A stretch of 64,000 nucleotides of DNA from Nitrosopumilus sp. (GTDB taxonomy: Archaea > Thermoproteota > Nitrososphaeria > Nitrososphaerales > Nitrosopumilaceae). The notes below the pieces were generated by a model. That model was not told the origin of the DNA. It did no database searches and saw only the letters and a list, made by a program, of their open reading frames with translations. Position numbers and translations under genes: made by a program. The stretch lies in contig CBDBLX010000002.1 of the NCBI GenBank assembly GCA_965207445.1, positions 512,001 through 576,000 on the forward strand, given 5' to 3'. Below are positions 1 to 64,000 of the stretch, piece after piece (position 1 is the stretch's first letter; each line of letters begins with the position of its first letter).

Positions 1-958
1 AGTTCTTGCTGTTTTATGTGTAGGGCTTACACTAACTTACAAGATAACAAGTGTTCCTAACTTTGCACATGCCTCTTTTGCAATACTTGGAATGTACATG
101 ACACTAGTGGTTGCTAAAGTATTTGAAATATCAGTATATGCCGCGCTACCACTTGCATTTCTTGCATCAGGTGCGCTATCACTGTTTATGTATTATGGTA
201 TCATACGTATACTCCAAAAGAAAAAGTCGTCTTTAATATCGCTGATAATTGCTACATTGGCATTTGATATATTCATGATCGGCATTCTGAACATCTTTGC
301 AGATGGACTACGTAATACGTATCAGATTCACTCTCGTGATTTTACACTACGGAGTTTTGATATAGTTGTTGGCGGAGATGGTGGCATGCCGTTAGTGTTC
401 ATTGCAGCAATTATAATTCTCGCAGGACTTGCATTGGGATTGTATTATCTACTATATAGGACGAGCTTTGGAATAAGTATGAGGGGTGCTATAGAAAATG
501 AAACCCTAGCTCAAACACTTGGAATAAACACCCAACTGATATTCTCATTTGGTTGGTTTGTCAGCGGTGGACTGGCAGGAATAGCAGGTGTGTTGATGGC
601 AATGTGGTTTCAAGGAGACCCAAGTTTAGCTGCAATAATGCTTCCGAGTATATTTGCAGGAAGTATAGTCGGTGGATTTTCAAGCATATATGGTGCAATA
701 TTAGGTGGGCTTTTAGTTGGTGTCTCAGAGGTAGTGGGAACAAGTGTACTTGTTGATATTGTAGGATACTGGGTTATATCATACAGGCCAGTTATACCAT
801 TCATTGCAATGATCGTGACGCTGATGGTGCTACCTGGTGGCCTCATACAGATAATAACAAAATATTCACGCTCAAGGGCCTCCAAGCCCAAGACAACTGA
901 TAACAAGAGTGTGTCCAAAAGTGAAAACGATGATCAAAGAGGAGGAGCAAACAGATAA
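1..958 (+). CDS. livH: Branched-chain amino acid ABC transporter permease (LivH-like), 5'-truncated by the window edge
   Basis: Frame open from base 2 (VLAVLCVGLTLTYKITSVPNFAHASF, typical LivH N-terminus); RTSFGISMRGAIENETLAQTLGIN motif; hydrophobic throughout. Confidence 0.88.
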   Translation, partial: VLAVLCVGLTLTYKITSVPNFAHASFAILGMYMTLVVAKVFEISVYAALPLAFLASGALSLFMYYGIIRILQKKKSSLISLIIATLAFDIFMIGILNIFADGLRNTYQIHSRDFTLRSFDIVVGGDGGMPLVFIAAIIILAGLALGLYYLLYRTSFGISMRGAIENETLAQTLGINTQLIFSFGWFVSGGLAGIAGVLMAMWFQGDPSLAAIMLPSIFAGSIVGGFSSIYGAILGGLLVGVSEVVGTSVLVDIVGYWVISYRPVIPFIAMIVTLMVLPGGLIQIITKYSRSRASKPKTTDNKSVSKSENDDQRGGANR

Positions 959-2073
959 TGGCACTTGATCCTGCTGTAATATTTATCGGTGATCTGATCG
1001 CCATATTTTCAATATATCTGATTATTAACTTGAGCTTGAATCTAGAATTTGGATTTGGCGGTGTTCCAAATTTTGGAAAAGTCCTAGCCGTTGCAGCAGG
1101 TGCTTTTGTGGTGGGAACTATCCCATTTGGACTATTTATGCTCTTTATTGATTATGGCGGACTTGATCCTGTCGATGATAATATTATGCTTATCCATCAG
1201 ATCAATGCATACATTGCAGACAATCCTGGATCTGCATTTTTTGTCTTTGCAGTGACACTTATTGTGGCAATTGCAGTGGGTGGACTGTTGGGATTAGCTT
1301 CTGCGTATCCGGCCATACGCTTGCGTGGAGACTATCTTGCAATGACATTGTTAGGATTCGGCGAAGTCATAAGAATTATTGGAATGAACTATACGCCACT
1401 TGTTGGTGGAACTCTGGGCGTCTCTGTTCCTGACATGTTGTCATTTGTACCAAACGAGTATAGATTTTTGCTTGCCAGTCTGGTGTTACTCGGATTTGCA
1501 GGCGCCGCATATTTGGTTGTATCTAAATTTACCAACTCTCCTGTAGGTCGATTACTCCGGTCTAATCGTGATGATGAATTAGCTATAAGTACGTTAGGTC
1601 GTGATCCTGTGAAGATAAAATTCAAGGTAATGATACTTGCAGGAATGCTTGGTGCAGTAGGAGGTGTAATGTATGCATCATATGTGGAAGGTGTGGTTGC
1701 ATTTGGATACAATAGACTTAACTGGACATTTTTACCATTTGTAATGATTATCGTTGGTGGCATGGCAAACAACAAGGGTGTACTAGTTGGAACATTCTTG
1801 TTTGTAGCAGTTCGTAAATTGGTGGTATATTATAATGATGCACTTGAAGGCACGCTTCCATTTGACATTATATGGATTGACTATCTGGCGTTGGGCGGTG
1901 TTATGATACTTGTGTTAATATTCCGACCACGCGGACTTATACCTGAAAGACCACAAAAGACCAAGAGTTTGGAAAAGGGTAGTGGTGGTGGTGATGATGA
2001 ATCGCCACCTGGTAATGAAAAACCACCGCCTGACAGTAATAAGAGTGCGTCACGAGTTCCTATATCCAATTAG
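958..2073 (+). CDS. livM: Branched-chain amino acid ABC transporter permease (LivM-like)
   Basis: SLNLEFGFGGVPNFG, RLRGDYLAMTLLGFGE, SPVGRLLRSNRDDELA and FRPRGL motifs; TAATG overlap with livH. Confidence 0.88.
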   Translation: MALDPAVIFIGDLIAIFSIYLIINLSLNLEFGFGGVPNFGKVLAVAAGAFVVGTIPFGLFMLFIDYGGLDPVDDNIMLIHQINAYIADNPGSAFFVFAVTLIVAIAVGGLLGLASAYPAIRLRGDYLAMTLLGFGEVIRIIGMNYTPLVGGTLGVSVPDMLSFVPNEYRFLLASLVLLGFAGAAYLVVSKFTNSPVGRLLRSNRDDELAISTLGRDPVKIKFKVMILAGMLGAVGGVMYASYVEGVVAFGYNRLNWTFLPFVMIIVGGMANNKGVLVGTFLFVAVRKLVVYYNDALEGTLPFDIIWIDYLALGGVMILVLIFRPRGLIPERPQKTKSLEKGSGGGDDESPPGNEKPPPDSNKSASRVPISN

Positions 2074-2180
2074 TTTGTGACACACAACTAAAATTAATAA
2101 TTTATAAAATGATTATTTACATATAATGAATTTAATTGTTTTATCAACGTACATATTTTACGAAATATCCATACCAATAT

Positions 2181-2268
2181 GCGGGAGTCGCCCAGCCTGG
2201 TCAACGGCGTAAGGTTCAGGTCCTTATCTCTTAGGAGTTCGTGGGTTCAAATCCCATCTCCCGCACCA
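2181..2268 (+). tRNA. tRNA-Leu(CAG)
   Basis: GCGGGAG/CTCCCGC acceptor stem, anticodon arm TAAGG-TTCAGGT-CCTTA, long variable arm, GGTTCAAATCC T-loop, encoded ACCA. Confidence 0.95.
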
Positions 2269-2345
2269 TTACTTTGGAATTACACACATCTTGAAAAGAT
2301 CTAGAATAATTTTGATGATGCAATGTTTAAGAATTAATATGACTC

Positions 2346-3215
2346 TTGAATATGACACTAGTTATGATGCGATCAAAGAAGACCATTGTTGGAATTACCA
2401 TAGTAGGACCTGACAAGGAAGGGGTCGTAGCAGCATTTACCAACTTTGTGTTTGAATGGGGTGGGAATGTAGAAAAGATAAATCAAAATGTCATTAAAGG
2501 ATTGTTTGGCATGTATCTTGAAGCATCATTCACCAATAAAATGGAGTCTGAAAAATTTGATGAACATATACAACGTCTTGCATCCGTGTATGGTATGGAG
2601 GTCACTGTGCACTACGAGTCAAACTCCCAAAAGAATATTGCCATAATGGTTACAAAAGAACCGTTATGTCTTGATACCATACTACAGCATATGGCGTCCC
2701 TTGTAGGGAAGGTATCTGTAATAATTGGAACAGAAAAAACATTAGAATATCTTGCCAAACAATATGATGTGCCATTTGTATCAATTCAAGATAGAAATCA
2801 ATCAAAAGCAGAATCCAAAATACTCAAGGTGTGCAAAAAATATGATATAGATTTGATAATACTTGCACGATACATGCGTATTCTGACACCGAATTTTGTA
2901 TGGCGGTACCCTAATCGCATCATAAACATTCATCCGTCTCTACTACCTGCATTCCCCGGAGCATCTGCATATGAGCAAGCTTATGAGCGTGGAACAAAGA
3001 TAGTTGGTGTGACTGCACACTATGTATCTGAGGACCTTGACCAAGGTCCAATAATCCTACAAGACTCGTTTACCGTTGATCCTAATGATGCCCTCGTCGA
3101 TCTTAAAATGAGTGGACAACAGTTAGAAGCAAAGACACTTTTGAGGGCAATAAAACTACACCTCTCAAATAGACTAGATGTAAGATGGCGTAAAGTCCAT
3201 GTAAGAAGGAGATAG
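2346..3215 (+). CDS. purU: Formyltetrahydrofolate deformylase (start possibly 2364/2367)
   Basis: N-terminal ACT domain (GPDKEGVVA), LARYMRIL, INIHPSLLPAFPGA, GVTAHYVSEDLDQGPII. Confidence 0.93.
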   Translation: MNMTLVMMRSKKTIVGITIVGPDKEGVVAAFTNFVFEWGGNVEKINQNVIKGLFGMYLEASFTNKMESEKFDEHIQRLASVYGMEVTVHYESNSQKNIAIMVTKEPLCLDTILQHMASLVGKVSVIIGTEKTLEYLAKQYDVPFVSIQDRNQSKAESKILKVCKKYDIDLIILARYMRILTPNFVWRYPNRIINIHPSLLPAFPGASAYEQAYERGTKIVGVTAHYVSEDLDQGPIILQDSFTVDPNDALVDLKMSGQQLEAKTLLRAIKLHLSNRLDVRWRKVHVRRR

Positions 3216-3219
3216 ACTC

Positions 3220-4038
3220 ATGCATCTGCCATCTGTTAGCCCACAACTGTATGTAGATGCAAGTATGCAGTCTGATTCTGTCATTAGAGATGCTATAACT
3301 AGTGGAATGCATACTGCGATAATACCTGTTGGCTCTACAGAACAACACGGACCACACTTGCCAGTATCCACTGATTCTGACATTGCGCTAGAGGTATCTC
3401 GACTGATATCTAAAAAAAATGGATATTTGTTAATGCCTGTCATACCATATGGCGTCTCATATGAGCATGCACCACTCTTTCAGACAAGCATCCGACCTTT
3501 TGTCTTGTATGCAATTATACTTGATGTGTGTGCATCACTACACACGTGTGGAATATGCAATGTGATAATTATCAATGCTCACCACGGAAACATCGATGCA
3601 CTTGACAAGCTTTGTACATCCTCACATCAGGCACAAATTGCATATTTGCAAGATAACATACAGCAACAAACTGATGCACAAAAAGAGCAAAAAATACCCC
3701 CCCCGTATAATCTCCCAAAAATCCATCTGTTTCATTATTGGCGATATATGGATGCCAAACTGGGCCATGCAGGATTTACAGAAACCTCTATGATGCTTAC
3801 TATATCCCCAAATACTGTGATAATGAAACGCGCCATAAAAGGTTTGATAACGGATCACATGTCTGATGATGAACTAAAGCGTGTTTCTGCATTTGCGCTC
3901 AAATCATTTCCAGAGGCTACTGGAAATGGTATTTGGGGTGATCCTAGAGGTGCTTCTGCCCAAGTAGGTAAATCGTTGTTAGAAGAAGCAGCATCTAATA
4001 TTGCTAAAATCTGTATTGAAAAGTGCAAAGGATCATGA
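3220..4038 (+). CDS. Creatininase/creatinine amidohydrolase family protein (ArfB/MftE-like)
   Basis: PVGSTEQHGPHLPVSTD, INAHHGN, HAGFTETS and NGIWGDPRGAS motifs. Confidence 0.88.
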   Translation: MHLPSVSPQLYVDASMQSDSVIRDAITSGMHTAIIPVGSTEQHGPHLPVSTDSDIALEVSRLISKKNGYLLMPVIPYGVSYEHAPLFQTSIRPFVLYAIILDVCASLHTCGICNVIIINAHHGNIDALDKLCTSSHQAQIAYLQDNIQQQTDAQKEQKIPPPYNLPKIHLFHYWRYMDAKLGHAGFTETSMMLTISPNTVIMKRAIKGLITDHMSDDELKRVSAFALKSFPEATGNGIWGDPRGASAQVGKSLLEEAASNIAKICIEKCKGS

Positions 4039-4174
4039 TAAACACCATTACCAAACACCATACCTAAAAATTATATGTGTAAATATAGTATTTTTAGAAA
4101 TTTTTAAACATATCTATTATAATTATATTTTATTTATATAAATATAATTTATAAATTAGATTTAACACTTGATA

Positions 4175-5566
4175 CTAATATTCTGTGCGGGTGAGTTTCC
4201 ACGATCCTCTACTACTATTATTCTTAAAACCTTCCCCCTCATCATCTAATCTAGAGTAATTGCCAAATGCTTTTTTCCTGAATATTTTTGTTGCATTTGG
4301 ATCTGCACCTAATTTTTCTGCCATCTCAACGCATTCTATTGCCTCATCTATTCTTCCAAGGTTTTTTAACATTACACTTTTGTTAAGTTGTATGTTGAAA
4401 TTATGTGGTGCCTTTTTGATTGCCATGTCCATAAATTTGATCGCTTCGTGTATCTTGCCTGTTGAGAACAATATCAACCCTTTGTGGTGAAGAGAGCTTG
4501 GATGTTCTGGGTTAAATTTGAGCGCTTTGTCAATGAACTTTAGTGCTTTGTTGTGGTTGCCCAAGTTAAACAAAGATGTTCCAATTATATGATTATTATA
4601 CCAGTTATCAGGATCTTTATGCACAATACTCTGGGCTTGCTGTAGCGCTTCTTTATATTTGCCTAAGTTTAGGTAGGCTGTTCCTATATTCACTTGAGTC
4701 TCATAATCATCAGGATCGATTTTTGCTGCTTTTTTGAGATACTTTATTGCTCTATCTGCTTCATCTCTATTGATCATAATATCGCCTATAATCTTGTATG
4801 CGTCTGCTCTATTGGGATCTATCTCTATGGCAGTTTTAATGGATTCTCGAGCCTCTTTGAACATTTTCATCTTTACGAGAAACTCTGCTTTGTTGATATG
4901 ATGTGTGTATTCTTTTGGTTCTATTTGTACCGCTTTATCTAATGCTTGTATTGCTTCATTGTCACGACCCATTTCATGCAAACACATTGCCTTTTGCTCA
5001 TATGCAGACGCGTTATGTGGGTTCATTTGTGTGAATTTGTCTAAATATAATAACCCAATATTATATTCTTTGAAATTTATGCATTTTTGTATGAATTCTT
5101 TATGTAATATGTAATCCGTGTTTATTGATGCTGCCTTTTCTATGCATGCTTTAAGATCTTCTGGTCTTTTTATAATTTTCATTAAAAATGCATTCATTTG
5201 ATGTGCGTATAAGCAATTTGAATCCAAGCTAATTGCTTTGTCTATTAGTTCTAGTGCTGTGTCATATTCTTTTATAAACATTAATGCTTGTCCACTATTT
5301 GCATATACAATTGGGCTAATACCCTCTCTAGTTTTTATATGTTCATTGATAAACTTGTACACTTCTTGATTTTTCTCCAATACCAAAAGCGTATTTATTT
5401 TAGCAATACATGCTAGTTCATTACTTGGTTCTATTGATAAGATTTTATCATACATTTCTAGTGACTTGCCATATGATTCTCGTTCTTTGTATTTTTCGGC
5501 TGTATTAAAATATTCTTTAATATCTTTTGGACCTTTTGCTTTTTTATCAAATTTTGGAAACTTCAT
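4175..5566 (-). CDS. Tetratricopeptide repeat protein
   Basis: About 11 consecutive ~34 aa helical repeats of the type A..x.DKAIxIxP. Confidence 0.88.
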   Translation of the reverse strand: MKFPKFDKKAKGPKDIKEYFNTAEKYKERESYGKSLEMYDKILSIEPSNELACIAKINTLLVLEKNQEVYKFINEHIKTREGISPIVYANSGQALMFIKEYDTALELIDKAISLDSNCLYAHQMNAFLMKIIKRPEDLKACIEKAASINTDYILHKEFIQKCINFKEYNIGLLYLDKFTQMNPHNASAYEQKAMCLHEMGRDNEAIQALDKAVQIEPKEYTHHINKAEFLVKMKMFKEARESIKTAIEIDPNRADAYKIIGDIMINRDEADRAIKYLKKAAKIDPDDYETQVNIGTAYLNLGKYKEALQQAQSIVHKDPDNWYNNHIIGTSLFNLGNHNKALKFIDKALKFNPEHPSSLHHKGLILFSTGKIHEAIKFMDMAIKKAPHNFNIQLNKSVMLKNLGRIDEAIECVEMAEKLGADPNATKIFRKKAFGNYSRLDDEGEGFKNNSSRGSWKLTRTEY

Positions 5567-5994
5567 AATCTTATGCTTGACAAAGTAAAATATTAGTGTG
5601 TTTTTATCACAATTTTACTTTTATAATCAAAATTTTGACATGTTTATCATTATGGCTATGTAGACTGAATACTATAATGGCGCCTGTTTAACACTTGTGT
5701 CTGTATTAGAGACGAGATGGTCTAATTTGCGCTTAAAATGTGGGCGGCGGGGGGAGATGCGGGTGAAACGTGATGATTTAATGATTGTCGTGTAATGTGT
5801 TGACACCTAATACCTTATTCTTTAGAGTTTTTGAACTGACTTGTATTTGTTGATTGGTATAACATGTTGATTAGTCGCATCTTGATAGTAGTGTGAAATA
5901 ACATTTTACGTATTTCACCATGTATTTTTATATTGAATATTTACATTTATTCTCATAAGACACACATTTATCATGCAAAATAAATGCATATAAT

Positions 5995-8900
5995 ATGGCA
6001 TTAAAACCACCTAACAAACAGCTTGCAAACAAAGCTTTTTTGGCACTAGAGTCACATCGATTAAAACATGCATTCTCATTTGATCCACTGCTCTCTATGC
6101 GCGTCTCAAATGTAGATTCGCTTCCGCACCAGATAGAAGCAGTGTATGAACATGTGCTCAAAAAACATAGAATTCGATTCATGCTTGCACATGACCCTGG
6201 TGCTGGCAAGACGATTATGGCAGGTTTAATACTCAAGGACTTGAAGATGCGTAACATTGTCAAGCGTGTACTAGTTGTAGTACCTGGACAGCTTCGTGAG
6301 CAGTGGAAATGGGAGCTGAAGAATCGTTTTGATCTAGACTTTGATATAGTGACTAGGGATACCTTTACACAAAAGGGGCGCACTGGGGTGTGGGAAGATG
6401 ATCTCTTGGTCACATCGATTGACTTTGCAAAGCGCGATGATGTGTTAAAATCCCTTCGAGATGCTCGGTTTGATCTTGTAATTGTGGACGAGGCTCATAA
6501 AATGAGTGCATATTCATACGGACGAACAACAAGCAAAACTAAACGATATCATCTCGGAGAAGCACTATCACTGTCCTCAAAACACATGTTGTTTTTGACT
6601 GCTACCCCACACAAGGGCGATGCTCAGAACTTTAGACTATTGTTAGATTTACTAGAACCTGGGTTTTTCTCTGCTGCAGGTATGATTGAAGACTCTGTGC
6701 GAGAAGGGTTCAATCCTGTATTTTTGAGACGTGCCAAGGAGGATATGGTGGACTTTGATGGAGCTCCCTTATTTGTTCCTAGAGAGGTGCGTACACCTGA
6801 TGTACGTCTCTCAAAACATGAAAAGACATTGTATACTGCAATGTCAAAATACGTGACAGAACAATACAACTTGGCAACTCGTTCTGTCAAAAGTCACAAT
6901 ATTACATTTGCACTTATCATACTTCAACGACGCTTTGCATCGAGCATATACGCCCTGACAAAGTCACTCAAACGTCGCATGGATAAGCTAGAGCAGATTG
7001 AAAGAGCTGCTGAAAAGGTATCTTTTGATGATATATCTGATGACTATGTTGAAAAAGTCGATGAAATGTCTGAAAAGGAAAGATGGGAAGAAGAACAAAA
7101 ATGGGAATTAATTACTGCTGCTCAAAATATGGATGAACTCAGGGCGGAAATAGACATTATTGCAGACTTGATACAAAAAGCTCAAAAGGTGATAGGTTCT
7201 GAAGCAAAACTATTTCAACTCAAAGAGATGCTTGAGAATCTCGACAAGACAAACCCTAATGAAAAGATTCTCATCTTTACAGAATCCAAGGATACATTAG
7301 ATTACCTAACAGAACATGTTCGATCATGGGGATACTCGGTCAACAATATACATGGTTCGATGGGTGGAACTGAGAGAAAAGAGGCAGAAAATATATTTAA
7401 AAACGATACTCGTATCATGGTTGCCACTGAAGCTGCAGGTGAGGGAATAAACCTACAATTTTGTAGACTCATGATAAATTATGATCTGCCATGGAATCCA
7501 AACCGATTAGAACAGCGAATGGGTCGAATACACAGATACGGACAAAAACTTGATGTGAATATATTTAATCTGGTCATTGCTGATACCCGTGAAGGTGAGA
7601 TATTAATTAGACTTTTTGAGAAGCTTGAACATATAAGATCTGTCATGGGAAATGACAAGATATTTGATGTAATCAGTGACATTGTTCCTGGAAAGAGCCT
7701 TGCACAACTCATGTTAGATGCAACTGTAAAATCCAAAGGACAAAAAAAGATCATATCTGAACTTGACACAATAATGGGGGACACTGAAGCTGTCAAGGAA
7801 CAGATGCAAGACAACTTTACCTCTAGACGTATGGATGATAAGAGTTTAAAAATGCTACAGGCAACTGTTCGTGAAAATAGTCTTGTTCCTGAGTATTCTA
7901 AAAATTTGTTTTGTGATATCGTAGACACCGCAGGTGGTAATGTGAAGAGTGGTGATGATTATGAAGGACTAACGACAAACATTACCGTACCCAAATTACT
8001 GTTATCTGATGATCATGATTCATCAAAGGATATCACGGCAGTCTTTGATGCATATGCACACGAGCAGATACCTAATACTGATTTAGTGACGTTTGGGCAT
8101 GTTATGTTTGATGCTGCGCTTGAATGGGCCATGTCTCAATTCACATCGAGTGCTATGGATGGAAAGACAACCGTACTAGACCCGACTGGAAGACTTGATG
8201 GCAATATTGCATTTTATACTGGCAGTGTGGTTTATGGAATAACTGGTGAGCAAGTATCATCTCATATGATCGCATGTATTGTTGATCTCAAGGCAGGTAC
8301 AGCAAAATGCATACCATCATCAGTTATCTTGGATCTTGATTGGAATTATGACAAAAAGACAGATGATGACTTTATGGATTCTGAGGGTATTGAATATGTG
8401 CAAAAGATGGCAACTGATGCTGTTAATACTCAGCTAGACTCGTATGCAAGTGCGATAGCTGATGAGGGGCGTATACAGGCTAATATGGCTCAAAAGTATG
8501 GACTTCACTCATTGGATGCCTTGCTTGATGGGATCGAATCTGATATAATGCAACTGTTGGAGAAGAAACGCCGCGGCGTCAAGGCCGATCTGGCAATATA
8601 TAACAAGAGACAGGATCGTATCAAATACAGAACTGCTCGACGTAACATGGAGGAGCGTATAAAATCCGATACAAATTTGACTGTTGATAATATAAAGTGC
8701 GTTGGAATGATCAGAGTGATGCCTGGAACTTTTGCTCAATCTGCCAAGAAACTCTCTGCTGTTGAATTTGCCATTGAATTTGAACACGCCCGCGGCCGTA
8801 CTCCTGTGAATATGTCTCATGAATGGAATGGATATGACATACGCTCTGCTCCAATGGATAGTGGTGGTGGTAGTAATAGTGGTAGTAGTGGCAACAACCG

Positions 8901-9150
8901 TAGTAGTAGTAGTAGTGGCAGTGATGTCAGGTACATATTGGCACTCAAAGAGCAAGACGGTTGGGTGTATTTTACTACCAATGAATGGCTCAAGGCCTTG
9001 ACACTTGGGGAGAGATATTATCTTTATGTGATACGCGGTGTGATGCAAGAGCCACTCGTACTATCTGATCCTGCTCATGTATTGCGATCTGAACGACGAG
9101 GTACTACATACTGTGTAAGTGTAGACCGTATACTATCGTCATTATCATAA
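5995..9150 (+). CDS. SNF2-family helicase with C-terminal DUF3883 (NO VEIN-like) domain
   Basis: LPHQIEAV, AHDPGAGKT, DEAH, LTATPHKG, ATEAAGEGINLQ, YDLPWNPNRLEQRMGRIHRYGQ; C-terminal GYDIRS...FTTNEW...YYLYVI. Confidence 0.88.
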   Translation: MALKPPNKQLANKAFLALESHRLKHAFSFDPLLSMRVSNVDSLPHQIEAVYEHVLKKHRIRFMLAHDPGAGKTIMAGLILKDLKMRNIVKRVLVVVPGQLREQWKWELKNRFDLDFDIVTRDTFTQKGRTGVWEDDLLVTSIDFAKRDDVLKSLRDARFDLVIVDEAHKMSAYSYGRTTSKTKRYHLGEALSLSSKHMLFLTATPHKGDAQNFRLLLDLLEPGFFSAAGMIEDSVREGFNPVFLRRAKEDMVDFDGAPLFVPREVRTPDVRLSKHEKTLYTAMSKYVTEQYNLATRSVKSHNITFALIILQRRFASSIYALTKSLKRRMDKLEQIERAAEKVSFDDISDDYVEKVDEMSEKERWEEEQKWELITAAQNMDELRAEIDIIADLIQKAQKVIGSEAKLFQLKEMLENLDKTNPNEKILIFTESKDTLDYLTEHVRSWGYSVNNIHGSMGGTERKEAENIFKNDTRIMVATEAAGEGINLQFCRLMINYDLPWNPNRLEQRMGRIHRYGQKLDVNIFNLVIADTREGEILIRLFEKLEHIRSVMGNDKIFDVISDIVPGKSLAQLMLDATVKSKGQKKIISELDTIMGDTEAVKEQMQDNFTSRRMDDKSLKMLQATVRENSLVPEYSKNLFCDIVDTAGGNVKSGDDYEGLTTNITVPKLLLSDDHDSSKDITAVFDAYAHEQIPNTDLVTFGHVMFDAALEWAMSQFTSSAMDGKTTVLDPTGRLDGNIAFYTGSVVYGITGEQVSSHMIACIVDLKAGTAKCIPSSVILDLDWNYDKKTDDDFMDSEGIEYVQKMATDAVNTQLDSYASAIADEGRIQANMAQKYGLHSLDALLDGIESDIMQLLEKKRRGVKADLAIYNKRQDRIKYRTARRNMEERIKSDTNLTVDNIKCVGMIRVMPGTFAQSAKKLSAVEFAIEFEHARGRTPVNMSHEWNGYDIRSAPMDSGGGSNSGSSGNNRSSSSSGSDVRYILALKEQDGWVYFTTNEWLKALTLGERYYLYVIRGVMQEPLVLSDPAHVLRSERRGTTYCVSVDRILSSLS

Positions 9151-9222
9151 GTACAAGCGCTCAGGCCAAGTTGCCATTATGGCTGTGTAAGTGTAGACCG
9201 TATACTATCGCCATTATCATAA
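9111..9222. repeat. 40 bp direct repeat (1 mismatch) flanking a unique 32 bp insert
   Basis: CTGTGTAAGTGTAGACCGTATACTATCGYCATTATCATAA at 9111-9150 and 9183-9222. Confidence 0.95.
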
Positions 9223-9318
9223 TATTTGACATACAGCTACAGTTTGAGATTTTTTGAGACTTTTAGTTGTGTGTAATAATAGTCACCATCACAGTCCACA
9301 TCACAGTCCACATTATGG

Positions 9319-11025
9319 TCATTTTTCTAGTTCGTCTAACAGGGCGCGTCTAGTAGAATACTCTTCTTTTATCTTGTTTAACAACTCTTCGTATCGCTCT
9401 TTACCCTTTGGCATCTCTTTAAGTTTTCCTAAATACTTTGAGACTCGCTTATAGTGTTCTCTATTACTTTTTTCACCTACAAATTTAAAGAGTTTGTCCA
9501 TATAGCATGCTGTGTATCTCTTTGAGCTTTTACGCATCAGTTTTGCTCTATATGACAAGACAAGCTCAACATCTGATGCTTGTTCTAACACATCCATGGC
9601 CTCTTCTGGCATCTCTTCTTTTATGCACATCTCTACTGCATTTTTAGGTGATATGTCTGTCAGTCTTGATATTGTCTGTTGTATGTTATCTTTCCATTTG
9701 GGCAGTACTCGCTTGAGTCTTATTATGTAATCCCATTCACCTGTTATTGCATATAGTTTTTCCAATATACGGCCCCTATACTTGTCATCATTGTCACCAA
9801 ATAATTTGTATGCGGCCTCTAGTACATTTGCGTCATCAGGAAATGTCTCTGTTGCCTTTATTGCTATATCTTTAATGTTACCTGCTGTTGTTACTGATAA
9901 TAATGATGCTGATGATGCTGACGATGATGATGATGCTGTTGCTGATAATGTGTACAATGCCTTCAAGTATAATACGCATATACCACTGTTCAGGGGAAAA
10001 CGTTCTGCAAGTAAGTCCACTATCTTTGCGTGTTGTTTCATCTGTTCTAATACATATGACTGCATGCGTAAAATCTCAACTAACTCCTCATTACTGATAT
10101 CTCTGTCATCTGGAATAACTGCAAGTTCAAGCCAGAACTTAAAATCACTTTGTGTATTGCATATTGTCTTTAGTCCATCATAATAATGTCTGGAAAACTT
10201 GGCACTTGCAGTACCATTGTTATTTGTAGCTTTTTCAAACAAATATGATATATAATCCCGTTTTTTCTCGTGGTCTAGACGTTCCCTTAATATGGTCTCT
10301 ATCATACCCTCGAGTGCTTCTATAAAACAATCTGCATAATACCCTGTATCATCTTTTACTTCATTTACTCTCTTTGATATTGTCTCTGCAATAATTTTGT
10401 ACATACCTGCGGACTCTGAATTATCTCCTTCACGTCTCTTTCTACGTGCCTCATCGAACTGTGGTTTAAAATCTATCATCTCAGTTATCTTTCCGTCATC
10501 TTCTCTCTCTGCATTTTTGTAAAGTGTATTCATATCTCCTGAATACTTACTTACATTATAGGCTGATTTTAGTTTATTTTTTGTAATGAATTTGTGTAAC
10601 ATATTACTGTCATTTGACATTATTTTTGCAAGAAACTCCAAGGCTTGTTCTGGTGTTATATTTTCAAGAAGATTTGATGTAGTATCTTCTGTTACGTTCC
10701 CATAGATGTCAAAGCTACTTGGATTGTGGTTTAGTTGAAACAAGACTGCTACTATACAATGACACATTGTGTCTTTTTGATAAATATGTTCACATGTACA
10801 TTTTGTATAGACTTGATGGTCAAACGTTAGGGTAATTTCTGGATAGTTGATCTCCATATTAATATCACATACAGTTGCAGTTATTTCATTCTCATCTATT
10901 TCCATCTCTAAAATGTCACCGTCCTCAAAGATCCGTTTGCCTTCTTTGTACGACTTTGGGTCGGCAAGATATTCAATATCTTCTAGACCTGGAATATTCA
11001 TATCTTCGTTTTCTCTTGATGACAT
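9319..11025 (-). CDS. SWIM zinc-finger domain protein with helical C-terminal region
   Basis: SYKEGKRIFEDG...ITATV...KCTCEH..MCHCIVAVL; C-terminal NREHYKRVSKYL..RRALLDEL typical of this family. Confidence 0.75.
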   Translation of the reverse strand: MSSRENEDMNIPGLEDIEYLADPKSYKEGKRIFEDGDILEMEIDENEITATVCDINMEINYPEITLTFDHQVYTKCTCEHIYQKDTMCHCIVAVLFQLNHNPSSFDIYGNVTEDTTSNLLENITPEQALEFLAKIMSNDSNMLHKFITKNKLKSAYNVSKYSGDMNTLYKNAEREDDGKITEMIDFKPQFDEARRKRREGDNSESAGMYKIIAETISKRVNEVKDDTGYYADCFIEALEGMIETILRERLDHEKKRDYISYLFEKATNNNGTASAKFSRHYYDGLKTICNTQSDFKFWLELAVIPDDRDISNEELVEILRMQSYVLEQMKQHAKIVDLLAERFPLNSGICVLYLKALYTLSATASSSSSASSASLLSVTTAGNIKDIAIKATETFPDDANVLEAAYKLFGDNDDKYRGRILEKLYAITGEWDYIIRLKRVLPKWKDNIQQTISRLTDISPKNAVEMCIKEEMPEEAMDVLEQASDVELVLSYRAKLMRKSSKRYTACYMDKLFKFVGEKSNREHYKRVSKYLGKLKEMPKGKERYEELLNKIKEEYSTRRALLDELEK

Positions 11026-11329
11026 AATATAACGTAAATGGATGGTTATTTGAATTTGACTATACGTATTTTTCTCAAATTTGAATGATTGTGTGTAATT
11101 TTACGTATTTGATGACATTTGATCTTTGAGATTATCTCTATATGTGATTTAATTCTTGTATGCCAAATGGCATAATTTGTGACAAATGAGTTGTGCAGAC
11201 GTTTGCCTAACATAAAAGTTATGTAATTTTCTAAATTTGTATTATACTTTGTATAATTCGTATAATTGTTGTATTGTAAAAATAATGTAAGAACAATACT
11301 TTTATATATCACAATATTGTAGTATTTGT

Positions 11330-12232
11330 ATGAATGAAAAAACCAAACAAGTTCTAGAGGATTTAGTCAGCAAGTTTGCAGATGGTACTGACAAACTGCC
11401 CGAGGCAATCGCAAAGTCGTACATAATGGCACCTGCTGTACCGTGCTCAAAGTGGACAATAAACAACCGTGTACTGACACTGTTAAATGGCACTACTGAT
11501 GCACGTGGGTACAGGCAATGGCAGCAAGTAAACAGACATGTCAAAAAAGGTGCAAAGGCAATTTACATTTTGGTTCCCAAAATGATTACTGTAAAAGACG
11601 ATAATGCTGATTCCCAAAAAGACTGTGAAAAAAACAATAACAGTAAAAATGACAAAGACTGTAAAGACGACAAAGAGCGCAAAAAGGCAAAACAATGCAT
11701 TGGCTTTTCAACGTGCCCTGTGTTTCGGTACGAAGATACTGAAGGTGACCCTCTTGAGGAGTATGTGCCCAAAGAGTTACCTCCGTTGTTTGGCCTTGCA
11801 AAGTACAATGGTATAGATGTCCTATATGCCAATACAATATCTGGTGAATATGGGAGTATCAATGTAGATGATAAACATATCACATTGAGTACCGAATCAC
11901 CTGATACATATTTGCACGAGCTGGTTCATTATTATGATCTGCGCGAGCGCAAAAACATCAAGCATGGACAAGATGCAACGCAAGAGACTGTAGCACAATT
12001 GGCAGCATGTGTATTGGCACGCATGTATTCTGATTATGATGCTAGTCGATACACCTGGGATTACATCGCCGGGTATGCCGATGCCACAGAACCTGCAAAA
12101 GTCGCCAAACAATGTCTCAAGGTGATGGAGCGCGTAGGCTCTATAATCGATGCAATCATATCTGATGCACACAAGATTGGTGCTGTTGGTAACATATCTG
12201 ATGCACACAAAATCAGTCATGTTACTGCATAA
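11330..12232 (+). CDS. ArdC-like antirestriction protein (ssDNA-binding N-domain plus zincin-like domain)
   Basis: WTINNRVL..DARGYRQWQQVNRHVKKGAKAIYILVP, VFRYEDTEG, HELVH...QETVAQ. Confidence 0.75.
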   Translation: MNEKTKQVLEDLVSKFADGTDKLPEAIAKSYIMAPAVPCSKWTINNRVLTLLNGTTDARGYRQWQQVNRHVKKGAKAIYILVPKMITVKDDNADSQKDCEKNNNSKNDKDCKDDKERKKAKQCIGFSTCPVFRYEDTEGDPLEEYVPKELPPLFGLAKYNGIDVLYANTISGEYGSINVDDKHITLSTESPDTYLHELVHYYDLRERKNIKHGQDATQETVAQLAACVLARMYSDYDASRYTWDYIAGYADATEPAKVAKQCLKVMERVGSIIDAIISDAHKIGAVGNISDAHKISHVTA

Positions 12233-12990
12233 TCACCATTCACATCTCTTTTTTTAATTACTTCAACTGTATACATGTTTACAAAGTGATCTTTTTATTT
12301 ACTTGTATATTTAAAATTAAAAATTTAATATGACTTTTAAAATTGAAATTATAAATACTCTATTAGATATTGATCATAACTGTGTGCTTACATTGATGTA
12401 AATTATCCATGTGAACCAAGCTCTTTGTATGTAATAATGAAATCATACATCTAGGTGTATTTGGCAACATACTTGTTTGCATATAGTATCGTACATAGTA
12501 ATTAAAACAAGGCTAAGGATGGTCTGCAGGTATTGTCCGTCTCGCTGGGGCTAGGTGTGAAATGCCTCTTGGGCCCCTGCCTCAAAAACCCTGGTGAACT
12601 TTGCAAACCTCTGCTCGTCAGTTATGATGTTGGTGATGGGGATCGTATAAAGCAGCCCGTGTCTGGAAAAGTATACGGCACTGCGATATCATGATGTCCT
12701 TCCGACAGCCCACGGGCTCGCCCACACCTGCCCCGCGCGTCTGCATGTGTACGCGCAAAGCCATGCGCGCGTCCGTTTAAGGTTGTCAGGACACGACACC
12801 ATCCGGACTGGCCGAGCCTTCGGTACGGACTCTTCTCATTCTCAAAACGTCCTGTTAGACAGATCCGGAACGCCACCCAAAAACCCGGCAGAAAATCATC
12901 ATCACCAATGCTGAAATCGGATCCGCTTCAAAGATACAGTCCCTTAAGTTATACGCCTACAAAAACCGGACCTTTGAACACGGAATCGTC

Positions 12991-13989
12991 TCACAGGTGC
13001 TTTACCACGAATCCTGACTCCTTGCAGCCGTCATAGTTGTGGCGTATCTCTGTGGGCCAACCCTTTCCTGTATCGAGAAGATCAAGTGATTGCCTCATTT
13101 CCCTGAGCCGGTCATAATAGTCGTGGTTTCTCTCAATCAGACACTCTGTAAATTCTGACTGTACAAGCGAGTCGCTCTTTTGCAGGTTGCAGTTCTGGCA
13201 GCTGAGAACCAAGTTCCATGGATCGTCGTCAAACACGTATGACCACGGTATAAAGTGGTCGACGTTTATGTAGCCCCTCTCCAGTCTCGCACAGCAGTAA
13301 AAGCAGTGGGTGGAATCTCTGAACATGGTGCGGTACTTGTTAAGGCTGCCCCTCCTTGCGTTGGCGTTCTCCAGCTTTGAGACTAGCTTGGGCATGGTGT
13401 TTATCTTTTCAAGATACCGTGTCCACTCTACCAGGACTGCCTTTAGTAGCACGTCGTAATGACTGCTCAAAAACTTGGAGACTCCATCCTTGAAGTGGAT
13501 CATCTTTTCCTTGTCGTTGTGGGTGTAGAATACGTTTGCATCTTCCTTGCTGAGCCCCTTGATGTTCTGGAACCTGGGTACGACTTGGGACGTACCGCTG
13601 CTTTCGTTTCCAAACACCCTCTTCATCATACTCTCTTCTGCAGCCTCCTTGGACTCCTTATCGACGTCTTTGAATATCTTGGCGGGATCGTTTCCAAATC
13701 TCTCCTGTATGATCTGCACGGCATGGGGAATGCTTTTCGTGCTAAAACTCTGTTTTATTCTGAATAGGGACTCTTGGTGCCAATAGTACTTTACAAAGGA
13801 TTCTGCAAGATAGTCATACGTCACGTGATCCCTGATGCTGGGATCTGATCCGTAGTCTGACTGCTTTCTACAGTGCTCAAGCAGGGCCCTGGCCAATGCG
13901 AACTTGTACGTGTTGCTCTTGCTCCCCTTAGTCAGTATGCGCAGAAATGCCTTCCGTAACTCGGCATCAGACGGAACCTCGGATCCCAT
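12991..13989 (-). CDS. HNH endonuclease (modification-dependent restriction-like)
   Basis: SNTYKFALARAL N-terminal motif; CFYC...VDHFIPWS...NLVLSCQNCNLQKSD. Confidence 0.85.
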   Translation of the reverse strand: MGSEVPSDAELRKAFLRILTKGSKSNTYKFALARALLEHCRKQSDYGSDPSIRDHVTYDYLAESFVKYYWHQESLFRIKQSFSTKSIPHAVQIIQERFGNDPAKIFKDVDKESKEAAEESMMKRVFGNESSGTSQVVPRFQNIKGLSKEDANVFYTHNDKEKMIHFKDGVSKFLSSHYDVLLKAVLVEWTRYLEKINTMPKLVSKLENANARRGSLNKYRTMFRDSTHCFYCCARLERGYINVDHFIPWSYVFDDDPWNLVLSCQNCNLQKSDSLVQSEFTECLIERNHDYYDRLREMRQSLDLLDTGKGWPTEIRHNYDGCKESGFVVKHL

Positions 13990-14837
13990 GGGTAAATTCG
14001 TCTGAGACCAAATATATTCTGGTATGTAATGGCGGTTCGTTGCTCAAAGAATCTGTCGCACCAATTACGTGTACATCACAAATCATCGTGATAATGTCTA
14101 AGAGATACTGTCTGTACTGCGCATGACAGGCGGCACGAGACGGCATATGTTTTGGTGGTCTTTTCTTTTTTTATGTAGGAACGTTTGGCTGCTGAAAGTC
14201 ACTTTTTGTAAAAGATTTTTGCTTTACAGTATATGAGTCTCCGCTCCTTTTGCTGGTGGATTTTTTGATGACTATTTTGCTCTCGCATATGATGAGTTGA
14301 CATACTTGGGATTACACATCCTGTCACGAATCTGTGGTGATGGATTGACATATCTGGTATGTACGATTGTTTGATGTGACTATAACCTAGACCCCTGGAA
14401 TAAAATGACAATGTCCGTACCATGGCAAGTGTAGATAGTCTACATCGGTAGTTTGCAATGTGTTTTATGTGATTTTATTTGAATAATCTACAATATTGTT
14501 GAACATTAATGATCATACTTGATCAGATCAAATAAAAAGTATACTATATGAGAATATACTAGTACCTCTGATTTTATATGAAAAATGAGATACTAGAACA
14601 TCAATATAATTAGGACAGATAAATTATAAAGTTTTACGAAAACGATTCGTCGATCTCAGACTAAAGATATCCACCATATGTAACAGCAAGTATGGTATGG
14701 ATGATTATCTTGGTATACACTTACTACCATGTCACTCAACAATACCTGTGTGTAAATGCAGCAACACACAAAAGAAAACACAACAAAGCTAACTATTTTA
14801 GAAAAAACGCGTGTATACACACACCATCTGAAAATAC

Positions 14838-15176
14838 CAGTAGTTCGCAATGTGCTCAATTTTTAATGATCTTATTTCTAATTATGCAGTGCGGCAGATT
14901 TACAATGGTAAGGAACCACCGTGTAGGTTCGATTACTGTTGATATTTTTTGGAATGTTGTTGTATGGCTTGTGGGTAATGGCAAGGTACGAAAATTACGA
15001 CGGACTTGTAGATGAAAAATTATTTACAATGGATGCGTTTGTGGATTCAGTTGCCGGATTGATCAGAAAACTGCTTTAATGGGAATTAAAACATAGTAGT
15101 TACTTGCCATAGTAAATGTATCACACTATATAATTAAAAATAAGATCATTAAAATTGGACACATTGCGAACTACTG
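14838..15176. mobile_element. ISH3-type non-autonomous element (MITE-like) built from two opposed right ends
   Basis: Starts CAGTAGTTCGCAATGTG and ends CACATTGCGAACTACTG; ~87 bp imperfect inverted ends; ATAC on both flanks (14834-14837, 15177-15180). Confidence 0.72.
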
Positions 15177-15243
15177 ATACTGCGCTCTTTGACCCCCTGC
15201 ACATCAAGTTAATTTTCATATAGGGTGTAGGTATAGAACAGAC

Positions 15244-16431
15244 ATGTCCAGACATGTAAACCCCTTCAGGCCGGGTTCGGGCCTGCAGCCCCCGTATCTT
15301 GCAGGAAGGGATGTGGAGCTGGAGAGGTTCTCGCAGATGCTACAGCAAATGCAGGAAGGACAGGTTCGCAACCTTATGGTACAGGGCCTGAGGGGCGTGG
15401 GAAAGACAGTTCTCCTGAAAGAGTTCGTCAAGATATGCACCGACAACAAACTCCTCCCAGTTACGCGGCTCCAGTTTAGTAGCAAGCACTCGGATCCCGC
15501 AGAGTTCACCCGGGCCCTGCAGCACGATTTGAACAACGCTATGGGAAGCCTCTCTAGAGTGGAAAAGACAAAGCAAAAGCTGCAGGATGCTGCCCGGCAG
15601 ATAAAGCCGCAAAAGATCGACGTCATGGGAGTCGGGTGGGAATTTAAGCACGATCCTGCCAGCCGCATACCGCTGGAGAACCAGATAACCGATTATCTAG
15701 AAAAATGGTGGAAAGTCGTACAGGAAAGCGGCTACGACGGGATAGTGCTCCTCTTTGACGAGTTCCACACGGTGAGTGATGTAAAGTCCAACAGCTGGTA
15801 CATACTCACGGACTTCCTCGGAGCGGTAAACGAGATCCAGTCCAATGGGTGCAGGTACTCGCTTGTCTTGTGCGGACTGCCTACTCTTATGCCCAACGTC
15901 AAGGCTGCGCGCTCTTATGCCGAGCGGATGTTCGGCGTGATGAACATATCCAACTTGGACAAGGAAAACGCCAGAGCCGCCATATCAAAACCTCTGGTGG
16001 ATACGGCCTGGCGCTTCTCAGATGACTTGGTATCGTCAATTGTGCGGGACACTGACAGTTACCCATATTTTATCCAGTTCTTTTGTAGTGAGATCATACT
16101 TCGTACTGACAAAGAACATGTCACTCTAGACGACTACGAAAAAATCAAGGATCAGATAACAAGAGATCTCGGACGCGACTTCTTTGATCAGCGCATCGAG
16201 CCGTTAAGCGCGACACAAAGGCTCGTGCTGTACTCAGCCGCCTCCCTCACTGATCTGGATCTGGAGTTCTCTTCTATCCAAAAGTCATTGAATGTGGGCA
16301 AGGGAGCGCTTTCCAGTCACTTGAAGCGTCTGGAAGAGAAGGGACTGATCTACAGGTCAGGGCGGGGGACTTATCGTCTTGCCATGCCGTTGCTTGGCAA
16401 ATATCTACGATTGAGGATGCAGTCAGAATAA
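15244..16431 (+). CDS. Archaeal-type AAA ATPase with C-terminal winged-helix domain
   Basis: NPFRPGSG..PPYLAGRD, GLRGVGKT Walker A, LLFDEFH Walker B, YPYFIQ, C-terminal LSSHLKRLEEKGLIYRSGRGTY; GC-richer than flanking core genes. Confidence 0.88.
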   Translation: MSRHVNPFRPGSGLQPPYLAGRDVELERFSQMLQQMQEGQVRNLMVQGLRGVGKTVLLKEFVKICTDNKLLPVTRLQFSSKHSDPAEFTRALQHDLNNAMGSLSRVEKTKQKLQDAARQIKPQKIDVMGVGWEFKHDPASRIPLENQITDYLEKWWKVVQESGYDGIVLLFDEFHTVSDVKSNSWYILTDFLGAVNEIQSNGCRYSLVLCGLPTLMPNVKAARSYAERMFGVMNISNLDKENARAAISKPLVDTAWRFSDDLVSSIVRDTDSYPYFIQFFCSEIILRTDKEHVTLDDYEKIKDQITRDLGRDFFDQRIEPLSATQRLVLYSAASLTDLDLEFSSIQKSLNVGKGALSSHLKRLEEKGLIYRSGRGTYRLAMPLLGKYLRLRMQSE

Positions 16432-16481
16432 CGCTCAGACAACCGGCCTTGGTAGGATTCGAGTCTGCAAATCATGTTTGG

Positions 16482-17869
16482 CGCCTACCAAAGTCGACAA
16501 AGTCTACAAAGTCGACAACATTGTGGACTCCCGCGCCCGACGCCTGCCAAAGTCTACAAAGTCTACAAAGTCTACAAAGTCTACAAAGTCTACAACATTG
16601 TGGACTCCCGCGCCCGACGCCTGCCAAAGTCTACAAAGTCTACAAAGTCTACAAAGTCTACAAAGTCGACAAAGTCGACAACATTGTGGACTCCCGCGCC
16701 CGACGCCTGCCAAAGTCTACAAAGTCTACAAAGTCTACAAAGTCTACAAAGTCTACAACATTGTGGACTCCCGCGCCCGACGCCTGCCAAAGTCTACAAA
16801 GTCTACAAAGTCTACAAAGTCTACAAAGTCTACAAAGTCGACAACATTGTGGACTCCCGCGCCCGACGCCTGCCAAAGTCTACAAAGCCTCTACAAAGTC
16901 TACAAAGTCCCGCGCCCGACGCCTGCCAAAGTCTAACATTGTCGACAAAGTCTACAAAGTCTACAAAGTCGACAAAGTCTACAAAGTCGACAACATTGTG
17001 GACTCCCGCGCCCGACGCCTGCCAAAGTCTACAAAGTCTACAAAGTCTACAAAGTCGACAAAGTCTACAAAGTGGACTCCCGCGCCCGACAACATTCTAC
17101 AAAGTCTACTCGACAACATTGTGGACTCCCGCGCCCGACGCCTGTCTACAAAGTACAAAGGCGACGCTACAAAGCCAAAGTCTACAAAGTCTACAAAGTC
17201 TACAAAGTCTACAAAGTCTACAAAGTCGACAACATTGTGGACTCCCGCGCCCGACGCCTGCCAAAGTCTACAAAGTCTACAAAGTCTACAAAGTCTACAA
17301 AGTCTACAGTCAAGTCTACACATTGTGGACTCCCGCGCCCGACGCCTGCCAAAGTCTACAACATTGTGGACTCCCGCGCCCGACGCCTGCCAAAGTCTAC
17401 AAAGTCTACAAAGTCGACAAAGTCTACAAAGTCGACAACATTGTGGACTCCCGCGCCCGACGCCTGCCAAAGTCAAAGTCTACAAAGTCTACAAAGTCGA
17501 CAACATTGTGGACTCCCGCGCCCGACGCCTGCCAAAGGCCAAAGTCTACAAAGTCTACAAAGTCTACAAAGTCGACAAAGTCGACAACAAAGTCTACAAA
17601 GTCTACAAAGTCGACAAAACAACATTGTGGACTCCCGCGCCCGACGCCTGCCAAAGTCTACAAAGTCTACAAAGTCTACAAAGTCTACAAAGTCGACAAA
17701 GTCGACAACATTGTGGACTCCCGCGCCCGACGCCTGCCAAAGTCTACAACATTGTGGACTCCCGCGCCCGACGCCTGCCAAAGTCTACAAAGTCTACAAA
17801 GTCGACAAAGTCGACAAAGTCGACAACATTGTGGACTCCCGCGCCCGACGCCTGCCAAAGTCTACAAAG
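16482..17869. repeat. Two-level tandem array: ~16 copies of a constant ACATTGTGGACTCCCGCGCCCGACGCCTGCCAA unit separated by variable runs of AGTC(T/G)ACAA 9-mers
   Basis: Read directly from the sequence; two further partial units near 16907 and 17072. Confidence 0.97.
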
Positions 17870-18225
17870 AAACTCATCAAAACCATCCCGGAGACTTATC
17901 GCAAGCGTTGGATAACAGAGACCGGATACAGAGTGATAAAAAAATACGACTTCAAAGACCCAGTAACGCTTTGCAGGTTCAATTATTGTTGATATTTTTT
18001 GGAATGCTGTTGTATGGCTTGTGGGCAATGGCAAGGTACGAAAATTACGGCGGATTTGCAGGTGGAAAATTATTCACAATGGATTGTTTATGGATTCAAT
18101 TGCCGGATCAATCAGAAGACTACTTCGGTGGGAATTAGAACACGGTGGTTCCTTGCCATTGTAAATCTGCCGCACTGCATAATTAAAAATAAGATCATTA
18201 AAAATTTGCACATTGCGAACTACTG
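17852..18225 (+). pseudogene. ISH3-type (IS4-like DDE) transposase 3' remnant with right end
   Basis: LPKSTKKLIKTIPETYRKRWITETGYRVIK (YxxRWxxE signature), frameshifts; ends CACATTGCGAACTACTG. Confidence 0.75.
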
Positions 18226-18520
18226 ACGTGGAGGGGGTTATCATGTATTCTATGCAGATGCATAAAACCGGGGAGTATCTTTTATCCTGCCCGGATTCTG
18301 GGGGGGGGGGGGGGGGATGGCCGGCAGAAAAATGTGTGGCAGATGCGGCTGCCCCTCCCCCAGGCACACCACCTCGTAATGCGTATCATGGGGGCAGACG
18401 GCACAGAAGAGCCGACGCGCCAAAAGTGCTGGGACTGTGGGTGTGAAGGAGCGGGGACGTAAACCGCGTCCGTAATAAGCAAGAATCTATACACTCCTTG
18501 CCATACGGGCGAATGTTGGC

Positions 18521-18898
18521 CTAGACCGCTGCAAAAACGGCCGCCACCGCGATCGTGACTGCGGCAGAGATAGATGCCAAAATTGTCAGTAATTTGAGCA
18601 TGTTTCCTCCTACAGATCTGTGTATCATGTGCGTACCAAAGCCAGCTGCCGCGCCAACAAGTACCGCGCCCGTTGGCCCCAGAAACCCTGACAGGGGAAA
18701 TGATAGAAAAAATCCCAGCAGCGCCGATAGTGCAAGGCCCATTCCTGTGACGTTTTTTTCACGCATGGCGAGGATCAGAAATGCCACTGCGCTGCCGACT
18801 GTAGCTGCCACCATTACGATTATGGCACTGCTTGAAAAGTAGTATAATTCTGCAATGTTTGCAAAAATAAAAAAATGAGTGGGCGGGATTAAATTCAT
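18521..18898 (-). CDS. Small membrane protein, resembling an ammonium-transporter transmembrane segment
   Basis: Four hydrophobic stretches; PLSGFLGPTGAVLVGAAAG resembles the Amt PxxGFVxPxxAxxIGxxAG segment. Confidence 0.5.
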   Translation of the reverse strand: MNLIPPTHFFIFANIAELYYFSSSAIIVMVAATVGSAVAFLILAMREKNVTGMGLALSALLGFFLSFPLSGFLGPTGAVLVGAAAGFGTHMIHRSVGGNMLKLLTILASISAAVTIAVAAVFAAV

Positions 18899-18899
18899 T

Positions 18900-19100
18900 T
18901 AGCTTCCGTAAACAGTGGATGATATGAACGTTCCCGGCGCGCTGTAACCTGACGGACAGAAATTCAGCGTCTTTGTACCGTAGCTTGGAACATACGGACT
19001 ATAGGAGACATTGCAAGTGTGTACCCACTGGCCGTTTACTCTGACGTTGTGGTAGTTGATTGTGTCTACTGTCTGTCCGCCGTTTGTGGTTTTTGGTAAC
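18900..19100 (-). pseudogene. 3' fragment of an unknown gene, 5' part missing
   Basis: Open frame LPKTTNGGQTVDTINYHNVRVNGQWVHTCNVSYSPY...STVYGS* ending right at the next ATG; AT-rich junction upstream. Confidence 0.35.
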
Positions 19101-19215
19101 TATTTTGTTGGACACTTAAATTCTTATGATTATATACTATGATAATTTTGGTTTAAAAAATTTGATCAAAAACCCTAATAATTTAATCTAGAGGGTATTA
19201 AATCAAAACGCTTCC

Positions 19216-19293
19216 ATCTATCATTAAGTGGAAATAAAATGATAGACAGGAACGATATTAGATCATCACAAAAATGTGATTTAAGCGATCAGT
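19216..19293. repeat. 78 bp perfect direct repeat, copy 1 (copy 2 at 21527-21604)
   Basis: ATCTATCATTAAGTGG...TTTAAGCGATCAGT identical at both positions, bracketing the decayed IS5-like copy. Confidence 0.95.
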
Positions 19294-21525
19294 AGATATT
19301 ATGCACAATGACACAATCAAATTTTTGTGACCATATTAGGTATGACTGATAAGATCATATGTTTAAGCTTAAATGCATTTATAACAAAAAACCTGCCAGT
19401 ATTGATAATTATATATGATTAATTAATTAATAATATATGTTCATAAAAAGATCTAAATATATGGGCCTATAAATAATTGTATGAAATCTAACTTAGATTC
19501 TACGATATCGTGTGATGGGCGCGACAGTGACGCTTTTGATACAATCTATCTGGATTCAGATGAGTGTGTTAATGGACGTGATCGATCGCGAAATGTCCAA
19601 AGTACAAAAAGTGGACAGAGGCGTCACTCACAGAGATAATTATTGGGCGCCATTGAAAAGAACTGTCTACTGATCAAAGCGCGCGCAGGTGGACGGGATT
19701 TGACAAGCGTGGACTTGATCTGATTTGGACATCTTTTTCTGAGCATGGGAGGAAATGGAGCGCGCAGAAATTGCACGAAGACGTGAATCCAAATTCGTGC
19801 AGGAAAGCGCGGTCCGAGGCCTATGGCAGACGTGGCAGCAGGCAAAACAACATTCCAATGTACGCAATGATCCTGCAAGGGGTTCTGCGCCAGGCAACAG
19901 GTGCAAACTAGAGCCGTACATCATGGTTCTGGCACTCATACGCAAATACCGCAACGAAAGTGAAGGAACGTTGGGAGACATGTTTGGCATAAACCAGTCA
20001 ACTGTATCCACTTACCGATCGCATACTTGCAGAGACGCTGCCAACTCCTGAAAAAATTATGAATCTCATAAAAGAGATTGGCACTGCCAAAGAATTTGCA
20101 AGGTTATTCCCAGATGATACAGGTGAGTCGATATTGATGGAACACACGTGCGATTTGCAAGGCCCCTCAAGGCAGAAAGATTCTATGATATCATACAAGA
20201 AAAAGTATCCCAGTGGAAACACGGTCATAATGACATCAGCAGACGGCCTGATACTAAGCAAGTAAAACATACAACGGTCGGGTCCATGACATTGCAATAA
20301 CGCGGGATTTTCTAGAGGATATGGGCCAATTTGGTAAAATGCTTCAAGGCAAACTCAACAATACAGAGAACCAAAAACAGCAATCAGAACAGGCAGATAC
20401 AGAGAACCAAAAACAGCAATCAGAACAGGCAGATACAGAGAACCAAAAACAGCAATCAGAACAGGCAGATACAGAGAACCAAAAACAGCAATCAGAACAG
20501 TTCCAGAACGCAGATACAGAGAACCAAAAACAGCAATCAGAACAGGCAGTACAGAGAACCAAAAACAGCAATCAGAACAGGCAGATACAGAGAACCAAAA
20601 ACAGCAATCAGAACAGGCAGATACAGAGAACCAAAAACAGCAATCAGAACAGGCAGATTCAGAACAGGCAGATGTACAGGCGTAGAGAACCAAACAATCC
20701 ACTTTGAAAAAGCCCAAACAACTACGCGACTGCACACAAACAACCCAAAACAAACATCTGCAAGAAGAGTCATCAGAGTCCCATCTAAAGAAACAGAGAT
20801 AAGGATACTCCGCGGGCTAGTCGCGCTTGAAAAGTAGTATAATTCTGCAATGAATCTACTAAAAAATCTGAACAAAAGCGGTCCGTACTTGATGCATCTA
20901 GAAGACTCGAGGCCATTGTGGTCAAACAAGACAAGAGTTCTGGGCGATTCGGGATTTCAGGGATTAAAACAAGACATGATGTTCACTACCCGTTTAAGAA
21001 CTCAAAGAAGATGAAAATCACACCCGAGCAAAAAGCCGTACAATCGAGAATTGAGCAAGATACGCGTTTTGGTAGCCAAGCACTTTAGGCGCGTATCTGA
21101 GATGGACAACGGCAGTCTAGACGAGTTCAACAAAGAGTTTAACGTTGCCTGTGGATTGGCCAACCTTCGACACTACGTACCGGCACATACAACTACTGGG
21201 CCTCGAAGCTTACCAACATACGATAAACGTGCTAACATATGGCCGGTATCACACACCGGCCGCACGATCAAAATATACACAGTCAGCTAATAATTTAATG
21301 CATTGCCCCCAATGTCTGCGCACTAAAAGTATCTACGTGTGGCGCACGCCCATCATGCCGACAGTCTCTTTTACACATATCATTGTACCACTCAATATCA
21401 TGATCACTATCACACCGGTCTTCTTACACATATCGGAAATTTTGCGTACAATACGGCTACTATGCGGCTACTATGCGGCTCTATGCGGCCACATATCTGC
21501 AAATCTACCCGAATAAAGATATACA
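19289..21525 (+). mobile_element. Decayed copy of an IS5-family (ISL2/DDE_Tnp_4-like) element; transposase pseudogene ~19481-21235
   Basis: Colinear with 43133-45427 but with many short deletions, frameshifts and stops. Confidence 0.88.
20361..20695. repeat. 36 bp tandem repeat, ~8 copies, inside the transposase pseudogene
   Basis: ATACAGAGAACCAAAAACAGCAATCAGAACAGGCAG units; single unit in the intact copy near 44253. Confidence 0.95.
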
Positions 21526-21526
21526 A

Positions 21527-21604
21527 ATCTATCATTAAGTGGAAATAAAATGATAGACAGGAACGATATTAGATCATCACAAAAATGTGATTTAAGCGAT
21601 CAGT
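21527..21604. repeat. 78 bp perfect direct repeat, copy 2
   Basis: Identical to 19216-19293. Confidence 0.95.
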
Positions 21605-21656
21605 GTGACTGGAAATGCAATAGTGTCAATTATTTGCAGGAGGAGGGAACATAGTT

Positions 21657-23136
21657 GTGCTGCTCAACCTCGTGGCAAAAACACACAACATGCAAAAAAA
21701 CCATGTCTCAAAAGTGATTGCGAGTGTTGTAAGTGGTGGTTGCACAATACCGATTGACAAGATATTGCAAGAGTCATCGAATTCAAAGAAAAAAATAACG
21801 GCCAATGGTGTGTCTGAGATGCTACAAGATGCTAAACACGTTAAAGACACAAAATGAAGAATTGGCCAAGGACAATAAAAAATATCAAAAGATCAACAAA
21901 GAGCTAAGGGCCAAGAAAAACGGCATCAAGGCAGTCACTGCTAGTGATAAACCTGACAAAACGCCAGGAGAAAATAAACCAAGGGGCAGGACCCAAGGGG
22001 CAAAAAGCTACCAAAACTACGCGCCCTACAAACATAACCAGAACAGAGGTGGTAGATGGCACTACATGCCCACAATGCAAAAACCCACTCTCATCGACCA
22101 TAACAGACGAGTATGACAGGGTGGTCCAAATTATCACAACAATCACAGAGTATGTCAAGTTTGATATCAAACGTCGCTGGTGTAGTAAATGCAAAAAGTG
22201 CAGCAACCCATTTCAAACGTAAGGCCTCATGCACGCCGTTCAACTAATCATTCTGCAACCACAGTCACACTAAACATGAAAGGTCTATCACACGCAAAGA
22301 CTGCAGAATTCAGCAAAGATGTCATGCAAGTTGAGATCTCCCCATCAGCGGCATATCGTGACAAGATATCACATGTCAAAGCACAAAAATCAAAACACGA
22401 TGAGATTAAACAAAAAATTTTGAACAAAAGCGAGTTAGGGTGTGATGAGTTTGACTGGCCTGGGGCAAACAAAAAACGTGCGTGCGGTTTAATTGCGCTC
22501 GGAGACGACTGTTGTCTAATAGAGATAACTGACAACAAAACAATATCCACCCTCAAAAAATTCCTGCCAAAATACAATGGACTAGTACGGCATGACTCTA
22601 ATCCATCATGGGGTCACATTGGAATACAACATCAGATGTGTTTGTCACATCAGACTCGACTGCCAAAAAAAGACATCAGATATGTAAATCCAAAAGGTGC
22701 AGTACTGCGATTTCTCAACACATTAGTTCAAATATTCAAACAATTCTATAAAGCAGATGAAATAGACGATCCTCACACACGACAAGTGGCCTCATATTGT
22801 TTGGACAGCCAACTGCGCCAACTAATGAACAATGATTGGACAAAGGAAAAAGACTGGGACGGTGACAAAGAGGGCATAATAAACAGATTCAAAAAGAGAT
22901 GGAGACGCGAAGGATACCATATGAGCACCTTTTTACACATAAAGGGCATACCACCAGACAATAATGACGTTGAACGAACTAATCGAATATTTGTATCCAT
23001 AAAAAATGATGGTGGTGGAAACAGAACGTCGCGTGGTATGGAGGCCAACTCAATATTATTCACACTGCTTGCAACAGGTAAGATCAGCGGCGAGATCTTT
23101 TTTGATATGCTGTGCAAGGGATACAAACCTGGCTAA
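21657..23136 (+). pseudogene. IS66-family transposase (TnpC-like), frameshifted into several ORFs
   Basis: Coiled coil, CPQC...WCSKC zinc finger, GCDE, LVRHD, HQMCLSH, PPDNNDVERTNR..GGNRTSRG. Confidence 0.8.
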
Positions 23137-23294
23137 AACTACAGAATCATCTATGTGCCCATCTGCGTATTGTAATCAACTACGCATTATTATTGTCAAT
23201 TGATTATATATGAATATACAACGCCGAGATCATCATGATCGGAAAAATGCGCATGATCATTTACCTTATGTGTGCGCTTCAAAAAGCAAAATAG

Positions 23295-23483
23295 TTACGA
23301 AAATTACGACAGACTTTGGTGGAAAATTATCCATAATGGATGCGTTTGTGGATTCAATTGCCGGATTGATCAGAAGACTGTTTCGATGGGAATTAAAACA
23401 TAGTAGTTACTTGCCATAGTAAATCTGCCGCACTGTATAATTAAAAATAAGATCATTAAAATTGAGCACATTGTGAACTACTG
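23295..23483 (+). mobile_element. ISH3-type right-end remnant
   Basis: Matches 18037-18225; ends CACATTGTGAACTACTG. Confidence 0.75.
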
Positions 23484-23614
23484 GCGTGGGGAACTTACCA
23501 TCCAGAACCGCTGTGCTCTGATACAACGGACTACTCTATTTGTATTCTATCCGCACGAGGATCCCGGTACCCATTACACGTGATATAACTAAGCCGCTTG
23601 GAATGAATAGAAAA

Positions 23615-23638
23615 TGGACCGGAAGGAGTTTGAATCCT
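23615..23638 (-). other. Degenerate att site: copy of the tRNA-Ala 3' end
   Basis: TGGACCGGAAGGAGTTTGAATCCT vs TGGACCGGAAGGGATTTGAACCCT at 33952-33975 (21/24 identical). Confidence 0.75.
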
Positions 23639-23868
23639 GCAAGGTTCAAACCGCATACAATGGCAGAAGTCGATCGGGATGCCTGCAAACTCCCTACTAT
23701 TTTTCTTTTTGATTATGCTTGTACACTTGGCTCAATTGTTACTGTTGTTGCGTGTTGTCGCTTCGGCAAGTGTACAAGTAGATGGTACGCCACCGGTCTA
23801 TGCCGATATACACGATCCTCTTTTGAGAAAAGGAAACGATTTAAAGAAACTGCCGTCAAGGTAACAGT

Positions 23869-24129
23869 ATGGAAAATCCTGACCATCTAAAGATCGAGGA
23901 TAGACTCCAGACAGACCCAAAGGTGGCGTCCGACCCCTCAATCCATGCAGGCCAGCACGTACTGGATGACATGGACTTTCGAGAGGAACTGGCAAAATCC
24001 ATAGGGCTTGACAGGGTTCCAGATTTAGACCCAAAAGCATTTGACCGCATCAAGGGGATCTTGTCAGAGGAATGGGGTGAGGGGAGATTTGATGCCGTAG
24101 AATCTGTTAGAGAAGTGAGAGGTTGGTAA
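23869..24129 (+). CDS. Putative antitoxin (VapB-like)
   Basis: Small acidic ORF ending DAVESVREVRGW, overlapping a PIN gene. Confidence 0.6.
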   Translation: MENPDHLKIEDRLQTDPKVASDPSIHAGQHVLDDMDFREELAKSIGLDRVPDLDPKAFDRIKGILSEEWGEGRFDAVESVREVRGW

Positions 24130-24677
24130 GAAAGACTTACCTTGATTCCAACATTCTACTGGCCGTATCAGCAGGTCTGGAGAAAGAACCGGATCAGTTC
24201 AGAATGGCTACACGTGTGCTGGATGAGATTGGGAGCGGCGATGCGTTGGGGACCGTATCATCATTGGCGCTGATGGAGGTCATAACAGTAATGCGTGTAA
24301 AAAAAGGCAGGGAAACACATCGTTTGGGTTCTATGCCTGACGATCAGCAGTCTGAGTTTGTGTTACGCGAAAGCAGAACAATGTACGGCAAGCTAATTGC
24401 AGAGCTTATGAGGCTGCCTGGTCTAAAGTTTGAACATGGACAAAATATGGGTGTGGGTACTGTCATGAAAAATGCCCTGAACACAATCCATGAAACTGGG
24501 GGGCATGTAAGATCTAGTGGAAAGTCACGATTCAGTGGCGTGGGCACGGTTGATGTGCTTCATGCGTTGTTGGCACAAAACATGGACTGTAATGAATTGG
24601 TAACTTTTGACAAGGGTTTTGATGAGATGGCCAGAATTGCCGCGTTTGAAGGCTTGACGTTCCGAATCCTAAATTGA
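24123..24677 (+). CDS. PIN-domain (VapC-like) toxin
   Basis: YLDSNILL, SSLALMEV, DVLHALLA, LVTFDKGF. Confidence 0.85.
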   Translation: MVRKTYLDSNILLAVSAGLEKEPDQFRMATRVLDEIGSGDALGTVSSLALMEVITVMRVKKGRETHRLGSMPDDQQSEFVLRESRTMYGKLIAELMRLPGLKFEHGQNMGVGTVMKNALNTIHETGGHVRSSGKSRFSGVGTVDVLHALLAQNMDCNELVTFDKGFDEMARIAAFEGLTFRILN

Positions 24678-24758
24678 GGATGTGCTGGACGTCACATTGA
24701 AATTACTCCTCCCCCCTACATCTTGACGTTCCGAATCCTAAATTGAGGATGTGTTGGA
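24653..24758. repeat. 37 bp direct repeat (1 mismatch) flanking a unique 32 bp insert
   Basis: CTTGACGTTCCGAATCCTAAATTGAGGATGTGYTGGA at 24653-24689 and 24722-24758. Confidence 0.95.
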
Positions 24759-24877
24759 GATATACGGGTGCGACGACGACGACCCGCTCGCATACATGAG
24801 AGCCTAGGGTATCTGTGGTACTGACGGGCAAAGACCCGGAGACGGATCCGCGCGACTTTGAGACCCTCCTAGACTGA

Positions 24878-27721
24878 TCATCTGGTCCTGCATTTTTTGC
24901 ACCATGATTGCGGCCTGATCAGCCCGTCCATGTTACGAAACCCGAACAATTTTTCAACTTCCTGCCTTGTGCGCGCCGCTTTGCCGCATCTGGGGCATCT
25001 TGCATCCTCGTTTGCAGATGTGTCTGACTTGGAATGCTTTGCAATTATTGCACGGACATCTGAAGGATGAAACGCAACATCCCACATCCATGTTCCGTAT
25101 CTACCATCTTTGTTCACGACATCAATCCATTCTTCCAAATACCTGCGCTTTTCCTTGTTCTGTGTACTGTCCACGCCCTTTATCTCCAGAACCAGCATTA
25201 TGTTGTTTCTGAGTCTTATCAGGAAATCCGGGTAATAATCATGTATGATGCCATTGAACAAGTATTTTATCACAAACCCCAAGTGATCGTTCTTGGTCCA
25301 CGACGTAACATTTCTGTTGCGTTCTAGCTCCTGCCCGGCGCCCATCTCCCATGTGGAATCGTATACTGCCATGTTGATGTGGGACTTTGTAGTGTACTCG
25401 GTGGGTTTCTTTGTGTGCCATGGCCTCATATCCGATGTGGATTTAACGGGCTTGGAGTTGAACACAATGTTCCTCTTTGTGACGTTCGAGTCCTTGATGG
25501 CCTTACACACGTGCGATACGACCTTTGACATGTTAAACAGAATGGTCATCCTTGTACGCAGATCGTCTCCTGATACGTCAGTGACCTTGATCTTGCCGGA
25601 ATGGACAAACTCCTCGACCAGTTTTACTACCTGCGCCAGTAGGTACTCTCTGCCTCCGCTCCAATCGGGCGACATACTGTCGTACACATCCTTTGCGGCG
25701 ACAAAGATCACGCGTTGCAGCCTTATCTTCCCGTCTAGATCGTGCAGGTCTATCTCTGACATTTTGTCTACGTGGGGTTTGCCCGCTAAGATCTGGGCCA
25801 TTCCTGCAGTGGTGCTGGTGCCGTCACTCCTCAGGTTGAGCGTGTGGATGTTTTTCCAATTTACACTGAGTCTTGGTAAGAGTTCCATGTCTATTCTGTC
25901 TATGTGGGGCCAGGATATCATGTGCTCTGCCTTGTCTACATCCGGCTCGATTAGAGTCGTGGCTGCATCCGGTGGGGGTGGTGGACCATTCCCTCCCTCG
26001 TGAGGCAGGAACGTGAACGGCACCCCAAACACATTGACATACTCTGGAGAGAACAAGCCTGTGTCACAGCTTGTTTCATAAGACGTTCTTCGAAGCCCGC
26101 GTCCGACCACCTGCTCGCACAGCAGCTGGCTACTAAACGCCCTCAGGCCCATGATGTGGGTGACGTTCCTGGCATCCCAGCCCTCGGAGAGCATCTGCAC
26201 CGCGACAATGTTTCTTATCTGCTCCCCGGGCTTGCCTGTCTTGCCTACTGTGTCAACAATACTCCTGAGGTATTCCTCACTACCGGTTCCCGTGGCATCC
26301 TTTTCTTCTGCTTTGTTGATAGTGGTGGAATCGATGTGTAGTAGGTGCTCTTTCACGGCGAGCTCGGCCATCTCGAACCTGTCGTTTTCAAACGAGTGCA
26401 TTACTCGGGCGGCAGTCTCCGTCCTGTTGCAGACCGTTATCATGACGGGTGGTATTCTTGAGCCGCTCTTGCCCCATCGCTTTTTTGTCGCCGCCCAGTC
26501 ATGGCCTAGCAGCATGTATGCATTTACTACCAGATCCGGCAGCTTTTCATGGGGTTTGGCATTCCTGTTCAGATCGGGCTTTACCTCCTCGTCCCTGTAC
26601 AGGTGGTAAAACCTGGATTTGTAGTCTTTTGTGAACCTGTTGCTGTCGTCACGTATGACCACTCTCGGAGTCTTTGTCAGGCCGGATTCTATGGCATCGT
26701 TGAGCGAAAAGTCTGACACTATCCATTCAAACAGCGTGTCCTCCGTCACGTTCTTTCCCGTCGGGATGAACGGGGTGGCCGAAAAGTCAAAACATCTCAT
26801 GATGCCTCGGGCATCGTGTATTCTGTCGAGGCCCTCGATCCAGCGTCTGTCACGCTCGATCTCTCTTTTTGAGATTCCCTTTGCTTGTTCGGCATCTGCC
26901 CTGTACGCGTGATGGGCCTCGTCATTTATTACCACTATATTGGAATGATCATGTTCAAGAATCCGCTTTGAAAAGACTGTATTGCTTTCTGCCCCTCGCT
27001 TCACAACGCTTCTGGGCGCGTCTGTTTCGGGCATCAAAGTATGCCAGTTGTGTATCGTGATTCTACCCAGAAATAGTTTCTGGTGATATCCCTCGGGCAC
27101 TATCTCAAACTGATCGTACATGCTGTCACTGCTTGATGGTAGCAGTACCTGCAGCCTCGACTTTACTGTCAGCCCGGGAGCCATGACAAGTATGTTCTTT
27201 GAGAATCTAGAGTCCTGCGGATATGTGGTCTTGTTTATTATCTGCCACACAATCAGCATCGCCATTACTATCGTCTTGCCGGTTCCGGTCGCCATCTTGC
27301 AGCACAGCCGCTGAAACTCCCCGCCGTCTGACGGGATGTCGATCCCACGTCTTTCTGACTCGTGCGCCTCGACCAGCCAGATGAGCGTCTCTATCGCCTC
27401 CAACTGGCAGAAGAATAACCGGTTCTCGCGCTTTGTGGCATCATGCCAAAACTCCAAGAGATTTCTTGTCACTCCTGTGACGTTGGGATATCCTTTCTCT
27501 CTCCATGCATCCACCCTGTCACGTATCCTGTTGACCAGCTCGAGTTCCCGAAATTCCCCCGGATCATCAAATGACTTACTGTCTTCGGTGGCCATGAGAA
27601 AGCCCGCGGGTCTGCGTCCATCAACGAGCTCGAATCTTCTCCGTGCGCGGTCATACCTATAATGCCCGGTGGGCATTTGGTACGGGTTGCAAATTATAAG
27701 ATTCTCGATTTGGGTAGTCAT
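24878..27721 (-). CDS. res: Type III restriction endonuclease Res subunit with C-terminal zinc ribbon
   Basis: LFFCQLEAIET, KMATGTGKT, NDEAHH, MLSEGWDA, EQVVGRGLRR, YYPDFLI..LEIKG nuclease motif. Confidence 0.92.
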   Translation of the reverse strand: MTTQIENLIICNPYQMPTGHYRYDRARRRFELVDGRRPAGFLMATEDSKSFDDPGEFRELELVNRIRDRVDAWREKGYPNVTGVTRNLLEFWHDATKRENRLFFCQLEAIETLIWLVEAHESERRGIDIPSDGGEFQRLCCKMATGTGKTIVMAMLIVWQIINKTTYPQDSRFSKNILVMAPGLTVKSRLQVLLPSSSDSMYDQFEIVPEGYHQKLFLGRITIHNWHTLMPETDAPRSVVKRGAESNTVFSKRILEHDHSNIVVINDEAHHAYRADAEQAKGISKREIERDRRWIEGLDRIHDARGIMRCFDFSATPFIPTGKNVTEDTLFEWIVSDFSLNDAIESGLTKTPRVVIRDDSNRFTKDYKSRFYHLYRDEEVKPDLNRNAKPHEKLPDLVVNAYMLLGHDWAATKKRWGKSGSRIPPVMITVCNRTETAARVMHSFENDRFEMAELAVKEHLLHIDSTTINKAEEKDATGTGSEEYLRSIVDTVGKTGKPGEQIRNIVAVQMLSEGWDARNVTHIMGLRAFSSQLLCEQVVGRGLRRTSYETSCDTGLFSPEYVNVFGVPFTFLPHEGGNGPPPPPDAATTLIEPDVDKAEHMISWPHIDRIDMELLPRLSVNWKNIHTLNLRSDGTSTTAGMAQILAGKPHVDKMSEIDLHDLDGKIRLQRVIFVAAKDVYDSMSPDWSGGREYLLAQVVKLVEEFVHSGKIKVTDVSGDDLRTRMTILFNMSKVVSHVCKAIKDSNVTKRNIVFNSKPVKSTSDMRPWHTKKPTEYTTKSHINMAVYDSTWEMGAGQELERNRNVTSWTKNDHLGFVIKYLFNGIIHDYYPDFLIRLRNNIMLVLEIKGVDSTQNKEKRRYLEEWIDVVNKDGRYGTWMWDVAFHPSDVRAIIAKHSKSDTSANEDARCPRCGKAARTRQEVEKLFGFRNMDGLIRPQSWCKKCRTR

Positions 27722-30231
27722 TGTTCCAGCGGTATGATTTTCAGGGATTCGATTCCACGATCGTCGATTATCTTTACTGCCGCCTGCTTGTTTTGACCTG
27801 CTTCAAACGGGATTGATTTCGTGCCTTGGTATTTTACAATTAATTCTTCGTCAATATGAGCTTGTAAAGTCTTTGCTAATTTAGTCCATCCACCTATTTC
27901 TTCTTTCAATGGGAAAAACACTTGTTGTGGATATATGCTTCTACCGTCATAATCTTCATCTAACATCCACATCGCAATATTTGATACATTGCCCGATTTT
28001 ATTTGTCCGTCTCTTGTGTCGTAATAATCGAACCCTTTTACTGCAACGACATATTTTTTATTTTTTATTTTTTCTAGCTTGACATCTGGCTGACCCATTA
28101 GCCAAAATGATTCGTTACTAGCACGTTTTCTTTTCAAATCCTTTGTTAGAAGATCTTTGTTTATTTCAGCCTTTAATATTGTAGTTTCTGGCCACTTTAA
28201 TTCATCAATATCTTTTGAAGCTTCCGGATCAAATTGCATAGCTACAAATATTATAATTTCAGGTTTTGGAACTAATTTCTGAGCTTCATTTATTGCATTT
28301 TCGACTTGTCTTGACTCTAATGGCGCATACTCTGGCCCAAACGAAATCATTACTCTTTTGGGATTTTTTTCTTTTGTTTCTGCATCTGCATGCAGCCATT
28401 TTGTGGCAGGATGAGACTCAACTTTTACAAATTCTATTTTTTGGTTATTTTTGCCTCGAATTCCAGTTTTAAATAATTCTTCTCTCCATTGCTGTTGATG
28501 TGAATCTGCTTTTTTTACCAACTTACTTTCTTTAGATTCTCTTGTAAGCACATCTATTGATTTAACGGTAGGTGCTGGAACAGCTTCTACAGTAAACGGC
28601 CCTGAGATCCTTATTAGATTTTTTTGTGCTACTGGCGCATCGTATAATATTTCTTCATTAATTGGTTCATTATTAGCCAAGGCTCCAAGAGTAATGTGAG
28701 GAACTGTCGCATACTTAAATCCTGATTTAACTCCCTCTTGTGGTTGGTTTAATTTATAATACTCAAACCTTGAGGTCATTAATCGTTGTTTTGCCAAGTA
28801 TATTGCAACTCTAGATGTGTCACACGTGATCCATCTCCTACCTTGCTGCTCTGCAACGAATGCTGTAGTTCCGGATCCACATGTAGGATCAAAAACCAGA
28901 TCTCCTGGTTCTGTAGTCATGAGTATACATCGTTGAATGGTCCCTGTTGCTGTTTGAACCGCATAAATTTTATTGGATACTAAAGCCATTTCATTCCATA
29001 AATTATCAACTTCTGCGAAAGGGAAGTCATCGTAATATTTGACAAATCGTAATGTATTTCCTGTTGGAATCACTCTGTTTTTTTCCACTAGTGACATCAT
29101 GCCTTTTTCATTTGTCACCCAACTTCTTCCTCCTGCACTGTATGGCGCTTGATATTTTTTGCCTCTGTATGTTACTTCAAAATCTGCCCCTTTATTGACT
29201 CCTGCAGGAGCAAGCTTATATGACGTAAAAACCCTTACATTTTTTGGAAGTTTATGTAAGCCTTGTAATTCCTCACTTGTTAATTTTCTCCTTGTCCCAT
29301 TTGCCTCTTCAACAAAATTCCATGTCCCACTTTCAAGTTCTTTTTTCTTAAACAACCTATTAAACGTCATTACCTTCTTGTTTTTTGCATACCAGATTAA
29401 ATAATCAGACACCGATCCGATAAATTTTGACCCCAATGGATTCATTTTTCTTCTGAACGTGATGACGCTGACAAAATTCTTGACACCAAAGATTTCGTCT
29501 AACAATTCCCTTACGTGGTGTATATTCTCATCAGAAATTTGAACAAAAATACTTCCTTTTTGACCAAGCAATTGTTTTGATAATATTAACCTGTCACGCA
29601 AATATGATAAATATGAATGAATTCCTAATTCCCATGTATCTCTATATGCTTTAATAGTTTCTGGCTCTTGAGTTAAATCCGCATCAACCCCATCTGCAAC
29701 ATTTTTTTTATTTACGAATGGCTGAAAATTGGAACCATATTTAATTCCGTATGGAGGATCCATGTAAATCATTTGTACCTTTTCCGTCATATTCTCTTTT
29801 TCTAATAATGAGTTCATGACAAGTAATGAATCTCCTGCAATAAGTCGATTTGACCAATTCTGATCGTGCTTATAAAATTCTATTGCATTTCTTAATGGTG
29901 GGTTGTTCTCTGGCAAATCAAAAAAATTGAATATGGTTTTCTGTTGATATTGTTCCGTTTTCATGACTTTCTCTAAAATAGTATGTGGATCAATTCTTTC
30001 ATGTACGTGCAATGAAACTGTATCAACTCTTAATTCCGTTTTTTCATTTTTTGTAGACCATATTAGTTGTGGATCAAGTCGCGGATCATGCGTATATTTT
30101 TTCCTTGATTTATCTGGATCGGTTTTTGATGTGACTAGGCCTGCATGAGGATTATTCGTTCTCTTAGATTCTCTGTGTGTGTACTGCTCTACGGACTCTT
30201 GCCTCTTTGTCCTTTTTTTCATGCTTGTCAT
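27718..30231 (-). CDS. mod: Type III R-M DNA methyltransferase Mod subunit
   Basis: NRLIAGDSL, IYMDPPYG (motif IV), VFDPTCGSGTTA (motif I); 4 bp overlap with res. Confidence 0.92.
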   Translation of the reverse strand: MTSMKKRTKRQESVEQYTHRESKRTNNPHAGLVTSKTDPDKSRKKYTHDPRLDPQLIWSTKNEKTELRVDTVSLHVHERIDPHTILEKVMKTEQYQQKTIFNFFDLPENNPPLRNAIEFYKHDQNWSNRLIAGDSLLVMNSLLEKENMTEKVQMIYMDPPYGIKYGSNFQPFVNKKNVADGVDADLTQEPETIKAYRDTWELGIHSYLSYLRDRLILSKQLLGQKGSIFVQISDENIHHVRELLDEIFGVKNFVSVITFRRKMNPLGSKFIGSVSDYLIWYAKNKKVMTFNRLFKKKELESGTWNFVEEANGTRRKLTSEELQGLHKLPKNVRVFTSYKLAPAGVNKGADFEVTYRGKKYQAPYSAGGRSWVTNEKGMMSLVEKNRVIPTGNTLRFVKYYDDFPFAEVDNLWNEMALVSNKIYAVQTATGTIQRCILMTTEPGDLVFDPTCGSGTTAFVAEQQGRRWITCDTSRVAIYLAKQRLMTSRFEYYKLNQPQEGVKSGFKYATVPHITLGALANNEPINEEILYDAPVAQKNLIRISGPFTVEAVPAPTVKSIDVLTRESKESKLVKKADSHQQQWREELFKTGIRGKNNQKIEFVKVESHPATKWLHADAETKEKNPKRVMISFGPEYAPLESRQVENAINEAQKLVPKPEIIIFVAMQFDPEASKDIDELKWPETTILKAEINKDLLTKDLKRKRASNESFWLMGQPDVKLEKIKNKKYVVAVKGFDYYDTRDGQIKSGNVSNIAMWMLDEDYDGRSIYPQQVFFPLKEEIGGWTKLAKTLQAHIDEELIVKYQGTKSIPFEAGQNKQAAVKIIDDRGIESLKIIPLEQ

Positions 30232-30344
30232 ACCTCCATGTGGCCGCTGCCCTGAGAGATACTGTATGTAAAGCGTATATAACTTGTATTAAAACTGTAA
30301 TAAATCAGATAAGTGCAGGTATGGCTTAGATACATGATACATAC

Positions 30345-30614
30345 ATGAATGCGATACATCCGAACCTAGGCTATGTTATGGCCGGCAAATATCGGAAGAT
30401 CGTATTATTCACTCTGAAGACTGGTGCGTTATCTCCAACAGAGATCACTAAGAAAACAGGCCACTACCAAAGTCGAATAAGCGAAGCCTTGATTGATCTT
30501 GCCTCCAGAGACTTGGTTGTGTGCGTGAACCCTGATGCCCGAAAAGGTAAGTTGTATTGCCTTACATCAGATGGTGAGAAAGTCTGCTCTCAACTTGCTT
30601 GTCGTGACGCGTAA
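30345..30614 (+). CDS. Winged-helix transcriptional regulator, divergent from mod
   Basis: RKIVLFTL..LSPTEITKKTG..SRISEALIDL..LVVCVNPDARKGKLYCLT. Confidence 0.8.
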   Translation: MNAIHPNLGYVMAGKYRKIVLFTLKTGALSPTEITKKTGHYQSRISEALIDLASRDLVVCVNPDARKGKLYCLTSDGEKVCSQLACRDA

Positions 30615-30782
30615 GATTCATGACAACCTCGATTCTTTTGCTGTAGATGCATACTGATCTAGTAATAAACTGATCTAGCAATAAATTGATCTTTTTAAGA
30701 CGTATCAGCGTGTATTCTTGTCCCTCTTTCTCTGACATGTATTTGACGCGTTCCTGATAACCGTTCAACCACCGCACTTGCA

Positions 30783-30892
30783 TACTGATATGATTAAAGA
30801 TCCGATATTTTGATTGATATGCATCTCGAAGTTGAGCACATATTATGAATACGAAATATTAGAAAACTATCGGATCTTTAATGAAACTATTA
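30783..30892. repeat. ~110 bp repeat with 15 bp terminal inverted repeats (MITE-like), copy 1
   Basis: ATTAAAGATCCGATA...TATCGGATCTTTAAT (30793-30882); near-identical copy at 31315-31424. Confidence 0.85.
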
Positions 30893-31295
30893 TGCACCAG
30901 AAGTTAGACGATGAATCTGTGCCTAAATTTGAGAAGGGATTGAACGGTTCCGCGGCAAAGTATACCACTAACAAGGGTATACTGCCGGAGATCCTGCTAA
31001 GGGATATGCGCGACGCATTCACGCGCTCCGAGGACCTGTTGGATCTGGAGATGTTTGATGATGCCACCGCCGATCCAACGCTTGACCTCCAGAACAACCT
31101 AACTGACTTGGTCAGTGAAGCGACTAATACGGGTGGTCTGCGTCTTATGACAGGGCGAGCCAGAACAACCTAACTGACTTGGTCAGTGAAGCGACGCCAG
31201 AGCAGCTCGGCTCTATACTAGAGATCCTTCAGAAACTAGGGATCGGCAACACACAGAGACGCACAGGCTGCGTACCGTTTTACATCATGACCTAG
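30892..31295 (+). pseudogene. Hypothetical gene frameshifted by a 71 bp insertion
   Basis: Removing 31125-31195 gives a continuous frame ...LQNNLTDLVSEATPEQLGSILEILQKLGIGNT...*. Confidence 0.6.
31089..31195. repeat. 36 bp perfect direct repeat flanking a unique 35 bp insert
   Basis: CCAGAACAACCTAACTGACTTGGTCAGTGAAGCGAC at 31089-31124 and 31160-31195. Confidence 0.97.
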
Positions 31296-31314
31296 ACCGG
31301 TACTTGGTAGCGGG

Positions 31315-31424
31315 TACTGATATGATTAAAGATCCGATATTTTGATTGATACTCATCTCGAAGTTGAGCACATATTATGAATACAAAATATTAGAAAACT
31401 ATCGGATCTTTAATGAAATTATTA
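31315..31424. repeat. ~110 bp MITE-like repeat, copy 2
   Basis: About 4 mismatches to 30783-30892. Confidence 0.85.
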
Positions 31425-31785
31425 CGGGCTTTCGGTTTGTTACCATTCTGTCTGAGGATGTGGTGATGGTCGAGGGGACATGCGCACGCAGCAACAACTG
31501 CTGTAATGATGACGTTGGTGGCGATGCCAAAACGCAACGCGGTCCGAACCCTGTAGATGGTGGACCGGAAGGTATCCAAGTCCACAGTGGGTTCAGAACC
31601 TTCAACACTAGACGACAAAGTGAATCGGGGCGCTTACTATTCCTCCTTTTTCAACTCAAAGTCACCCCTGGGCGTCAATGATAATTAGGTGCACAAAACC
31701 TCTGACGTTAAGAGGGAAAATACAAAACCCTGAATGTTGTGAATGCATATCTTCATTAGTAGAACTTCATCATTGGGTTGGGACA

Positions 31786-32361
31786 TCAGTAGTCGTGTTC
31801 GTCCCAGTCAGATCCCAGTGCTATTCTAACCGCAACGGTCCCATCACTCATTTCAAACGATATTTCTTGATCCGGAACAAATTCTGCAAACAACTGCTTC
31901 AACATGGTTGCCACAAACAGTGACCATGGTACTCCCATTTTATGTCTGACAGTAAAGCAATGCACGCCATGTTCGATTGTGTGGTCTGACGCCATTCCGA
32001 TTGCCCGTATGTATTTTTCCAGCGTTACGATGCATCGCTTGAGGTCGTAGCTTTCCTCCATCATTATTACAGTGTCTTTGAAGAATTCCATAGATTTTGA
32101 GACTGTTTTGCAGATCTCCGACTCACTCATCCCAGACATTATGTCGGCCAGCACTTCTCTCGGAGTCGGAATCAGTCCTAGGCTTTGTACGTTGACATCC
32201 CAGTCGGCCCACTTTCGGAGTATGGAGTTGTGCAGGTGAGTCGTGGACACGCCAAGCCGCTTTGCCTCGTGTTCCAGTGCGTCTGCCACGTGCTGGGGGA
32301 CTCGAATAGTCATGTGAATTGTACCTCTTTTCTCGTTGTTTGTACCATTCCTGTCAGACAT
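31786..32361 (-). CDS. Thaumarchaeal ribbon-helix-helix-type DNA-binding protein
   Basis: MTIRVPQHVADALEHEAKRLGVSTTHLHNSILRKWADWD N-terminus; HKMGVPWSLF motif. Confidence 0.7.
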   Translation of the reverse strand: MSDRNGTNNEKRGTIHMTIRVPQHVADALEHEAKRLGVSTTHLHNSILRKWADWDVNVQSLGLIPTPREVLADIMSGMSESEICKTVSKSMEFFKDTVIMMEESYDLKRCIVTLEKYIRAIGMASDHTIEHGVHCFTVRHKMGVPWSLFVATMLKQLFAEFVPDQEISFEMSDGTVAVRIALGSDWDEHDY

Positions 32362-32490
32362 CAGATAGAATCTAATGCATGTCTTATTTTGTCTTTTGTG
32401 TGTAATTGTAGCACATTGTGGTGCATTAGTGCACAGTGTGGAATAATGTGGACATACTGCTTATTAAGCAACTTACAGCTTGTTCAGTCA

Positions 32491-33084
32491 ATGAATCAAA
32501 CAACATCAAACACAACAAGAATAACACTGCTCACTTCTCTAGCTGCTGTCATGATCCTATCAATTGGCGCGGCTGTTGTTGCGTATGCAGATCATGATGC
32601 AAATACATCCACATGGTCAACTGACAGGACGTTTTACATCAAGTCGTCTCTTAATGGGATCTCTCACGCAAGCTTTACTCCTGCAACAGACTTTGAAGAT
32701 GCAGCAGATGTATGGAACGATGTATCGTCAAGCTGGTGGGACTTTACCAGAGATGACACCGGTAGAGATGTTGGCATTGGTGCCAAGTCATTTGGATGGT
32801 TTTCATATACTCTTGGTGAGACACGATACGTAGTACACAACGGTGTAATGCTTTCTGCATCCGTAGATTTTAACACCGAGATAGACTTTAGAGACGTCAA
32901 TGTCTCCCAAGGCTGGTGGTCATATGACTATGAGACTGTTGCAATACATGAAATTGGACACGTTGCGGGCATTCATGACCACACCGGAACTGGAAGTTCG
33001 CCTATGCGCTCTCACATATCGACCAACACCGTAGACCGAACATTAAACAGCCACGACACCGCAACAATTGGAGGGATGTACTAA
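32491..33084 (+). CDS. Secreted metzincin/matrixin-like zinc metalloprotease
   Basis: Signal peptide; DYETVAIHEIGHVAGIHDH zinc motif; SPM Met-turn; LNSHD..TIGGMY end. Confidence 0.8.
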   Translation: MNQTTSNTTRITLLTSLAAVMILSIGAAVVAYADHDANTSTWSTDRTFYIKSSLNGISHASFTPATDFEDAADVWNDVSSSWWDFTRDDTGRDVGIGAKSFGWFSYTLGETRYVVHNGVMLSASVDFNTEIDFRDVNVSQGWWSYDYETVAIHEIGHVAGIHDHTGTGSSPMRSHISTNTVDRTLNSHDTATIGGMY

Positions 33085-33085
33085 A

Positions 33086-33670
33086 ATGAGCAAAAAACAT
33101 CTTTTGCCTCTATTGGCCCTTGTCATAGTACCTGTGATTATACTTGCAATGCAAGACGGTGGCCGTGCCGATGAGATTGGAAAGCAATTTGCAGCAGAGT
33201 ACCCAGGAGCAACAATCATGATCCATACTTCAGAGGCAGCATTTACAGAACAGCAAGAAGTAGTACGCGCACAACTGATCATAGAAGGAACTATCCTAGG
33301 AGTAAAACCATACTGGAAAGTAGTGGGTGATGACACTATCCCCAGAATCCATACCGAGTACGCTGTAAGGGTGGATGACGTCATCAAAGGTGACAACAAC
33401 CTACTCACCAAGACCATTAGTGTCGAACTGTCGGGTGGCTCTCTGGATGGAATAACGGCCAAAACCGAATCAATAGAACTGACAACAGGCGAGACTGTAA
33501 TTATGTTACTTGGAAAAGACACAAACAGCATATTTGGTGATGCATACTCCCCTCTTTCAGTATCGAAGTCGGTGTACAAAATTGAAAACGGATATGCCAC
33601 AAACAAAGCTGACGACAGATCCGGTAGCAAGGACGAGATCAAAAAACGAATATCCGACAAACTGCGATAA
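33086..33670 (+). CDS. Membrane-anchored/secreted hypothetical protein
   Basis: N-terminal hydrophobic helix; AQLIIEGTI..VDDVIKG..GG pattern; starts 2 bp after the protease stop. Confidence 0.7.
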   Translation: MSKKHLLPLLALVIVPVIILAMQDGGRADEIGKQFAAEYPGATIMIHTSEAAFTEQQEVVRAQLIIEGTILGVKPYWKVVGDDTIPRIHTEYAVRVDDVIKGDNNLLTKTISVELSGGSLDGITAKTESIELTTGETVIMLLGKDTNSIFGDAYSPLSVSKSVYKIENGYATNKADDRSGSKDEIKKRISDKLR

Positions 33671-33951
33671 AAATTCCCTCATTTTTATTTCTAATTTTAT
33701 GCTAGTGGCAACCGCGTCCGTATTTATATAATCATATAGAATAACCAAGAGGGACAGGGATGGTTGCTAGAGGTGTACCGGATCATGGGCGCCGGCAAGA
33801 CGGTCCCAGTTCAACCACTACTCAGCTAGTCGACCGTGCAAAGATGTAGAGTAATGCTTGCACAAGATACAGGTTTGTAGCAGTACATGCCTGACGCCAT
33901 GCTCATCGTAGAACGAGCGAAAAACGACACGGTCTGAACACAGAGTGAGAG

Positions 33952-34025
33952 TGGACCGGAAGGGATTTGAACCCTCGATCCGATGCATGCCATGCACCTA
34001 TCCTACCAGACTAGACGACCGGCCC
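33952..34025 (-). tRNA. tRNA-Ala(GGC)
   Basis: Reverse complement GGGCCGG...CCGGTCCA with G3:U70; anticodon arm GGTGC-ATGGCAT-GCATC; GGTTCAAATCC. Confidence 0.93.
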
Positions 34026-34414
34026 ACAGTCAGAGATCTGACTATATCTGTCATTTTTAGATCAATTATTAACGTTGGTGTTTTAGATAAATATGGCCAT
34101 AAACAACCATAAATAACGGCAAACAATAACAAAATACCTCAAAACAAGAAATCTATATTTTTTCTAGATATGTTTTGCCAAATTTCTGACACATCTGAAA
34201 TATGTTGATAAACTTACATCTCTTACAAGTTTATATGGTCATCATTATAACATCGTAGATTTACATACACAAAATTATTTACGGCTTTTATTATCGTTGT
34301 ATGTTTGATACAACTCTTTTCATGTTATGATCTATCTTCAACTGTCATCCCTTAGTATTTCACCATATAATGATCATCACAATACATTTTAACACATGTA
34401 TGTTTGTTGTATTA

Positions 34415-35260
34415 TTGGTTGTAGATAACAAGGCGACTATTACATATGTTCAACTACTAAAAGAAGATTTAGTCGTTATCAGATTGGTTCCAAATGACGA
34501 GCCTGTGCCTGAATTTGAGGCAGGACAGTTTATCACACTAGGTATGCCAAACCCAAATGAAGGTGGCAAGATTGTTCGACGTGCTTACTCTATTGCATCT
34601 CATCCAGAAAACAGAGATTACATTGAACTTGTTATACGCTGGGTACGAAAACCACTACCTGGCCGTCTCACTACTCAATTGTTTAATGCCAAGGAAGGTG
34701 GTGAAATACTGTGGCTCAAGCCTACTGGTAAGGCGCTCAAGATAAATGATACAATGCCTGATGGCTCACCTGATACTCGTAGAATAATCTGTATAGGGGG
34801 TGGTACAGGAATAGCTCCATTTGTTAGTTTTGCACAGCACTTGCATGATATAGGTGACAAGCGCGAGATCATTGTATTACATGGGGCAAGTTATGTTGAT
34901 GAGCTAAGCTACAAAGACTTGTTAACTGATCTCGAATATGACAGTATAAGGCGCGGCAAAAACGAATGGAACTTTACGTACCGTGCTGCAATCAGTAGAC
35001 CGCAGGAATGGTTTAACAGATCTTGGTCTGGGCAAGTGGGTAGAGTAGAGACATTTTTGCGCCCTCGTGGTGATGATATATCCCCTCTTGAAGATTTAGT
35101 TGGTGACAAAATTACAAAGGAGAATACGATATTTTATGTCTGTGGGTGGCAAGGGACAATCGATGGTGTAATGGACTTTTTAAAGCCACGTGGCTTTGTG
35201 ACAGAACATGACAAACGCAGTGATGGCAGCTTTGAGGTAAAGTACGAGTCGTACGGCTAA
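34415..35260 (+). CDS. Ferredoxin--NADP(+) reductase family oxidoreductase (TTG start inferred)
   Basis: FEAGQFITLG, RRAYSIAS, GGGTGIAPF, FYVCGWQG, YESYG. Confidence 0.9.
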   Translation: MVVDNKATITYVQLLKEDLVVIRLVPNDEPVPEFEAGQFITLGMPNPNEGGKIVRRAYSIASHPENRDYIELVIRWVRKPLPGRLTTQLFNAKEGGEILWLKPTGKALKINDTMPDGSPDTRRIICIGGGTGIAPFVSFAQHLHDIGDKREIIVLHGASYVDELSYKDLLTDLEYDSIRRGKNEWNFTYRAAISRPQEWFNRSWSGQVGRVETFLRPRGDDISPLEDLVGDKITKENTIFYVCGWQGTIDGVMDFLKPRGFVTEHDKRSDGSFEVKYESYG

Positions 35261-35330
35261 TCGACACTTTTTACTCTAATATTGATTTTATTATAATAAT
35301 TGAAATACCGATCAAATACACATACACTAG

Positions 35331-35951
35331 TTGTCAAAATTCGATACTGCTCTTTATTTGGCCCATCTTAATCCTGTCACAAACGCACATGTAGAGATAA
35401 TATCAGATTTAAAAAAAAGTGCACATATAATAAAGGTCATGCCTGTCATATTTAGAGACCAAAACAACTTTGAGGTCAACAGTAAAAGCTTTCCATTTGA
35501 CTTTGAGTCTAGACATGAGATGCTCAAATCCGTATTTGGCAACACTATTGAGATATCCCAAGATTATACATTTCATGCACCATTCAAGCGGTACATGCCG
35601 CCTCTTCTCTCACCAAAGTCTTGGAAGCTACGCAAACAGATCCTTTCTAATGTCAAAGGTCGATACTTTTCATATACTGGTGACAAGGCTGAAGGGTATA
35701 TGCTTCGACTTTATCATATGAGGCCAAAGGTGGGACAACGAAAGTCTCTTTCTGCTACATCTGTCAAAGAAAAATTATACGCCGCCGCTATTAAAAGTCC
35801 TACAGATGCACCCTCTGTACATTGGGAGCATGATGTGCCTGATTCTGTTGCACGTATAATAAAACGTGAATGGAGTATAATACAAAAATTTGCCAAAGCA
35901 TCAGATATGACCACTCGTATATGTGGGATGAAGTTTCCAAAAGAGCACTAA
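35331..35951 (+). CDS. Cytidylyltransferase-like nucleotidyltransferase
   Basis: AHLNPVTNAH (HIGH-like), SATSVKEKL, W..DVPDSV. Confidence 0.7.
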   Translation: MSKFDTALYLAHLNPVTNAHVEIISDLKKSAHIIKVMPVIFRDQNNFEVNSKSFPFDFESRHEMLKSVFGNTIEISQDYTFHAPFKRYMPPLLSPKSWKLRKQILSNVKGRYFSYTGDKAEGYMLRLYHMRPKVGQRKSLSATSVKEKLYAAAIKSPTDAPSVHWEHDVPDSVARIIKREWSIIQKFAKASDMTTRICGMKFPKEH

Positions 35952-36130
35952 AAATTATACAACACATTTCTATTTGAACTTGATATATGTTCTAATTAAC
36001 ATCTTTGGATACTATGTGATATATTGCATACATGTTTGTGGCCTATATCGTTGATGTTTGACCATACTATCACCAAGCACGTTGGGCATTCATGAGGTTA
36101 TGTGGCATTATCTTTAATGCTTGATGGGTT

Positions 36131-36212
36131 GTAACCGTTCAACCTCTTTTCCAAATTTAGGCACAAATTCACCGTCTAGTGTCTGGCGCATATACGGGGG
36201 TTGAACGGTTAC
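36131..36212. mobile_element. 82 bp IS66-type MITE, copy 1
   Basis: TIRs GTAACCGTTCAACC/GGTTGAACGGTTAC; inverted homolog at 57787-57868. Confidence 0.8.
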
Positions 36213-36260
36213 GTGGATAATCTACTAAACAGATTAATACAGTTCAAAGGGCAAAAATGT

Positions 36261-37178
36261 ATGAATCTTTCACTATATGATTTAGTGTGGTTTGATGGCT
36301 CTTTTGTGCCCCTTGAGCAGGCGACTGTTCCAATCACTACTCATGCACTACACTATGCAACATCTGCTTTTGAAGGCATTCGAGGATATTGGAATGGCTC
36401 AAATCTTAACTTGTTTAGATTAGATGATCATATAAAACGACTTAGACGCTCTGGTAAATATTATGATATATCACTCAATTACACAGATGCACAGATCACT
36501 CAAGCTATAGTCGGAATATGTCAAAAGAATAATGTAAAAGAATCGTGTTATGTGAGGCCGTTTTACTTTGTAGGTGATCATGGTATAAGCATGCATGTCA
36601 CACGCGATGCGCCTACTAAAATGGCAGTATTTGCATTTCCATTCGGTAATCTGTTTACCAAGACAGGAATATCAGTTGTCATATCGACTTGGTTAAAATC
36701 ATCTGATGCATCAACTCCAATTCAAGCCAAGATGGGTGGGAACTATCTGAACTCAATAATCTCTACTGGGCAGGCCAAATCTATGGGTGCAGATGAGGCT
36801 ATATTACTTGATGCATCAGATAATGTATGTGAGGCACCTGGTGAGAATCTCTTTATTGTGAGTGGTGATGAACTGTTTACTCCTCCTATATCATCAGTAT
36901 TAGATGGAATTACACGTAATACAGTGTTTACAATTGCAGAGCATATGAATATTAAAGCAACTGCAAAGACTATACATAAAAGTGAATTTATAAAAGCCGA
37001 TGAGATATTCTTGACAGGTACTGCATCTGAGATAATCCCAGTGACATTAGTTGATTCAAAGTTGATTGGTGGTGGCAAGCCTGGACCCTTGACTACAATG
37101 ATACTAGAAAAGTACCATGATGTTGTAATGGGAAATGTACCTCAATATACTGATACTTGGCTTACACCGGTGTATTGA
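36261..37178 (+). CDS. ilvE: Branched-chain amino acid aminotransferase
   Basis: THALHYATSAFEGIRGY, LFRLDDHIKRL, AKMGGNYLNS, EAPGENLF, LDGITR, FLTGTASEIIPV. Confidence 0.93.
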   Translation: MNLSLYDLVWFDGSFVPLEQATVPITTHALHYATSAFEGIRGYWNGSNLNLFRLDDHIKRLRRSGKYYDISLNYTDAQITQAIVGICQKNNVKESCYVRPFYFVGDHGISMHVTRDAPTKMAVFAFPFGNLFTKTGISVVISTWLKSSDASTPIQAKMGGNYLNSIISTGQAKSMGADEAILLDASDNVCEAPGENLFIVSGDELFTPPISSVLDGITRNTVFTIAEHMNIKATAKTIHKSEFIKADEIFLTGTASEIIPVTLVDSKLIGGGKPGPLTTMILEKYHDVVMGNVPQYTDTWLTPVY

Positions 37179-37180
37179 GA

Positions 37181-38269
37181 ATGAAGTTTGCTTTGGTTAT
37201 TATATCTGATAATCACAATGATGCATCAAATGCCCAAATGACACTCAAATTTCAAACATATGTGAAAATATTGACACAACTCAAAGAGACGCCCTTTGCA
37301 GTTTATGATGCCAATTCCCATAATCATAAAATGTATGTAAATAATGTTACGCATTGTTATGATAATTTAGATGAGATGATCACACGTGCTCATTTTGATG
37401 CTACTATTGTGTTAGCACACAAATCTGTTCCAGTTTCTATTGTGTCTAGATTACTTGATGCAAAAAAACATGTATTTTTAGAGTGGCCTTTTGGGCGTGT
37501 CGTATCAGATTATGAATCACTTTTGAGTATTGCCCAAAAACGAAAAGTCATATTGGATTGTAATCGTATATGGGGAAAAGATACCGCCGTGGGTGCGCTC
37601 TGGTCTATGATCACCAATAACACATATGGTCATCTATTGGCACTAGAGTTCTCAGGACACGGTGACATGTTAATGTCAAGTTTACACGATATTTATGGTG
37701 CTGATTATTTTGATACCCCTCAAAACATCGATGACTGTCATCTGTCCCTTGTCACTTGTATGACTTTTATCTATACTGCAAACTGGCTCTTTAACACTGT
37801 CTCAAATATGGTATTTGCAAGGATAACCGATAAGGCGACTTTGTCTGATTCTGATCAAAACACTGAACAAAAATCTACACTTTATTTGCATATGATGCTC
37901 GGATATGACAATAACACAACTGCCATTATATTATATGATAATATAAAATTATTAAAGCCTGACCTTGGTATCGTGGCAGTGTTTGATAATGCTGTTGTGT
38001 CTGTAGATTTTGTCACTAGTCAAATACATGTGCAAAAAAATACCACATTTGATAGCACTGAGAGTACGTTATATGGCAACTTGCAAAATTATGATCAACA
38101 TCTATCTCTTGCCATACAAGATTTCATTGTTGCCATATGTAATGTAAAAGAAAAAGTATGTACATACTATACACCTCGTATCAAAGATGTAATTTCTGCT
38201 ACAAAGGGAGCCAAAGCTGCACTTTTATCTAGTAAGAATGGTATTCCTATCTATCTGGATGTGAGATAG
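37181..38269 (+). CDS. Divergent Gfo/Idh/MocA-family oxidoreductase
   Basis: LLDAKKHVFLEWPF (degenerate EKP motif); C-terminal AALLSSKNGIPIYLD. Confidence 0.6.
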   Translation: MKFALVIISDNHNDASNAQMTLKFQTYVKILTQLKETPFAVYDANSHNHKMYVNNVTHCYDNLDEMITRAHFDATIVLAHKSVPVSIVSRLLDAKKHVFLEWPFGRVVSDYESLLSIAQKRKVILDCNRIWGKDTAVGALWSMITNNTYGHLLALEFSGHGDMLMSSLHDIYGADYFDTPQNIDDCHLSLVTCMTFIYTANWLFNTVSNMVFARITDKATLSDSDQNTEQKSTLYLHMMLGYDNNTTAIILYDNIKLLKPDLGIVAVFDNAVVSVDFVTSQIHVQKNTTFDSTESTLYGNLQNYDQHLSLAIQDFIVAICNVKEKVCTYYTPRIKDVISATKGAKAALLSSKNGIPIYLDVR

Positions 38270-38611
38270 TTGAGAAAGAGCATAATGATGAAGATGCTTG
38301 CATGTCCTATGGATAAGTATCATCCGTTGGAATTGTACGTGATACGTGAGATTGTTGATAATGAATCTATCTGTAATGAGACTAGTAATGATAATACCTG
38401 CAAAGATAATACCCGCAAAGATAATGGTATTGTTTCTGAGGGCGCACTCTATTGCACCAAATGTTCTAGATTTTATCCTATTATTGAAGAGATCCCAATA
38501 ATGTTGCCTGATGATCTACGTGATAAAAAACACGAGATGGATTTCCTTGCCAAATACAAAGAATCATTGCCTGATAAAATAACTGCACATGCGAATCCGT
38601 GGCATTTGTGA
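38270..38611 (+). CDS. Trm112 family protein
   Basis: LACPMDK..PLEL, EGALYCTKCSRFYPIIEEIPIMLPD. Confidence 0.88.
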   Translation: MRKSIMMKMLACPMDKYHPLELYVIREIVDNESICNETSNDNTCKDNTRKDNGIVSEGALYCTKCSRFYPIIEEIPIMLPDDLRDKKHEMDFLAKYKESLPDKITAHANPWHL

Positions 38612-38782
38612 CTCTTTGTTTGAATGTCATTTGAGTGTTATTTACAGATATTCTTAGCATCCTTCTTTTGTTTTTTGTTAGTATGTTGGTTCTTACAATA
38701 CTAGTTTTTGTTGTGTATGTTCAATGATCGCTTTGTGATTTTTACGAAATCTCTAAATTATTCTCATTATAGGTACTATACG

Positions 38783-40159
38783 TTGACACTACCACGTGGT
38801 ATGAAGGACTTTGAAGGCAAGGATTCTGCACAAATTGAACATGTGCGAAAAGAATTTTTGCATGTATCTGGACTATATGGGTTTGAATATGTGGATCCGT
38901 CACCTATGGAGAACCTCTCTACGTTAGAGACGCGGTCCGGTCCTGCAATTCGAGATGAGATATATCACTTTAAGGACAAGGGTGGGCGCGATGTGGCGCT
39001 TCGGTTTGATTTTACAATGGGACTTGCACGGCGTGCAGCATCTCAGAGATCTGAGAAATTACCCTCAAAGGTATCGAGTTTTGGTGGTGTGTTTAGATAT
39101 GATGAACCCCAAAAGGGACGATATCGATATTTTCACCAATGGGATTTTGAGGTATTTGGTAAACCCACCATTCAAGTTGACGCTGAGATTGTCGAGATGA
39201 CATCTACTCTCTTTGACTCACTTGGGTTAGGTGATGAAGTTTATATTCATATATCTCACAGAAATTTGATCGAGTCTAAAATTCGCCAAGTGTGTGGTGA
39301 TGATTTTGATGATATTCCTACTATACTGCGTGCAGTGGACAAAATTGCAAAAAAACCAAAACAGGATATTATTGACGAGTATGTTGCTAGTACCGTATCA
39401 CACAATAATCAAAGTACTGACAACATGCGCGACAATCTAGCGCAGATACTAGATTTTGCTAGTATACGAGGTGACATTAAGACAGTTGCAAGTACGGCTG
39501 GCAACTCTATGCAGGAACTTGATGGATGGGAGCACCTAATGTTGTTGTTTGATTCGCTTCAGAGTCGTGGAGTATGTAATGCTAAAATTGATCTTGGTAT
39601 TGTGCGAGGACTAGATTATTACTCTGGGATGGTCTTTGAGGTATTTTATGATGATAATGATGGTAAAAAGAACAATACACAACATGATGACCATTTACCA
39701 CTTGGTGCCCTTGCTGGTGGTGGTAGATATGACGCTTTGATGAATGCATTTGGCAGGTCTGATCTTGGAGCAGCAGGAGTTGCAGGGGGTGTCGAGCGCA
39801 TAATTTTAGCAATGAATCAAAAAAGAATCTTTGATGATGTGACAAAGTCTTTACAAAATAATAATCTAATAGCAGTACTATACGCTACACCTGCGACTCA
39901 AAATGTGGCAGCACAAATCGCATCTGTACTACGTAAAAACGACATACACGCAGAGTTTGATATTGCAGGGAGAAATCTCAAAAAGCAGCTTGCGTATGCT
40001 ACTACACAAAAGCATGCACATGCTATAATACTTGTGGGACCTCGTGAACTAGAGCAAGGTAATGTCGTATTACGTTTAATGGATACTGATATTCAACACA
40101 CATTAAGTTTAGATGAACTACTAGGTAAACCACATGAACTGTTAATGCCTCTGATTTAG
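38783..40159 (+). CDS. hisS: Histidine--tRNA ligase (TTG start inferred)
   Basis: LPRGMKDF, ALRFDFT, FRYDEPQKGRYRYFHQ, RGLDYYSG, GGGRYD. Confidence 0.95.
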   Translation: MTLPRGMKDFEGKDSAQIEHVRKEFLHVSGLYGFEYVDPSPMENLSTLETRSGPAIRDEIYHFKDKGGRDVALRFDFTMGLARRAASQRSEKLPSKVSSFGGVFRYDEPQKGRYRYFHQWDFEVFGKPTIQVDAEIVEMTSTLFDSLGLGDEVYIHISHRNLIESKIRQVCGDDFDDIPTILRAVDKIAKKPKQDIIDEYVASTVSHNNQSTDNMRDNLAQILDFASIRGDIKTVASTAGNSMQELDGWEHLMLLFDSLQSRGVCNAKIDLGIVRGLDYYSGMVFEVFYDDNDGKKNNTQHDDHLPLGALAGGGRYDALMNAFGRSDLGAAGVAGGVERIILAMNQKRIFDDVTKSLQNNNLIAVLYATPATQNVAAQIASVLRKNDIHAEFDIAGRNLKKQLAYATTQKHAHAIILVGPRELEQGNVVLRLMDTDIQHTLSLDELLGKPHELLMPLI

Positions 40160-40824
40160 TTGAGAAATGCTCTTGTCATCATCATTATCTCTGGGCCTGT
40201 TGTAAGCGATCCTACTACTATTGCCTTGTTGTTTGCTAGCATACCTGATGAGACGTACGGTATCCCATTATTCACAGAGCTGTGCTCTATGTTCGTACCT
40301 AGTATGTCTGCCAATTCCTTTATGTCTTCTTGATCGGTTTCGGGATGAACTACTGCACCTGTATTATTTGCAACCATCGTTGAGCCTGTCTGATTCATGT
40401 CTGCTACTCGCCTTTGGAGAACTTCGACATCTAGTACATCTGATATGACTTTGCAATCTTGTACTGATAGCCACGGTGATACTATTGCGCCTTTGTCGTT
40501 TGCACATATTACGTTTCCAAGTGCAGTAAACTTTGAGTCTAGCACATCTATGTTTAATTTGGTCTCTCTCTTTATATAGTCATATTCATCAGAAAATGCT
40601 GTCTTTGGTAGTATAATGCCGTTGTTATTCATCGCAAGTAGTGCCCCAAGTAGCCTAGTATTTGATATACTTGTATGGACATATTGAGTCACATTCAAGT
40701 GTTCTGCAAGTTTGATTGCTCTTGCTGGCTCAAAACCCATTGGCACTAGTAATGTGTCGTCATTTGTAATCGAATATATGCCTATATTAGCCCCCTTATA
40801 CATATCAAATTTGATAATGTCCAT
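40156..40824 (-). CDS. eif6: Translation initiation factor 6
   Basis: NIGIY, ALGNVICANDKGA, SVNNGIPYVSSG, GSLTTGPE. Confidence 0.93.
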   Translation of the reverse strand: MDIIKFDMYKGANIGIYSITNDDTLLVPMGFEPARAIKLAEHLNVTQYVHTSISNTRLLGALLAMNNNGIILPKTAFSDEYDYIKRETKLNIDVLDSKFTALGNVICANDKGAIVSPWLSVQDCKVISDVLDVEVLQRRVADMNQTGSTMVANNTGAVVHPETDQEDIKELADILGTNIEHSSVNNGIPYVSSGMLANNKAIVVGSLTTGPEIMMMTRAFLN

Positions 40825-41611
40825 GTGTGTTGTATGTTGATGTGTGTTATGAATTTAAAGTTCTTGATGTGTTGTTGCATATTCAAAAATATGTGAATAT
40901 TTTTTTATATTATATCACTTGGCCTGAATCGTGTTTTTAATTTCTGTATTTTAAAACTACACATTTTAACTGTTCAAATAATGTGATTCTTTTTTTTATG
41001 TTTGATAAGTTGTATTGTTATTGCAGTGGTTGATTTTTTATTTGTGTAATATTTTCTAGTTACAAAATAAACACTAGTGTTATACTCTAAAAATAAAAAA
41101 ATGTGACAGTTTATTGTGATATACTACTATAATTCTTTGTATCTACTCACGTACTTTTGCTAGATTTCCTCTAGTTTGGATAACTTTTCTGGCCCAAACC
41201 AATCTGTTCTGTGCTTTGGCCCAAACCCACCTGAACCACTGATGTTGTCTTTATTGTTTGATGCAAATTAAATATCTGCATTATCGTTCCAAATACTAAC
41301 AAGTACCAACTCGTCAATGGTAGTTTGTGCTGTCATATACTGATATGGAATTCTTTCTGGTTTTGAATACAATTGGTAGTTGACTTGTTTATCTTGGTAT
41401 TCTGTATTGTGGATTAACATCTGTACTAGCAGACTGTAATTACTCAATACGACTGCAGAGTTGTTGCTGTATGAGTGTAAAGTTGTTTTGAGTTTATAGT
41501 GGTCTGTTGTTTTGTGTTGTCATTTACACACAAACTAAATGATGTTGACGTGTTTCAATGTGCAAATTATAAATTCATATAACTGCATTATATATTGTAA
41601 TTTATCTTTAA

Positions 41612-42184
<573 letters not shown>

Positions 42185-42258
42185 CTAGTCAGTATACAAT
42201 AGTTTAGTTTCAACTAATTTTATTTAGCTTTAAATAAGAAACTCTGTAATTCTATTCC

Positions 42259-42795
42259 ATGCCAATAGACGAAAAATTTGTTGAGAATCTTGAAGTCATC
42301 GGTAAGACCAATCATGCAGATGGTGAAAACAAGCACTTTATCTGGGGACCTGGTAATACTGAAGGTGATGCATTCTCCAACGATGATGTCAAAGCCGCAT
42401 ATGAGGAACATGGCGAAGAGCAAGTTCCACTTGGCATACATGGTACTACTGTAGCCGTCGACTGGGACTCTTGCGTTGCCGCAGGCTCTTGTATGAGCGT
42501 ATGTCCAGTACAGACGTTTCAATGGTATAGAACAGAACAAGATATACCTGCTGCAGACTGCCTTGATGCTACATTTGAGGGAACAGGACTAACAGAGCAA
42601 GACGAACGTCTTGACTATTCTGACAAATCTCAACCGATCAGAGAACATGACTGCACACAGTGCATGGCTTGCCAAGAAGCATGTCCAACACATGCAATTC
42701 TGATCGAACCGTCATATCTAGAACACCATGAAAAAGCTGACGGAACATTTGTCAAGATGCAAGGTAGTTCTGTAAATCCACATGCGCACGATTAA
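42259..42795 (+). CDS. 4Fe-4S dicluster ferredoxin (tandem paralog)
   Basis: CVAAGSCMSVCP and CTQCMACQEACP; colinear with the previous gene. Confidence 0.9.
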   Translation: MPIDEKFVENLEVIGKTNHADGENKHFIWGPGNTEGDAFSNDDVKAAYEEHGEEQVPLGIHGTTVAVDWDSCVAAGSCMSVCPVQTFQWYRTEQDIPAADCLDATFEGTGLTEQDERLDYSDKSQPIREHDCTQCMACQEACPTHAILIEPSYLEHHEKADGTFVKMQGSSVNPHAHD

Positions 42796-43020
42796 TTAGA
42801 GGATTATCCTCGATCATTTTTTTAATTATTTTATTTGGCTATTTATTTTATGTTTGGATTACTGTGAATAACGTATAACGATTTTTGATGAATTGCTATG
42901 ATAAATAAAAAGTTCATAATAGTTATAATTCGGATATTTTATTTTTCACGATAATTTGAATGATTGTTTTGTATTGCATGTTTGATAACAAATTTTAACT
43001 CTTTTTTATCCTTACAATGT

Positions 43021-43104
43021 GCAGAGGTCGCCTAGTTCGGTAGGGCGCGGGCCTTGAGAGCCTGTGTGCGAAAGCACGCGGGGGTTCAAATCCCTCTCTC
43101 TGCG
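43021..43104 (+). tRNA. tRNA-Ser(TGA)
   Basis: GCAGAGG/TCTCTGC acceptor stem, anticodon arm CGGGC-CTTGAGA-GCCTG, variable arm GTGC-GAAA-GCAC, discriminator G. Confidence 0.93.
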
Positions 43105-43313
43105 CTAACATGTAGGGAAGAAATGCCTATATTCAGTAGATATTACGCACAATGATACAATCAAATTTTTACGACCATACTAGGCATGCCTGATAAAATC
43201 ATATGTTTAAGCTTAAATGCATTTATAACAAAAAACCTATCCGCATTAATAATCATATGTGATAAATTAATTAGTAATTATATATTCATAAAAAGATCTA
43301 AATATATAGGCCT

Positions 43314-44903
43314 ATGAATGATTGTATGAAATCTGACTCAGATTCTGCTATATCGTGTGATGGGCGCGATAGTGACGCTTTTGATACCATCTATCTGGAC
43401 TCAAATGAATGGAAAAAGTTAATGGACGTGATCGATCGCGGAATGTCCAAGGTGCAAAAAGTGGACAGAGGCGTCACTCACAGAGATGATTATTGTGCGC
43501 AACTTATTGAAAGAATACTCGCCTCTGATCAAAGCACGCGCAGATGGACGGGATTTGACAAGCGTGGGTTTGCTCTGATTTGGATCTTTTTTTCTGAGCG
43601 ATGGGAGGAAATGGAGCGCGTAGAAATTGCACGAAGACGTGAATCCAAATTGGAGCGCGTAGGAAAGCGTGGTCCGAGGCCTATGGCAGACGTGACAGCA
43701 GACAAGCAAAACAACATTCCAATGGTACGCAATGATCCTGCAAGGGATTCTGCGCCAGGCAACAGGTGCAAACTAGAGCCGTTTTACATCATGGTTCTGG
43801 CACTCATACGCAAATATTGCAACGAAAGTGAAGGAAGGTTGGGAGACCTGTTTGGTGTAGACCAGTCAACTGTATCTCGATATTTGGTACTTGCCGATCG
43901 CATACTTGCAGAGATGCTGCCAACTCCTGAAAAAATTATGAATCTCATAAAAGAGATTGGCACTGCCAAAGAATTTACAAGGTTATTCCCAGATGATACA
44001 GGTGAATCAGTTGTGATATTTGATGGAACACACGTGCAATTTGCAGGGCCCCTCAAGGCAGAACTGCAAGATTCCATGATATCAAACAAGAAAAAGTATC
44101 CCGGTGGAAACACGGTCATAATGACATCTGCAGACGGCCTGATACTAGGAGCAAGCAAAACATACACCAGTCGGGTACATGACATTGCAATAACGCGGGA
44201 TTTTCTAAAAGGTATGGGCCAATTTGGTAAAATACTTCAAGGCAAACTCAATAATACTGAGAACCAAAAACAGCAATCAGAACAGGTAGATACAGAAAAT
44301 CAAACCGTCCACTTTGAAGAAAAATCCCAAGCATCTGCAACTACAATAGTAGACTGCACACAAACAACCCCAAAAAAACACCTGCAAGAAGAGTCATCAG
44401 AGTCCACACCTAAAGAAACCGAGATAAGGATACTCCGTGGGCTGGCCGCGCTTGATTCTACTAAAAAACCCGAACAAAAGCTGTCCGTACTTGATGCATC
44501 TAGAAGACTCGAGACCATGCACGACCTAGAAAGACTCCTCGGAGAGCTGCCATCACACAAGACAAGAGTTCTGGGCGATTCGGGGTTTCAGGGATTAAAA
44601 CAAGACATACCGGCAGCAGATGTTCACTCCCCGTTTAAGAACCCAAGGATAATGAAAATCATAGCCGAGCAAAAAGAGTACCATCGAGAATTGAGCAAGA
44701 TACGCGTTAAAGTAGAAAATGCAATCTGTGCAGCCAAGCACTTTAGGCGCATATCTGAGATATACAACGGTAGTCTGGACGAGTTCAACAAAGAGTTTAA
44801 CATTGCTTGTGGATTGGCCAACTTTCGATACATGCTACGTTGCAACATGTACGACTATTGGGCCTCGTTGCTGGGCTTGCCAACATACGATAAACGTCGC
44901 TAA
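43314..44903 (+). CDS. DDE transposase (HTH + DDE_Tnp_4/HARBI1-like), intact frame
   Basis: LGDLFGVDQSTVSRY HTH; IFDGTH, HD, LGDSGFQG, RVKVENAICAAKHFR. Confidence 0.88.
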   Translation: MNDCMKSDSDSAISCDGRDSDAFDTIYLDSNEWKKLMDVIDRGMSKVQKVDRGVTHRDDYCAQLIERILASDQSTRRWTGFDKRGFALIWIFFSERWEEMERVEIARRRESKLERVGKRGPRPMADVTADKQNNIPMVRNDPARDSAPGNRCKLEPFYIMVLALIRKYCNESEGRLGDLFGVDQSTVSRYLVLADRILAEMLPTPEKIMNLIKEIGTAKEFTRLFPDDTGESVVIFDGTHVQFAGPLKAELQDSMISNKKKYPGGNTVIMTSADGLILGASKTYTSRVHDIAITRDFLKGMGQFGKILQGKLNNTENQKQQSEQVDTENQTVHFEEKSQASATTIVDCTQTTPKKHLQEESSESTPKETEIRILRGLAALDSTKKPEQKLSVLDASRRLETMHDLERLLGELPSHKTRVLGDSGFQGLKQDIPAADVHSPFKNPRIMKIIAEQKEYHRELSKIRVKVENAICAAKHFRRISEIYNGSLDEFNKEFNIACGLANFRYMLRCNMYDYWASLLGLPTYDKRR

Positions 44904-45102
44904 CATATGGCCGGTACCACACCGGCCGCACGATCAAAATATACATAGTCCGCATGTATCGCCCCATGTCTACGCACTACAAGTATCTGCACGTGGAGCA
45001 CGCCCATCATACCAACAGTTTCTTTTCCATATGTCATTGTAGCATCCAATATTATGATCACTGTCACACCAGTCTTCTTGCACATATCGGGAATTTCGCG
45101 TA

Positions 45103-45386
45103 CAATGTGGCCATGCAATGTGGCCATGCAATGTGGCCATGCAATGTGGCCATGCAATGTGGCCATGCAATGTGGCCATGCAATGTGGCCATGCAATGTG
45201 GCCATGCAATGTGGCCATGCAATGTGGCCATGCAATGTGGCCATGCAATGTGGCCATGCAATGTGGCCATGCAATGTGGCCAATGTGGCCAATGTGGCCA
45301 TGCAATGTGGCCATGCAATGTGGCCATGCAATGTGGCCATGCAATATGTGGCCATGCAATGTGGCCATGCAATGTGGCCATGCAAT
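45103..45386. repeat. 13 bp tandem repeat (CAATGTGGCCATG), ~22 units
   Basis: Read directly; two 9 bp short units and one 15 bp unit. Confidence 0.97.
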
Positions 45387-45547
45387 ACGGACACATATCT
45401 GCAAATCTATCCTAATAAATATATACATATATATATTTATATGACTTTGGTAGTTTTGATATTTACGTAATTTATCAGATCATTTAGTCGCCAACTCAAG
45501 TATAATATTTTCTGATTGTCGTTCTACGGTTTGATTATACATAACAT

Positions 45548-45817
45548 CTAGTCCTTGCCGTAGACGGACTTGTGGTCTCCCACTACCACCGGCAGGACTA
45601 TCTTCTGCCGGTTGATGACCCTGTAGATCAGCCGGTACGAGCGCCCAATATCATACGCAAAGTATCCTTTGAACCTGCCTCTTTTTGGGACGCCTGCGTC
45701 TGCGGAGTCTTCAGATTCTGCAAGTTGCAATACAGCCTCGTCTACACTTCTTCTCATCTGGGATGGAAGTTTCACGTAGCAGCGGACAAACAGGTCTGTC
45801 CGCTCTATGCGCCACAA
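45548..45817 (-). CDS. RelE/ParE-family toxin
   Basis: WRIERTDLF..YVKL, KRGRFKGYFAYDIGRSYRLIYRV, VGDHKSVY. Confidence 0.82.
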   Translation of the reverse strand: MWRIERTDLFVRCYVKLPSQMRRSVDEAVLQLAESEDSADAGVPKRGRFKGYFAYDIGRSYRLIYRVINRQKIVLPVVVGDHKSVYGKD

Positions 45818-45963
45818 AGTTGTTCGGCCCTGTGAAGATCCTCTATCAGTGCCTCGGGGGTTTCAAACAACTTCGTTGTGTCCTTTCCGGATTCATACTG
45901 TTCTATTGCATACTCTTCGTTTGGCCACAGACTGTCATCTGATGCCTGCTTTGTCTCTGACAT
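45805..45963 (-). CDS. Putative antitoxin, 52 aa (not in ORF track)
   Basis: MSETKQASDDSLWPNEEYAIEQYESGKDTTKLFETPEALIEDLHRAEQLCGA*, overlapping the toxin start. Confidence 0.65.
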   Translation of the reverse strand: MSETKQASDDSLWPNEEYAIEQYESGKDTTKLFETPEALIEDLHRAEQLCGA

Positions 45964-46149
45964 GCATTACTGTATTTCAAATTGTTTTTAAAACCATCCG
46001 TAGTGAATCAATTCTACATCTCCACTCGCCCCTCCGCTTCATCCAATCCCGATCTGGATACAAGTAGAGAATACGGATGAGGCCACGTTTGCGGGCTTAA
46101 AAAGAAAACACAGTCCTGACTGCATGCCGATGTGGCGCATCTCAAACAG

Positions 46150-46496
46150 GAAAGCACTCATGAGGCAGCTTGTCTCAAGTGCTAGATAATAAAGACGGGA
46201 TATATAGCGATAAAAAACACGACTCCAAAAACAACTAACAACTCCTTGCAGGTCCGATTACTGTTATTTTTTTTGGAATGTTGTTATATAGATTACAGGC
46301 AATACAAGGTACGAAAATTATGACGGACTTTGTGGAAAATTATTCACAATGGATGCATTTGTGGATTCAATTGCCGGATTGATTAGAAGACTACTTTGAT
46401 GGGAATTGGAACACGGTAGTTACTTGCTATAGTAAATGTGCCGCACTACATAATTGAAAATAAGATCATTAAAATTGAACACATTGCGAACTACTG
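46150..46496 (+). mobile_element. ISH3-type transposase 3' remnant with right end
   Basis: Homologous to 17880-18225; ends CACATTGCGAACTACTG. Confidence 0.75.
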
Positions 46497-46922
46497 ATGT
46501 AAGTACTAGATTATCGCGTGGCATCAAAACATTCAGGACAAAACGTATTTGTTCTCAGCATGGCCTTCTGCAGAACGGTACACCTGCCGCACACAGGGTC
46601 TTCTTGCAGATGTCAGTGGCAGCCGCATTCTCTCTCATGTGAGATTTTGCCGCAGTCGTTGCAGATCTGCAGTCTGTTCCGCAGGTTTTGTGGTTTGTTA
46701 CAAAAGTATCGCTGCCTATATTCCTGGAAATGCACATAATTAATATATGTATATAATAAATGAAAAACAATACACATTTTACAACATGTAAAAATTTTTA
46801 AATTATTACAAACTTATGTTTTTATACATGTATATTTAAAATCATACTATTATAATTTTAACTCGATTGTCGATTATAATGACTCTTGTTTGAATTTCTC
46901 TTATATCTTGGTTGTAATATAG

Positions 46923-47888
46923 TCATTTCATGTTTAGCGCTGCTAACTCTGCAAGCATGGCTGATAGCTGAATTTCACCGTTTGCACCTGATAGTATTTG
47001 ATAATCGTATTTTGCTACTATTTGTGCCATCTCCCCGATTCTACCTCTAGTCTTTGATCTAAAGAGCGCTGCACTTGCATACTTTAAAAAATCTGATTCA
47101 GAGACGCCATATACACGAGTCACCTCGATCATCTTTTCTCGTGCCTTTGATATGTTACCCTCTAGTGCATATTCTACTATTTTGTCAATATCTGAGACCT
47201 TTGAGAGTCCTGCTGTAGTCTTTACTATGTTTGGTGTTATTGTACCACTAGTTGATGCTGCTTGCATGATGTTGATGGCGTGTCTCAAGTCACCTTCAGA
47301 ATAATCATATATTGATTCAAGGCTTGCTTTGTCTGCCTTTAAATTTTCACTTTTGGCTATGTGTTGTAATCTTTCTATAACATCGTCTTTTGATACTGCA
47401 GTGAATTTGAATGTGGCAAACCTACTCTGTATTGGTTCTATAATTTTTGATATGTTGTTTGCTATCATGATAAATCTACATGTACGTGATGCATCTTCTA
47501 TTATTCTACGTAATGCTGTTTGTGCGTCTGCTGTCATCTCATCTGCCTCATCTAGTATGATTATTTTAAATGGCACTTCACTGATTCCTGCAAATTGTGA
47601 ATATCGCTTTACTTTTTCTCTCACCATTCCTATGCCGCGCTCATCTGATGCGTTGAGCTCTAATGTGTGATCTTTGTAATAGTCACCTAGTATCTGCTTT
47701 GCAATACATAATGCTGTTGTAGTTTTACCAACTCCTGCTGACCCAGAAAACATGAGATGTGGCATTTCAGATGGATTCTTTAGTAATGCCTCTAGACTAC
47801 CTATAATCTCTGATTGATTTACGATATCTGATATTTTTGTTGGCCTATACTTTTCAACCCACATACCTGATACTATTTTATCTGACAT
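46923..47888 (-). CDS. rfcS: Replication factor C small subunit
   Basis: WVEKYRP, GSAGVGKTT, LELNASDERG, ILDEAD, AQTALRR, GDLRHAIN. Confidence 0.95.
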   Translation of the reverse strand: MSDKIVSGMWVEKYRPTKISDIVNQSEIIGSLEALLKNPSEMPHLMFSGSAGVGKTTTALCIAKQILGDYYKDHTLELNASDERGIGMVREKVKRYSQFAGISEVPFKIIILDEADEMTADAQTALRRIIEDASRTCRFIMIANNISKIIEPIQSRFATFKFTAVSKDDVIERLQHIAKSENLKADKASLESIYDYSEGDLRHAINIMQAASTSGTITPNIVKTTAGLSKVSDIDKIVEYALEGNISKAREKMIEVTRVYGVSESDFLKYASAALFRSKTRGRIGEMAQIVAKYDYQILSGANGEIQLSAMLAELAALNMK

Positions 47889-48217
47889 GCACGTTATACT
47901 ATGATCCCATTAATAAATTAGAATGTGACTTGCTCGCATTCATACGATCTACTATGTGAAATGTACTGTGAAATATACTGTGAGATGTGTTGTGAGATGT
48001 GTTGTGTAAAGTATTCGAGAACACTCTAGACACGTACTGTGAGATAAAGTGTGAAATACGCCGTGATGTGGATTGTATAAAATACGGCTATTATACACAA
48101 GTATATTTTATCTACACATAATGACCAAATCACTTGAAATGAGTGGCTAGTGATCTCGTGCCTAAAAGTGATTCTGTAATACCATTTGCGTATATACTGA
48201 GTTTGTAAAGGGTATAC

Positions 48218-48910
48218 ATGAGCATTCGTAGTAATGTAGAGAAGACTGTCAAGATACATGAAATAGGTCATGGTCTTGAGAATGTGGAATTTGAGGCTAC
48301 ACGTGACTACAAGGTACGTGTATCTGGAATACATGCATCTGCTAGACGTGGTGAGACTAGCAAAATTCCATATTGGATAGCAAAAATTCTAGAGGAGCGT
48401 GGCTATGGGCATATGACACTGCCAGATATGATAACTGCACTCAAGCAAGCTCTCTCAAAGGAGAGAATTGGTGGAACAAAAGAATTTCAGGCATTAGAAC
48501 CGCTCTTTTATGTCAAACTTGGAGCATCTTTGCGAAGTCTTCAAGGACGTGACTTTGAAAAGGCACACGATATGCTTTTAGAACTGTTCCGAATGCGCAG
48601 TACAAAACTAGTCACAAAGGCAAGCTCAATGAGCCTCAGTGCAGACATAAACTCAAAGCTAACTGTAGAGGAACGCAAGTTTTACAATACAATATATAAT
48701 ACGTGCTCTGATTTTGAGTCTCAAATTACTAATGTTGTGTCTGATGATGATAATGATAATGGAAAAGTTTCAAAATCTAATGTTGTGAATGTTTCGTCTA
48801 ATGATGATGATGATGATAATAATAATGATAATAATGATAATAATGATAATGATGCAAGTAACGCGAGCATATACTCTGATCCTGATACCGATGGTATTGT
48901 CAAACAATGA
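48218..48910 (+). CDS. GINS complex subunit (Gins23-like) with D/N-rich tail
   Basis: KIPYWIAKIL B-domain, FYVK, LTVEERKFY; directly upstream of mcm. Confidence 0.8.
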   Translation: MSIRSNVEKTVKIHEIGHGLENVEFEATRDYKVRVSGIHASARRGETSKIPYWIAKILEERGYGHMTLPDMITALKQALSKERIGGTKEFQALEPLFYVKLGASLRSLQGRDFEKAHDMLLELFRMRSTKLVTKASSMSLSADINSKLTVEERKFYNTIYNTCSDFESQITNVVSDDDNDNGKVSKSNVVNVSSNDDDDDNNNDNNDNNDNDASNASIYSDPDTDGIVKQ

Positions 48911-48919
48911 GGTGAACAA

Positions 48920-51175
48920 ATGTCTAGTACTCTTATAGATGAATCGGATATCGTTGAGCAAAGAAATGATGTAATTGAATTTGACGATTACGATGATGAC
49001 TATGGTGATGGTGACGGTGATATCAATGACAGTTATGATAGTGATAATAATAATAATAACAACAACAACGGTGGTAATACTAACACAAATGACGATCATG
49101 ATGAGTATTCAGAATACACATCTGCTGCTTTGTCTGATAAGGTAAGGGAATTTCTGTCTAGTTTTCGTGATGCTGACAATGATCATAAATATATTCGTAT
49201 GATCGATGAGATGATGGCACGTGAAACCAAATACATTGTAATTGACTACAATGACCTTGTGTATGATAGGGACATCTCTGATATGTTTACTCATAGTCCT
49301 GAGCGAATTCTTGACTCTTTTTCTGATGCAATAAAAAAAGTACTTTATATACGATTTCCCGAATATGCCGAGATGATCGGGGATGAGATCAGAGCCCGTA
49401 TAATCAACTATCCTATGGAGCGTAGCCTTCGAAGGATAACTGCTGATACAATTGGAAAGATGATCAGTATCTCAGGAATGGTTGTTCGAGCATCCGAAGT
49501 AAACCCACTTGCAAAAGAACTCATATACGAATGTGAGAACAAACACCAAACTAAAATAATTCACATAAAGGGAATGGATACAAAACCCCCTGCCATATGT
49601 GATAATCCTGACTGTAAATTGCGCAGTTTTGAGCTAAAACCTGATCTGTCCAAATTCATTGACATTCAAATATTACGATTGCAAGAACTACCAGAAGATT
49701 TGCCACCAGGACAACTACCTGACTATCTTGATGTCTTTATCAAACAAGATTTGGTAAATTTTGCACGACCAGGCGACAGGATAGCCCTGACTGGTATAGT
49801 TCGTGTAGAGCAAGAGCAACTCAAAGGTATTGCTCGTGCCCGTAGTGGTTTGTATAGCCTGCGCCTTGAGGGTAACAACATTGAATTTCTTGGTGGTCGC
49901 TCAAAGACCCGTAAGATAGAGCGGGAATCCATATCACCTGATGATGAGCGTATAATCAAAGCACTCAATCAAGATCCCGATATATATGAAAAACTGATCA
50001 ACTCATTTGCACCTCATATCAAGGGTCAGTCACTCATAAAAGAGTCCATATTACATCTGATTGTAGGCTCAAATCAACTCACCCGTGAGGATGGTAGCAA
50101 AATTAGGGGCGACATTAACATATTTTTGGTAGGAGATCCAGGAACTGCCAAATCAGAGATGTTAAAGTTCTGCTCTCGTGTTGCTCCTCGTGGATTATAC
50201 ACCTCTGGTAGGGGTACAACTGCTGCAGGACTTACTGCTGCTGTTGTTAGAGACAAGACTGGCATACTGATGCTAGAGGCAGGAGCCGTAGTGCTCGGTG
50301 ACCAAGGAATGGTGGCAATTGATGAATTTGACAAGATGAAGCAAGAAGATACTAGTGCACTGCACGAAGTCATGGAACAACAGTCTGCAAGCATTGCAAA
50401 GGGGGGTATCGTTGCAACACTAAATGCAAGAACCTCAATTCTAGCTGCTGCAAACCCGATATATGGAAAGTATGATCCGTTTCGGAACATTACTGAGAAT
50501 ATTAACATACCCATACCTTTACTCTCAAGATTTGATCTTATCTTCATTGTAAGGGATACTCCATCAGTTGAAGCAGATACTGAAATTGCACACCATGTAC
50601 TAAAACTACATTCAATGCAGGGTGTTGATACACAACACCTGATCAACACTGATTTGTTGACTAAATATTTGGCGTATGCGAAGAGATTCACACCTGCGAT
50701 GACTCGAGATGCAAGCAAGTTAATAATAGACCATTATATCAAGATGAGAAAACTTACAGCATCTGAGAATATGACTCCTGTCACACCTAGACAACTTGAG
50801 GGAATAATACGCTTGTCTACTGCACATGCTAAACTCTTGATGAAAAATACCGTCGACAAAGAAGATGCAGAGCGTGCTATACATTTGCTTAATCTGATGC
50901 TCCAAGACGCTGGTGTCGATGTAAATACTGGTGAGGTCGATATTGGCGTACTACAGGGTAGGCCTAGAAGCGAGGTATCAAAGATGCAGCTGTTCATGGA
51001 TATATTGCGCAATCTTGGAGGTGATAATCAAGATGCAGTCGAAGAATCTGTATTAATCAAGGAATTAGAAATTACCGAAAAGTTTACTGCAGATGAAGCT
51101 CGTACATTTATCACAAAATTACATCGTGAAGGAATTATTTATGAGCACTCAAAGGGCTTTTATAAGAAGACATGA
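48920..51175 (+). CDS. mcm: MCM replicative helicase
   Basis: LQELPEDLPPGQLP, RGDINIFLVGDPGTAKS, IDEFDKM, AAANP, LLSRFD, TPRQLEG. Confidence 0.96.
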   Translation: MSSTLIDESDIVEQRNDVIEFDDYDDDYGDGDGDINDSYDSDNNNNNNNNGGNTNTNDDHDEYSEYTSAALSDKVREFLSSFRDADNDHKYIRMIDEMMARETKYIVIDYNDLVYDRDISDMFTHSPERILDSFSDAIKKVLYIRFPEYAEMIGDEIRARIINYPMERSLRRITADTIGKMISISGMVVRASEVNPLAKELIYECENKHQTKIIHIKGMDTKPPAICDNPDCKLRSFELKPDLSKFIDIQILRLQELPEDLPPGQLPDYLDVFIKQDLVNFARPGDRIALTGIVRVEQEQLKGIARARSGLYSLRLEGNNIEFLGGRSKTRKIERESISPDDERIIKALNQDPDIYEKLINSFAPHIKGQSLIKESILHLIVGSNQLTREDGSKIRGDINIFLVGDPGTAKSEMLKFCSRVAPRGLYTSGRGTTAAGLTAAVVRDKTGILMLEAGAVVLGDQGMVAIDEFDKMKQEDTSALHEVMEQQSASIAKGGIVATLNARTSILAAANPIYGKYDPFRNITENINIPIPLLSRFDLIFIVRDTPSVEADTEIAHHVLKLHSMQGVDTQHLINTDLLTKYLAYAKRFTPAMTRDASKLIIDHYIKMRKLTASENMTPVTPRQLEGIIRLSTAHAKLLMKNTVDKEDAERAIHLLNLMLQDAGVDVNTGEVDIGVLQGRPRSEVSKMQLFMDILRNLGGDNQDAVEESVLIKELEITEKFTADEARTFITKLHREGIIYEHSKGFYKKT

Positions 51176-53577
51176 CCTCTGATACGGTAAAACAGACAAA
51201 AAAGATATCAAGCCTTGAGATACCAGATGATGCAAAAGCGTTTCTTAACTCACAAGGATTTACAAAATTATATCCACCACAAGCCGCTGCAGTCGATGCT
51301 GGATTACTTGATGGACAAAGCATGTTGGTGTCTGCTCCTACTGCTAGTGGAAAGACACTGATTGCCATACTTGCCATAATATCTCATTTGACACGCGGTG
51401 GAAAGCGAGTCGTATACATGAGTCCACTTCGTGCACTTGCAACAGAAAAATATGTAGAGTTTTTAAAGTTGGCAGATGAATTCATACCCAAAAGAACGTA
51501 TAATGGATCGCAGATTGCACGCCCTATTACCATTGCACGCTCAACAGGTGAGAGGGGTATAGTTACGACTGCTGGAAAGAAGATTAGTGACGCTGATATC
51601 ATAGTATGTACAAACGAGGCACTTGATGCTGCCATGCGTAGAGGACACACGTGGATAGATGAGATTGATTTGGTGATCGCAGATGAGATACATCTTATCG
51701 GTGACAAGACCCGAGGGCCAACACTTGAGATGATACTCACACAACTCAAACGAAAGCGGTTTCCAACATATGGTGAATATATAAAGTCTGGTGGCAATAA
51801 CACAAAAAAACACCATAGTATTCAAGTTGTAGGACTCAGTGCTACTGTCAAGAATAGTGTTGAGCTTGCCAATTGGCTTCGATGTAAACTGGTACATAGC
51901 AACTGGCGGCCTGTTCCACTTGCAGAAGGTGTATGCGATGACTCTGGGAGTGTTATTATGAATAACGATAAACACTTTTCAGTTGAGGCCGGATCTGAAG
52001 GACTTGCTGCTAGATTGGGTGTTCATGCCATATCTGAGGATAATGGACAATGTTTGGTATTTGTCTCTACTCGTCCTAGTGCACGCTCCACTGCCATCAA
52101 AGCGGCTAACTTGGTAGATGCTGTGTTGTCTGATGATGATCGCAAGTATTTGGCAAAAGTTGCAGAAAAGTTAGCCCCTGGTACTATATCTGCTATACAT
52201 GCCATATACAGCAAAGAGTCCAAAAAGCCACCTAATGTTGTCACACAACATGACAACAAAAAACACCGATACACAAAAGTACGTGCAAGTGTAAATGCGA
52301 CATCATTACACTCAACAGAACTCGAAAAAGATCTTGCTGTTCTTGTCTCAAAGGGTGTTGCATTTCACCATGCTGGATTATCTGAAAAGATGCGTCAGAT
52401 AATTGAAGATGAATTTAGAGGCGGTAAAATTAAACTAGTTGCATCTACACCCACATTGGCAGCAGGCGTTAATCTTCCTGCAAGGCGTGTTATTATATCT
52501 TCTATGAATCGATATGATGCAAGGTTAGGATACAACACATCGATAAGTGTACTAGAGTACAAACAATTCTGTGGCAGAGCTGGTAGGCCGCAATATGACA
52601 AGTATGGTGAGGCGATAATATGCGCGTCTGGAATTCATCATGAAATGTATGAGAAATATGTACAAGGAACACCTGAGCCACTTGAATCATGTATAATTGA
52701 TGACAAGGCAATGCGCACGCATCTTTTGACAGTTATTGTACTAAACCCTGGAATAACAAAGAATGAAATATTATCATTTTTTTTAGATACACTTGGAGGA
52801 AGTCAGTCATCCAAATATATGATAGATTCTACAATAAGTGCCTCAACAAGATTTTTGCTTGAAAATGATATGATAGTATCAAAGGGTAATAGATATGCTG
52901 CTACTATGTTTGGTAAAAAGACATCTAGTTTGTATATCGATCCCGTAACTGCTGCATATTTGCGCAATGTTGTCAGTGCGGTACCGCCGGCAACAGATAC
53001 ATCTAATCATGCTTTGGGGTTTTTGCATGCTATCACATCTTGTGATGAATTTACACCAAAACAGAACTTGCTAAAGAATCATCATCAAATTGCACATGTA
53101 CTACTATCAGGAACTCATAGTTCTGAGTTGTTGTATCCTGTGTACACTGATGAGTGCTCACGTAGTTTGCTTGTACTGTATGAATGGATAACTGAGCGCA
53201 CAGACAAAGAGATAGAGACCGCACTCAAGACTCAGACAGGTGACTTGCATCGTATGGTTGAGAGTTCTCTGTGGCTTGCATTCGTTTTAAATGAGATGGC
53301 AAAGATTACAGGACGCACAGATCTTTTACCTGAAATTGGAGTTTTGAGAATGCGCATTAAATCTGGCATAAAAGAGGACTTGGTCGAGCTTGCAAACCTG
53401 CGCGGAATAGGTAGAGTCAGGGCACGTGCACTTGCCAATGCTGGAATTCGTTCTATTAAAGATATCCAAGATACAAGTCCTGAGAAATTAGCTACCATAC
53501 GACAGATTGGTCCTGTCGTAGCAGCATCGATAAAACGTACTGCGGGTTTTAATACCAAACGTACTGTAAACACTTGA
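51172..53577 (+). CDS. hel308: Ski2-like DNA helicase Hel308/Hjm
   Basis: LYPPQ, APTASGKT, DEIH, GLSAT, FHHAGL, TPTLAAGVNLPAR, GRAGRP, C-terminal HhH GIGRVRAR. Confidence 0.92.
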   Translation: MTSDTVKQTKKISSLEIPDDAKAFLNSQGFTKLYPPQAAAVDAGLLDGQSMLVSAPTASGKTLIAILAIISHLTRGGKRVVYMSPLRALATEKYVEFLKLADEFIPKRTYNGSQIARPITIARSTGERGIVTTAGKKISDADIIVCTNEALDAAMRRGHTWIDEIDLVIADEIHLIGDKTRGPTLEMILTQLKRKRFPTYGEYIKSGGNNTKKHHSIQVVGLSATVKNSVELANWLRCKLVHSNWRPVPLAEGVCDDSGSVIMNNDKHFSVEAGSEGLAARLGVHAISEDNGQCLVFVSTRPSARSTAIKAANLVDAVLSDDDRKYLAKVAEKLAPGTISAIHAIYSKESKKPPNVVTQHDNKKHRYTKVRASVNATSLHSTELEKDLAVLVSKGVAFHHAGLSEKMRQIIEDEFRGGKIKLVASTPTLAAGVNLPARRVIISSMNRYDARLGYNTSISVLEYKQFCGRAGRPQYDKYGEAIICASGIHHEMYEKYVQGTPEPLESCIIDDKAMRTHLLTVIVLNPGITKNEILSFFLDTLGGSQSSKYMIDSTISASTRFLLENDMIVSKGNRYAATMFGKKTSSLYIDPVTAAYLRNVVSAVPPATDTSNHALGFLHAITSCDEFTPKQNLLKNHHQIAHVLLSGTHSSELLYPVYTDECSRSLLVLYEWITERTDKEIETALKTQTGDLHRMVESSLWLAFVLNEMAKITGRTDLLPEIGVLRMRIKSGIKEDLVELANLRGIGRVRARALANAGIRSIKDIQDTSPEKLATIRQIGPVVAASIKRTAGFNTKRTVNT

Positions 53578-53719
53578 TCAACTACATATTAAAAGCAAGA
53601 TTCCTACATGATTGGTTAGTTAGTTGGTTGGTTAGTTAGTTGGTCGGTTAGTGTTTAGAGTAATCTTCACCCAAACACATGTTATAGATATATGTAAGAT
53701 AATATACTAACTATGTGTC

Positions 53720-55465
53720 ATGTATCGCACTATATTCATAATTAGTGTCATTGTACTTGTATCATTTGTTGTTATACATGAAATCCCTGTGTCTTTTGCA
53801 CAGGTGATCGATTATCCTGATCTTGGAGTTAGAGTAGAGACTGTTGCAGATAATCTCAAAGTACCATGGAGCATAGATTGGTTATCAGATGATATCATGA
53901 TAATTACTGAGAGGGGTGGAACCCTTTATGTTCTTAAAAGTGAAAATGATAGATTTCCAATATTGTCACTTGACGTTCAGGGCGGTGAAGGGGGACTACT
54001 TGGTGTTGCAGTGGATCCAGATTTTGAGGTAAATTCGTATATCTACATATATTACACATATGGTGATCTCTTTTCTCTTTACAACAAGGTTGTTCGTTAT
54101 CAATACGATGATTCAGACGATACCATAGTGCTATCAAATGTGCATACGGTAATTGACAAGATACCTGGAAGCTCTTTTCATGATGGGGGGCGCATTCAAT
54201 TTGGCCCTGATGGTATGTTGTATGTTGCAACTGGTGACGCAGGAAACCCCGATCTCTCCCAAGATGTAAACTCGCTTGCAGGAAAAATATTACGAATCAA
54301 CTCTGATGGTTCAATACCTGATGATAATCCTTGGGAAGACTCACCTGTATACTCTATGGGACATCGTAACCCTCAGGGCATGGATTGGACTAGTGATGGT
54401 ATTATGATCATAACTGAGCACGGGCCGTCGGGATGGGTTGGTACGGGACATGATGAGATAAACGTAATTAAACCTGGCAAAAACTATGGTTGGCCATACG
54501 TGATAGGCGACAAAGCGGTTACTGACACTGACATCAATGTGTACCAAGATCCTTTGTTTCATACTGGATATGAGACTTGGGCCCCATCTGGTTCTGAGTT
54601 TTATGAATCAAATGAAATTCCAGAATGGCATAACAAATACTTTGTGGCCAGTTTACGTGGGCAGAGTTTGTGGATGCTAGACATTGTTTCTAATGATACA
54701 CTGTCAGTAAAATCATCTACTGCATTATTTTCAAATGAATTTGGTAGACTACGTGATGTTCAGACTGGCCCTGATGGGTACTTGTATGTGCTGACTAGCA
54801 ATCAAGATGGTCGTGGTGTACCTAAATTGGCAGATGATAAGATATTTCGCATTGTACCATTGTATGATTCTGTCATTTTAGATGATATGATGGCAACAAC
54901 AAATACCAAACAACAAAAACTTACGACATTTTCATATGATGGTAATGAGACTGCTAGTACGGGACCACTTTATGCATCAGTCAGACATCCTGGATATGAT
55001 GTACATGATTTTTCATTTAACATTACACAAAAAAGTATGGCGTTTGAGTTTGCTTTACAATCAAATACTCTAGTGAATGAATCTCTTTCTTCAGATGAGC
55101 GGCTTAAGAAGTATGAAGAAAGTATGTTACAATCAAATACTCTAGTGAATGAATCTCTTTCTTTGTATATCCAAAAACCTCTCTTATCTCCTCCATTTGA
55201 GATAATAATATATGATGATTTTGGAAATTTATCTTATGATAATAATGTGGATGTAAAATATAATCAAGATAATTACATCGTTGTGTTTGATCCAAGAATT
55301 GAAAGTGGACGTATTATGATAATTGGAACTCATGTTATACCTGAATACGAATATGTCATGGTTATAATGTTTATATCTACTATTATACTATTTAGTAGTG
55401 TATTGTTATACCGAAGATTTGGTTTTGGATTATTTTACAATGTTTATGTACAACATATGAAATAA
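53720..55465 (+). CDS. PQQ-dependent glucose/sorbosone dehydrogenase-family protein with PEFG-CTERM-like anchor
   Basis: GEGGLLGVAVDPDF, HDGGRIQFGPDG, GHRNPQG, GRLRDV; C-terminal VIPEY plus TM helix. Confidence 0.88.
   Translation: MYRTIFIISVIVLVSFVVIHEIPVSFAQVIDYPDLGVRVETVADNLKVPWSIDWLSDDIMIITERGGTLYVLKSENDRFPILSLDVQGGEGGLLGVAVDPDFEVNSYIYIYYTYGDLFSLYNKVVRYQYDDSDDTIVLSNVHTVIDKIPGSSFHDGGRIQFGPDGMLYVATGDAGNPDLSQDVNSLAGKILRINSDGSIPDDNPWEDSPVYSMGHRNPQGMDWTSDGIMIITEHGPSGWVGTGHDEINVIKPGKNYGWPYVIGDKAVTDTDINVYQDPLFHTGYETWAPSGSEFYESNEIPEWHNKYFVASLRGQSLWMLDIVSNDTLSVKSSTALFSNEFGRLRDVQTGPDGYLYVLTSNQDGRGVPKLADDKIFRIVPLYDSVILDDMMATTNTKQQKLTTFSYDGNETASTGPLYASVRHPGYDVHDFSFNITQKSMAFEFALQSNTLVNESLSSDERLKKYEESMLQSNTLVNESLSLYIQKPLLSPPFEIIIYDDFGNLSYDNNVDVKYNQDNYIVVFDPRIESGRIMIIGTHVIPEYEYVMVIMFISTIILFSSVLLYRRFGFGLFYNVYVQHMK
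55055..55163. repeat. 37 bp perfect direct repeat flanking a unique 35 bp insert (in frame, +24 aa)
   Basis: TTACAATCAAATACTCTAGTGAATGAATCTCTTTCTT at 55055-55091 and 55127-55163. Confidence 0.97.
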
Positions 55466-55536
55466 TGATAATTTGTGATATGTGTTTTAGATCTTATTAC
55501 ATCTCAGAGACATCATACTTTTTGGCGATGTTTCTA

Positions 55537-56076
55537 TTATGGTGATGTTTCTATTATGGCGATGCCTATTGCTTCTCCAAAATAGTATCCTGCTAGAATT
55601 GTAATACATGCCCACACTGCTGATCCCGCATATGTGTATATTACAAATTTTACCGTGTTCATTTTTAGCAAACCTGCTGGTATTGATATCATTTCTCTCA
55701 TTACCGGTACAATCCTACAAATGAATACTGCCTTGTCTCCATGTTTTTCAAACCATTGTTCTACCTGCTCTAGTTTTTCTTCTGATATGCGCATCTTGTT
55801 GAGATACCTGAGCATTACAACTCTGCCCAACTTTAGTGCTATTACATATATGGCAGTTGAACCTACTGTGGCACCTGCTGCCCCTAGTATCACAAGTGGA
55901 ATTAACCCCTCTAGTGGAATTCCATTTTGTGATGCTACAAACCCTGCTGTTGGAAACACTGCAAGTGTTGGGATGGGTGGAATTATGGTCTCAATTAAAG
56001 CCACTAAAAAGACACCTTCGTACAGATGTTCTCCTAACAATTGTGTAATCCAAGCTAGGATCTCTTCGAGTTGCAT
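55537..56076 (-). CDS. DedA family membrane protein
   Basis: ETIIPPIP, WFEKHGDKAVFICRIVPVMREMISIPAG. Confidence 0.9.
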   Translation of the reverse strand: MQLEEILAWITQLLGEHLYEGVFLVALIETIIPPIPTLAVFPTAGFVASQNGIPLEGLIPLVILGAAGATVGSTAIYVIALKLGRVVMLRYLNKMRISEEKLEQVEQWFEKHGDKAVFICRIVPVMREMISIPAGLLKMNTVKFVIYTYAGSAVWACITILAGYYFGEAIGIAIIETSP

Positions 56077-56240
56077 GTTATTGTGAGTTAACTACCCTTT
56101 ACTAAATTGCTATTCTTGTGCCGTTTTATAATTATGTCATAATAATGTGCAGGGTAATTGTTGTTTTTGAATTTGTTACGATGTATAGTCAGCCAAGATC
56201 TAGGCAATTTCCTATATATCAGTATATTTTGAGGATCTGT

Positions 56241-56846
56241 ATGGGAACAAAAAAGATCGCTATAATTGCAGCAATTATAATTATAGGTTCTGGTGCTGGT
56301 TATGCAATATCGCCATATTTTACAGAATCTACGATAAACGAACCTATGCCAAAGGGAGCAATTATGCCTACTACCATTGTTGTTAATAATAACGAAGATG
56401 TTGATAAAATATCTTCTATAGATGACAACATGCCTGACGCATTTGATAATCTTGATGAAGTGAGTACTGATGTTAATGTCGTTGGCACTGATGTTACATC
56501 TATGTCAGATAATATGATACCTGTCTCTTATGCAGGGACATTTATCGGTGTTGGAGATGGTATACATGATGCTGGAGGACGTGCGTATACGATTCCACTT
56601 GAAGATGGAAATTCTGTATTACGTCTAGAGGACTTTTACTCTACAAATGGACCTGGATTGCGTGTTTATCTTGCTACTGACAAAACAGCTTCTGATTATT
56701 TGAGTCTTGGAGATCTAAAAGCAAATCGTGGAAACCAGAATTATCAACTTTCAGATGATATAGACTTGGAAAAATATAATCATGTATTAATATGGTGTGA
56801 ACCATTTAGCGTGCTTTTTGGAAGTGCGCAACTTTATGGACAATAA
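56241..56846 (+). CDS. DM13 domain protein, membrane-anchored
   Basis: LRLEDFYSTNGPGLRVYL, LGDLKANRGNQNY, VLIWCEPFSVLFGSA. Confidence 0.88.
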   Translation: MGTKKIAIIAAIIIIGSGAGYAISPYFTESTINEPMPKGAIMPTTIVVNNNEDVDKISSIDDNMPDAFDNLDEVSTDVNVVGTDVTSMSDNMIPVSYAGTFIGVGDGIHDAGGRAYTIPLEDGNSVLRLEDFYSTNGPGLRVYLATDKTASDYLSLGDLKANRGNQNYQLSDDIDLEKYNHVLIWCEPFSVLFGSAQLYGQ

Positions 56847-57082
56847 TATATTTATGTGTACTTTTGTGTGAACTAATATTCTTTATATAATTTTTTAAAT
56901 ATGTATAATAAAATTATATCTAAAAATTATATCTAAAAATTATGAAATTTTTCCTCTTACCTATGTCTAACATGTAGATTGTCAATTGTTTACAGATGTA
57001 TAAAATTCTAGTTTAGTGATAATTTTTGAGTTTAATATTGCCTAAGACATATGTTAATAATGGTTTTATATTATAATATTAT

Positions 57083-57604
57083 ATGAAAACTTATCGATTT
57101 TTGGAGCATGCTACTGATGCTATAATTGAAACCAAATCAGATACAATAGAAAATGCATTTTTGGCCGCGGCCGATGCTGTAGTAAACTTGACTATTGATA
57201 AGAATTCTGTAAATGAAAAAGAGTCAATTACATTCAAAGCATATGGTGAAAACTTGCATTATTTGTTGTACAGTTGGCTTGAAGAGATAATCTATGTACT
57301 GATTACACAAGGATTTGCAATACGGCGCATTACAATTGATGGCAAGTCGTTTCCAGAGTCTATGTTAACTGTGCCTGTTGATGTTTCTTCTGACACTCAT
57401 TCTATTGATGCACACTCCAATGACAACTCGACGCAACCAAATATCAATCATGATTCACTCTACATATGTGCAAAGGCTTTTGGTGAGCCTATAGATCTGC
57501 ATCGTCATGGATTCAAGGTAGAGATCAAAGCGCCTACGTTTCATGATATGGTAATTGAAAAAAATCGTGGTTACATAACGATGAGGTTTTTACTTGATTT
57601 GTAA
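57083..57604 (+). CDS. Archease
   Basis: YRFLEHATD, LLYSWLEEI, EIKAPTFH, FLLDL end. Confidence 0.92.
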   Translation: MKTYRFLEHATDAIIETKSDTIENAFLAAADAVVNLTIDKNSVNEKESITFKAYGENLHYLLYSWLEEIIYVLITQGFAIRRITIDGKSFPESMLTVPVDVSSDTHSIDAHSNDNSTQPNINHDSLYICAKAFGEPIDLHRHGFKVEIKAPTFHDMVIEKNRGYITMRFLLDL

Positions 57605-57786
57605 GCCGTGTGTTGAGAAATACACTTTTTGTATTATAAATTTGTTAAATATAATAACATTCGTTAAAAGATCTACAAGATTAAAAATAGCCAAATTCCT
57701 ATTTTATTGCGTTTTTAACATGTTGTATAGATTTGTGCTAGATTAACGAATCATGTTTACATGAATAACGTCTTGTGCTTGAATGT

Positions 57787-57868
57787 GTAACCGTTCAACC
57801 CCCATACCTGCGCTAGACGTTAGGCAGTGAATTTGTGCCTAAATTTGGGAAAAGGGTTGAACGGTTAT
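57787..57868. mobile_element. 82 bp IS66-type MITE, copy 2 (inverted)
   Basis: Same TIRs as 36131-36212; TTGAATGT on both flanks (57779-57786, 57870-57877). Confidence 0.82.
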
Positions 57869-57918
57869 TTTGAATGTTGAGTGTACCCTTTTAAACAAAC
57901 TATGTCATCTATATTCAT

Positions 57919-60072
57919 ATGCATATTAATCAGCTTGTTGTGATTGTTGCATTTGTAATGATCGTATCTGTTGCTACACTGACTGTACTTCCACTTGGCA
58001 TACCTGCACATGCCACGCCCACAATAAATTTTGGGCTTTCTGAATCGGTGTATGATCTTGGTAGTGACTTTAATGTACAATTTTCATTTACGGGTAAAGT
58101 TGTTGGTGCTTTTGATGATGATGATACTAGTGGGTCTTTGCTAAATGTGGTTGTGAAAAAGGAACATGGTCCTCAAACTTTACTCTCTGGGCTCTTGGAC
58201 TCTGAGAATCAATTCGTCACATCCCCGCGTATCATATCTGATGTATTCAAAACCGATGGGCAATATACTGCAACTGCATTTCTCTCTTCTCAAAGCGTGG
58301 AAAATGGTTCATCAATTAAACTAGAATTTAAAAACAACTTGTTGTATGAGCATACTGATTACCAACTATTACTAAATGATATATCTGATCGTACAGTGGA
58401 CGAAGGTGAGACTGTCTCATTTACAATCAAAGTCCGTGACAGTTCTGTTGATGGAATAGTATACAAGTTCTCAGGTATTGTACATCCAGGGGCCACACTT
58501 GACCCGAACACTGGTCTGTTTTCATGGACTCCTGACTCTCAGAAAGGATCAAAGACTGGTGCGTTGTACAAGTTTCAAGTCACAGCATCTAAAGTTCAAT
58601 TTGAGGATACAAAAACGTTCACCATCACTGTTATTGACTCTGAGACAAACTCTGTTGTTGTTGATAATGATGCTGTTGATAACGATGCTGTTGATAACGA
58701 TGTTACTAATATTGGCACTACTATTACTACTGGTACTACTAATACTAATGGCAATAACAACAACAACGCAGCGGACCCTCCAATTCATACAATAACACTC
58801 AAAGTACCTGCTTTGTTTGTTGATGCAAACGTTGACTCTCAGACATATGTTGATCGTTACAATACTGATGATGCATTCAAAGCGTGGTTTGATGAACACT
58901 ACTCAGAATATGATTCCATCTATCATGCAGTTGGACTACCAGACCCAGATGCCATACCGTCTCAAACCACCTCATCATCTGAATCAAACAATGTGAACGT
59001 GGCCCCATTTGTAGACCCCTCAGTAGACCCTCAGACATATATCGATCGATACAACAACGAGCCTCAATTCAAAGCGTGGTTTGATGATAATTATGCATCC
59101 GAATATTCTACGATATATGATGCTGTGGGATTACTCCAAGTTCCTGCATCATTTGTAGACCCCTCAGTAGACCCTCAGACATATATCGATCGATACAACA
59201 ACGAGCCTCAATTCAAAGCGTGGTTTGATGAACACTACTCAGAATATGATTCCATCTATCATGCAGTTGGATTACCTATAGTTGTGGCAGATGAGGATGT
59301 GATGATTGATACTGGTAGTGGTGATGATAATACTATAGATGATAATACTATAGATGATAATACTATAGATGATACAACAAATGATTCTGTTGATGATAAT
59401 TCTGAATCTGATCTTGTAATAAAAGAATTGCCGCCTCCTGTTATCGCACCTGGTGCCATTGTTCCATCTGGACTAGAATTACAACCCGGTCAAGAGTTTG
59501 GCCAATGCGGTGAGGGTACAGAGCTTGTGGATAACTATTGTGTAATTATTGGTACTGAACCTCCTCCTTCAATTAATACTGCATCTGCATCAGATGATGA
59601 TGATGATAATAATATGGATATCAATGATGTAAACGATGATACTGATCAAGGTGGTTGTCTTATTGCAACTGCTGTGTATGGCTCTGAGATGGCTCCTCAA
59701 GTACAACTACTTCGAGAGATACGTGACAATCAACTAATGCAGACCCATGTGGGTGCATCATTTATGATTGGGTTCAATGATCTGTACTATTCATTTTCAC
59801 CATATGTTGCTGATTATGAGCGTGAAAACTATTTGTTCAAAGATGCTACTCGTATGCTTTTGACACCAATGTTAACCACATTACACATTATGACATATGC
59901 TGATTCTGAATCAAAGGTACTTGTTTATGGTATTATGGTAATATTACTAAACATTCTCATATATGTTGGTGCTCCTGCAATATCTGCATTGTACTCGTTT
60001 AGATACTTTGTACGTATGAATAATGTCGTATGTGATGCGCACAGTGCTAATGGAGGTGTAACAAAAAGATGA
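57919..60072 (+). CDS. Surface protein with Ig/cadherin-like domain, three YxDRYN repeats and CFI-box-CTERM
   Basis: Signal peptide; GATLDPNTGLFSWTP; GGCLIATAVYGSEMAPQVQLLREIRD. Confidence 0.85.
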   Translation: MHINQLVVIVAFVMIVSVATLTVLPLGIPAHATPTINFGLSESVYDLGSDFNVQFSFTGKVVGAFDDDDTSGSLLNVVVKKEHGPQTLLSGLLDSENQFVTSPRIISDVFKTDGQYTATAFLSSQSVENGSSIKLEFKNNLLYEHTDYQLLLNDISDRTVDEGETVSFTIKVRDSSVDGIVYKFSGIVHPGATLDPNTGLFSWTPDSQKGSKTGALYKFQVTASKVQFEDTKTFTITVIDSETNSVVVDNDAVDNDAVDNDVTNIGTTITTGTTNTNGNNNNNAADPPIHTITLKVPALFVDANVDSQTYVDRYNTDDAFKAWFDEHYSEYDSIYHAVGLPDPDAIPSQTTSSSESNNVNVAPFVDPSVDPQTYIDRYNNEPQFKAWFDDNYASEYSTIYDAVGLLQVPASFVDPSVDPQTYIDRYNNEPQFKAWFDEHYSEYDSIYHAVGLPIVVADEDVMIDTGSGDDNTIDDNTIDDNTIDDTTNDSVDDNSESDLVIKELPPPVIAPGAIVPSGLELQPGQEFGQCGEGTELVDNYCVIIGTEPPPSINTASASDDDDDNNMDINDVNDDTDQGGCLIATAVYGSEMAPQVQLLREIRDNQLMQTHVGASFMIGFNDLYYSFSPYVADYERENYLFKDATRMLLTPMLTTLHIMTYADSESKVLVYGIMVILLNILIYVGAPAISALYSFRYFVRMNNVVCDAHSANGGVTKR

Positions 60073-63000
60073 CGCTGACACAAAATTATCGGCACTCTGT
60101 TACTGTTATTGTGTCTGTTGTGTTGGTAGCTTTTGCTGTTTTCATGATATCTCACATGAATGATACATATGCTACTATTGCTTTTTCTGCTGAGTTTGGT
60201 ACTATAGGACAAACAAATGAAAAACTAGCTGATCCAACTGATATTATTTTAAATCGTCACGGTTCTACCATACTTGTTGTGCATGGTGGGGATGATAAAA
60301 TAAGCAAGTTTTATTACACATCACCAAACGATTACAAGATCGCTACACCTAATAGTGCATTTACTGAGAACAATCGCCATATTGCCAACCCATCTTCTAT
60401 TGAGCGTATAGAAAAAGATTATTTTGTACTTGATGGTACAAATGTTCATGTATTTGATGATGATGGTTCATACACGACGACTTTTGCAGGTAATAAAATA
60501 AAAACACCTACTGATATTGCCGTTCATGCACCACTAAAATTGGCATTTGTGTCAGATACGTCTGGTGATAAAATACATGTTTTCCACACCAATGGCACTT
60601 ACAAGTATGATGTGAATAAACTTACTAATCATGATTCAATGAGTGATCCTGGTGGTGTTGCAGTTGATCCGTCATCTGATTACTTGTATGTATCGGACTC
60701 TAAGAAGAATCGAATAGCAGTATTCAAGTTACTTGATGATAGACGTTTGTGCCCTGTTCAAACAGCCCAAGTTAAACCAGGTGTCTGTTTTGTACATGCA
60801 TTTGGTACATCTGGCGGTGATAATGCTCAATTTACGAATCCTACCAAATTAACAGTTGACATTATTCCAAATGGTAGAGGTGACTTGTATGTATCTGATA
60901 CAAACAACGATCGTATACAGATATTTCGGTTCACTGATAGTGGTGGCAGTAGTTGTCCTGATGGAACAAAAAATGTCACGACTGTATCAAATATTGCAAA
61001 TGCCAATGTCTGTTTTGTTGGTCAGATTGGTACGAGTGGTAATGGTGATGAACAGTTTAAGAAACCCACTGGCATTGCAATTGATTCTAAAAAACGATTG
61101 TTGTATGTAGCAGATACTGGAAACGATCGTATTCAAGTCATAACACTTGACGCGCAGGCAGATGATTCCTCTGATTCTTCGTCTAATACCTCTACGACTA
61201 TTCAATCTGCCACCAAACCAAACTCCCCTCGTGGCGTCACTGCTATTCCGACCTCACCTGAATCAATCCTTGTACAATGGACCGAACCTATCCCAAGAGG
61301 AGATCCACCGATCCAAATAATTGGATACAAAATAGATGTTAGAGAAAAGATTACTGGACAGAATACACAATCTGACTTTCAGACAATCGTCACCAGAACT
61401 AGTACAAATGCTACTTCTATTCACCACACAAACCTAGAGCCAAACAAGACGTACACATACAGAGTACATGCTATTGGCCCTGGTGGTGATACGGCTGCTA
61501 CTAGTCTTTCAAGTGAAACTACATCTGCAACACCTACTAAAAGCAACAAACCAATCATTATACAAGGTGTGGCACTTTCACCAAAGCAAATAAAGATAAC
61601 ATGGCTACCACCGTCTGATACACTTGGACAGTCTATTGCGAGTTATACAATAAAAAAGATATTCTCCGCAAATAATAACATAGATGTTGGTGTTGTTAGT
61701 GGCTCAAAGACTAGTTTCGTATATCCTGTAAGTCCATCTGAGACAAAAGTTGAGCTAGCCGTCGTGGCTACGTTTGCATTTGGGTCTAGTCCTCTGTCTG
61801 ACACGATTACTATTAATGTTGACTCTGACTCTTCTCATTCTGGAATAATCGAGACACCTGATGTTCCAAATACCAAGTTGACTGCCCCAACCCCGCCTAC
61901 AAGAGTTCAGGCAGAATCAGTCTCAGATACCCGTATCGATATATCTTGGAGGGCTCCTACTAGTGATGGTAACACGCCAATTACTGGTTATACTATAGAG
62001 GCCAAAAAAGATGGAACATCTGACTTTATAGTACTTGCTCGTGATATTAGTTCTACTAGATACCAGCACAATGTTGATGCGGGTTCGGCGTATACATATC
62101 GTATCTATGCTACAAATGCTATTGGTGAGAGTTTGACATCGCACGAATCTTCTGCAACAGCACGCTCTGTGGGCATAAAACTGTCTCCAATCAATAGTAT
62201 CGTTGTGGATGTGGGCAAACTTGCAACGTTTACTGCTAAAATCTCAAGTGACTCTTCGTCTTTTATAACATTTAGACTCTCCGATAATGCTCCATCAGAT
62301 GCCCGTATATCAAATACTGGTGTGTTTCGATGGACACCTTCCTCTGATCATGGCGGTGACTCTTTTGTCTTTGATGTAATTGTAACTCAAGGACAACACA
62401 CTGATACAGAATCTGTTCGTATAAGGGTAAATACTGTCGTTGTAATTCCCGAGACCCCTCAAACATCACAACCTGCATCACAGACATCTCCTGAGCAATC
62501 ATCTGACTCTGCGTCCCAACTAAATTCTGAACCCAAACTAGCTGAATTTGTAGAAGATGATGTAGATCCACAGACCTATATTGACAGATACAACAACGAA
62601 CCTCAATTCAAAGAATGGTTTGATGAACACTATCTTGATAGATTCGACTCTATATATGATGCAGTTGGTGTACTAGAGATACCTGCTGAATTTGTAGATG
62701 CATCACATGAGCCTCAATATTACATTGACAGATACAACAACGAACCTCAATTCAAAGAATGGTTTGATGAACACTATTCAGAGTACGAATCTATACATCA
62801 TGCTGTGGGACTACAAGTAGAAATAATAAAAGATGAAGAAGATCTTGTACGCCCATTACCACGACTTGATGTACCGCTTGCTCCATTTGTTGATGAATCA
62901 GAAGATCCTATGACATATGTAAATCGATACAACACTGATGACTCTTTTAAAGAGTGGTTTGATGAGCATTATGCATTAGAGTACAATACCATATATCGTG

Positions 63001-63302
63001 CAGTGGGGTTGCTTGATGTCCCTGCTCCATTTGTTGATGAATCAGAAGATCCTATGACATATGTAAATCGATACAACACTGATGACTCTTTTAAAGAGTG
63101 GTTTGATGAGTACTATTCTGAATATTTGTCAATATATCATGCAGTAGGATTACCAGATCCACTACTATTCAATGGCAGTAATGTTATAGATGAGATGCCT
63201 GTAATTCAATATGGCATATGTGGGCCTGGTACCATGTTAATCGAAGGTATATGTACTATTATTATTGATGATGATGATGGTAATAATGACGATGGCACGT
63301 GA
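60069..63302 (+). CDS. Secreted NHL-repeat/fibronectin type III/Ig-like protein with four YxDRYN repeats
   Basis: NHL (PTGIAID..LYVADTGNDRIQV), fn3 (WRAPTSDGNTPITGYTIE, YTYRIYATNAIGES). Confidence 0.85.
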   Translation: MTLTQNYRHSVTVIVSVVLVAFAVFMISHMNDTYATIAFSAEFGTIGQTNEKLADPTDIILNRHGSTILVVHGGDDKISKFYYTSPNDYKIATPNSAFTENNRHIANPSSIERIEKDYFVLDGTNVHVFDDDGSYTTTFAGNKIKTPTDIAVHAPLKLAFVSDTSGDKIHVFHTNGTYKYDVNKLTNHDSMSDPGGVAVDPSSDYLYVSDSKKNRIAVFKLLDDRRLCPVQTAQVKPGVCFVHAFGTSGGDNAQFTNPTKLTVDIIPNGRGDLYVSDTNNDRIQIFRFTDSGGSSCPDGTKNVTTVSNIANANVCFVGQIGTSGNGDEQFKKPTGIAIDSKKRLLYVADTGNDRIQVITLDAQADDSSDSSSNTSTTIQSATKPNSPRGVTAIPTSPESILVQWTEPIPRGDPPIQIIGYKIDVREKITGQNTQSDFQTIVTRTSTNATSIHHTNLEPNKTYTYRVHAIGPGGDTAATSLSSETTSATPTKSNKPIIIQGVALSPKQIKITWLPPSDTLGQSIASYTIKKIFSANNNIDVGVVSGSKTSFVYPVSPSETKVELAVVATFAFGSSPLSDTITINVDSDSSHSGIIETPDVPNTKLTAPTPPTRVQAESVSDTRIDISWRAPTSDGNTPITGYTIEAKKDGTSDFIVLARDISSTRYQHNVDAGSAYTYRIYATNAIGESLTSHESSATARSVGIKLSPINSIVVDVGKLATFTAKISSDSSSFITFRLSDNAPSDARISNTGVFRWTPSSDHGGDSFVFDVIVTQGQHTDTESVRIRVNTVVVIPETPQTSQPASQTSPEQSSDSASQLNSEPKLAEFVEDDVDPQTYIDRYNNEPQFKEWFDEHYLDRFDSIYDAVGVLEIPAEFVDASHEPQYYIDRYNNEPQFKEWFDEHYSEYESIHHAVGLQVEIIKDEEDLVRPLPRLDVPLAPFVDESEDPMTYVNRYNTDDSFKEWFDEHYALEYNTIYRAVGLLDVPAPFVDESEDPMTYVNRYNTDDSFKEWFDEYYSEYLSIYHAVGLPDPLLFNGSNVIDEMPVIQYGICGPGTMLIEGICTIIIDDDDGNNDDGT

Positions 63303-63565
63303 CTGTTCAATATTCCTCTAATCACTTATTTATACTCTGATAAGTTGCTTTGTTTTATTTGATACATAATTGAATACATGTAATCTTACTTGCCCCGCCA
63401 TCACCCATACTGTAACAAGGAGATCAACATGTATACAGTTACATTTGATGTTATGTCATATACAATCATCAATTATTTTTAATGATTTTGGTGGGGTGAA
63501 TCCTTTGATTGCATATAGATTGAGCTTGACAGCTAACTTTTAATCACTATCAATATTACGTCAAT

Positions 63566-63733
63566 ATGATGGGCAACCTGGCACGAAAACTTCGGATATG
63601 TGGGCACTGTGGAATTGTATATGCTTCTGTGAGCTTTACACAATATATTGACTATTGTCCTATTTGCAAGTCACGACGCTACGAGTCTGTTTCAATCAAG
63701 GATAGGGTGTATGATAACAATGACACAAATTAA
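63566..63733 (+). CDS. Small zinc-ribbon protein, 55 aa (not in ORF track)
   Basis: MMGNLARKLRICGHCGIVYASVSFTQYIDYCPICKSRRYES...; two CxxC motifs. Confidence 0.6.
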   Translation: MMGNLARKLRICGHCGIVYASVSFTQYIDYCPICKSRRYESVSIKDRVYDNNDTN

Positions 63734-63768
63734 TTATATTGCTTACTTGAGATCTATGTGTGATTTGT

Positions 63769-64000
63769 ATGGATAACAACAATGATGATAATGATCCCGA
63801 CATACAAGAGATAATGCGGCGCAAGATGCAAGACATGCTAAACCAGCAAAAGCATGGGCAACCCTCGGCATCCTCGCAACCATCGCAACCATCCGCTCAA
63901 CATGTAATCAATCTCACATCTGCAACATTTGATCAGACTATATCATTGCCTCAACTTACACTTGTTGACTTTTGGGCAGAGTGGTGTGGTCCTTGCAGAA
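63769..64000 (+). CDS. trxA: Thioredoxin, 3'-truncated by the window edge
   Basis: [23 protein letters not shown]. Confidence 0.9.

Follow-up and report, generated by a model that had tools for sequence, protein, structure and literature searches.

Off-target integration of CRISPR spacers is known from laboratory systems. The over-expressed type I-E Cas1-Cas2 of Escherichia coli integrates spacers off-target and can spawn 'neo-CRISPR' arrays, and for two further species the evidence is described as 'circumstantial' (Nivala, Shipman & Church 2018, Nat Microbiol, via bioRxiv 10.1101/148544, PMC7054753). Cas1-Cas2 of Pyrococcus furiosus carries out full-site integration in vitro at non-CRISPR plasmid sites, according to the available text (PMC6698737). 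For the type I-G Cas4/1-Cas2, the accessible sections of the in vitro study describe trimming of prespacers by the complex itself and correct-site integration of 80-90% on the leader side and 60-70% on the spacer side; the substrate was a plasmid with the cognate leader and repeat, and the term 'off-target' occurs 0 times in the text as available (PMC10504553). A literature search returned laboratory and in vitro reports of off-target integration and no natural genome-wide case, with subscription journals largely uncovered by the search. The natural frequency and cost of such events have hardly been documented so far.

Here we describe a locus in a 64,000-nt stretch of DNA from Nitrosopumilus sp. 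(the window, whose own numbering is used below unless a contig is named) that carries 71 extra nucleotides within 31089-31195. We read them, with a probability of roughly 0.85, as the trace of a full-site integration in which this genome's type I-G Cas4/Cas1-Cas2 placed a spacer off-target, that is, as a natural 'neo-CRISPR' scar. The likeness to the E. coli events, as far as the accessible text describes them, lies in a spacer-sized insert and a repeat-sized duplication of ordinary chromosomal DNA outside the array. By contrast with those events, which arose under over-expression in laboratory cultures, the scars described here are fixed in a natural archaeal genome; the presumed enzyme is a type I-G Cas4/Cas1 fusion with a 36-nt ruler rather than a type I-E complex; and the scars number ~45 per genome and recur in congeners, none of them with a second spacer. 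With P. furiosus the locus would share the paired opposite-strand attacks one repeat length apart that are described in the part of that study available (PMC6698737), and with the in vitro type I-G system it shares the protein family, a Cas4g/Cas1g fusion with Cas2, going by the accessible sections (PMC10504553). The kind of event is already known; noteworthy here are its natural abundance, its recurrence in congeners, the inserts copied from self DNA and the in-frame additions to intact genes.

The repeat-insert-repeat unit and the gene remnant that carries it

The unit consists of two perfect 36-nt direct-repeat copies, CCAGAACAACCTAACTGACTTGGTCAGTGAAGCGAC, at 31089-31124 and 31160-31195 (100% identical, 71 nt from start to start), that enclose a 35-nt insert, TAATACGGGTGGTCTGCGTCTTATGACAGGGCGAG, at 31125-31159, just as a sequence-only reading of this DNA had described it. 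The bordering bases are not shared between the copies on either side, which fixes the length of the duplication at exactly 36 nt. The features of the locus are the following.

30783..30892, no strand: 110-nt MITE-like repeat, upstream copy (family D1, internal inverted repeat), from the repeat search
30893..30952, no strand: right-hand ~60 nt of a MITE-like ~85-nt inverted-repeat element, from which the apparent ATG and codons 1-19 derive
30953..31295, + strand: integrase-family C-terminal remnant, ~91 codons with the 71 inserted nt left out of the count, from the homolog alignment
31089..31124, no strand: copy 1 of the duplicated 36-nt target, which encodes QNNLTDLVSEAT of the integrase remnant
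31125..31159, no strand: spacer-sized 35-nt insert, with no counterpart in any homolog
31160..31195, no strand: copy 2 of the duplicated 36-nt target, from which the downstream frame ...SEATPEQLGSILEILQKLG... carries on
31315..31424, no strand: downstream copy of the 110-nt MITE-like repeat, with 96% identity to the upstream one

With up to three mismatches allowed, the 36-mer occurs at these two sites only, both in the window (0.00 expected from 100 shuffles) and in the whole 2.6-Mb genome, and the 35-nt insert is found in the genome a single time. Metagenome and genome collections contain no exact match to the 36-mer. The 422-nt locus has no DNA match in 40 relatives, and a search of genomes and metagenomes returned no empty-site copy. 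A protospacer for the insert was found neither in the genome itself or in IMG/VR viral contigs (exact match), nor in GenBank phages (blastn), nor in metagenome contigs or species-representative genomes (exact match only), nor in 300 genomes of the order with up to three mismatches. An Rfam search of 30600-31600 left the unit unmatched and gave three sub-threshold hits elsewhere in that stretch. The GC content of the insert (54%) was considered as an unusual trait and dismissed, as it is reached by 9% of random genomic 35-mers.

The present reading frame starts at the ATG at 30892, enters NTGGLRLMTGRARTT and stops at 31173, and is followed by a 38-codon frame. When 30892-31124 is joined to 31196-31295, and 71 nt are thereby taken out, a single open frame results (...DLVSEATPEQLGSILEILQKLG...), in agreement with the earlier proposal that removal of the insert and one copy restores the frame. 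All ten aligned homologs, two of them in-genome paralogs and eight from databases, are continuous across the junction at ..xATPEQLGxxLExL.., and none of the ten has NTGGLRLMTGRA or a counterpart of the NTGGLRLM... peptide. A tblastn search of the genome with the read-through product revealed an uninterrupted copy at C2:643313-643573 (50% identity over 90 residues) and four further uninterrupted paralogs with ..ATPEQLG/ATSEQLD... Since all ten homologs read through without the insert peptide, the 71 nt are, on the evidence of these alignments, an insertion at this locus and not a deletion in its relatives, and the duplicated segment is pre-existing DNA that is single-copy in the unhit homologs. 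The polarity deduced earlier from the frame is thereby borne out: uninterrupted homologs of the repaired protein exist, and none of them carries the insert peptide.

The full-length paralog comprises 426 aa and has 1840 database homologs at E <= 1e-5, a few of which bear the NCBI name 'site-specific integrase', in records of Nitrosopumilus, Nitrososphaera and 'Thaumarchaeota'. Searches of Pfam, PHROG and PDB with the 426-aa paralog returned no sequence match, so the integrase label derives from these source names only; by our own reading, a GH...Y-like motif is located near the C-terminus. The locus aligns to the last ~95 residues of homologs of 426-480 aa, and the remnant corresponds to ~91 C-terminal codons of a ~430-codon gene that was already cut down before the insertion. 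The first 57 nt of the apparent ORF have many genomic copies; the ~85-nt element from which the start codon comes is present in ~140 genomic copies (130-146 matches along the coverage profile of one full copy, with inverted ends). The integrase fragment is placed between the two copies of the 110-nt MITE-like repeat, of which the genome holds ~65 near-full-length copies with 93-100% identity, and a type III restriction-modification methylase lies nearby. As far as sequence can tell, the frameshifted target is an already dead remnant of an integrase-family gene. The frame is thus broken, as had been stated, but what the sequence-only reading took for a gene is this ~91-codon remnant with its start codon in repeat-element sequence.

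The native type I-G system and the recurrence of its unit size

The genome carries a single large CRISPR array (C2:68.6-79.6 kb, 122 repeats) ~465 kb upstream on the same contig, interrupted by a ~2.2-kb insertion with inverted ends. The native repeat measures 36 nt, and spacer length ranges from 35 to 39 nt among the 120 spacers (37 nt, n = 52; 36 nt, n = 36; 38 nt, n = 19; 35 nt, n = 10; 39 nt, n = 3). One flank of the array encodes type I-G Cas7g/Csb1, Csb2, Cas3g and a Cas3-extension protein, and the other encodes Cas2 and a Cas4g/Cas1g fusion. The fusion is full-length (it scores 731.5 bits where the cut-off is 560, and it spans profile positions 1-546 of 546) and is the sole Cas1 homolog in the genome, which contains no second Cas1 or casposase. 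The orientation of the array is set by the fusion and Cas2, which are read towards it, together with the repeat end ...ATTGAAGS on that strand, which we take to mark the direction of the array. In a search for the native PAM, the 436 native spacers of four genomes gave no match of at least 26 nt in ~5.1 Mb outside their own arrays. With 36 + 35 nt, the unit at 31089 has the size of one native CRISPR unit, its duplication equalling the repeat length and its insert falling within the spacer range, which fits the CRISPR-type origin that underlay the sequence-only reading.

A genome scan (seed 12, X-drop extension) collected direct repeats present as two copies of 24 nt or more, at a spacing of 30-200 and with no other repeat nearby. 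Among the 119 isolated pairs obtained, 54 have a period of 69-74 nt, with a peak at 72 (n = 21), where the other periods predict 2.4 (Poisson P about 6e-53); the other 65 pairs form a sparse scatter, mostly at multiples of three. The range of 68-76 nt holds 55 pairs, of which nine were set aside: six short-period tandem arrays, two second copies in duplicated DNA, and C2:55916, which was rejected as an event and consists of two adjacent MITE copies. This leaves about 46 events, with one, C2:2225150, being doubtful; one event family comprises four diverged copies of a single event within a repeated element. In the clean events the duplications cluster at 36-37 nt, and the two copies carry 0-4 mismatches, so the scars differ in age. 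The inserts are all different, and a set of 49 has no sequence in common except between copies of the same event. A second, different spacer was found at no locus outside the native array, the only chains being a satellite repeat.

Four events are located in the window, against 1.1 expected (p = 0.03). The locus at 31089 is the cleanest of the about 45 natural scars in the genome, and its three neighbours in the window are listed here.

9111..9222, no strand: sister event, ~40-nt duplication with 1 mismatch, period 72, 32-nt insert resembling C2:406803-406834 (28/32 identical, flanks unrelated)
24653..24758, no strand: sister event, 37-nt duplication with 1 mismatch, period 69, 32-nt insert, from the repeat scan
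55055..55163, no strand: sister event, 37-nt duplication with a 35-nt insert, period 72, in frame in ORF 53720-55465

Of 60 congeners with a completeness of at least 95%, 34 have Cas1. Five relatives were scanned with the same pipeline for non-tandem pairs with a period of 69-75 nt, over the first 400 kb of each genome (800 kb for G010). Five pairs were found in G332, which has a Cas4/Cas1 fusion, and 6-7 in G009, which has the fusion and a second Cas1; G351, with the fusion and a 60-repeat array, gave 0 pairs. The arrays of these three genomes have a homologous 36-nt repeat and periods of 71-76. Without Cas1, G010 gave 1 pair over its 800 kb, and G108 gave 0 over 400 kb. Scar density is thus about 9 per Mb in the sampled Cas4/Cas1 genomes and about 0.8 per Mb in those without Cas1. 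The comparison is suggestive of scars going with the presence of Cas1, among five genomes whose kinship makes them non-independent.

These data bear on the quality of the assembly. The genome has a reported contamination of 5.47% and consists of 2 contigs, and a chimeric read or a mis-joined repeat might produce a duplicated segment. An assembly or sequencing artefact is nevertheless hardly credible as the origin of the unit: the copies of sister events differ by 1-4 mismatches and have aged in place, one event is present in four diverged copies of a repeated element, like scars occur in independently assembled relatives, and an artefact would not reproduce the geometry of the native CRISPR unit.

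The footprint or target-site duplication of a transposon, insertion sequence or casposon might be considered in a region so dense in MITE-like repeats. Target-site duplications of casposons measure 14-15 bp and those of known insertion sequences are far below 36 bp, so that the duplication observed here greatly exceeds both. The 35-nt insert has no terminal inverted repeats and nothing in common with the other inserts, and the genome, as described above, lacks a casposase or a second Cas1. We regard this explanation, too, as extremely improbable.

Target choice and source of the inserts

In register, the 36-nt target matches the native repeat at 8 (+) or 10 (-) of 36 positions, where random 36-mers give 10.4 +/- 2.2, and it matches the native leader end at 3 of 20. 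The hairpin ACTGAC-TTG-GTCAGT followed by GAAGC is present in the 36-mer as had been noted, and the DNA folding energy of the 36-mer (-4.1 kcal/mol) is equalled or bettered by 7.2% of random genomic 36-mers. Among the 30 sister targets, however, hairpin folding is not enriched (mean -1.62 vs -1.59 kcal/mol for random sequences, p = 0.66). The proposal that the target was chosen by its similarity to a CRISPR repeat is therefore not supported by either measure. As for the related suggestion that it resembles the 3' end of such a repeat, CAGTGAAGC is indeed similar to the native ...CATTGAAGS; like GAAGC, however, it stops 3 nt within the boundary and not at it, and TGAAG near an end was found in one of the 30 targets, that of the 31089 locus itself. 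The end-of-repeat resemblance at this locus may be due to chance. Repeat similarity, hairpin and TGAAG were all rejected as general target features by the 30-target comparison.

A logo of 60 attack-site ends displays a weak preference for T at +2 (26/60), A at +6 (31/60) and A at +7 (26/60). The off-target sites of P. furiosus share positionally conserved bases with the repeat, as stated in the available text (PMC6698737), whereas the 30 clean targets here match the native repeat at a mean of 11.17 of 36 positions, against 10.40 for random sequence. We conclude that the ruler defines the product and that the choice of target is nearly sequence-independent. In the accessible parts of the cited sources, likeness of the target to repeat or leader is not treated as a strict requirement of off-target integration.

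The same comparison weighs on the possibility that the unit is a stand-alone mini-CRISPR array carried by a mobile element and served by Cas proteins in trans, its place in the integrase frame being incidental. The region is rich in mobile-element remains (integrase remnant, MITE-like repeats, type III restriction-modification methylase), the presumed repeat contains a 6-bp hairpin, and stand-alone arrays on integrated elements are known in Thaumarchaeota, so that CRISPR-like units away from cas genes and within mobile-element DNA have a precedent in the same archaeal group (PMC6563490, as far as its accessible text goes). Those arrays, however, have many spacers and repeats identical or nearly identical to that of the host array in the parts of the study available (PMC6563490), whereas the locus at 31089 contains a single spacer, and its 'repeat' consists of duplicated integrase coding sequence, homologous to and single-copy in all 10 aligned homologs. 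This 'repeat' matches the genome's sole cas-linked repeat at 8-10 of 36 positions, matches no Rfam family and is absent elsewhere in the genome and in the scanned collections, and the geometry recurs at about 45 other loci, where every unit has a different 'repeat'. A mini-array is, on balance, very improbable.

Six of the about 46 inserts match distant sites on the same chromosome nearly end to end (32/33, 33/35, 34/38, 35/35, 35/36 and 28/32 identities), with unrelated flanks. Loci hundreds of kilobases away are among the sources, and one self-derived insert of a sister event was copied from window positions 30544-30576, 500 nt from the 31089 locus. None of the 120 native spacers has such a self match, three partial matches of 17-22 nt being all that was found (6/~46 vs 0/120, Fisher p = 0.00035). 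The excess fits what is expected if the inserts are captured prespacers and the ectopic units are not used for interference; self-derived inserts would escape purging because ectopic units, unlike native ones, have no such use. A search for a motif shared next to the six self protospacers returned none, which is odd for Cas4-guided capture. No meaningful match was obtained between the ectopic inserts and the DNA or arrays of relatives.

Repair or replication without Cas1, by slippage or by a microhomology-mediated tandem duplication that captures filler DNA, ranks slightly above the other alternatives, and we still hold it to be quite improbable. Short duplications with inserted filler can arise by such repair, the dependence of the scars on Cas1 is itself deduced, and the sampled relatives include one with Cas4/Cas1 and 0 events (G351) and one without Cas1 that has one candidate. 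Against it, repair gives no reason for a sharp peak at 69-74 nt that matches the native CRISPR unit (54 pairs vs 2.4 expected), nor for the roughly 9 against 0.8 scars per Mb in genomes with Cas4/Cas1 and without Cas1. The insert at 31089 is not templated from nearby sequence, and sister inserts come from loci hundreds of kilobases off.

Off-target spacer integration thus remains the preferred reading, and its course may be pictured as follows. A Cas4/Cas1-Cas2 complex carrying a processed ~35-nt prespacer would have met ordinary chromosomal DNA, in this case a truncated, MITE-flanked integrase remnant. The two strands would have been attacked 36 bp apart, at the distance that the ruler normally spans across the CRISPR repeat, and gap repair would have copied the 36-bp target on either side of the new 'spacer', yielding a repeat-spacer-repeat unit. 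We infer that this enzyme made the scar by Cas1 catalysis, through such a staggered attack. Because the site already lay in a truncated remnant, the frameshift would have cost nothing and the scar could persist, and the continued identity of the two copies suggests a recent event. The unit is most likely a non-functional single-unit 'neo-CRISPR' locus, since the duplicate is unrelated to the native repeat and there is no second spacer.

In-frame scars and the possible cost of adaptation

The sister event at 55055 lies in ORF 53720-55465, which encodes a 581-aa protein of the glucose/sorbosone-dehydrogenase family (Pfam GSDH). Its ortholog in the relative G322 (53% identity over 562 residues) has a gap of 24-25 residues exactly at the duplicated-plus-inserted segment. 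The gap represents an empty site for this event and separately confirms its polarity as an insertion.

The period is divisible by three in 24 of 49 events and in 39 of 120 native units (p = 0.02 for the difference). In 9 of the 24 in-frame events an open frame of 150 aa or more reads through the scar; 4 of the 25 out-of-frame events are likewise situated in open stretches of that length, which makes this open-frame measure noisy. In the hit ORFs that can be named, no scar interrupts a mapped Pfam domain: each lies either beyond the domains or at, or adjacent to, the N-terminus. The scar in a ribonucleotide reductase lies past the barrel domain, near the C-terminus, and that in a 2'-5' RNA-ligase-like protein lies past its domain; the scar in a CAP-domain protein precedes the CAP domain, and those at a cysteinyl-tRNA synthetase, a PEP-utilising enzyme and an AAA ATPase are found at the 5' edge of the open frames, upstream of the mapped domains. 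The events at C2:111042 and C2:1036499 were considered as knock-outs of genes of 514 aa and 935 aa and rejected as such, as they lie at the extreme 5' ends and leave frames of 506 aa and 935 aa open. This placement fits random insertion filtered by selection, and the same filter may account for the difference between the peak periods, 72 for ectopic and 73 for native units.

Taken for the genus as a whole, the type I-G Cas4/Cas1-Cas2 is likely to be a chronic insertional mutagen of low specificity. It would leave dozens of fixed scars in each carrier genome, each a 36-bp duplication with a ~36-nt insert; some would be in-frame insertions of 24 codons in intact genes (ribonucleotide reductase, the glucose/sorbosone-dehydrogenase-family protein), another an in-frame scar at the 5' edge of the cysteinyl-tRNA synthetase frame, and the inserts, being free of selection by interference, would document prespacer capture unfiltered, self DNA included.

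On this reading the scars would be a direct read-out of the integrase's 36-bp ruler, with very weak target specificity. They would display capture in the absence of selection by interference, as seen in the self inserts (6 of ~46, against 0 of 120 native spacers), and they would display which insertions are tolerated, through the surplus of 72-nt events, which keep the frame and are placed at gene ends and between domains. CRISPR adaptation would accordingly be able to add 24-residue segments to proteins. Single-unit 'neo-CRISPR' loci would arise readily and, in this genome, would never have been extended. If the reading is correct, these scars would be the first natural record, at the scale of a whole genome, of what CRISPR adaptation costs and of the raw material for new arrays.

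Repeat-spacer-repeat scars in the window

Besides the main scar in the integrase-family remnant, the window holds other scars, that is, repeat-spacer-repeat units outside the native array in which a duplicated target flanks a spacer-sized insert.

Window 55055-55163: second scar of the repeat-spacer-repeat kind; period 72, made up of a 37-nt duplication and an insert of 35 nt
Window 9111-9222: further scar of like geometry; ~40-nt duplication, period 72, 1 mismatch
Window 24653-24758: further scar of like geometry; 37-nt duplication, period 69, 1 mismatch

The scar at 55055-55163 lies in frame within a GSDH-family ORF (53720-55465), which gains LQSNTLVNESLS and SDERLKKYEESM from it, and the ortholog in the congener G322 has a 25-residue gap at this position. 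The insert of the scar at 9111-9222 is similar to C2:406803-406834 (28/32), on the contig that holds the window.

The 9-nt CAAAGTCTA/CAAAGTCGA repeats at window 16489-17867 form a large satellite region, with a GC-rich unit of ~41 nt (ACAACATTGTGGACTCCCGCGCCCGACGCCTGC) scattered among them. This region mimics CRISPR periodicity (65-86 nt), but with 'spacers' that are all identical. On the minus strand, window 27718-30231 encodes an 837-aa ORF that, from a reading of its translation, looks like a candidate restriction-modification DNA methyltransferase, a further feature that makes the surroundings look like a mobile island.

Origins of inserts outside the window

The window also serves as the source of an insert elsewhere. 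The ectopic event at C2:293216, in frame in a 683-aa ORF, carries an insert derived from window 30544-30576 (32/33 identical, 250 kb apart), a segment that falls within a small winged-helix ORF (30345-30614). The scar at C2:2374093 (37-nt duplication, period 73) is positioned in another remnant of the integrase family hit by the main scar, and its insert matches C2:1108489-1108524 at 35/36 positions.

The native array and a congener

The native array, outside the window, falls into one block of 83 repeats and one of 39. Between them lies a ~2.2-kb insertion (C2:74670-76830) whose ends are inverted and which is probably an insertion sequence inside a repeat. The congener G351 has a Cas4/Cas1 fusion and a 60-repeat array (C1:733300-737587). 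Its sampled 400 kb (C1:1-400000) contains no scars, and isolated repeat pairs at other periods (n=22) are found in the same stretch.

MITE-like repeats and a possible integration hot spot

Two MITE-like families are present near the main scar.

Window 30783-30892 and 31315-31424: family 1, unit of 110 nt that contains internal inverted repeats; about 65 copies are near full length
Window 30893-30952: family 2, unit of ~85 nt whose ends are inverted (GGTAACCGTTCAACCC..); about 140 copies

At this place, one of the two appears to be inserted into the other. Elsewhere on the contig, two copies of the 85-nt repeat element carry independent scars with different inserts (C2:1135897 and C2:1463861), in the same orientation within the element and at positions that differ by 3 nt. 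The scar site (..TTTAGG|CAC|AGATTCACC..) bears a loose likeness to the native leader-repeat junction (..TATAGG|ATTTCCGC..), and this site in the 85-nt element may be an integration hot spot.
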